From: Ophelia neglecta
Taxonomy: Eukaryota
DNA: 64,000 nucleotides
Reading direction: 5' to 3'
NCBI GenBank assembly: GCA_965285935.1
Contig: OZ260663.1
Location: forward strand, 48,608,001-48,672,000
The stretch's first letter is position 1; each line of letters begins with the position of its first letter. The position numbers were made by a program, and so were the translations under genes. The notes beneath the pieces are model-generated. The model was not told where the DNA came from and did no database searches. It saw nothing but the letters and a program-made list of their open reading frames with translations. Below, one piece after another: positions 1 through 64,000 of this stretch.

Positions 1-280
1 CATAAACAAGATAGTGCATACCCAAGCATCTTGTGTGATGTCCTCAAAGTTCAAGAAATTAGGAAAATGTTATAAAAAATACTTTCTGCTTCAATTTTTG
101 CAAGGCTTTCAGCGATAGTTTTCAGACAGGAGAAGCAGGGAGATGGCCAAACATATTGTGGTGCTAATCAACAGTTACTATTATAATGATTAGCAATTAT
201 CAATAGGAAATTAACATTTTTCATATAAACTAATCAGCCTGGCCCAATTCTTAATTAACATCATTCCGAGTACAACTTAC

Positions 281-3200
281 ATTGTCCAACAGCTGTTCAA
301 ACCAGTCAAAACCAGTCTCCTTGCAAGCAGCGACAACATCCGTTATATTCATTACCCGTTGGAGGAGCCTGGCAGAATCTCTGTTTTTGGTGGGAGTAAA
401 CCACATAATCTGGAATGTTTCATTAACTAATTTCTTGATCCCTTCTTCATCATTCACCCTTCGGATCATTTTAACACACATCTCTGGAATTTTCTCAAAT
501 GCTGCTTGATCTAAGCAAACATCCCTGAATATCTTAATCACTCTCTTTCTCACACTTATACCAGTGTCCTGGAAATAAAATATCAGACATTACTATAAAC
601 TGTCACTGTCTTGGGGGGGGGGGGGGGGTAAAATTAATTAACTTTTACCTGTCTTAACTCTCAATACCTTGTAGCCAATAACAGACTGACATGTGACTAA
701 TACAATTAAAAAAGAGTTTTTATTTTTTATAAAAGCAGTGGTCCTCACACAACACATGGTCTGTTTAGGATATGCAATAAGAGTAAACTCCAATTTGACA
801 ACTAGAATGGATACCATAAAACAACAACAAAAAAACAGAGACTTACCAATATTCTTTCAGAGAGCATGGTATAATACTGAGCTGTAAGCTCTGGACGGAC
901 CAAGATGAACTTTCCAACAAGCTCTACTGCTGCCTCCCTCACTGATGTGGATTGATCCATAAACCTTCCATGCACGCCCTGCTCCATATCAGTCTGATTA
1001 AAACAAACATTTCTTATTATAAGAAACACTTCCCCCCCAATTACAATGTTCAAACTTAAACATTGACCATGTACAAATACAAAGTATTAGTCTTACACGG
1101 GCAAGGATAGAGGGATCAGCTTCAACAACGGCAGTCAAACACTTCATAGCCTTTGTTCTTACTGCAACCGCTGTCTCACATAAAACTTTCAGAATCTGAA
1201 ATTGTAATGTTGGAAATAAGGGTCATTATTGTCAAATCCTGCCATATTTTCATTAACAAAACATTGGAGCGTTCTGTTCTTATCTGTAGGTAATGGGAGA
1301 CAGAGGGATGGATTGGTGTGACATTGTTGGTATCATTATAAACTGCACTTACCTGAGTAAGATATATGTCAAAGCTTTGAGAAAACGGCCGGTTTGACGC
1401 CAGGTATCTTGTGACAAGCAGAGCACTGTCGTAATCTAATTTACTTGGTGATGGTCTGAAAGTTAAGCAGAAACAAAGAAATTTGAGCCTCAGGACATAA
1501 CATGATTTTATTAAATGCTGTGGTAACACTTGAAATTAAATTAATAATGGTAAAAAACACATGCTTTTTAATTTATTAAACTTACTTAAATGTTGCAAAA
1601 GCCCCAATTTGCCCCTTCATCTGTGAAAGGAGAAATATTTTTCTCCGTTCAACCTCGGCTTGTACTTCTTTCACTTTGTCCAGTTCTTCAGCCATGTCAT
1701 TTTCAGAGTCTCCACTTTTGTTTTGGGCTGCTTTTGTAACTTTTTCTACTTCCATGGTACAATCTCTATACCACTGGCCGACATAAAACTGTCTAGCAAA
1801 CTGCAAAGGATAATGTGTTACACTAGTTATTGAGACTGAAATGCTCATGCATGTGATTCAACAGTGTCCAGTTGAATAGTTTATTACAAGCACCATATTT
1901 TCCCTTGGGGAACTTGAATTGTATTGTGTGATGAGCAGAGCTGAGTTTCTTAGATCATTGTACTGATATACTCACTATTAAAGCAGGGTCATTCTGAGAA
2001 TTATACACAAGATATTGTAGAAGCGCCTTCTGTAATCTTTCTGTTTTCCCTACTGCCTCATGTTTCTTTTGGTCTTCTTTTTCTTTGTCACCTTCATTGT
2101 TTTTTTTTTCAGCATCCGCCTTTTCTGAATTCTGTCCTTCACCCTCTTCATTTATCTATATAAATTTAATTTCACAGGAATTAAAATCTCAAACCCACTA
2201 TCTAAGTATAGCTTGTTGGAAAGTTCATCTTGGACCATCCAGAGCTAACAGTTCAGTATTACACTATGCTCTCTGATTGGCAGTGGTTCATTATAAGGAA
2301 TTTTCAGATTGACAAAGTGAAGCCTTGTACCTGCTCAATTATTTCAAGTATAGTATCTTCATTCATACTACTGGAGACGGCATCTTTACGCAACCTGGCT
2401 GCCACAATGCCCAAATAATCCAGAGAGGCCACTCGGAGTGACATGTCCACATGTTTATTACTAAATTGATGTACCTGTTGACGAGAAATGAAGGGTTAAT
2501 ATATGGTAAATACAAAGTCTTGAGAGTTGTTCATAATACAATAAAAAGTGGCCTCACACATACCAACAATCTGCCTAGAAAACTAAGGAGAAGTTCTGCA
2601 GCTGGCCATTCAGGTTTGTTGACTGTTGCTAAAAGGTCATACACAAAGTTTTCAAACAATGGCCTGTAGTCATCTTCTCCTTTCACAGTACACCTACAGA
2701 ATTAAGGTCAGAGGGTTATAAATCTATTGAAATTATTGACATAAAACAAGTGCCCTGAATTTTCCCAAATTATTGACATTATTGATTAAGAATTTAAGAT
2801 TTTAGATGGATAATAAGTGCACATTCAAGAATTGCCTGGAGAAATATTGCATCACTTGTAGTTGCCTGTGTTAGTAAAGGTTGACAAAAACATTCAAGTA
2901 AATTGCTGATCTAGATTATCATTTCTGCTGGCAGAACAGAGTTTGCAAAACATGTTCAATATGCACATTTATTTAACTGTCCTGACCACAGCTGAAAGGC
3001 ACACAACAGGCAGCCACTCTCTTGGACATATGTTGTGGAAAAATTGGTTTGCAAACATATTAGGTTACGACTTTAGCAGCCTGTGTATGTTTAAGCAATA
3101 GAAGGCCGGGGATAGACTCCAGGTCGCATCCATGTTAGGGGTGGGAAAGTGAAGAACAAACATAAAACTATTTTCCAACCCTGCAATACTGCGACACTGT

Positions 3201-6200
3201 TATTTGCCTTTAAACCAAAGTAAGGGCAAAGCTTATAATTCTGCATTTAGTGCTTGCATTGGGTACCCAAAATGCTACAAGTGGACTTACTTCCTGAGGA
3301 AAACAGAAAGGAAATAATGAGCTGTCCTCATGGCAGTTTCATAAGATGTTATGATGGTAACTTCACAATCAACCTGAAGAAAATACAGAAAAGATAATAA
3401 AGACAGTTTATTATCAAACACTTAAAAGCTTAAATCCTCTGTTTAATAAGAGTGTAATGTACATGAAATGTTCAATGTATCCTGCTTATCCTTTGAGCCA
3501 GATGTATTGACAGTTTTTTAAATATTGTACAATAATGGGCTCATATTGCTGACCTGGTCGGCCTTTTCTCCCTCCTTTGCCCTCCTTTCTTCTTCAGAAT
3601 TTGGAGAACCTGGTCGCTGGGGAGGTTCTTCTGGGACAGAAGGTAACTTGACCACACACTGAATCAATTCCAGCACAAGGGCTGTTACCATCTGGATTTG
3701 TTCCTCGGCATTAAGCCTATCAAAGAAGCAAATCAATGAGATCAGGCATGTTTACTGAAATAACATTACCAATTTTGCTAAATACTGGATATAAAACTAT
3801 CTTAGATGGTCACCAGCCCCAGCCCAATCTGGCATTGCAACATTATTTGTAATTCAATTATTTCATTAAATCCCAAAGTGCAATATACTTCTAACAGCCT
3901 GGATTACTTTCTGCTAGATAGAGTGAAGGGAAAAAATAAGAACAGGGTCATTAACTTTCAATATCGGTAGGCCCTACTGACATTCAGCAGGTTGTTGGTG
4001 TTGTTTGGGGTTTTACGTGGCTCTCAACACTTATATGGTCATATCTCCATGGTGCCTACTTGTGACAGTGGGCTCAATGCCCTCTTTATAGTGCTGCCTC
4101 ACTGGAGTACCTGCCATAGACACCAGACAGGGAACCCAACCCAGTCACATTATACTGACACCGGGTTGACCAGTCCTGATACTACCCCCAAAATGCCGGG
4201 TGCCTGGCAAGGGAGCTATCAATACCTATTCTTACGTCTTGGGTTTGATGCGATCAGGATTCAAACCCCGATCTCCCACTTGACACCCTAACCACTAGGC
4301 CACGCTTCGGGGGTTGACATTCAGCAGGCCCTGAGAATTTAGCATAAAAATGTGCTGCCGAAATAATGTTCTAGCCCATTGGGCAGGTTACAATTGATAG
4401 GCCCTAGGCCTACAGGTCCCTGCTCATTTCTTTCCCTGGTATGTCTTAGCATAGCTACCAATCCTTTGACAATATCATATACTATTGTAAAGGTCCTAAA
4501 ATTGTTCCATGTATTCATATTTTCTTTTATCTGAGATCCACTTTAACTACTGGTTGGTTATGTGTTTAACATGTAAGTAGTGGTTAGTGCGTATTTTGAA
4601 TTGCCTCTGGTGAAGCCCCCTAGTGACCAACTTTGGGTATTTGACCTCTGACCGGAAGCTAGGTCAAGCGTGTTAGTGTAAACATGGCTAGGATGGAGGT
4701 AGCATCTTCAAATGTAACTACCCAAGAATTAAGGAATTTTGAATGAAGTATAAACCTGGAATAAAGGTAATTTCATTTTTGAAGTAGTCATGCCTAACTT
4801 GCATTACTTTGAAAGGTGTTGTATGTAAAAACAATATAAGATTAACCTTTAAACTTGTGCTATATTTTTCCCGCCTTTGTACTTAGTAATCCTTGTGTAT
4901 AGGGTCATGTTATGCAGTTTAAATGGCAAGATATCTGATGTATGTTTGGAGTGTATTTTTTAACATGTATATTACTGGTTCTCTATAGAGAATTCGGAAG
5001 CCCATGTAATATTTTGGATCTTCTATGATTTGGGCTGTAATATTGGAAAGCTTGCAGGCAAGGATAATTTGTAATGGAGTACAATGTGGATTAGTACTTG
5101 CACTGTAATTAGTAGGTCAACCTGTATCACCTTGATGTACAGTTTGTCAGAGTGTAAATAATTTGGTGTGGAGCATTGTTATTTTGTGTAAGTGTACATG
5201 TAATGTTTGTGCACCTGCAGGTTAATTCTCTTAATTTACTGGTCCTTTGCAAAATTATGTGTGACTATGTATTGAAACCCACCTTTGTTTTGACTTTCAG
5301 TCTTACGACAATAACCGTAGCAATAAATGGATATCATTAGTAAAAGGACTTGGTTTTTGACTCGGCTAATGGTATAAACGGTTGCGGCGGTCACAGTAAG
5401 ACTTTACCAGATGTTTATGGGAAGAAGGAAAGGGAAGACTTAAACAGAAATTTAAATGAAGAAAGAACTATGGCTACATTAGAAGAATTACAGACAGCCT
5501 TTCAAGAGCACAACGATTTATTTGACAACCTAGCGACTCTGACAGACAGTATATACTACAACATCAACAATGAGAAGGATACAGGGTTGGCAGAGTCTCA
5601 ATTTGAGAATTTCACTCAAGACCTCACCTTGTTTAAGGCATCAGGAGAAAAAATTAGGGGTATGGCCTATTCCCAGCATCAAGTCAACTTGTTCCTTGCG
5701 GAATTTAATGGAAGGATGGACTATCTGCTAAAATGCAAAGAAGATACCAGAAATTTCCTGCAAAAAAGGCAAGCAGAGCTCAGGCAACTCCCCGTTGGAC
5801 ACCCTATCAACCGATATGATGTCCAGCCTGAGGACAGCATTTCCCAGGTAGGCCGGCGGACAAGTCACGTATCACTCAGAAACCACCCTGTGGGTCCCAA
5901 TGAGGGCACAGACGACGTTAGGCCTGAGGATAGCGTATCACAGACACGGTCACGCTCCTCACGGACCAGCTCTGTTAAATCAAGCGCCAGCCTCCTACGC
6001 CTTCAAGAGGAGCAGAAGCAAGCAGAAATCGCAGCTAGAACAGCGGCACTCGCTGAAAGGCATAGACTAGAGAGATCAAGGCTTGAGATGCAGAAAAGAA
6101 AAAGAATCAATGAGGAACTGCTAGAAAAACAGAAGGAAGAATTGAGACTTGAAAAACAGCGTCTAGAAGACGAAGAAGCAGCATTCCAGCTAGAGATAAA

Positions 6201-9200
6201 ACGTCAGGAAGAAATCTTTAAATTAAACACTGAAATGAATGTCAGCAGGGCAAAGTGCCAAGTCTTGGAAAAGTATGAAGACAAGAGAGAAAACATCTCA
6301 TCAACTAATCATCCACAGTCAGGTGTGAGGGTTCCTACTTACATCTCAACCCCACACTTTAATTACCAAGGGCATGACAGACATCTCAGACAAACGAGTG
6401 ACAGTGTGACTGCACATGAAGCTGCCCAAGCACAGTATGATGACAGGGGATCCCTCCAAGGTGGCTCCATCACCAGGCAAGATCGACTGTCATCAACAGA
6501 AAGTCAAGTGCCCACCAATCACACGAGGACCAGCTTGGATCCTGGGGTACGTACACCAATCTCTGACAGCAGCACACTGCTTGCTAGTGCACTCGATGGA
6601 TTGGCTGATAGGTTGGTAAATCGTGACAACTTGCCAAGGATGATGCCAGAAAAATTCGGAGGTGACCTGATGCAATATTCACATTGGATTCAATCATTTG
6701 AGACCATCATTGAAAGGAATGCTGCAGCGGTGAGCCAGAAAATGTTTTTCCTGGGAAAGTGCACAACGGGCGAAGCCCATAATGCAATCCACGGGTTTTT
6801 GGCCCTAAACAATGAAGATGCTTATCAGAAGGCTAGAGCTACTCTTCAGAAGCGCTATGGGGACAAATATCTCCTGGCAAAGGAGTGTAAAAGAAAAATA
6901 AGAAACTGGCCACAAGTTAAATATGGCGATGGAAAAGGGCTTAGAGATTTTTCTGACTTCCTGATGCACTGCAAGACTGCAATGCTGACATCTAAGCACC
7001 TTGCTTCACTTGACACTGAAGAAGAAAATGCCAAGATGCTTGAGAAACTCCCCAAGAACATTATTGACAGGTGGAGCCGGATAGTTGACAAGTGGCTGAA
7101 CTGTGGTGACGAGGATAAACAGTGCTACCCAACCCTGGCAGCTTTCTGCGATTTTCTTGAGCAGGAGGCCAGAATAGCATGTAATACGGTTAACATGAGA
7201 CAACCTCCCCCAGCAGAGAGAAGAGAAGAATCAAGATCAGGCAGAGCCCCCCCACGGAGAAAACCAGCTGGTTGTTTTTCAACCGCAGCCATGATCGAGG
7301 AGGTCCCAACGGAACCTATTGGTGTTCATGCGCTGGCAACAGTCACCCGGCCTCAGCAGAATGACAGGGGCTGCATACTCTGTGGGCAAGCTCATAGCCT
7401 GGAACATTGCAGACAGTTCATCAAGATGACCCTAGAAGAAAGAAAATCATTACTTAGAAAAAAGGGCTATTGCTATGGATGCATGGCAGGACGACATCTG
7501 TCCAGAACATGTAATCAGAGAAAAGTGTGCAAAACATGCGACGGCCTTCATCCAACTTTGCTGCATGAAGATTTCCCTCCTGGAAGGGCACTTGCTGCAC
7601 CTAGCCGTGAAACCGAGAGGAGGGTTGTTTCCCACTGCACCGAGGCTGGGATTGCTGGCATTGTATCACATAAAACAGATACTGGGGACTCATGTGGGCA
7701 CTATAATTCCATGATAGTGCCAGTGAAATTGTGTCATGAAGACTACCCAGAAGAAGCAGTCATAGTGTACGCTTTATTAGACGATCAGTCCAACTCAACT
7801 TTTATCTCTCAAAAAACCTTGACCAGGCTCAGGGCTAGTGGAGAGCCTGTGAAGATTAGGTTGGCCACCATGTTAGCAGAAAGGGTGATAGATAGCAAGG
7901 TGGTGCATGGACTTTCTGTATGCAACCCCAAGGATGATCTGTCAATTCCGCTCCCCGGAGCATACCTGCGCCAGACAATACCTGCTGATAGAACACTTAT
8001 TCCGCGTAGGGAGACTGCACGGGAGTGGCCCCATCTCATGGAGGTGGCAGATCAGCTACTGCCGTACAGGGAGGATATTGAAATAGGCCTACTCATTGGT
8101 TTAGACTGCCCCCATGCAATGAAACCCAGGGAGCTTATTCCAGGAAAGGACAATGACCCATGGGCTGTTCGCACCTCCCTTGGATGGGGAGTTGCTGGAA
8201 TAATGGACCCCTCTCATGCAAGGCTGAGGAGTGTTGCCAATGACAGACCATGCCACCTGGCTTTCCGGACTCATGCCACTGAAGTGAGCCCAATGGAGGT
8301 TCATAAAATGTTCGACCAGGACTTCCATGAAGTGAAATCACTAGAGGCATACTCAGTGGAAGATGGCCGGTTTCTGGAGCAGATCTCAAAGGGCATTCAT
8401 ACAAGGCCTGATGGGCACTTCGAGACCCCCTTGCCTCTGAAAGACGATGCCCATTTGCCAAACAACAAGAGTGTGGCGCTCAAGAGACTTTCTGGGTTGA
8501 AGGGAAAGCTCATGAGGGATAGCCAATATAGGGAGGACTACTCAAAGTTCATGACAGACATGATAAGCCATGGATATGCTGAGCCTGTACCAACTGAAGA
8601 GTCAACCACAGCTAAAGGGAGAACATGGTATATTCCACACCATGGCGTGTACCACCCCAAGAAGCCTGGAAAGATCAGAGTGGTATTTGATTGCAGTTCC
8701 GAATACAGAGGCGAAGCACTAAATCGCCACTTGCTACAAGGCCCAGATCTAATAAATAATTTAACTGGGGTCTTGTGCAGATTTCGGCAAGAACCCGTCG
8801 CATTGAGCTGCGACATTGAAGGGATGTTCCACCAGGTTGGTGTCAACCAAGAAGACAGAGACCTCCTGCGCTTCCTTTGGTGGGGCGATGATAAGCTCAC
8901 AGACCCAAAGGAGTATAGGATGACGGTGCACTTATTTGGCGCCACCTCCTCTCCAGGATGCGCAAACTATGCACTAAAACAGACTGCAGACAGGTATGAA
9001 GCGGAATGCGGCAAAGCTGCTGCAGACTTTGTCCGAAATAACTTTTACGTAGACGACGGCCTGAAGTCCGTAGCCACCCCAAATGAAGCCCTGCAGCTTG
9101 TGGAGAGCAGCCGCACCCTGTGTGCAAGGGGTGGATTCAACTTGCATAAGTACCTGTGCAACAACAAAGAAGTTTTGGCAGCAATCCCACCTGATCTCAG

Positions 9201-12200
9201 AGCCAGGGATGCTCAAAATCTAGACCTGACCTGTGACTCTCTACCAATGGAAAGAACACTCGGCATACAGTGGTGCATTGAGTCTGATACATTTCAGTTT
9301 CGTATTGAGGTCAAGGATAGGCCACTTACACGTCGTGGAATCCTCTCGACAGTCAGCTCAGTGTTTGACCCGCTTGGTCTTGTATCCCCCTTTGTGCTTG
9401 TGGGCAAACAAATACTACAGGAAATGGTCCGTGATGGCAGAGATTGGGATGAACCAATCCCTGAAGAACTGAAGGCTCGGTGGGAGAGATGGCGCTGTGA
9501 GTTGCCAGAACTGGCAAAAATCAGAATCCCAAGATGTTTCAAGAACGGCAAAATTGACAGACCAACCAAGATAGAGCTGCACAACTTTTCAGACGCGAGT
9601 TTGAACGGTTATGGACAATGCAGTTATGTACGACTACTGGACAATCACGGCAATGTATCCTGTTCACTAGTTATGGGAAAGTCCCGTGTTGCTCCTTCCA
9701 AGGCGATTACCGTTCCCCGTCTCGAGCTGACAGCTGCTGTGGTATCGGTTCGCATAGGAAGTTTCCTTCAGAAAGAACTCGATTATAAAGATATTCAGCA
9801 CTTTTGCTGGACTGATAGCAAGGTTGTGCTTGGTTACATCGCTAACGAGTCCCGTAGGTTTCACATCTTTGTTGCCAATCGGGTGCAGCAAATTAGAAGC
9901 AGCAGTGATGTAAATGCATGGCACTATGTGGACACAAAGAAAAACCCTGCAGACATTGCCTCACGGGGCATGTGTGCTGCAGATCTGACAGGGGCTGATG
10001 ATTGGTGGTATGGTCCTTCATTTTTGAGATCTTCTGCACCCCTGCCCTTGACACAGGAAAGCATGCCAGTGTCACCAGAGGATCCAGAGGTGAAGAGAGT
10101 GGTTGCCCACACCTCCCGGGCTAGGCCCGTTTTCTGCGATCTATTGGACAGAATTGCCAGATTTTCTGATTGGCACCATGCCAGAAGGGCTGTGGCTGTA
10201 TGCCTGAAATACAAGGAAATCCTTAAGCAAAGAATCAGTGAAAGGAACTCTGAAAGGCCCCCCCGCAATAAAGGGCGCCCTGTGTACCGCTGTGCAGATG
10301 TAGAAACAATGAAAGAAGCAGAAAGAATCATTGTTTCAGCTGTCCAGAAAAGGGCATTTCCTGGAGAGTTGACAGTCTTGAGGACTATCAACACATATGC
10401 CTCGGACCGACAACAATGCAGAAATCGCAATATTGCACTCAAAGAAGGCAGCTCCTTATACCGCCTTGATCCCTACCTAGGTACAGATGGACTTGTGCGT
10501 GTAGGGGGTAGGATACGAAGGGCCAATGTACCACGTGACCTGGCACACCCAGTAATATTACCAAAGGATTGTCATGTGACCCGGATGGTCATCCAACATT
10601 ACCATAGGCGAGCTTGTCATTCAGGCCGTGGGATTACTCTAAATGAGATAAGAGCTGCAGGGTACTGGATCTTGAAGGCCAGAACAGCTGTCACTTCCTA
10701 CCTGTGGAACTGTGTTAAGTGCAAGAAGCTCCGAAGTCAGACGGTGTCTCAGAAGATGGCAGACCTGCCTGAAGACAGAGTGGAGCCCTCAGAACCATTC
10801 ACCTATAGTGCTGTGGACTTCTTTGGGCCATTTTACATTAAGGAGGGACGCAGTGAGCGAAAAAGATGGGGTGTAATCTTCACGTGTATGGCGTCACGTG
10901 CCTTACATCTAGAGTCAGCAAACACCATGTCAACCGACTCCTTTATAAATGCATACAGACGTTTTGTTGGCCGGCGAGGACCCATAAGACAACTGCGCTC
11001 TGACCGAGGCACAAATTTTGTTGGGGCTCGCTCTGAGCTCGCAGCAGCCTTAGCAGAAATGGACAACCAAAAGATCGCTGCTGAACTGCTTAGAGATAAC
11101 TGTGACTGGGTATCCTTTAAGATGAACCCTCCTCATGCTAGTCACATGGGAGGCGTTTGGGAGAGGTTGATCAGGGCCGTGAGAGCGGTGCTCGCAGCTT
11201 TGTTGGACGCCCATGGCAGTCGCATGGACGACGAACAACTAAGAACTCTCCTGGTGGAAGCAGAAGCAGTAGTCAACAGCAGGCCGATATCCTGCCCTGA
11301 CAACTCAGATCCCGATTCAGGTGAGGCACTGTCACCAAGCCAGATTTTGACATTAAAATCAAAGGTGATACTTCCTCCTCCTGGCGTGTTCCTGAAAGAG
11401 GATCTGTACTGTCGAAAGCGCTGGCGTGTGGTTCAATTCCTGGCCAACCAGTTTTGGAGCAGGTGGCGTGCCGAATACCTAACTACTCTGCAAGAAAGAA
11501 AGAAGTGGAATAAAAGGCATCCAAACCTCCAGGTTGGGGATATAGTCTTGGTTAAAGACGAATGCACTACGAGATGTCAATGGCCAATGGCACGCGTGGA
11601 CAAGACCTACCTCAGTGCGGACGGATTGGTACGAAAGGTCAGTGTCATGATGGGGAAGTCAACCTACGATCGTCCTGTGCACAAGCTGGTTCTACTTTTG
11701 ACACCGGGAAGCCCCGTCGAGGAGCCTAGTACAATTGACATTTGAATATACATTTTTGAGTAAATGTGTTTTTAAAAGTGGTTTTAAATATGCTTGATTA
11801 CGTGCTTCCTTAATCTGATGAACAAAGAACTTTTATTTACGACTCAGAGATGACAGTGTCATGACGAACGGGTGATTGAGTAAATAAGTCGATAGGTTAT
11901 AGACTATATTTAGGGGAGCCATGTAAAGGTCCTAAAATTGTTCCATGTATTCATATTTTCTTTTATCTGAGATCCACTTTAACTACTGGTTGGTTATGTG
12001 TTTAACATGTAAGTAGTGGTTAGTGCGTATTTTGAATTGCCTCTGGTGAAGCCCCCTAGTGACCAACTTTGGGTATTTGACCTCTGACCGGAAGCTAGGT
12101 CAAGCGTGTTAGTGTAAACATGGCTAGGATGGAGGTAGCATCTTCAAATGTAACTACCCAAGAATTAAGGAATTTTGAATGAAGTATAAACCTGGAATAA

Positions 12201-15200
12201 AGGTAATTTCATTTTTGAAGTAGTCATGCCTAACTTGCATTACTTTGAAAGGTGTTGTATGTAAAAACAATATAAGATTAACCTTTAAACTTGTGCTATA
12301 TTTTTCCCGCCTTTGTACTTAGTAATCCTTGTGTATAGGGTCATGTTATGCAGTTTAAATGGCAAGATATCTGATGTATGTTTGGAGTGTATTTTTTAAC
12401 ATGTATATTACTGGTTCTCTATAGAGAATTCGGAAGCCCATGTAATATTTTGGATCTTCTATGATTTGGGCTGTAATATTGGAAAGCTTGCAGGCAAGGA
12501 TAATTTGTAATGGAGTACAATGTGGATTAGTACTTGCACTGTAATTAGTAGGTCAACCTGTATCACCTTGATGTACAGTTTGTCAGAGTGTAAATAATTT
12601 GGTGTGGAGCATTGTTATTTTGTGTAAGTGTACATGTAATGTTTGTGCACCTGCAGGTTAATTCTCTTAATTTACTGGTCCTTTGCAAAATTATGTGTGA
12701 CTATGTATTGAAACCCACCTTTGTTTTGACTTTCAGTCTTACGACAATAACCGTAGCAATAAATGGATATCATTAGTAAAAGGACTTGGTTTTTGACTCG
12801 GCTAATGGTATAAACGGTTGCGGCGGTCACAACTATAAAACATACACAACTTAGCTATAATTAATGTGTTCTCGGTGAGAGGTAATAAAATGCTGCTTTT
12901 TCTATCTCAGGACAATGTAAGAATATGATATCTTCCATCATATTGATTTAATCCCCTGCCCAGTGACCATGGGTGCACTTTCTACCAATTTATTAAAATC
13001 CACATTACCTGTAGCTTCTGAGATTCTTTTTGCTCGAGGGCAACCGGGCAAGTGACGAGAGAATATCTTCTAATAACAGCTGCCGGTGTTTTTCATATCT
13101 TGAAAAAATCTATAAGAAAAAAGACTAGTGATGCATATATAACGCTATAAAAATCTCACAGCATTTTACATTTCATCCTGCTTTCAATAAAAAGTATAAA
13201 AAAAAGAGTTATAATAAATATTTCACATACAGTTTTGATTATTTTGGCAGTCCCATGGTTTGAACTGACATATAGTGTTGACTTGTAATAAAAATTACAA
13301 CACGACAAAGCATGTTTCAATTTTTGACATTAGCGGAGAATTTGCAAGTACTTAAAAATAATACCCGTGAAAGTGTGTACTTCTTAGAACTTGAAAATAA
13401 TACTCACACTTGTGACCAGCTTGAGAGAATTAAGTTGGAGCTCACTGATATTTTCCACAAAAAATGGAGCAACTGCTAGTGTTGAGGTCTGTGGAGAGAA
13501 TTATCATTAACAAACTGATTATAGAACATGACAAAAATATGGGGGAATATATGGAATGACAAACTTATTTTCTTTTTGGGAAAAAAGTGGCAAATTTTAA
13601 CTTGTTTTTTTTTCCTGAATAAATGGTTTTCTTCCCTAAATATTTTGTTGATAACATCCATTACCTGAAGAATGACAGTGTCAGTGAGTTCTTGAACATC
13701 AATTAATTCAGACAATGTTCCAATCAAGTCTGTTAGCTTGTTGTACAGCATGACAGTGCTGCGATGTTTACTAGAACCGGCTCTTGCTCTCTTTTGCTTC
13801 ATGTTTCCAACAATGCCACCTGCAATGCAAATTAGATGCTAAAGTGACATGGTTAATATAGACTTTATATAACAAAACACTGATAATAAGATTAGAAACT
13901 GTGATGGTACCTATAAACGTAAATTGGAAAAAATATATTCATTTAACAATCAGAATGACATTTATAACGCCTCCCCCTCTAAGCAAGTTGGAAAACTTTA
14001 CTTTCAGGAAATATGGTTAATTTTGTATGGAAAGTGCACAGATATCTGCTTTTCCAACTGACTAGTGAGCATAAAATGAACATTTCTTGCCTATAAATGG
14101 TTTGCTTGGGTATTGAAAACAAAGGCAACTTAAGTTGAGGATGTTGACAATATTTCATGCAATTTCAGTTATATTGCATATCTATGACAAAATAAAATAA
14201 AGCTCTTACTTTTGTTTTTGGGATCTATTCTGTATACTGGATCAAACTCTGGAAATATTGTGTTTGTTAACTGTGTTTTTGCCATCCTTATAAGTCTTTC
14301 TATAACATCTTCAATATACACTTCTTTAGGCATGTCTAAGGATGTCATGATATACAGTGCAGTCAGTCCAGCATCAAGGGCTGCTATGACTTTTTCTACA
14401 GTAACTTCCTGCCAAAGTTGCTCGTCTTCTGGGCCATCCTCCTGGTAAGAAAACAAAAGTACACTTTGTGTTGAGTATCAACTCATTTTGATGCAGCTGG
14501 ATTCTTATGTAATATGATGAGATCTGTTAAGTTTTGATCAAGAACACTATATAGAATGCCCAGCAAGAGGAGAAGGAGAGTAATCATTTCTGTCCATCAT
14601 GAAATATGATTAACCAACAAAACAACAGAAATGTTACCGGGTGTTGTTAAACAATCCAACATAACCATAAAGTGCCATACGAGACAGACAGAGCAGGACA
14701 CAGCCAAGTGCTCCATACCCTTTTCAAAAAGGGGGCATATAACACTTGGAATGAATACTAAATGTGAAAATGACGAGAATACCAGATTTTATATGCCAGT
14801 TTGCAGTACCCCATTTGCCATAAGCTGATACCCCAGTTAGCCTTAACCTGTTTTTTTTAAAGGTGGAATTGTGCTTTTTGGCAAGAAGTGGGCTACACTA
14901 CCTGGTTTCATACTAAATTGCAAAGCACTTACTCCATATGATGGAACCATACGACATCCATCTCTGATGTTGTACTGAAGAATTGTTAGCACCTTTACTA
15001 GCTTTTCATATGGAACCTAAAAATACAAAATTTTCATAAAAGCATATTATTGCTAAGAATTACACAACAGGTATGTTAGGAATGGTTTTAATCAAACTGA
15101 AAGTCATTTCATGATATCCATCCATCATCAGCGTGATTTCTAAGCAAAAGGTGGGGGCAACAAGTAAGGGAGTTAAAAAAGTGGAAAAAAATTTGGTGGA

Positions 15201-18200
15201 CCAATTACTTTCTTTGGAAATCAGTAGTAATAAACTGAATTGTGAATACAAACAAATCTAACAGAAATATTGATGGGATCAAAAATTCCAGTTTCACCAC
15301 AAACCCCACTTCACCTTTTCTATGAAATGGACCTTTGCATAATACTAATTCTTCGATGCTAGCAAAAACTTTCTAAAATATTCTACCCCTTTGTTATCTT
15401 TCTTGCCTTTATGATACACCTTGCTGAGACTAATATATTAGTTATGTAACACAAATGTCAGGCTCAAAACAAATACAATTGTTGCAGCTTGTCATATGTT
15501 TCTTTTCAATACCTGATTCATCACCCCCATAGCTTTCAGCTTTGCTGCTTCATTGCAAAGATTAGACAACAGGCTCTTTGACAACAGTGCTTCTGTACTG
15601 CCTCCATCATCATCCTCATCTGTAAGGAACACGTACAGTCATATTAAACAGATAGCATTTCTATTCTTCCTATCATTTATATGTTTTGTTTATTTGCAAT
15701 ACATTGTGTGCAATTATCATATAACTTATGAAAAATTTCTCTCATTAGGCTGCTGATCCCAATATTTTTGCCTTAATGAAGTAGGTCTACGACAAAAAAT
15801 TAAAAGAATTGACCTCTTTCGACCTATAACAAGACATTTATACCGCACACTCACCTAACTTTAGTTCGGACAAATCAACATCTTCGGCAACATCCAGAAC
15901 ATTATCTATGGCTTCGCTAAACCTCTTAAAAGTGGGCGTTTCCATCAGCTCCTCCACCGACTCGGTAACCTCAACCATTCTTCTCTGTTTTCGTTCTTTC
16001 TTCCTCCTTTGCTGAGCTAGAATTTTTATTTTAATGCTTGAAGGTATATTACTTTCATGAGCCAAACATTAGAACATATCAAAATTTAATGTCCCCACAA
16101 AAATATAAAGCAGCATAATGACACAAAATGAGTGAATACAGAAGGTTTATCATCTTGGCATTGAAAAGTTAACAAGTTAGTCAAGCTTGAAGATAGAAGT
16201 TCCCTCTTAGGCTACTTCTATTATATTTTTCTCTTTCAAGCACAAGTGTGTTTACTTAATGTGACTATTCATTTAGAATTTATCTTTCCCACATTCCTAC
16301 CATCCTCTCTGGAATCATCCCCTCTAAGAGCTACAGGTATTCTTGTAGGTTCTTTTAACTTGGACTCTTTTTCCCTTTTATTTGCAGCAAACACATCTTC
16401 TTCATCTGAATCATCTCTATATTTAACAGGTCTTTTCCTTCTCTTGACTCTTTCAGTCAGGGATGCAGCATAATCCCCATAGACTTGTTCTAGGTCAGCA
16501 ATATCTTCAGCTTTCTCTTCACAATCTTTATCACCTTCTGGAACATAATCGTCATCTGAAGAAATTCTTCTCCGTTTTGAGGCTGAAATTAAGTATTAAT
16601 GGTTTATTTTAGCACAATTTTATGTAGAACAACAGATTTTGTTGGGGTAAACTTTAATTAAAACATCCCTTTATGGAAATGAACTGAATGCTTACAGGAG
16701 TTTGAGGAAACACATAGTAAGTATAAGTAGTGTCTACAACAGGTTGTTTGGCAAGTCTGGTTATAAATCAGAACAGAGATTTTGCATTTCATACTGGTGG
16801 GCAAACCACATGTGGAAATAACGAAATAGATATTTTCTTTGTTTGAAATCATGTTCATACTAGTGACTTGTTTGCCTTTACCTCTTTTTTCATCTTTAGA
16901 CTTCGACAGCCTAAGAGTTAGTTTGGTGCTAGTTTGTGGAGACGAAAGAACATTGTAGTGGTTGTCATCGTCTTCCTCATCCTCATCCTTTTTCCTCTTT
17001 TCTCTCTTTCCAGATTCTTTACTTTTGCGCATGGCCAGAGATATTTCCTATAAGAAATTTAAAAAATATTTGAAGTGATTTTTATTAAATGAATATGGCA
17101 CAAATGTTGCTAAGATTAATGATATGTAAGTACTATAAATTTACATTTGATTTAGCATTCATTAGCACAGTTGGTGAGGGCTTTTCCAAGTGGAAGTGCC
17201 ACTACCTCCCTATTAATGAGGGCCCCTTACCAGTGTAGAACGATCAATCAAGGCTTACCTCTGAGCTTAATGGTTCTAAGAGAACAACCGGTTCTCCTCC
17301 TTTTGAAGAAAGTCTTCTCTGAGGTCTTGACTCTCCAGATGTGGATGGCATAAGCACTTGTTCTTCTGGCAAGCAGGCATTTGATCCACTAGGAGTGGAT
17401 GTTGCTTGAGCAGGAGATGAAACTAAAAGGAAAATCACAATGTGATCCATATGACTTTATCTAACTTAAAGCATAGCTATTTTTATTGTATGCACCCCAT
17501 GGGGAAAAGGATTGTAAACATTTTGTTGTGTTTGTTGACTCCACCCGAATTCTTTATCCCCCACTTACTGTATAATTTAGCTCTAGGTATGCATGTGGCA
17601 GAGAGTACAAAGAAGACCAACCTGTACAGGGTTTCTGTGATTGGCTCCTACTCCTCCTCTCAGGTGGACTGCCACCATTGACAGTAGCATGGTTATCTGA
17701 AGAATATCAATATGTTTAGAAACATGTAGCGGTGACATATGCTCATCCAATCAATTCAGTATTGAAATATTTAAAAGGAACAAGGTGTAATAATTGCAGA
17801 TTGATCATGTCAATCATCTCAAAACATAACCTCGTGTCTCCAATGAATTTGCAACTAACAACCTGCCAAATAAGGACAGGACACCGAGACATTTCTTTTC
17901 TTGCTTAAAGCTATAACCCTTCTCCTGCGCGTTGCGTAATATTCTGTGCTAATGACGTCATGTCTGTTGTCGGGTCCCCGAACATTCTGTGCCGTACGTG
18001 CTTGAATGTGCAGCGAGTCACATAATTTTATGCGCGACCATGCTGTACAGATCAAAGGTGTTGTTGTTGCTCTTATGCTAATGTTCGAAGGTTGGGACAG
18101 CCAACCAATCACGGGTGGGTTCATGTCCTTTCACCCAAAAAAGTAGTAGTGTGATTGGTTCGAATTTCTGTGTTAATGTATGCAAAAATATACGTCAAAA

Positions 18201-21200
18201 CCAGGGGGCGCTCTACGGGTTATACCACTATGCTTGCCACGTGTACTACAGACTGCACAGTAATGTACTGGTCTAGTTTATCGCAATATACATAAAAAAT
18301 ATTCTGCCGACGGCTTTATTCTATACCAAAAACCATGTGATATTACACACAACAGATTTAACTTGTAATAAAAATATGTTTCTTGATCATAAAATGACTT
18401 TCAAAAAACCTTCGAATATCCCATCGGTGCCCCCCATCAGCTGTTCAAGCCTGTTGGCGTAAACATCACAGATCACAAACGAACTTCACATTACTTCATT
18501 TTTTATCAACACAAACATCGCTTGTAGCACATTCTGTGGTCTAAGTATAATATTAATACTTTATAAATATCGCGGAGATTGTCGGTTTTTTTTAAGTATT
18601 TTGCAGCGCACCTGTTCATGGCTATGTCATCGCGATGGCAATGACCTTGCCAGTATCCAAAATGGCGGAGTCTGGTGGTATTTTAGCAAATGTCGCACCG
18701 GAAAATCGTGATTTTTTCACCGAGTATTTCCTCGGGCCGGATAGCGACGAAGAGTTTGAAGGCTTTGAGCCTACCGACAATAATGAAATAGAAGAGATTT
18801 CCCGAGTAGCTCCCGAAAACAGAGAATTCTTCAGAGAACATTTCCTCAGTGACAGCGATGAAGAGTTCGACGGGTTCGAGCCCACAGATCTCCCTGCAAC
18901 TTCGGACTGGAGAGATGGCAACAATTTTTCTCCCACGATGCACACATTTACCGGCGAGCCGGGACTTAAAGCAGCAATCCCAGAGTTACCACGGCAACCA
19001 TACTGGACCTAAACATATATTACTTTCATCACTTTATTCCCACGGTCATATCCCTACATATGCATATATGGATCAATGGTGTACGGAGCCTGTATAACAA
19101 AAAAAAAAAATGGTTTAATTTACTTCGTTATTACATAACAAACCTCCCTTGATGGTTGCATGTGACACTCCTAATCAAACTTCTGTTTGCTTATGTTACC
19201 ATGGCAACACCATATGTAGACACCAGAAAAATATTTTATTATATGGTGGTAAATTTTATTACTCCCTTTTTAACATAAATATGCTAAAACAGCCAATTGG
19301 TCTGTAAAAAATGCCTTTTTATCAATATTTTACATATTTGCCTGGTTACCATGGCAACCATGCTGGAGCTACAGGTATATTACTTGCATCAAAATGTTCC
19401 CATGGTCATATTGCATAATCTGCATATAGGGTCTAAAGGTGTATGGAGCTTTTAACTACCATAAACTGAGTGATAATTACAGGTGTGCTATTTCAGACTT
19501 TTTTTGCAAAACAATTCAGCACAGCAGGTATACTAGGCTAAAACAATGCAGTGGTACAGTGTGTTAATGTGTAAACAAAGCAGCAGGAGAAGGGTTAAGA
19601 ACTAACCTCCACTATTTTGCTTGGCATTGGCAAAACTCAAAAACTGCTCCTGAAACTTGTTCACTATGGCATGATTGTGGTGTTGATGATGAAAGGCTGC
19701 ATCAGGTTGCCTAAAAGGATAAGATTTACCTTTAAAATAAATATCTCACAACTGAAGTGGTTCACTAATAAATATTTTCAAAAAAGGAACAGTATATACT
19801 GTTATCTTTATCTTGCTGCCTGTATAAAACAATACTGACCAAAGTCCAAATTTATATACATATATATATATATATATATGTCAATTGGTTTCTATACTGT
19901 TAGAAGGGCCTCGTGGCTCTGTCCTACAAAAATATCCCATGGAATTTAATTCTTTTAACTAGTTGATCTCTCTTTAGGCACTTAGGTTCAATAGGCAATA
20001 AATAAGACAGAATATCTAGTAGTCTAATACCTTGCAGGGCTCCTAGGCGGACAAGGGGATATCTGTCCAGCTTCATAAGGGCTTGGGTGTTGTTCTCCAG
20101 GGTAAGGAGTGCCCCCCACTAGTGGAGAATAATGGTCAGTGTTGTTGGCAGTGTTATATGTTGGTCCTCCCCTGAACACCTCTGCATCTTGTGCTAGGAT
20201 GTTTTTCAATAACTCTGGCAACTCTCCTTCGATGGCATCTCCTGCCAAGTTATCTTTTAATTCACTGTAAAAAGCCAAAACTTAATGTATTTTCATTTCA
20301 TTAGTTGCAAATAAACACATGTACCACAATTGGACAATATTTGTAAAAATAAACTTTGAGGAAAGAATTGTCACATTGAAATGCTGTAAGATACTTACAT
20401 ATGATCAGTGTTAGTTTTCTGTAATGCACTGACCAACTGAGACACTAAACCATCATTTCTTGAAGTCAGGATATGTCGAGCAGAATCGGCTACTTTAGAG
20501 TTAAAAAGTAAACTCTTGTTGTTGACAGTGTGAGGCAAAGGTGTGGGTAGCGGCAACTCTGGCAGCACTTAAATGAACAGACATACATATATATTCAATA
20601 CCTGCATGGTCATCACTTCTGTAGGTGCACATAAAAAAATAATTTGTAAAGAGAAACTCTTAACTGCTGAGTTCAAATGAAATATAGTTAATGCTGAGAC
20701 TACAACACAGTGACAACCATTAGGATAAAAAAGAGCACAAGCAGATTTTCCAGAATCATTAATGGAGGAGGGAAGAGCAGTTGACAGTAGATCCAAACTG
20801 AATTCATAAGTAGAGGAAAACAAGATTTTATCTGAAAGTAATGGGAATGGTTTATTAAATGCAAGCCCGGATAGTAAATATTGTTGTCGGACAGCCCTGA
20901 AAGGTCAATCCCGAAACTCAATAAGATGGAAAATTCAACTATATACATAGGTTCTCAATAAGTGTCAGGCGGTTGCTGTTAAATAAAAACCGAATTCATC
21001 ATTCTGGTACTTTTACCTTAAAAATGAATACCAAAGTCAAATATGAGACCTCTATAATATATGAAAAATATTTGATCAAAAAGTAGTGTGAAAGCTCCAA
21101 ATGTAGTTGTCTGGGGAGATTTGTCCTTGGTCAAAATATATCAGCAAGACCATGTTGTGAACACGTAGTAAACATAACATGCCTGGCAAAACACTGTGAG

Positions 21201-21238
21201 CAAAGGTATCATATTTTACCATGATTGCTAATATACAA

Positions 21239-21295
<57 letters not shown>

Positions 21296-21396
21296 TATCA
21301 TACATGTGTGTTTGTGTATATATACAACTTACGGTCAGTCAGACTTGCGATACCAGCCAGAGTTGTTATGGGCACACTTGGAATTTCACCATTCAT
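281..21396 (-). CDS. NIPBL: Nipped-B-like protein (cohesin loader Scc2/NIPBL), multi-exon, 3' end continues beyond the left edge of the window
   Basis: The N-terminus MNGEIPSVPITTLAGIASLTDLLPELPLPTPLP...KSLLFN matches NIPBL. Later exons give IFSRYEKHRQLLLEDI, RPFSQSFDIYLTQ, AVRTKAMKCL, STSVREAAVELVGKFIL and DTGISVRKRVIKIFRDVC. Approximate coding exons 5'->3': 21333-21396, 20399-20567, 20031-20264, 19607-19710, 17622-17696, 17259-17422, 16882-17047, 16301-16582, 15856-16016, 15512-15619, 14932-15016, 14210-14442, 13664-13820, 13409-13489, 13009-13109, 3553-3716, 3291-3373, 2563-2693, 2331-2474, 1975-2155, 1587-1801, 1352-1456, 1097-1195, 847-993, 281-568. The boundaries I checked are GT-AG; some inner boundaries may be off by a few nt. 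Confidence 0.96.
2210..2276 (+). repeat. 67-bp inverted copy of NIPBL coding exon sequence (857-923) lying in a NIPBL intron
   Basis: Plus-strand 2210-2276 aligns without gaps to the reverse complement of 857-923 at 61/67 identities. Confidence 0.9.
3992..4314 (-). mobile_element. tRNA-derived SINE
   Basis: On the minus strand there is an A-box (TGGCCTAGTGG) and a B-box-like motif (GGTTTGAATCC) at the head, and an AAAACCCCAAACAACACCAACAAC tail. A 14-bp target site duplication TGACATTCAGCAGG lies at 3978-3991 and 4315-4328. Confidence 0.85.
4486..5395 (+). repeat. 5' LTR of the BEL/Pao element
   Basis: Begins TGTAAAGG and ends GGTCACA. Direct repeat of 11922-12831; I found no differences by eye. 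Confidence 0.96.
4767..5300 (+). other. Putative spliceosomal intron inside the LTR (second copy at 12203-12736)
   Basis: Donor AAAG|GTAATT at 4766/4767 and acceptor TTTGTTTTGACTTTCAG| at 5300. The joined junction is complementary to the PBS position (see findings). Confidence 0.65.
5396..5418 (+). promoter_or_regulatory. Non-tRNA primer-binding site, complementary to the spliced LTR junction
   Basis: GTAAGACTTTACCAGATGTTTAT abuts the 5' LTR and lacks the TGG of tRNA-primed elements. It pairs with ATAAAC-CTGG-AA-TAAAG|TCTTAC (4750-4766 + 5301-5306). Confidence 0.65.
5470..11745 (+). CDS. BEL/Pao Gag-Pol polyprotein (about 2091 aa): Gag, three Cys/His knuckles, aspartic protease, RT, RNase H, integrase
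   Basis: First in-frame ATG at 5470. Motifs in PR-RT-RH-INT order: PEKFGGDLMQYSHWIQSF (DUF1759-type gag); CILC..H....C, CYGC....H....C and CKTC...HPTLLH; ALLDDQS; GKIRVVFD; NFYVDDGL; LHNFSDAS; NPADIASRG; H..H/CVKC; VDFFGP; SDRGTNF; GGVWERL; C-terminal FWSRWRAEYL. Confidence 0.96.
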   Translation: MATLEELQTAFQEHNDLFDNLATLTDSIYYNINNEKDTGLAESQFENFTQDLTLFKASGEKIRGMAYSQHQVNLFLAEFNGRMDYLLKCKEDTRNFLQKRQAELRQLPVGHPINRYDVQPEDSISQVGRRTSHVSLRNHPVGPNEGTDDVRPEDSVSQTRSRSSRTSSVKSSASLLRLQEEQKQAEIAARTAALAERHRLERSRLEMQKRKRINEELLEKQKEELRLEKQRLEDEEAAFQLEIKRQEEIFKLNTEMNVSRAKCQVLEKYEDKRENISSTNHPQSGVRVPTYISTPHFNYQGHDRHLRQTSDSVTAHEAAQAQYDDRGSLQGGSITRQDRLSSTESQVPTNHTRTSLDPGVRTPISDSSTLLASALDGLADRLVNRDNLPRMMPEKFGGDLMQYSHWIQSFETIIERNAAAVSQKMFFLGKCTTGEAHNAIHGFLALNNEDAYQKARATLQKRYGDKYLLAKECKRKIRNWPQVKYGDGKGLRDFSDFLMHCKTAMLTSKHLASLDTEEENAKMLEKLPKNIIDRWSRIVDKWLNCGDEDKQCYPTLAAFCDFLEQEARIACNTVNMRQPPPAERREESRSGRAPPRRKPAGCFSTAAMIEEVPTEPIGVHALATVTRPQQNDRGCILCGQAHSLEHCRQFIKMTLEERKSLLRKKGYCYGCMAGRHLSRTCNQRKVCKTCDGLHPTLLHEDFPPGRALAAPSRETERRVVSHCTEAGIAGIVSHKTDTGDSCGHYNSMIVPVKLCHEDYPEEAVIVYALLDDQSNSTFISQKTLTRLRASGEPVKIRLATMLAERVIDSKVVHGLSVCNPKDDLSIPLPGAYLRQTIPADRTLIPRRETAREWPHLMEVADQLLPYREDIEIGLLIGLDCPHAMKPRELIPGKDNDPWAVRTSLGWGVAGIMDPSHARLRSVANDRPCHLAFRTHATEVSPMEVHKMFDQDFHEVKSLEAYSVEDGRFLEQISKGIHTRPDGHFETPLPLKDDAHLPNNKSVALKRLSGLKGKLMRDSQYREDYSKFMTDMISHGYAEPVPTEESTTAKGRTWYIPHHGVYHPKKPGKIRVVFDCSSEYRGEALNRHLLQGPDLINNLTGVLCRFRQEPVALSCDIEGMFHQVGVNQEDRDLLRFLWWGDDKLTDPKEYRMTVHLFGATSSPGCANYALKQTADRYEAECGKAAADFVRNNFYVDDGLKSVATPNEALQLVESSRTLCARGGFNLHKYLCNNKEVLAAIPPDLRARDAQNLDLTCDSLPMERTLGIQWCIESDTFQFRIEVKDRPLTRRGILSTVSSVFDPLGLVSPFVLVGKQILQEMVRDGRDWDEPIPEELKARWERWRCELPELAKIRIPRCFKNGKIDRPTKIELHNFSDASLNGYGQCSYVRLLDNHGNVSCSLVMGKSRVAPSKAITVPRLELTAAVVSVRIGSFLQKELDYKDIQHFCWTDSKVVLGYIANESRRFHIFVANRVQQIRSSSDVNAWHYVDTKKNPADIASRGMCAADLTGADDWWYGPSFLRSSAPLPLTQESMPVSPEDPEVKRVVAHTSRARPVFCDLLDRIARFSDWHHARRAVAVCLKYKEILKQRISERNSERPPRNKGRPVYRCADVETMKEAERIIVSAVQKRAFPGELTVLRTINTYASDRQQCRNRNIALKEGSSLYRLDPYLGTDGLVRVGGRIRRANVPRDLAHPVILPKDCHVTRMVIQHYHRRACHSGRGITLNEIRAAGYWILKARTAVTSYLWNCVKCKKLRSQTVSQKMADLPEDRVEPSEPFTYSAVDFFGPFYIKEGRSERKRWGVIFTCMASRALHLESANTMSTDSFINAYRRFVGRRGPIRQLRSDRGTNFVGARSELAAALAEMDNQKIAAELLRDNCDWVSFKMNPPHASHMGGVWERLIRAVRAVLAALLDAHGSRMDDEQLRTLLVEAEAVVNSRPISCPDNSDPDSGEALSPSQILTLKSKVILPPPGVFLKEDLYCRKRWRVVQFLANQFWSRWRAEYLTTLQERKKWNKRHPNLQVGDIVLVKDECTTRCQWPMARVDKTYLSADGLVRKVSVMMGKSTYDRPVHKLVLLLTPGSPVEEPSTIDI
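11922..12831 (+). repeat. 3' LTR of the BEL/Pao element
   Basis: 910-bp direct repeat of 4486-5395, preceded by the PPT and followed by TSD ACTAT. Confidence 0.96.
17917..19594 (+). mobile_element. Non-autonomous, internally deleted piggyBac-like DNA transposon in a NIPBL intron
   Basis: 12-bp TIRs CCCTTCTCCTGC (17917-17928) and GCAGGAGAAGGG (19583-19594), flanked by ATAA and TTAA. It contains a truncated ORF resembling a piggyBac transposase N-terminus and diverged repeats near the right end. Confidence 0.75.
18635..19012 (+). pseudogene. Truncated N-terminus of a piggyBac-like transposase
   Basis: Acidic SDSDEEFDGF segments are followed by W...P....FTGEPG, as in the region before the DDE domain of piggyBac transposases. 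No catalytic domain follows. Confidence 0.55.
21243..21290. repeat. (AT)n microsatellite
   Basis: About 24 perfect AT units; a shorter tract lies at about 19853-19879. Confidence 0.95.
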
Positions 21397-22116
21397 GGCG
21401 AGTGATTTCTGTAGAGGAAAAAAGTTCAATTGATCAGTAATTCACAGGGATGAGTATGGGAAACTAAGAAAAAGTCTTTAAAAAAAAGCTGCTGAAGGCA
21501 GGCATGGGCACCCAGGAGCGAGCTTGGGGGGAGGGGGTTCATAGGGGTGGCAGGCAAAAAACTCGGAATACCCGGAAAATTCTCATACCTGAATTAATCA
21601 CCTTCAACTATACCCTAAAACAAGATGTATTTAGACAAGTTTAGCTTCGGATCAAAATCATCACTAGTTTCCAGGCACCCAGGTCGATGATTTCCTCAAT
21701 TAATTTAATGTGCAGCTCATGCAGTTATAATTTTATTAATTAACAATTAAATTTTCTTGATACTATACCACAAGCATCTAGGACGAATTCCCAATCACAT
21801 TGAGGAGATATTTTTAATATGAAACAGTGTAACCTATGCTGCTTCAGAGTTTCTATTTTGACTAGGTGGAAAATGGCAAAATTAAAGGACTCATGAAAAA
21901 AGGTGTCTGCGAGGAACTACTGTAAGTAGTGCAAATGAGCATCCATATTGTTTATTTCAAGGCATGCATCCGCGGTGTATTTAAAATGCCCTACCATGCC
22001 AAATCCACTGGATATTAACCCAAACCAAGCTGAACAGCAAGGTATTATGGCGAAATGCTTCAGGATTGTAGCTTAAGTTGTTTTTGAATAACTTGCTGAG
22101 CAATCGGGCCATTTAG

Positions 22117-22270
22117 TAGCAAAAAAAGAGCTAACTTGTTCGCCCGTTCTCCGCTGTTTACGTTAGATCGCGGCCATGACACCTGCACATCACACACCCT
22201 CTGGTGGTGATTGCCCTGGATGTGCAGGTGTCATGGCCGCGATCAACCGTAGTTAGCTCGTTTTTTGCTA
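22117..22270. mobile_element. Short palindromic MITE-like foldback in the NIPBL 5' intron
   Basis: Outer inverted repeat TAGCAAAAAA(A)GAGCTAACT / AGTTAGCTCGTTTTTTGCTA, plus a perfect 26-bp inner inverted repeat at 22166-22191 / 22219-22244. Confidence 0.7.
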
Positions 22271-23166
22271 TAGGTGCTTACAGAGCAGACAAAAATCTAT
22301 CGATGAATTTCGAGATTTTTTTGGTATATCTATCAAACGAGTGGTGGCAATTCAATGTTTTACTTTTAATTCCCTTCAGATGAAGAAAGTATGATAAGTT
22401 AACTTAACAAAGATGAGAGGTAAAAATATGGCGTTATTTCACATTTGATCAGATTGTTTTATATTTCATCAACAGTTAGAATTATTCTTTTTTGAATATG
22501 GTTGATTGTTCAAATATAACTTTCAAGTGCAAATGTGCATGCATATGGTTTATTTCAAGGTGTTTCAAGGCATGCATCCGAGTAAGCATTCTACTGCAAT
22601 ATGTCCAATATCTTCTAATATCACTCACCCAAACAAAGCATAGCTGAATATGGTGTGGTTCGTGGGCCTTAATAACCAGTTACCGATAGATAATATTTAT
22701 ATCAACATTAAAATTTCAAAATGATAACCCTTTATGAGCGTTTGTCAAACAACCCCAGTTCAAAATTTTCATTTTTAGAAAGTAATATTTGGAAGCTTAA
22801 ACACAGCAGCACAGGTACTAGCATCCAACCAAACAGAAGATACAATCGGTGAAATTATCCTAGAAACCATAACATTAATATCATATCACGTTAGCCAAAA
22901 ATATGTACAGGTTTAGTAACTGGTTAGGGAAAATCCTTCAATCTACACAATATTACCAACGATCACAGCCTATCAGCTTATGCACATGTAAATAAAGCTC
23001 TCAATCTATGCGAACGATAACCAGATAACCAACTGGACGGCTTTCACCATCAAAAGAAGAATAAGACCTGTTATGTGTGACTTACAATTAGCCCCCATCA
23101 GCGGGTGACTACATCAAACTACACCATTGTGTATTGATGTAAGATTGACGAAGATGTCTCTCGTAC

Positions 23167-23520
23167 CTATGAAAATTGATAATATAAGTCCAAGAAGAAG
23201 GAAAACTTAAAATTATCAAGAGATTTTACACAATAAACCCGCCAAAATAAATCCTACGCTTCCAGACAATTGAACTTCCGCCACCAAAAATATAGTCCCA
23301 AGCGTAGTATTTATAGCTTAGAAAAAGATTAGAGGCTAAATCTAAATATGAAGGTGCTCCTATCGTTAACTTTTGCTATCTTTGCTGACACTGTTAATTA
23401 AATGTATGCTAGGAAGAGAAAATTGAAAGTGTGATTTGTTTTAAGCGCAATAATATATAGGAATCGTATAACGTGATAGGTCTTTTGAAAATAGTTTGCA
23501 GCCGGGCACTTGTTGTCAAA
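23167..23520. promoter_or_regulatory. Probable bidirectional promoter and NIPBL non-coding first exon, between NIPBL and SCP2
   Basis: The NIPBL ATG exon starts at an acceptor (21408), so an upstream UTR exon is required. A candidate minus-strand donor AG|GTACGA lies at 23167 and an ETS-like ACTTCCG at about 23274-23280. The SCP2 ATG is at 23521 on the other strand. Confidence 0.45.
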
Positions 23521-26500
23521 ATGGCTGCGCCCATGAAGGTTTATGTTATTGGTGTTGGCATGACCAAGGTAAGTTTTATAACAAATCGTGATGATATCCT
23601 TAATGTAGTCAATCGATCTCTACCAGTAAGTCTTTTTTAGAAAGCACTGCAATTCACGAGTAATGTCATTCATTCATAAACAAGCAAAGCGGAGAATGAA
23701 AGTGCTGTTTTGAGGGGGCCGGGGGTGGGGTGGGGGGGGGGGGGTGCTGTCAAGCGAGCTACGAGCTTGACTGATACCCAACCCCTCTTTACCTTCCCCC
23801 CCCCCCCCCGATATGTAATTATCAACAAGTACCTAATGATAATGACATGGCTATGCATATATACATGTATGTAAGCCCCTAAGGGTGGGGGGGGGGGGGG
23901 AAATTACGACCCTCGGGACTCGCATTCTTAATTGATCGTGATGCGAATGATGTATTATTTTATCGTGCCTCAGAATTTGACATTTCTTTGCAATCAAGGA
24001 TTTCCATTTTGTGTAATCTGGGACTTAACTGATAAGTTTATCTTTTTGGCGTATTTGTGCCAAAACATACATTTGTGACATGATTAAGGTCATGCCACAC
24101 GTAGCTTGCTTATCAGCATTGCCATTCTGTAGGCATCAGATTTGAACTTGACCTACTTTTTCAAGCGGTGAGTAGTGATGGGCCGATGATCGATAAAAAA
24201 AAAGTCGGTTGTTTTATAGCTGTTCAAACCAAGCCTTTGCGATTTTGTCAACGTGCCGGCCATTGCAATTGCCACAAAATGTCATGTCTGAGGTCACAAT
24301 TAAGCAACAGGTATTGATTGGCATGGGCAGCTAAGGATGAGCCATAGTACAAACTCCCCCTCTTTTTTGAGGGAGGGAGCAGAAAAAGTGGGGAATGTGT
24401 ATTGCGGTCGATTCTCAGCTGCTGCAGATGAGGAAACAGCATCTTGAAAAATTTTGTAGATCTGTTCTCTCATCTTCCCATACTGTAATAAGTTTGTATA
24501 CCCCTATGTACAGGGAAATATATTATCATATTCTCAATACTTCTTACCTATACAAAGGGGGTGCAAGTAATAAACAATATGTCTTAGTAAATGTATACAA
24601 CATATGTATGTGTATGCACTACTTCCATTTCTGTCTACACCATTAGCACTAGTACAAAGCCTGCAGACTAGGAAATTATCTGTCCATAAGTTTTATCACA
24701 ACCATTACACTTTGATATGTGAAATGCTGGGATGATGGTTTCACATACTCAAAGTTCAAGGAGCTGATGAGCTGCGCAGTACTGATCGAGCTTTAAACAA
24801 GGTGGACTATTAGATCTGATTCACCTTTAGCGTGGGACTGCAGATAACAAAGTATTAGTATTAGATGGTGGTATTAAGCCTGTAGAAAAAAGGTTTAACT
24901 CTAGCACCCATCAGTGCCAAACTTGTCAAAATGCCTGAACCAAATAAGGTCTTCGTAATTGGAGTTGGTATGACCAAGGTAAGAGTAACTGTTTAATATA
25001 CTATGCTCTTAGTTTATATGCAATATATGTTTTTTTTACAGCTGTTATGCCATACTTTATTTAAAGAATAGAGTTTTCTATGATAGGAAACTATTTTTTG
25101 AAATTTAAAATTATATTTCAGTTTGAAAAACCTGGTCGCCGAGATGACTTTGACTATCCGGATATGGCAAAAGAGGCGGGTATGTTCATGAAAATCTTTA
25201 TAAATTGTTCAGTAAATGTTATTCATACTATCCCTGTGGGCTGGGTAGATAATAACCTAAGAATATCACGAGATGATTATTATATTTCACTGATATGTGT
25301 AATTTCCAAAATCCCAAATTTGGCCCTGTTACACCTCTAATAACCCCCTCCCTCTTTAAAAAAATTAATTAAATTTGTAGAATTGTGAAGTATTTTAGGC
25401 AAAGTAGAAATTATCATTTTAAGTACCAGATGTTTTGGTTTCCACCACAGGTTATAATGTACCTGGGCTAATTATTACAGCTAAAAATAATTAAAATTAT
25501 ATGAAACTGAAGTAAATGAATTATTACAGGGTTATTAGAGGCAATCGGTTAATACCAACAAAACTGGTTTACATTATACATGGTATATCTCAATATCTTA
25601 ATCTGATAAAAAGATTATCTCCCTCCCAACTTCTCAAGTGGGTTTTTTAACTGGGCCCTCTTAGTTTGGAAAAATATCCCTGCTATCTCAATTTTAACCC
25701 ACCTTTCTTTCAGATACCTATTGAATCATCTAGAAGTTTTTCATCTTATAATAAAATATTTTAATGTAAATGCAAGACTCAAACACAATAAACCCTTTGC
25801 TAGTATCAATCATGTTGAATGATTTAAGTATATTTATTACTATGTGTATTCTGCTGTAGGTACAAAAGCCTTAAAAGATGCTGGGATAACGTATGATGAA
25901 GTACAGCAGGCTGCTGTTGGCTACTGCTATGGTGAGTCACTTATTTCCCTGACCACCTCATAAAGAAGCATATGAACCTCATTATGTCTTAATTTAGCTG
26001 ACAGTGCCATGGCAATGCAAATTGGTGTGTTACACTTCCTCTGTAGCATTTGCTACCAATCAGGTTTCCCAGTCAGTCATAATGCACAATACAGACTATG
26101 ATACATCAGTACATGTACGATAAGCTGTGCATACACTTCTCTGAAAATTCATGCACATGACTAAAATAACTAATCACAAAAAAAAATCCTGGAATAGTTA
26201 AGATTGGCCACAAATATAAGTTATTATAATGATTCTAAGCTATAGCCAAGAAAGATCCTATGGCCTGTGACTCCAGAATTATTTTCCGGCTCATTTAAAG
26301 CCTTCCGAGTTGGATATTTGTTACAAATTCTCCTTAAAACCAATGTACATGCTCCGAATACTGAGTACTAAATGTTGAAATGCCATTATTTCATTGTGTA
26401 ATGACTGATACAATTGAAATCCCATTGAGGTTGGCATATTTTGTATGCCAGAATGCATACCCCGATCCATATTATTAAGGTGTGTTTAAGGGATATTGCC

Positions 26501-29500
26501 CAACTCTTTACTGTAGGAGACGCATGGTTTAATGGTTAATTCTTCTCATTTTAGGTGACACAACCTGTGGACAGAGGGCGCTATATCAGTTAGGCATGAC
26601 TGGGATTCCTATATACAATGTAAGGGCATTTAAAATTGATGAGCAAAAAAAGGTTTTTTGTCAGATAGAATCATTCCTTTGTGTACTCAATGATATCACA
26701 CCTGGAGACTTGACAAATTCACCATGTATAATTTCTCTCTTATCAAGAGTTTTTTAGTCAAATTTTGGTTGATGCGCTCTAATCCTTATGTACTGGGAAT
26801 GTACATGTATCTACATTTATTATTAAATATTTGTTTCTCAGGTGAATAATGCTTGTGCGACTGGTTCAACTGCTCTTTCAATGGCAAGGCAGTTCATTGA
26901 AGGAGGTAAGATGACATTTCTTTGTATTCAAAAGAAACCCCCCCCCCCCTTAGCCACCAACAAATTCCACTGATAGTTTTCTTAGGGTAGAGTTCTAGTC
27001 TTTAGACTATTTTGGGGTCAGACCTGTATTACTAATCACAATGCATTATGATACACCCTGAAGGGAAGGTTACCAGTAATGTCTGTGTAGTTATGACAGT
27101 AAGAATATGCGATATATTTTATCTTTGTGAATTTCTATCCTTTCTCTTAAGTTTTTCTGTTTCAGTTTGTCAATTTGGTGCATGGTTTTCTTTTAAGTAT
27201 TTGATCCACCATGCCGTTAGCTGGGGATTTGTGTGGCATGCTTTGATTTCATCATGCAGGGCTCACTGTAGTCTTATTGCCTGCAATAATCCTGAGACTC
27301 ATTTGCAGTCTGAAGCTTTCTTTGAGTGATTTAGATTGGGTTGGTAGAAATCTGTAGGTGGTGCTTAATTTCATGAGAAAGTTTGGTGTCACGATATGTG
27401 TCTATGGAAGGGAAGTAAAAAGGAGTGAAGAACAATAATAAACATAACAGTATAAATGCATTAAAAGGGGTTTCACAATGTAACCCAATGTAACCATTCA
27501 AAATATTATTTACTCTGTCATGGGCCACCATCTCTATGCTCCTGGTTCATAGCAGTATGTAAAAAATCATAGGAACATGTCTGTTGTGCAAGACTAGAAT
27601 CACTAGATGTATATGTAACATTGTTTTATTTGCCCACCATTAATAAAGTGTTCAAGATAGATAGAAATGTGATTTCTGAAGCCTGGCTATATTTCACCAC
27701 GTGTTTATTTGCATTGCCCATTCTCGTAGTTGATAACATGTTTAGAAGGGAATTTTTATCATCTGTTTTTGCATATTCTTTCAAGTCTAGGTTTATGAGG
27801 CTCAATCACACCCAAAAAGATAGTTTTAGCGTTGAAATCATTTTCAATTATATGCAAGTACTATACAGGTGTCAGTGAACATTATTTAATTTGGTGTGTT
27901 GTTTGTGATTTACTTATTAGGTTTGTCCGAATGTACACTAGCAATTGGCTTTGAGAAAATGGAAAGAGGATCATTGAAGTCCAAGGTAAATTGTAGGGAT
28001 GGGACAATCTTGAATATAATCAAAAATTAGTTGATAACTTCAACCAGTTCTACTCATCAATTGCAACTTCAATTATTGGTTATAATTGTAATATAACTTA
28101 AAACTTTTAGTTTTCTTTAACCAAGTGGCTAAAATGAATGTAAAACCTATGCAAATTGGCATTATTTGAAGTCCATTTTATTAAAGCTTAGTCGAACATG
28201 TACAGTAATCAAGTATGCCCTTACATACGGCCATGGCCTAGGCACAGACGATTGGCACAGATGACCATTATGTATGCAGGGGAAACTCCAGTCTCAACAC
28301 TAATGTCATTGTGAAATCCACACTATCCAGACTCAGCTTTTTAAATTTGGCATTTTATCTATTATAAAGATGGTGAACCGGTGTATCCTATTTTCCAGAA
28401 ATCAATGTTTTATATTTTCCATTGAACTTATCCTTAAGGTTTGCTTAACTTGATTTCCTTTAATAATTTCCGCTGATTTTCTTAGTACACAGATCGTACC
28501 AACCCAATGGATAAACATGTTGGGGCAATGTTGGAATTAGCAGAATTAGCGCATTCTCCAATAACTGCGCAAATGTTTGGAAACGCTGGTCGGGAACACA
28601 TGGAAAAATATGGTGATTAGTTTGCTAATGATAATATTAAAACCATGCTTATTGATATCTTTGAAAGGATTTGCAAAGAACATTATAAATTCTACAAAAC
28701 TAAAATTAGGGAAAAACAAATAAATGTAGAACTACTAATGGCAGATGAAAGGATGGAATAATATTCTAAGAATAATTGATTTACAATCAATCTTTCTTTT
28801 ATAGAACAAGCAATAGAAAACTCATCAGTTTATCAATTAAACTCATTTATTCCATTTATTTTAAATGCATGCAGATATTTCTGTTGGTTAAACATAATGA
28901 TGAGCAGTACAGTGAAATATTTTATTTTGTAAATTCAGGAACAAAACCAGTACATTTTGCTAAAATTGCTTGGAAAAACCACAGACATTCGGCAAATAAT
29001 CCATATTCACAGTTTCAAGAAGAGTACAGTTTGGAACAGATTGAGAAATCACCAATGATTTATGAACCCTTGACTAAACTGCAGTGCTGGTAAGTTTCTT
29101 TTGTTTATATATAAATTTACTTTGTTTTTTTAAACAAAGTACCAAATTTTCCATTTATACTTATAAATAACAAGGTTATCTGTTATTGTATTGAAAAATC
29201 AGGTTTGGCATCTCACAGCCTGCAATTTTTTAGACGGCGATATCTAACATCTCATACTTGTGCAATTTTGTTTGTGAGCTTCAACGGATGCAAGCTAGGC
29301 TGTGGTATTATCCACTCAACAATGAGGATCGGTGGTATGTCAGGATATACTTAAGCGATAAACTTGGTTATAAAGCCTACTAATTAGGCTTTTAAGGGCA
29401 GTTCTGACAGAGCAAATGAGGGGATTGTCAGCCAGGAGCCCACAAAGATGACTGTAGATGGTTGGGGGAGGGGGGGGGGGGCATAGACAGGGGTTAGATG

Positions 29501-32500
29501 GGATGGGTTAGGATAGGGGTGTGTGGGCATAAAAAGCATTGATAATCATGATCTAGCTCAGTTGTTTTAAGATTTAAAATCAATATACCCCTCCTGTACT
29601 CTAACCCATACCGGCCATACAGTATAACACTTTGTTAAAAACCCCAGTTCTGGTATATAAGAGGAGAGGAGAGATACCAATACACATTAATATGTTTCAG
29701 TCCCACATCAGATGGTTCAGCTGCAGTGATTTTGGCCAGTGAGGACTTTGTCAAACGCCACAACCTGCAGGCTCAGGCAGTGGAGATTATTGCTCAGACC
29801 ATGGCCACAGATTTACCTGGCACCTTTAAAGATAAAAGTCACATGAAAGTTGTGGGATATGATATGACGAAGAAGGCTTGTGGAGAGGCTTTTAAGAAAG
29901 CAGGTATGTACTTTCTCAAACGCAATAAAAGATTGCTCAGCCTCTTTTTTCTGCCTTAGAAGATTGATGCTTTGTATATAATGTGATTAGAAATCACACA
30001 GGTATCCCCCATCTATTATATATTACCCAATTGTTTACGATTTTTCTCGGCCGCTGACGGACGGTACGCCCCCAACTTTTGGCGACGCCTTTCTGTCCGC
30101 TCCAATCGTGGAATTTTTTATTTCGGACCAGTTCGGTACGATGTAAACCTTCGAACCGTGCGCGTTTGCCTTTTCGCTCGCCTCTGTCGTCTGCCGATCG
30201 CCGCCATTTTATCCGGTTGGGTTGGACACTACCCTTCGCAGCAGGTGCCAATGCTTATCGCATCTAGCTTCTCCGCATCACCGCTACCGGCGAAGAGAAC
30301 AGAGTTGTGTGCACTGCTACGAAGGGAAGGTGGATACCCGACCATGCAGTCTCGATACGAACGACTCGCAGCTTTGAATATTCGTACGCCACAGTCAGCT
30401 GTGTATTTCTTGGGAAAGGAGGCCGATTTGATGAGTAATATATTGTCGGATACTTGCTGCATGAGTCGATTCGATTTGTTTGTTTATTAGAATGTTTTCG
30501 ACATCACCAAAACCCTCTGACAAAATAGACAGTTTGTACTACTTTTTACCAGTCTACGGCTCACTGACTTCGTATCAATGCGCTGGATTCCTTTATAGCT
30601 TGACCCGACCTATTTTCATTCCCACGCGTGTTATTGTTTGTATATATAAGGACAGCGATGGCTATATGTACATATGCCCAGTGGACACCTTGCACTGGCA
30701 GAATATATGCAAAAATTGAGGTATTATTGGCAGAGTAATGTGTTGGTAACAAACTATTGCAAACGCCTGATGTTTTGGGATATCATTGACAGCAACAAGT
30801 ACGGGAAACGTCATGAATTAGCTGTGATATAATAAACTATTATGACAGGCTTCTTTACAAGTGTTGACACCTGTCAAATCAAATTTGTATGCTACATTGT
30901 TACTTTCATTTTAACACGGCGAGTAATAAACAACATGGGAGGTTGGTGCCAGTTAATCATTCAGTCGTCTTAGCTATGACCCAATTCGAAATGTGATATT
31001 CAACACCTCAGAACAAAGCCTACTGGTGATCAAAGGGCTGTCATTTTTTGATTAATGAATGAGTTCTCCTCTTGGGAAAAGTGCTCAATACTATGCCATT
31101 TGTAGATACCCTTGCAAGGTTAAATATACATGGCCAGGGGATCAAAGGGCTGTCAATATTTTTTTAATGCGTGAGTCCTTCTTGAGGGTAAACGACAATA
31201 AAACGAAGTCTTAGACACGTGTCTAAGGGATCTACTATGATCATGTTATTCTATACATAAACCGACAATATTTCTCACGGTTTAAACTAGAATCTAAGTA
31301 GCAAAGATCTAATTAAAATCGACATACACATGTACCGGGGCACACGTTCATGTATATAGGCTTACAATGAGGCAGTACTGACATGCCTGATCGTGAGACA
31401 TAATTGAAACTTTCGTTCCGTAGAATTAGCATTCGCTGTACTCATTCGCTGTACTCATTTGCTGTACTCCCTGACTCCAGTGGCGTAGGAAGCGGGGGGG
31501 GGGGGGGGGGCATTTAAAAAAGTGGGGGGGGGGCATCAAATGTTTAGGCCCACCCACTTTTTAATGATGACCCTCTTACTTTTTCCCCTCTCAAAATGGT
31601 GTAATGCAGCAGTGGTCAGAAGCGTCTGTCCTCAGTTGGCTAGACCATAATCAAATAGTTACCTGTGGGCAGGTTATTTACAAACCAATACACACCCGAT
31701 AATTGAATTTATTCAATGTTTTTTTGGCACGTAAAAATCAATGTACAGTGGCAGAGGAAGCAAGAGGGGCGGCATGACCCACCCCCCCCCCCCCCCCCGA
31801 CTTAAAAAAGTGGGGGGCCATCATATGTTTTGCCCCCCCCCCACACACACACACCCCCTTTATATGCTGCTGACGTAAAGTTGGCCCCCTCACTGATTTT
31901 CCTTCCTACGCCTCTGGACTCATTACTGAACTAAGACAAAGCTGCCACACGGGGATTTATTTGGAGAGATAGAAAAATGCAGGGAAATTATTTGTTATTG
32001 ATATTAAAATGTAGGGAAACTGTTTGCAGTGATTCAAATTAAACTGTACGGATATTTAATTGTACCGGTTGGGATATGATTAGAAATTTAATGTAGGAAT
32101 TCAAAACTAAATGTGTGAATAAAATTATCTCAATTGTGAGGGAATAAGGACATTACCGTTACTATATTTATATAATTATTGTAGGGCTACGTTTGGGGAC
32201 TGCTCAATTTACATTCATAATGAGTGCCTGTGCGACGGGGACCTGTTACAAGCAGTATACCTAACATTAGAGGGTTATGTTTCCAAACAAATAATACTAA
32301 CCCCCAAAAATGACACCACCTTGACCATCAACAGAGAAATCATCAAACAACTCCCAGGGAGCAAAAAAATAAAAAATACCTGAGCATTGACTGTATTGTG
32401 TCCCACAACCCTGACGAGAACAATTTCCCAGTTGAATTCCTCAACAGTCTCACTCCGTCAGGAATGCCAGAGCACAAACTGGTCCTGAAGAAAGGTGCAT

Positions 32501-35500
32501 TGATAATGCTCCTTCGTAACCTTGACATAAAAAAATGGCATTTGTAATGGAACCCGCCAGATTGTTCGTCACCTTCATGCCGACACAATTGACACAGTGG
32601 TTGTGGCGAACACACAGGCAGGGAATAGGATTCTCATTCCCCACATTAAACTCGCCTCATCAGATGTGAATTTGACTATCATCCTAGAACGCATCCAATT
32701 CCTTGCTCGGATAGCCCATTTAATGACGATCAACAAGGCGCAAGGGTAAACATTCAAAGAAATAGGCATTTACTTTCCTGACCCTGTTTTCACACATGGA
32801 CAACTGTACATAGCCTTCTCACAGACAAAATCATTTCAACGCATTAAAGTAAAAATCGAGAACACCAGAAAGCAGGGTTATGCATCAGACACCATGACAA
32901 CAGTCACCAAACATGTTGTGTATCCTGAAATTCTTCAATGAACTGCTCGAGAGGTGTTCACTGGATGACTGGAATAAAACTTAAGACTACCTTTGCTATG
33001 TATTTTTCATTCAAATCTGTTTACACTTTTATTGTTTTGTCTCTCCCAACATTGGCAATATATAGGCACTATCATTTATGATGGATTCCTTTATACCATC
33101 TTACTTTTCTATTTTTTTGTCTCAACCCAGCATTAGTAACAAATGAAAACTGCCCTCTTCGAATAGACCACCATTCAATCCACTGCTGCCCTTTTCACCG
33201 TGGTTGCCCACGGGTCACTGCTAGTAATGAATATTTGGCTATATGCCCTGTTTAGAACAAATACCTATTGAGTACCACCACAAGTTATGCAAGTGTATTG
33301 ACTACGAGTGGGAAATGATGAAAAATCCATGACCAGAATGTAAAAAAAAAGTTATGTATTTTGTTTATTTTAATTATAACATATAATTTATTTGTTACCC
33401 TGAATAAAAAAATTTGGTTATTATATACCCATAATTTACTAGTCTAAGGTGTATGGACATTATATTGAGTAAAACGTGGCATTACATTTCTATCTCGTGC
33501 AAATGTTGCATGTTGTGTTAGACATGTGTATGTAGTAACTTGTGGATGTATGTAATGATGGGGTGGAAGCTGATCCTACACACATTTAGACATTTTTAAT
33601 GCTGTGATAGTGACTCTGGCAGCATGGCAAAATGATTGCTTTATCATCCTGAAGTGAAAGCTGCATAAACACAAATTGCTATAATTTACTATTTTACATG
33701 TTAATAATACCTATATACATAATAATAATTTGCTGTTATTGTGATCCTGGCAGCATGGCATAATGATTGCTTTATCTAAAGAAAGCTGCATAAAATCAAA
33801 TTGCTATAATTTACTATTTTACATGTTAATAATACCTTTATTCATAATGATAATTTGCTGTACTTAACTATTATCGTATTTGCCTTTCATACTATTCAGG
33901 TGTCACAGCTGATGATGTGCAGGTGGTTGAACTACATGACTGTTTCAGTGCCAATGAACTAATCACATATGAAGCACTTGGACTTTGCAAACCAGGTATT
34001 AAAATTGCATTTTATACTCAATGACAGGAATAATTTAGGGCCTTGATATCAGAATATTGACATACTGCTGTCAAAATTATGTGTATCTCATAATTCTATC
34101 ACTATCGAGCACAGGTACCTGAGGCGCTTGTCTGCTACTACCTATGAATAACTAAAGGTATGCATATCTGCAGTGCGCACACTGTTAATGGCGTACCACT
34201 ATATTGGCAGCTTTTTTGGCCCTTCATTAGGTCACCAATATCTTACTTTAGCTCCTCAGCTGCCTTTACAAGGTTAGCCAGTATTACATAACAATTTCAA
34301 TCAATTAGAGCCTTTTCTTCAATTTCAGTCCATTTTAGGCACTTGTGAAGCCCCTTCCTATTACGTTCTGTAATTTTTGCCAAATTTCAATGGTATATAG
34401 CTTGCCATTGAAGGCTGTGATATACCTGCGAATGAGGCAGGCTTACTGCATGCAGCATCTCCGCAGTGCAGCAGAAGCGCATTTCGGCTGTGCTCTTGTC
34501 TGCAATTAGAGCCAATCAGTAACTGAGACAGAGACAGGCCCAGCTTCAAATTTTTGGTAACAATGATGGACATTAACCATGTCCAAACATGGTTAAATAT
34601 GAAGTCCCAGAATTAGCAACTGCATTCAAAACTCACAGCTAAAGAGTAAGCAGCAAAGTGAGGATGATCCCAACGATATGCTAGCCCCTAGCTCCTTTTA
34701 TGTCTTCAATTCCAGAAATTTTCTTATCCAACAGTCTTCGACCATACTAATAACTTAAAAATTCTTTAACAATTGAGTAAGTGTGTCATGTATGAGGGGT
34801 TGTAATCGAATTTGTTGTAAGGCATATTCATGTGAAAATACATCCTAAACTGTTAGTACTTACCCCACTTACAGTAGGGTCACAAGTTGTTTACAATTTT
34901 TGTAAGGAAGTACAAGTTTATGGTAGTTTACACACCTAGGTATCATTAAACTTTTCCATAAGCTAGTCTTTTTTATACCTCTGCATATACTGGACACCAT
35001 GTTCCTCATTCAAGGTGAAGCTGGTTCTTTGATTGACCGAGGTGACAACACCTATGGAGGGAAATATGTCATCAACCCAAGTGGAGGACTGATTTCTAAA
35101 GGACACCCACTTGGTGCAACAGGTTGGTTTTGTTTAAAATATTAGTTAACCCTGTGGATCTAATGTACCTTTGGATTACACAATGATTATTATATTGTAC
35201 TGTGAACCTAAACAGCTTGGGGATAGGGCTTATTGGTTGGAACCCAATTGAATATGCATGTGCAGCCCCCCCCCCCCCCTTCTGGTTGTGCAATGTTTCA
35301 AAGCCTGGGTGTATTAAATCATATCATATTTCATTCCACCTTGATAGATAAATGTAGATCATTTCCTTTCTAGGTTTGGCTCAATGTTCTGAGCTGTGCT
35401 GGCAGCTCAGAGGTTTGGCCGGAAAACGACAAGTCAATGGTGCAAAAATTGCATTACAGCATAATGTGGGCCTCGGAGGAGCAGTGGTGGTCACCTTGTA

Positions 35501-38500
35501 CAAACTTGGATTCCCCGCTGAGACAGGGTAAGAGAGAAAATGTACTGCCCTTATTGGATATTTAAAGTTAATTAGTTAATAACTGAGAGATACATTTGTA
35601 ACTTTAGTAGTTTAGCATAATTCATACATTTCTTTAGGTTGGCTTAAGCATGAATATTTAAATGTCTAGTATTTGCTCTCTTTATTGAGTGTAAAAGGGC
35701 CGTTGGAAAGCCCCACTGCCTGGATGCTCATAAAACAACTTGGTCCTTATTGGTGTGCTTGCCTGGGACATTTTTTGGGAATACGTTATACAAAACGACT
35801 ACTACTGCTCAGGTTATGAGATTTTAATGCTGTGCTCATAAGCACGATATAGAAAAAGGTATCATAGGTGAAGCCTAAAAGTAACAGGGATCAAGTGCCC
35901 ATACTTGGCCATGAAGCTATTAGCTTTTGAGAATCTAAAATATTTAGTTGCCATGGCAAAGGAAAAAAATGACAAGGAGTCATATATGCACTCCAACTAT
36001 GGTCCTAAGCAAAAAGTAAGAAATTTACTGGGCAACTGTTTGACAGCCTTTTTTAAAGATGATATGCTATTTATTAATTGTGATTTTACTATTAATTAAT
36101 TGATTTGATTCATCAAATGCAAAATGAACATAATGTTAAGATCCAGTTTTATGGTGTATGTACATCTTCTTGCATTTACCTTAAAATATATATACATATT
36201 ACTACATGTTATATTATTTAATCTTGTTTGACAACATTTAAGATAACTATACGCTGACAGATTCTTAGTAAGGCCCTATGCTGATTCGTGAATTTATTTG
36301 TGTAAGGAATTAATGTGAATGTATCTGTGAATGTATTGTTAGGTATGTACATTGCATGCTGCAAGCTTACCTCTGTATTAAAATGTGTAGTGTAACTGAA
36401 GTGGTTATACTGGATCAAAGATCCAATGATAATCCTTTACCGGTAACAGTGAGGTTTGTCTCCACATGTGTACACCATGTAGATAGGACATAAATACTGA
36501 ACTGACCTGAATTCATTTGAACTTTATGCCCAGTTTTGTAGTTTCTGATTGGTAAAGCTCTATGCACCTGTCCTTCACCCTCAGTCATTGGTGGGATATT
36601 AAATGTTGTACTGTACACAATTCTTATCCTGCCTATTATAAGTCTAGACTTTGGCACCTTGACAAGGGTTTGAAGGCTGCAAGTTAAGAGAACGCACTGT
36701 CACAATAATTGTCCATTGCCTTGCTTTGTCGCATAGAATTCATTCAACTGAATAATGGCTTCTGTTAAATGTTTACCCTGCAGCCAGCACCAGATACAGG
36801 CAATGCCTGTTAGTGCCAAGGCACAGGACTTTAAATCTGCGGCAATCTTTGATGAAATTGACAAACAAATGAAAGAGGTAAGCACTGGACTAGGTACTCA
36901 TGAATATTCTTGTATAAGCTTATATGGTAATTTGATAGCTATAAACATGCCTACCTGTATTCGTACAATGTCATGTATATATATGCATGAGAAATTTTAT
37001 GTGCATAAATATAATAGTACTAGAAATTAGAAATTACTAGGAAGTACGTATGTACATGTAAGGGAAAAATACTGGTCCTGGAAAATATTCAATGGCCCAA
37101 GGGCAAGCACAAAGTGTGCCCTTCCTTCTTTTGGCAGCCCCTTATTAAGTTTTCTAGGCATATTTAGCTAAAAACTGGTAGGCCTACATCTGAATTTACC
37201 AGGCATTCAGCTCCATTTGTGAATGATTGTAACCGAGCTGGGAGCCCACACTTTAACCTTTCCCTTTGGGTCATGTACCAGCATGTCATTAATTAAAGTA
37301 GATACATGCAAAATGCAGGCAAGAATTCTATCCTTCCTGTTATTCCTAACCCAAACCAATATATTGACATGTGTGTAACATCATATCAAATTTACTAAGA
37401 ATGCATCGGCCTGCATTAAGACAATTCCTTTATCAAACAGCTACAGTAAACAGGGTAATGTTCAAGACTGGAAATGTTTGCGATTTGTGATTAGGCCATC
37501 AGTTGGCACAAAAGTGTTTGCAAATAAGCCTTTACTGTTAAATGACCTGAAATAGCAAACCTGACATAATGAGTCATGCTTGAAATGTTTTTCAAGCATT
37601 CTTGAAAATTGCAAACATTTCCTGTTTGCAAACATTTGCTGGGTTACAGTAATTCACATGGCTTATATTATTACACAAGAAGTAGCTAGCTGCTCATGTA
37701 TCACCAAACTTGTGCCTTGCAGAATGGTGCTGAGTATGTGAAAAAAATCAAAGGTATTTACTGCTTCAAAGTGAAAAGTGGAGCAAATCAAGGAGTCTGG
37801 GTTGTAGATGTCAAAAATGGAAATGGATCAGTCAAATTTGACCCTAATGGTGAGTCTGTGTTGTGTCACTAAGATGAGGCTAAATGACCAATTTTTTATA
37901 TACGTTCAGTATTATAATTCAATAGGCCATATAAACCCATGTTTACTAACTTTAAGGTAAGGGAGACTGTACTATCTCCATGAATGATGACGACTTGCTC
38001 AAACTGATGACTGGACAACTGAACCCACAACAGGTACACCAAGCATTATTGAATAATTCATTTTTGCTTACCTAGCCGACTTCCAACAAAGATGCTCACA
38101 TAACACTTGTTACTGTTGTCACTAGAGCTGCACCTGAAATAAGGGTGTGGGGATGCATAATTTTCAATTCCATCTGATTTTAACGACATCAGGCATAACT
38201 ATGACAATGAGTACTGAAATTCTTCAAATCTTTCAAGCAATTAGAATTATATCATTTCCAATCAATAGCAATAATAGAGGCAAAACCAAAATAATTACTT
38301 TTTCGATTATGTGCTTTTCATAGTCTCCATGATATGGTAGCATGTTGGTGTTCTAATAATTAGAGGTTAAAAACATTAATATCATGTATGAATAATAAGA
38401 GAAAATACAGTAACTCAGTATAGACTCACTTCAAATCGGCCTTAGTGTTTATGTACATGTACTTTTCATCGCGTCACACTTAAATTTATATTGTTTATAT

Positions 38501-38610
38501 TCCAATTGCTTGTGTTTCAGGCATTTTTCCAAGGGAAATTAAAGATAGCTGGCAACATGGGGCTGGCAATGAAATTGAAGGAGTTACAGCCTGCCAAGTC
38601 AAAACTTTAA
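23521..38610 (+). CDS. SCP2: Sterol carrier protein X / SCP2 (peroxisomal 3-ketoacyl-CoA thiolase fused to SCP2 domain)
   Basis: Motifs [11 protein letters not shown]|[17 protein letters not shown] (catalytic Cys), [38 protein letters not shown] and [19 protein letters not shown], ending in PTS1 SKL*. Approximate exons: 23521-23568 (or 24931-24978), 25122-25179, 25860-25931, 26555-26619, 26842-26905, 27921-27985, 28486-28612, 28939-29089, 29701-29902, 33900-33995, 35015-35121, 35373-35527, 36784-36877, 37723-37849, 37957-38033, 38521-38610. Confidence 0.96.
24931..24978 (+). CDS. SCP2: Alternative (duplicated) first coding exon of SCP2/SCPx
   Basis: Encodes [16 protein letters not shown] followed by donor AG|GTAAGA. 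Same 48-nt length and phase as 23521-23568 ([16 protein letters not shown]). Confidence 0.8.
31478..31916. mobile_element. hAT-like MITE nested in the Helitron
   Basis: 15-bp TIRs CAGTGGCGTAGGAAG / CTTCCTACGCCTCTG, a 5-bp direct repeat GACTC on both sides (31473-31477, 31917-31921), and a second left-end-like copy near 31746. Confidence 0.7.
32287..32941 (+). pseudogene. Disrupted C-terminal PIF1-family helicase domain of Helitron RepHel
   Basis: Frameshifted or stopped translations: [82 protein letters not shown]. Confidence 0.88.
33601..33860. repeat. Tandem duplication of about 130 bp in a SCP2 intron
   Basis: Two copies of CTGGCAGCATGGCA.AATGATTGCTTTATC...AAATTGCTATAATTTACTATTTTACATGTTAATAATACCT. 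Confidence 0.85.
37442..37651. mobile_element. Degenerate TA-flanked MITE-like element
   Basis: TACAGTAAAC... and ...GGTTACAGTA ends with inverted AAATGTTTGC / GCAAACATTT internal motifs. Confidence 0.4.
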
Positions 38611-41600
38611 GGGAATTTCTTTAATGTTGCTCCAGCCTTACCATTTTAAAGAAAATGGCATATTTGTCCAAAGATTAGGAGACCTATTGTAAACTTCAGA
38701 ATATTTCTTACTAGTTTTTGCACATGAGAATTGTAATGATAATGTAAAATTAGACTCTTGATTATTTTATTGGACTATTTTTCCCCTTTACATATGATAG
38801 TAAATACATTTTATGGTTGGATCCTAGAAATAAAGAGTAACCTGCATTTTCATAAAACTAAATGCTGAGTACCATTATTATTTGCCGGTAGATTTTATCA
38901 ACTGACTTTAGGACTCCTTCATTAGTGTTTGGACTAGGAGTCAACACAACTCTGTGAACAACTGTTTTTTTTTGGAATTTGGACTATGTTTATATTTTTG
39001 GTGGTAAATGCCATATACATTAATATGTAGTGGCACTATGTTTCAATGGCAGTTACTTGACATTAACAGCTATATGTATGACAATAAAAAGTTGATGAAT
39101 ACCAGTACAGCTTCATATCCATTGGACATCTATATAAGCACCCTCTATCAAAATGGAAGCACCTAGCTGAATGGCCTGACAGTCTTTCATGTAATATGCA
39201 GTGATGCATGTAGATTTGTATGTTGTGTAAGTAGGGGTATATCAATTTAAAGACTGTTATGATACATATAATAGTCATGTCTAGTCACTTATTGCATATG
39301 AATTCATATTAAAATATGACATCAATTTGCTATGGTGTGCTAAATAATTAAATATAATTTTAAGCAGGAGTACTATCAAATAGGTTCAAATATGTGGTAG
39401 CTGACTTCAACCTGAAGTTAAAAGTTTTGCAATATAACAGTATATTTGTCAAAGCAGAATTTTTATGTTCAAGAATTGATTGATATTTTTATGCATACAA
39501 TCATGTATCTGTAAATAATTGGAAAGATGCTTATACAATAAATGATTCTAATGTAAAGAAAAGGGATGAATTTTGTTCGATCTAATGTTTAGTCTGCTCC
39601 TGTTAATCTAGTATGATTATTTTTATTTACAAGCCATCTACTATTACCAAAAATGGGAGATTTATACATGAAGCACAATGTAATGCTTGCTTAAAAAAAC
39701 TTTGAAATCTAAAGGATAAAGGCTATAATAATGTTATATTTATTTGTAGCTATGCCAAACAAAATTGGTAATATTTCAGGCCTAATGTATCTTGTTTATT
39801 TGTGCAGATGAACTTTCAGTATGTAATTTATTTACCAGTATATAGAAAATATACTTAATATAATTATTCTGATACTTCCATCAGATTTGACCTTGACCTC
39901 TGTTTTCAAGGACAAGTAATTAAAAACATGATTTTGGTCCTAATTTTAGCAGCGAGAACTACATTGGGGGCCAATAGGAATAAAAAAAATTGCATCTTTT
40001 GAGTTCTCCTGTTTGACCTTGGTGTGACTTGGTATCATAACTTTCTTACTAAATGTTTTGAAATATACACAATTAATCAAGAAGCTCATGTTAAGAGAGG
40101 TCTGTCTTACTCCAGGTTGTGACAACAGCTGACTCCAGCCTGCTGCATTGAGATGATGGTCACTTTTATGATCCAGCCTGCTCAGCCACTTAATCATAAA
40201 CCTATCCAATGAATATTAATCCCCCCCCCCTCCTAGGTGCACAATATGTACAGGTGGGAAGCTAACCCCAGCCGTCCATTGTTCATGGGCAGAAAGTGCT
40301 CCAGCCATGCAGGTTAAGGGAGGTGTCAAGGTTTTCACTGTGGCCCCATCAGAACACACCACAAGATGTACTGTGTGTGTGCCATAATTAATGGGGAAAG
40401 AGTGGTCTTGGGTGGCAAAATAATACTCTTAGAACTCAATCACTTCTACCCTGATCACAGTCTTATAGGTACATTCCTTACTAATAATTTTGGAATGTTA
40501 TTATCCCTTACCCATTTAGTCTACACAAGTGTCTTCTGCATGGGGTGGATAGCTTACTAAGCCTCACACAGTCCATATATATTAAAGATAATTGCCTCAA
40601 ACTGCACATATGCATAGTCACTTGTTCAGTATCCACATTTGATTTTGATCCCTTGGTATACACCTGTATGGAGTGTGTGCATCCAATAAGTGTCTCACTC
40701 TCAACACTTGTGAAGCAAAGACGGCTTTCAGGATCATGCTCAAATTAGCCAGGGGGTCGGGGCACCACTCATAATTATTACTATGGTTCCTTGGCTATGG
40801 GTACAGCCTAGTTGAGCTCATTAAAACAAGTTAGGGACTGTTAAGTATGGCAAAAGTTTCATGCAAACAAAAATCTTAATATGAAGTTAGAATCTATTCC
40901 ACTACATATGCATAATGCAACGCAGTGCATTGCTGTACTTAAAATTAAATTGGTGGCTCCTTTGTTTGGAAAACCTACAACTCAATACACTTCACAAACA
41001 ATTCCAACCACTTTTTAAGCCACTGCACTGCCTAAGAATTAACCTGCTATTTTGTCCCAATCCCCCCCCCCCCCTCCCCTCTCAATTTGCACCGCCCACC
41101 CTTATCCCTGATGTTAATAATGAACACTCCCTAGGGAATTAGTTTCTCATGCTTCCTTCACATAGGAGCAACAGTTAGCCTTCTACAGGTAGACAGTACT
41201 ATACATGAAGGCATTTATTAAATGGAATTTATTTTTCAGAACTAAGTTCTTAACTGTAGACTGGAACTCTCAGGGTTCATGGCCCTAAATGGACATATTA
41301 GTCCCTCTATGTTAATTAAAAGGGTTTTAAATTAGTTTTATGAGACACATGAGCCATGAATCAGTTAATTAATGTTCTTTTGGCTATTCCTTAATTATAA
41401 TTCTTGGTTGGTTTCAAAAGAACAAAGCCTGGTGTCAGAGGAAGGGCAGGGGGGCTTTGAATTTTCTTGCCATCCAGGAGGGGGGGGGGGGAGGGGTTGA
41501 TGGGCGGTCTATGTAACGGTTTTGTGCACCCTATATTTATAATTGTTCTATGGCATCAGACTTCATAAAGCCTCTGGTGCCTACTCGTATTCAGAGGCGT

Positions 41601-44600
41601 AAGTAAAACATGCAAGGAAATCCTGCAGCCAAGAGTATATATATACAGTGGAGTAGGCCTGCTTTTTCTAGTATTAAGGTTTTTGTGCATATGCTAATGG
41701 AAATAATACTTTAATAGAACAAAGAAGACCTCAAGAAGGGGAATTCTTGACACCAATTTTTGTGGATCATAGCATACCCTTTTTTACCTACATGGAGAGT
41801 AATTTTTTTCCCACTTTTTGGGAGACCAATTTTTTTTTCTCTGGGTTTGGAGGCCAACTTTCTTTTTCTTTAAATATGAAAATACAACTTTTTTTCTAAA
41901 TTCTTCTAGAGCCCCCTCTAGTTTTCAGATGGTACGTTCCTTACAGTGACCGCTCATTGCATAGGCTGCTGTAGACTGGCGGCAAGTTTCTGCTTGTGGA
42001 AAATGAATTTAGATTATTCTCTAGCTTCCACTCACTGTAGCGGAGTTTTAAATAAAATGTACCCCCTCCCCTCCACCCCCCCCTCCCCTTTTTTCATTGG
42101 AAATAACAGTTTTAAATGGCAAGTAATCCCCTCCTCCAAGTTTAACAAAGCACAGAAAAGTGTGGACAAAACAACACTCCTCCACTAGATCTATAAGAAC
42201 AAAATTGGGTACTGATTCTCGTACAGAATGGGGGAACAGGGATATGACTTTCACCATGCCTTACAAATCATGGGACCCGGGTTAGTGTCCCCACAAGAGT
42301 ATATATAAAATGAGAATATGAATTGATATGCATCATTTATTCATTTTTTTTAGATAAAAAGACTATGAAGAGGCTACATTTAGCAGCAATAGGAAATACT
42401 GTATTCCTGAAACAGTTTATGCCTGGTTTGCCAAGGCATTTTGAACATTTACTTTATACCTAATTTACAGAATTAAGTTGTTTACATTTTTCATACAAAT
42501 TTACCTAAATGGCAGGATTTTTTTACATCTAACTATTCCACACCACATACAAACAATAAATTTGATTCTAACAACAAGCCCTCTTAAGGTCATAAATTAA
42601 TAAATATATGATTTTTTTAACAAAAATGTGAGTATATCAAAGTTTCATAATTTGGTAGAACACTAGTCTTTTGGCCTAATCTCTTGATCACAGTTTACAA
42701 GCATATGAACATTATAGGGCATTTTTTTCAATGTTGCAAGCACTTTGCAACAAAAAACTTTGCCTGAAGGATGTTGTCTAATACACAGTCTCTATAAGAC
42801 AAATCCCCATTATATCTATAAATGTATCAAAAAATAGTGAGGATGGACAGCAACATTGTTGAAAATTAGTTGATGATCAAAGCCAAGGCAACTACCTCCA
42901 ATAATGACAAAACATTAAAAATGTTCACATGCGGCTTATTTTGGGCTGTTGCAAAAAAAGACACTCTGTTTTTTTTTTGTGGCTTCAGATGTCTAGACAC
43001 CACATATACATGTGACTATGATATTCATGAGTTTTAATTTCATGATTGAACAATTGTTTGTGAAATTTGATCCATGTGAACATTTTTACCATTACAGTAT
43101 TGTTGAAGTAAATCAATATACATTGTAATGTAGTAATTGTTAGCAGTATGAATGATTATACAGAGTGCATCATTTTCTGATATTATTGGAAATTAAATTT
43201 TAAATAATCTGTATTGAATAATGTGCAATAATATATAGAAATTTATTTGGCCATATGCATGGATAAGTACTTATCTACCTCAAAATAATGGCAGTCTTTT
43301 CAGTTCAGTTCCCTACATCCCTCCTACCCCACATAATCCTCTGTCCACCAACCCACCCCCCTCCCTCCCTCCCCCCAATACACACACATTTTTTTTATGT
43401 GTCTCCACTCTATTCATGCTCCTCACCCATGCCTCCCCTCCAGGCTAGTGCTTTTCCAGGTTTGCATGCAGTCATTGCAATCAGTGAGTGAAATTATGTT
43501 CCCAGGGATCATGATAGATCTACCAAATGTAAACTGACAAAGTGCAGTTACTCCCAAATAGGGAACAAGAAAGTCTGGTATTGAGGTTACTAGGTATATA
43601 TCTTTTGAATTTGTCCAGCCAGAATGTTCTAAGATACCTTATTTCTAGTAAAATAACTATTTTAGAAATGAAGCTGAATCATTATATAATTATATGAAAG
43701 AAAAATTTATCAGTTGGATGAAGTAGTTCCTAGGTGCATGGAAAAATCTACAGACTCGGAAGTGGCAAAAATAATTGAACGGGGAAAATATCTGGCAATT
43801 CTTGCTATATTATAGCACTATGATATACTATTAAGGACAATAAATAATAATAGGAGCAAGCAATAATATCAATACAGTCAAAGAAAATATTGAAGTTTGG
43901 ATTAAATTTCAAATAAGTCCCGTTAAGACATGATACCTATATTGCTTAAAAACCCCAGTTAAGTATTTTACCAAACAGATATGTTTAATGCTGAAAAACA
44001 TAATTTCACTTGCTGCAAAGTGACAAACACCATAATATTTATTTAAAGGGTCCCATCAGGCTCCGAAACTTGTTATGATTCAACACAACGAACTTACTAT
44101 TACATTGAATAGGTGATTTCAATCCTAAACTAGACCTATAATTTACATTAAACTCATACTCTGCTTACTCTGTGGCTTCACCATATTATAATTTTTTATA
44201 TATGTATAGATATCTATCCCTTTTTTCATATAAACTAATCATATTTACCAGTATATATAATATAACAAAGACCACCAATAGGAATAGGCCTATGCAAGAA
44301 GTATAGAAACATCCTAATATTAATTCAATTCAGTTAAACATTTATGACAAATCCTGCAGCTTAAGAAAGCCTACAATTATGCACTAAATCTACACATCTC
44401 TAGATGACAGTGGTACACAGCCCTTCTAGTTATCACCAATTTGATTTCTGTCAATAAATACATCTCACACAAATGTTTATTGCATCATTTATAACATTAA
44501 ACCAATATCAAAATATGTTACAGTATAAATTGAGATAACCACATTCATTACCCAAACAAACTTATACAACTTACATGAACATCTTGGCAGACGTCTTCAG

Positions 44601-45461
44601 TCACAGTCATACTTTCAACTCTTAAAAGGAGGTAGCTAATCAGTACACTTTGGTTACATTTAGAAATTGAAGAACAAATCTGTATAAATTAGTTTCATCA
44701 AGCCGACTCTATCCTCATCCTCTAGTGCAACCCTTTTGGGTGCTTTATACTTTAACATGTACTCACTAATAATTTATTCTAACCAGAAATATTTGTATGT
44801 ATAATTCAAGCCAGCATACACCATTGCATGTGTTGGATTAAGTCAAGTCACTATATGAACACAAACACCACTACTTTCACTTTAAATTTCTGTCACCTTA
44901 TTTTAAATTAATGCAACAATTTAATTTATTCAAACTAAGAATATAAATGATGAGAACTCACAATTACTGTCATACCTAATAAGTTACTTATATTCAATCA
45001 ATTCCAGCTGATTGCCAAGTATCTTTGTTTGGCCAATGTAACATGTTATTTGAAAAATTTACAAGGCCAAACATAAAGCAGTTAAAAAATTAACATTAAA
45101 AGAACATTACTGAAAACTAAATGTTAATTGATATGTCCTTGGTCCTTCATAAGAATGCCTGCTTGCTCTTGTTGTCAATTGTTGGCACAAAGCAGGGAAA
45201 ATTATACTAAATGAAACCTTAAATACTCTAAAACTTAACAGATCATCAAATAGAAAAACAATCAAAGACAAAATCCAGGCACACACACTGCCAGGCACCT
45301 GCCCTCTCCTAAAAAGTCAGTGTCATATCAGCACTCGAGTCCCCTAGGTTAGTCAACGGTATATCCATGCCTACAATAGACACAGATTCACCATTGTCTC
45401 CTTCTTGGGACAGCGTGCGCAGACTAGTAAGGATGTGGATTAAAGTCAGCTCCAGGAAATA

Positions 45462-48400
45462 TCATAAATCAGGAAAACGATATGGGTCTTCCCTGTAATT
45501 TTTTGGGATTGAGAATTTACTCAATTCTACGTCCTCTTCCCAAGAAAACTGTTGGAACGTAATTTTGGCTGTTACTGTTGGAAAGACAGGGATCTCTGAA
45601 AAGAGATTACTATTCTTGTTATAACATGTTATTTGCACAAGACTGTAGCAGAAAATGATAAAAATTGGTGAAATGAAATTTATTGAATTAACAGAATCAA
45701 CCTACCTATTTTAACAGGAAATCCAGAGGGCAGTTTGGTCTGCATAAAGTCTCGTAGTTTGCTGAATTGCTTAAATGGAGCAATTACTTCTAGAACATCA
45801 AGCAGACTGGAACAATATATTCATGTTATTAGATTTTCTTTCAAACAAAAGGAATCCGAAATCTGTCATAAATCAAAAGGAATGATGGATATAATTAGCT
45901 GAGAAAGAAAACAAATTTCATAAATCTCCTTACGCTTTTATAGACATAGGGAAATCTTCACTCTGGAAAAGTAAGGTGAGACTATATAAAATTAAGAGTT
46001 AATACACACGAGTGCATTGTAAGGAGCGATAACACCAGGCTCTACAGCCTCTCCATGTAAACTGTATGAGGAGCCCAGTATTATTGTGGCAAGCTGGGCA
46101 ATATATAGGATATTGCTGGAAAGAAGAAAACCCTGGCTTGCAAACATTTCATGTGTATTTCCTGTAAGTTCCATGTCAATTGCACCGCCTGTCTTGGGGC
46201 AAACTGTGCAACAACTACTCCATTGGTTTGAAAGAAAAATATAAACCGTATCATTTCAAGCGAATTGGGATGCGACATTCTAAAGCTTTATATTTTTTTG
46301 ACTTTGTTTTACTTTTTCAAGGCCCTGCTTTGACAGAGGTGCATTATAAGAAATACTGTGGCAATTTAAAATGAACGATTTGGTACAACCACAAAATTCA
46401 AATAATGTGAACTTAAACCTTAACACTGAAGTAAATGTAGCCTGCAATATAAAATTTACCATTGCAAGTGTAGCTTTAAAGTGCTTGCTGCTCTGTTTGC
46501 TGGTGAGAGGTCTGCCTAGTAGGGGAGGTTTCCCCGGCATGGCCCTGGTATAATCTTCCCATGTGACCACAGGCACAGCGGGAGGAGTCAGTGATGGTCT
46601 TCTCTGACTTTGCTGAAAATTGAGATAAAATCTAAGTCTTAATGGTCCTTTTAATGGAATAGAAGGAATAGCGTAGCATCAGAAAACATGAGGACCCCTC
46701 AATAGAACCACATTGAAAGTCCAATATGAGAATGCTTAGCATACCTCCTCCATGGCTGCCCCCTGAGGCCCCTGACTGTATATAATTTAAGCCGTTCAGT
46801 TGCTGTTTTAATGCCCTACCTCTGAGTTTTCCAGTATATGTCCTTTTGTTAGGTTTTCCATTAATGCCTTGTTCTTTTGCAGATCTTCATCTGATAAGTG
46901 TTCTCGCCTATATTGAAAAATTAATTACTAAAGAACCATGTATACTATACAAGTAATTATTACAACATGAATAGAGATACTTTAGTTATATAATTAAAAA
47001 CCATATAGAACAGACCTTTTGCGGGAATCCAGAGTTAGGCCATGAATAACATAAAAGTCTGACTTAAAATTTCCCACTAGTTCCTGAAATTGAATGAGAA
47101 GCAAACCAAGGGTGTAGTAGTACATTCAATTTGTACATGTATGCTGGTAACATTGAATGTTATGAAAACACAAAAACACAAAGCATGATGTACAGAATTA
47201 ACTAACTAATCAGGTAAAAAAATAGATTGCATGCAAACATTATATTTATTGCTGATTTTAGCTTCAATGTCCAAATAAAGCAGCACAAAAAACAGTGATT
47301 AGGTTTGTTTATCATAAAAATGTTTTCAATCCACCATTATATAGTTTGGGTAAGCTATGGTAATACTTAAATACAGCTAACACAAGCATCATTGCTGTAA
47401 AGTTGGGCATGGATGAAAATACTTGTGAACCAACATGCAGTCATTCAATCTCAGCTAACTTTCAGGACATACATTGATTTCTTAACATTTGGGGCATGGC
47501 TTGATGGATCATACTACGAATTTTAAAAAGGTAAGGGGCAAAAACAAGAGATTATTATTTTAGAGACCAAAAAGGGCTCAAACAAAGAGCGTTTAGCAAG
47601 TTTTCATCCTGCATGGTTTACTTTGAAAAAAGCTCAATCAAAAAAGGACTCCATGCAAAAGCTTGTGTCAATAAATTGAATGGCTAGACCTATGGACAGT
47701 GTATTAGATGGACAGAGAAACCAATGGACAAAGGATCTGGTAAATACCTCCATATGGGGGAGAGGATGGCACAACCTTAGCACATAAACAACAAGGCATT
47801 GTGGACAGGAGTAAATAAATGTTACCGTTTTGTCTTCTTTGAAGAGCCACCCTGACTGAGCCCGAGTAAATGTAATATTTTTTGTTGGCATCTGTGCTGC
47901 TACTATATCACTACTCATGAGGATATCTACTTCATCTTCTATCTCTGCCTCTGTTTCCTTGAATCAAAAAGAATGTCATATAATAAAGCATAAAGCTTAT
48001 TAAGCTAGTATTTAACAAGTAGTAAACATACCTTAAATTTCACAACATGGTACTTTAATATTGGAAGAGTAAAACAGTGCTTTGGGGCTGACATTGTCAT
48101 GTGTATAGCCAACAAAAGTAGAATATCTAGCAGGGTCTGTATTTTGAAAATATTGACAGGCTTAAAACCCTTCTTTGGATATTTTTGCTGAAGTACAGCC
48201 CATTTAAATCTTTGTCACAGAGGGTATGACATATGCCATTTTACACATCCATACATTTTTGTTTAAAACAAGTGGGGTAGAAAACATGAAGGGCATTGTA
48301 ACAGTACCTCATATCTTATTCTTTGATATACTTTGAGCTTGTTGTCTAAGACTGTTAGAGATTTTGATGGTTTATGCTCCCCATTGAAAATAAAGGTGAT

Positions 48401-51400
48401 ATCGCCTCTTTCCCACTTCATGTCACTGAAGTCTACCAGAGTAGTGTCCATTCTGAAAAAAAAAAAGCCATGACAGCTGCCTTAACTTAATACGTTTGTA
48501 TATGCATGTACCATTCCTTATGAAAAAGTTATTTTGGTTTACCACATTATCCATTGTCCATAATCTAATCCATGCCTATCCCTGATTTGTGGCGGTCCTG
48601 CCCTATCCTAGATACCGGGGTATCATGCTAATCCAAGATACCAGGGTATCATTACTTCCAGGAAGAGAGTATTGGTCATCTTATAAATTTAAAGTATAAT
48701 CCTAGTTGGTAGAATACTATATTAGTCTGTGAATTTCCTGTCATTGACAGGGCTTTAAAAATCATATGTTCGAATATTAAATGATAAGTATAAGAGCTAA
48801 ACAAAGATGTGTAACAAATTAAGACAATTTCTTGTGGCAGCATATATATCCAGACACATGAGTTTAGACATTTACTACTAGTTAAGTACCAGTACATGGA
48901 CTCCCTAGAGCCAGAAACTTCTTCACCAGAAACTTCCTTATATTCACGACTATATTTCTTGGGAAGGTATATCCAGATTATTTGCTATATAAATAAGCAC
49001 TCATGAGCACATGGATGCTGGGAATTGAAAGCCTCAAACTCAATATGGACTAGACTAACAATTCCACACAGGCAACTTACAAAATATAAAGCATCATTAT
49101 TAGTGTATTGAACAATACTGTTCTTCTCTTTCTATTTTGTGAAATTTTGATGAATGGCTTTAATGTGTTTAAGCACCAATCATTTGAGATCTCAGATGGG
49201 AGACACCCCCTGGGATTTCCCCTGTATTTTATAGAGGACACTAGTGAGGGGATCTCCTCTAACCATACCCAAAGAATCATACAGACCTGATACAAGAACC
49301 TTTTTTGTGAATCCTACAGATATCAGAAGGCAAAATCCTGGACACTAGAGGAACTGCAAAAAAAAGACACAATATAATTCAGCTCATTGGTCATCCTATC
49401 TTTATGATATAAGATAAATTGTCATAAAAATATATACAAAGTTAGAACCAAGAAAGTATACAACTGTAGGCAGTTTGAAGATAGCAATGAGATAAAAAGA
49501 GCAGGGATTCAGTGATACACATACAAAGAGAAAGCTTATAGGCACACTAGCAGAAACCCAAATGGATATGAGTAATCTTTATCATACCCCAACTGTGGAA
49601 GTCCCATTTCAACTCGAGGTAAAAGTCACCAAGTTCTTTTAGACCTTGTATTAAAGCGGGGCGCCTTTCTTCCAATGATTCTCTGGACTGCTGCTTTAAT
49701 TTCCTAAGTAATGAGGTTACTGGACAGAAAAAATATAGTATTAAAATACATATGAACAATGATGGGTTTATATGCTAAGAAAATGGCAAAAATATATGTA
49801 ATACTATGATGCATGAATGTAGATTTCACTTACTAGTTTGGCGGTCACCATAGCTTATTGCTTCAGCCAAGGGACTCCAACCTTGAGCATTTTTTACTTT
49901 GACTGGTGCACCATGAGCTAGTAACAAATGGACACATTCTAGAAAAAAAATGGAATATCATTACTATTGCAGTATTGCACTGATATGCTCATTATGTACT
50001 GTGGGTAACTATGAATTTACAAACAAATGCCACCTACTGTTAACGGAGAGTAGACACCTTTGTCTGAAGTTTTACACCTGAAGAGTTAATATCGATAGCA
50101 AGGCAATGAATCCTGAGAAATTGAAAAAAAAATCAATAATATGGTGTCCAATAGCCTTCAAATGCACTTCAAGGATCTAGCTGCCGAAATAAAGGCAGAA
50201 ATCAAGATTCTCCTGAGTAGACCTTGATAATTTACTTCAAGGGCAAATCTAGGGACTCAATGTCCATCTTGCTTTATTACACCACAAGCTTATAGAAACT
50301 GAGTTTTCTCAAAATGACCATGAAAAAGAAGACAATGTCAAATTCATGTCCACCTGAAAAGTCCTCATGCTCCACTAAGCTTCCAGTAGGCAATGAGGTG
50401 TAACAATTATATACTGTACATAGTAGATAAGGGGAAATTTGGGTTAGCAAATAAGGTAAAATCATTATGCATACTAAACTATGCTAGTGTAATTCAGGTG
50501 CAAAATAGGCACATCTCGGCCAGGAGATTTGGAAAAGTTTGTTGCAAGTTGTATTTGTGACTGTTAAAAGGTTAAATACATGTCATAGTGTAAGGATAAA
50601 ATTGTACAAATTATGGCCTTTGAATAGAAAGTACCAATCGTGTATGAATTAGCAAACAGAAAAATATCTCTTTAACACCAACAATACTTGATGAGCTCAA
50701 AAATCTATCCAGCAAGGTGAGACCTAAAAGTGTAAAGTTGGCCTGTAGGAACTGAACCATTTGTTTTATATTTCTACAAATAAACAACTGGTAAAAAGAT
50801 ATTTTGCATAGATCATTCTACCTTTATGTCCTAGCATCACAGCTATGTGCAGTGGTGTGTTACCTGCAGAATAAAATAAAGTGTGATGAAAATGCAAATT
50901 TGTGTATGATTATCTAGATAAAAAATGGAATCATTCGGTCTATTGGAAAATTGAGCTCAAATAAATGACGAAAAAACTAGGTTTCATGGCCCACGTTTTT
51001 TTTTACCAGAACTGGACTTTCATTTCATCCTCACAGGTACCATTCAAACTGCTTTTATCTATCAATATTGAGGGACTCTTGGGGCTGAGCCCGTAGGGCC
51101 TTGAGGCTCTTAACCTGTTCACTAACGTATTGCCCAGGAGCCTGTGTTTTTGGGTGATAGGCTGTTTTTCCACTTAGAGTGCTACAGCCATACTAAAATG
51201 CATTTATGCCAGCCAAACATCATTTTCACGCTTAATAATTAATTGGAACTGTGTGTGCCCTTGGACCCCACACTTTTCAGGAAAATAGACTTTATTCCCC
51301 ACTTTTTAAACAACTAGTGCAAACCCTGACAGTGAAACCTGCCTAGAAGACAGCCTCTATATTTAAACAACCTGTCGATTCAGACTTTTAATATGATCAC

Positions 51401-51788
51401 CATAATGAACATGTTCAATGTTGATAACCTGTGTTAACAGATCACCTCTGTAATCAGACCAGTGTTTTTTCAGTTTCTTGTTTGGTTTTATTTTACAGGA
51501 TTGGCTAGAACATAGAAGCGTTTTTCAGTGGCATTGCTTGGAAAATGACCGCCCAATTTCAGTTCCCGCTGGCTCATCCCTACAGTTGCAGCAGTAGGCC
51601 TACACTGTACTGACAGGAGACTACATTCTGTTTTATTCTGGTTAAACGTAGTAATTAGCAGAGAAAACGTAATTTGTGAAATTACCATGGACATCCTTAA
51701 GAGCGACATCGTTAGTCCTCAAGAGTTTGGACACTTTTTTTAAATCCCCACCAAAGACACTTTGGTGAAGAGGAAACTCAGTCGCCAT
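45462..51788 (-). CDS. ANKRD13C: Ankyrin repeat domain-containing protein 13C-like (ankyrin repeats plus GPCR-chaperone domain, no UIM tail)
   Basis: MATEFPLHQSVFGGDLKKVSKLL...[81 protein letters not shown], ending EDPYRFPDL*. Approximate exons: 51686-51788, 50822-50863, 49834-49938, 49589-49722, 49287-49353, 48308-48453, 47826-47958, 47016-47082, 46819-46907, 46460-46613, 45933-45962, 45705-45806, 45462-45596. Confidence 0.93.
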
Positions 51789-52209
51789 CCTTTATTTACT
51801 TCCTGTCTCGCGTGATTCAGACGAGAAGAGGACGAGTTCGGTTGAACTAGCTGGACAGACCAGTAGCCTCCTCATGTGTCGGTCAGGGTCGTTTTACGAA
51901 CGGTGAAGTGTTGAATCAGTACGCATGTCCTACGGGTCCCGAGAGAAAGACTGTTGATCGCCCGAAGTCGACCATTGTGTAGTATGTTGCATTCAGTGTT
52001 GGCCCATAGAGGGCGTAAAACACGTGGTATTACGTGAGTACTTCGATCGCCCTCATCTGTTCATGTACTGGCGTGAGCTGTGCCGTGTCCGTGTCCTGCC
52101 TATCTTGCATCATTCATTCTTACGTCAACCGACCTGTCAGATTGTCAAATCTTTCGCTCCATCAGTGAGAAAGTTCCACATTCCACATTACCTTACATAT
52201 AAGTGTAAA
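51789..52209. promoter_or_regulatory. CpG-rich bidirectional promoter and 5' UTRs of ANKRD13C and CTH
   Basis: Only 421 bp separate the divergent ATGs. The interval contains an ETS-like ACTTCC (about 51798), E-box CACGTG (52021-52026), C/EBP-ATF-like CTTGCATCA (52104-52112) and TTACGTCA (52120-52127). Confidence 0.7.
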
Positions 52210-61574
<9,365 letters not shown>

Positions 61575-61862
61575 AAAGCAGCCCTCTTTACTAAGAAGAG
61601 GAAGATGGAGAAACTTGGACTGTTAGAAGCTCCATGGCACCACCAAACCATTAATAATAGAAGATGTATTGTAATATCTACTATGATTGGTAACTTCCAA
61701 TTCATAACAAGTGTTTTAACTTGAATAAACATTGTATTGTGGTATGAAATTAAAGTGGAATCTCTATTGCCATATAATTGGTTTGTCATTCATGTACTTC
61801 TTTAAGACTTAATTGCATCACTACCATGCTTTACTGCACAACAGGTTGGTATCTCTGAACTG

Positions 61863-61931
61863 ACGCCAAGTTTGGCTGAGTGGTAAGGGCCTCTGCCTCC
61901 CAAGCCATGTAAAACCCCAAACAAACAATAA
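61863..61931 (+). mobile_element. Minimal SINE derivative (tRNA-like head joined directly to the tail)
   Basis: A-box TGGCTGAGTGG followed by GCCATGTAAAACCCCAAACAAACAA, which matches the tail of the SINE at 3992-4314. Flanked by the direct repeat CTGAACTG. Confidence 0.55.
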
Positions 61932-63693
61932 CTGAACTGTCACTCAGTCGGCTTCCTGTGTGTTAATACTATACATTACTAACTGTGCTGGTACTTCTGT
62001 CTCTAAAGTAAAGACATGAAGGACTGTGCTGCTAGGTAAGAACCATTGCAATTCATAGGCTGATTTCATGGCATCAAGTGAAACCAGTCGTATAATTGCT
62101 GTTTTTCCAACCATGTCAGCAAGTTATTCAACTTCACATCTCTAACCAAAATCAAAACTTAATATTCCCCCATCTTAATATCCAAAAACTCTTCTGAACC
62201 AACTGAATTAACCAGGATCAGCTTGCATTGTAAACACCATAATGGTCCCATTTATAAACGTTATAAAGCAAGCTACCATTGCAGTATGCCAACATGGTGA
62301 CCTGATAAATAAAAACATTACTAAACGCAAGACAAAATAGTCATCTCATCTGAACCAAGAAGTAATGCAATTAAGTTGAAAGGATAGTGAATAACTGGAT
62401 ACTAAATCATTTATTTAAATTTTCCAATTGCATGATTTTGCCAAATCAAACACCACATGTTAGCATGCATAAAAATACTATCAACTTTGTTGATCCCTGA
62501 ATGTTGTTATGCTTCATTCAATAGAAATACTAAATTATCATATTATATGGTTGGCTTATTATACCCCTTTACCTTGTATATGGAGACAAGAGTTTAGTGC
62601 ACTAATATGCAGCCTGTTATGGATATTTATAGAGGCCAACCTAGATTCATTATTAAAAGGTGATGACTGTTTCAAAGCCGGTTCTGGGTGGTCTCAGCCA
62701 GTTATATATGGCCTGTATAAGTGGGTGACCGGATTTGGCGTGTTTAAGCGTTAAAGGGCCAAGTGGTACTTGTCAACCAGAAATTAAAAACCAGTTAAAT
62801 TTTGTGGAACTTTTAAGAAAACTATCTTTGAATCTTCATTTAATGACTAAGTCATAATGATGAAAGGACTGATAAATTTACATTAATTTAAAATAATATC
62901 TATATCTTGTTGAGAATCCATGTTGACTTATTTAATATTTATTTCAAATATTTCAAATATGTTTATGAAATTTTGATTCTAGTTTCTAGTGTTGTAGTGG
63001 TGATTGTTGTTAGTATGTGGGAACAGAACAGTTGATTGAATTTCCAGTAGCTTGTCAACTTTTTAAGTACCCATTGAGGAGTTGTAATAAAATTGTTCCA
63101 CATTCATTTTGCTTCTCACAAATTTCAATATCCTAGCTGTATTTCAATCAATCCTTATAAAATAACATATATTGGTAGCTATTTTAAGCTACTGTAAATA
63201 ATGTGTTTGCCCTAAACTTATTTTCTTGGTCAAAATGTCATTTTGAAATATATTCATTGCCATATCCACTTCATATACTTAACAAGTATTAAATTACCTT
63301 AAAGTTAAGTATAATAACTCTGTTGAAGCAGGACAAGTTTAGTGGTACAATTAGCATATTATTTTTTCATTACTTGGGATACAACCATTGAAAAGTAAAC
63401 CATGAGGCCATTTAAATAGGAAAGATGTTCAAACAGTGTTTTCATTTACTTAAATCAAGCTAGTCTGTGCATGCATGTTCCTATATTGACTTAGCAAAAC
63501 GGTTTTTTACTGACACTTATAGATCTAAGTATAAATATGTCAATCTCGAGCACAGTGATGTATGCTAATATAGAATTTAAGTCTAAAGTGCCTGTGAGTT
63601 TACATCTGTTTCCAATCTGTTATCTAATGTCAGTACGTAGTGTATATAGTAAACTGCTGACTCGTTTTAATTATAAGTTATACATATAATGTA

Positions 63694-63893
63694 TACTGTA
63701 GAACCCTTATATAGGGCGGCCCTTACTATTGGCAACTTTCACACACATCTTATTTGGCTGCCCTTTAGATTAGCATTTTGCTTCCTATAATAGTTTCTTA
63801 CAGGCCCTTACAGGCCCTTTCATTTTGCACATTTGACCCTGCTTACAAAATTTACGAAATAAAGGGCTGGTGAAAATTAAGGCTTTTACAATA
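63694..63893. mobile_element. Degenerate TA-flanked MITE-like element
   Basis: Imperfect terminal inverted repeats TACTGTAGAACCCTTA / TAAGGCTTTTACAATA. Confidence 0.4.
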
Positions 63894-64000
63894 TAGGCCT
63901 ATGTTATTTGATATAACCTATAAAATTTATCTTTAGGCCATAATCACATTGTACATTGCACACATATTCTCACGATATGCTATAGTGTAATTAGTATGAA

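Follow-up and report, generated by a model that had tools for sequence, protein, structure and literature searches.

Several routes are known by which LTR retrotransposons prime reverse transcription without an intact host tRNA. In self-priming of the Tf1/sushi group (Ty3/gypsy: Tf1, Tf2, sushi, Tcn1 lineage) there is no tRNA primer-binding site (PBS); an 11-nt PBS directly after the 5' LTR is complementary to the continuous first 11 nt of the element's own mRNA, the primer-PBS helix encloses a stem-loop in R-U5, and a cut at the end of the duplex, made by RNase H in Tf1, is needed to free the 3' OH (PMC7175516; PMC6317226). Self-priming has also been inferred, from sequence alone, for plant TAR elements (Ty1/copia), a lineage outside Tf1/sushi in which the complement is continuous and no intron is involved (PMC6317226). 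In half-tRNA priming (copia and the Osser/Bianca lineages) the PBS lacks TGG and the primer's 3' end is made by cleavage inside an RNA, but that primer is a host tRNA shared between families (PMC6317226). In retroviruses such as HTLV-1 a splice donor lies in the LTR-derived leader (in or after R), but the intron ends far downstream in the body, splicing makes subgenomic mRNA, and it has no role in forming the primer.

How BEL/Pao elements prime reverse transcription is poorly documented, and the main survey of the group contains no mention of a PBS, tRNA or intron (PMC3118150). Our full-text searches found self-priming described only for Tf1/sushi, Tcn1 and TAR elements and nothing on an intron in an LTR or on a primer formed by splicing, although most subscription journals lay outside the searches and an older description is therefore not excluded. 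Here we examine a BEL/Pao element in a 64,000-nucleotide stretch of the Ophelia neglecta genome (contig OZ260663.1, positions 48,608,001 to 48,672,000; hereafter the window), in which a first-pass annotation had proposed that the PBS is complementary to a splice junction formed inside the element's own LTR. As in Tf1, the 11 nt directly after the 5' LTR are complementary to LTR-derived RNA of the element, but here the complement is split by a GT-AG intron (170-530 nt in six of the seven families examined), both splice sites lie inside the LTR and upstream of the PBS, each PBS follows its own LTR, and the superfamily is a different one.

Anatomy of the element and the split complement

The window holds one intact LTR retrotransposon with the following features (window coordinates; a slash in sequences below marks a splice junction or border).

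4481-4485 (no strand): target-site duplication ACTAT, repeated at 12832-12836
4486-5395 (forward strand): 5' LTR, 910 bp, TGT..ACA ends, 100% identical to the 3' LTR
4486-4766 (forward): upstream LTR part holding the promoter and exon 1, with the transcript start inferred only; a block around 4648-4705 looks conserved with a sister lineage
4762-4766 (forward): exon-1 share of the primer core (TAAAG)
4767-5300 (forward): LTR intron, 534 nt, GT-AG with a T-rich tract
5301-5306 (forward): exon-2 share of the primer core (TCTTAC), with the predicted primer 3' end at C5306
5307-5345 (forward): inferred R region, holding the only AATAAA of this LTR part (5322-5327); the 3' limit is approximate
5346-5395 (forward): inferred U5, which with R folds into a long stem-loop enclosed by the primer-PBS helix
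5396-5406 (forward): PBS core, 11 nt, exact complement of the splice junction
5407-5418 (forward): possible extra pairing with 4750-4759 across two 2-nt bulges, specific to this family and weakly supported
5470-11745 (forward): single gag-pol reading frame from the ATG at 5470, 2091 aa, with BEL/Pao domains
11912-11921 (forward): polypurine tract AGGGGAGCCA, nearly invariant in all related families read
11922-12831 (forward): 3' LTR, 910 bp, with its own copy of the intron at 12203-12736

The polyprotein carries Peptidase_A17 (E 6.7e-48), DUF1759, RVT_1, Integrase_H2C2 and DUF5641, and its nearest proteins are BEL/Pao polyproteins of sea anemones, shrimps, corals and a starfish, so that the element belongs to BEL/Pao (Belpaoviridae, Semotivirus-like) and, its domains not being those of a gypsy element, is not a member of the Tf1/sushi clade by descent. 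The LTR ends, the short target duplication and the polypurine tract are as expected for such an element. The window's own protein is not on record. The 762-Mb genome holds five copies at 99% identity or more, each with its own 5-bp duplication, and all 10 LTRs of these five young copies keep the intron; some copies have stop codons in pol.

The observation made in the first-pass annotation was confirmed in every coordinate. The 5' LTR ends in GGTCACA at 5395 and is followed directly by GTAAGACTTTA, the donor is AAG/GTAATT at 4766/4767, and the acceptor is a T-rich tract plus CAG ending at 5300. Joining 4762-4766 to 5301-5306 gives the exact reverse complement of 5396-5406 (11 nt), whereas the best match of unspliced RNA anchored at the LTR border is 8 nt. 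To estimate the chance level, random 25-mers from the element's own interior were tried against any GT..AG pair in the LTR with the match anchored at the LTR border, and 11 nt or more were reached in 24 of 20000 trials. On simple splice scores that ignore the PBS the donor ranks 2nd of 83 GT sites and the acceptor 1st of 46 AG sites in the LTR. The predicted duplex energy is -21.3 kcal/mol when spliced and -10.6 kcal/mol when unspliced. Joined sequences were used for counting and folding only and were not submitted to database searches.

The first-pass annotation had also extended the pairing to about 21 bp, with CTGG opposite 5407-5410 and ATAAAC opposite 5413-5418. These stretches can pair, but pairing beyond the 11-nt core is nominally unusual only in this family (p about 0.015) and is no better than shuffles in five others, and the extended duplex was therefore rejected as a conserved feature. 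An alternative donor at LTR position 7 (window 4487-4494), where the LTR's own start TGTAAAG/GT repeats the exon-1 end plus GT, would give a 12-nt match when joined to 5301; its GTCCTA donor fits the consensus poorly and a processed LTR (see below) shows the junction at 4766, so that we judged it a coincidence of the TAAAG/GT motif.

Intron loss, host RNA and sister families

Splicing between 4766 and 5301 had been named beforehand as a point on which the proposal could fail. RNA reads were not examined, so that the evidence for splicing rests on sequence signals and on one processed LTR, which was found by a BLAST search of the genome with the LTR. This locus (L012) is a diverged 379-bp solo LTR with its own 5-bp duplication TATAC, in which LTR position 281 abuts position 816 exactly (...GGAATAAAG/TCTTATGAC...). 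Its closest relative, a second locus of the same sister lineage (L011), is 89.6% identical to L012 upstream of the junction, both are about 73% identical to the window, and L011 keeps the intron with the donor AAG/GTAAAT. The intron was therefore present in the common ancestor and was lost precisely in L012, as would be produced by reverse transcription of an RNA spliced in its 3' LTR. An inserted repeat was ruled out because the intron sequence occurs only in the LTRs of the window family and in L011. L011 (2017-3516) and another old LTR relative, L014 (927-1500), are interrupted by unrelated insertions, and the acceptor of L014 has decayed from AG to GG.

An equally good match of the PBS to a host tRNA would also have spoken against the proposal. 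The PBS does not start with TGG but with GTAAGA, its 18-mer occurs in the genome only in the five copies of the element, near-matches equal the control count, and Rfam returned no match; the host tRNA set itself was not scanned. One near-match on contig C8 (ATAAGATTTTACCAGATG) that looked like a compensated PBS was rejected since it is not next to an LTR end.

Absence of the complementarity from sister families was the remaining condition under which the proposal was to be abandoned, and this was examined in relatives of the polyprotein. A protein search gave thousands of BEL/Pao relatives, of which ten were selected for retrieval of their DNA. One (P0002) gave no DNA, and three were unreadable at the key place: L075 is 5'-truncated and only its 3' LTR was seen, whereas the LTRs of L081 (Acanthaster) and the middle of the L082 LTR (Actinia tenebrosa) read N. 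The other six proteins yielded seven readable loci (L076, L077, L078, L079, L080, L083, L084 and L085, with L077 and L078 from one protein), all of which follow the rule. The families were sampled only from the nearest relatives of the element, and twenty related elements of the same genome were not included. The cores, each the complement of its own PBS, are as follows.

Family B (L076 and L079): AGAG/TTTTTAC, 11 nt
Family C (L077 and L078): CGATAT/TTTAC, 11 nt
Family E (L083): AGATAT/TTTAC, 11 nt
Family D (L080, Penaeus chinensis): TGAG/TTTAAC, 10 nt
Family G (L085): AATCG/TTTGAC, 11 nt
Family F (L084): ATTCGTTCTAC, unsplit, in a 328-bp LTR, 11 nt

Together with the window family the rule thus held in all seven BEL/Pao families whose LTR and adjacent bases could be read, six with a split and one with a continuous complement, and in every case the pairing stops at the LTR border, where a primer's 3' end must sit. 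Chance levels per family are 5e-4 to 7e-3. Polyproteins are 43-53% identical between families and the LTRs show no nucleotide similarity except between B and B2, while the polypurine tract and LTR start, (A/G)GGGAGCCA/TGT, are almost invariant. Families C and E differ by a matched pair of changes at duplex position 11. In all six split families (seven LTRs scored) the PBS-defined donor ranks 1-2 of 37-83 GT sites and the acceptor 1-4 of 21-46 AG sites within the LTR, and across families the duplex energy is -16 to -21 kcal/mol when spliced against -2 to -11 kcal/mol when unspliced. Family F is closest to G (53%) and looks like a lineage that lost the intron as L012 did, yet it has identical LTRs and an open frame; the intron can hence be lost and is not indispensable.

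After the primer end each family has exactly one AATAAA or ATTAAA, 21-36 nt on (91 nt in D), and the LTR end lies 89-176 nt from the primer end, which fits R starting at the base after the primer followed by U5. Spliced leaders that start at the core fold, in the minimum-energy structure of all six LTRs tested, with the primer-PBS helix closing an R-U5 stem-loop. A further AATAAA sits at window 4760-4765 in the last bases of exon 1, overlapping the primer core, and is found only in this family and its sister lineage; whether it is ever used as a poly(A) signal is not known.

Proposed self-priming by a spliced RNA

The interpretation of the first-pass annotation, that the primer is assembled by splicing, is supported by this comparative evidence, and all three of the conditions that it had set for its own rejection came out in its favour as far as they could be examined. 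The reading that we favour, with reasonable though not full confidence, is that this young element primes reverse transcription with its own RNA, as Tf1 does, and not with a tRNA. In this view transcription starts in the 5' LTR at or upstream of 4762, and the spliceosome removes 4767-5300 from the leader, which creates TAAAG/TCTTAC. This sequence would fold back onto 5396-5406, and a cut after C5306, presumably by the element's RNase H, would leave a 3' OH paired to the first base after the LTR. DNA synthesis would then copy 5395 back to 5307 (U5 plus a short R with the AATAAA at 5322) and jump to the 3' R. Since U3, including the intron, would be copied only from the RNA's 3' end, splicing of the 5' copy would be invisible to progeny, whereas splicing of the 3' copy would give intron-less LTRs such as L012. 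Copying of the primer by the plus strand would rewrite the PBS in each cycle, which would keep junction and PBS matched and explain both the exact match and its change from family to family. What the analysis itself demonstrates is the anatomy, the complementarity and its conservation with changed letters, the quality of the splice sites and one precise intron loss; splicing in living cells, the transcript start, the primer-releasing cut (RNase H cleavage was not assayed) and priming itself are inferred, and whether the primer acts in cis or in trans is not known.

Some observations sit less easily with this reading. The intron in the 3' LTR has to escape splicing for progeny to keep it, and nothing explains why exact pairing stops at 11 nt (10 in D) unless the RNA starts there, which would mean a first exon of only 4-6 nt. 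The transcript start is not known; in four of seven families, read by eye, the core begins at a pyrimidine-A step, which is only suggestive of such a start, while initiator-like motifs 30-100 nt upstream suggest a longer exon 1 instead, and we do not choose between the two. In the window family a TATAAA at 4749 would, if it were a functional TATA box, place the start at about 4779, inside the intron and downstream of the donor, but the motif is absent from the other families and was rejected as a conserved TATA box. A more far-reaching version, which we regard as possible but unlikely, is that splicing licenses reverse transcription in an old, multi-phylum BEL/Pao clade: the mRNA would start only 4-6 nt before the donor, so that after splicing its first 11 nt are the primer, exactly as in Tf1, and only RNAs that have passed through the spliceosome at their 5' end while keeping the identical 3' intron could replicate.

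Among the alternatives, the least unlikely is that the junction-PBS helix is a regulatory or packaging structure of the spliced leader, for example marking spliced against unspliced RNA or controlling translation, with reverse transcription primed by something not yet identified. The helix is indeed predicted in the spliced leaders and there is no biochemical evidence for priming here; however, in seven families the pairing ends exactly at the LTR border, which is set by where minus-strand synthesis starts, no other candidate PBS lies next to the LTR, and the exact 10-11 nt match is what copying of a primer into the PBS would maintain. Self-priming without splicing, either by looping out the 534 nt between two half-sites of unspliced RNA or by a primer supplied from transcripts of intron-less LTR copies, is considered very unlikely. 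Family F and L012 show that unsplit versions exist, but unspliced duplexes are weak, and this reading leaves unexplained why the half-sites sit at top-ranked GT and AG sites with T-rich tracts in six families. In addition, no intron-less LTR of the window family was found, the junction of L012 differs at the primer's last base, and copying a looped primer would not regenerate the PBS.

Binding of a host RNA, such as an internal tRNA fragment as in copia, with an incidental match to the LTR junction, is still less likely given the results of the tRNA-related searches above, which did not include a scan of the host tRNA set, and given that seven families have seven different PBS cores, each matching its own LTR. 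Chance resemblance picked out of many windows could be entertained for a single family with a chance level of about 1e-3, but the rule held in every one of seven independent families in which it could be checked, the product of the per-family chance levels is below 1e-15, and this explanation is effectively refuted.

If the favoured reading is right, self-priming extends to the third LTR-retrotransposon superfamily, a spliceosomal intron sits inside an LTR with a direct role in replication, and LTR annotation tools that look for tRNA PBSs would miss the primer site of these elements. The reading also predicts a simple rule, namely that the best donor and best acceptor in the LTR, when joined, give the PBS, which can be used to annotate such elements and to date intron losses, and it raises the question of how the same intron is spliced at the 5' end but spared at the 3' end.

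Possible related borders and neighbouring repeats

Further sites in the same genome (C numbers denote its contigs) may belong to related elements. At C8:45544171-45544190, ACCGTCACA is followed by the same 11-nt PBS core as in the window element but with a different LTR end, and may represent a further lineage sharing the primer. Two repeated strings, GCGGTCACA+ATAGGTTTTTA and GCAGTCACA+ATAACATTTTA, occur four times each (C1:37625825, C9:1606850, C9:47983284, C12:44747664; and C3:108436, C3:1237754, C3:1621627, C12:37243154) and look like LTR-end/PBS borders of other BEL/Pao families with non-tRNA PBSs. Related BEL/Pao RT hits with identical scores are spaced 6610 bp apart (three units, C12:73745326-73760051) and 6897 bp apart (two units, C9:17280096-17288468) and are probably tandem arrays of elements sharing single LTRs. 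An irregular tandem array at C2:122174367-122188409 carries GAAAGACCTTACCAGATG about every 0.9-2.7 kb and is a satellite-like repeat unrelated to the element. Next to the family G element, an 87-bp-period tandem repeat (L085:12263-12996) lies inside a NACHT/LRR gene.
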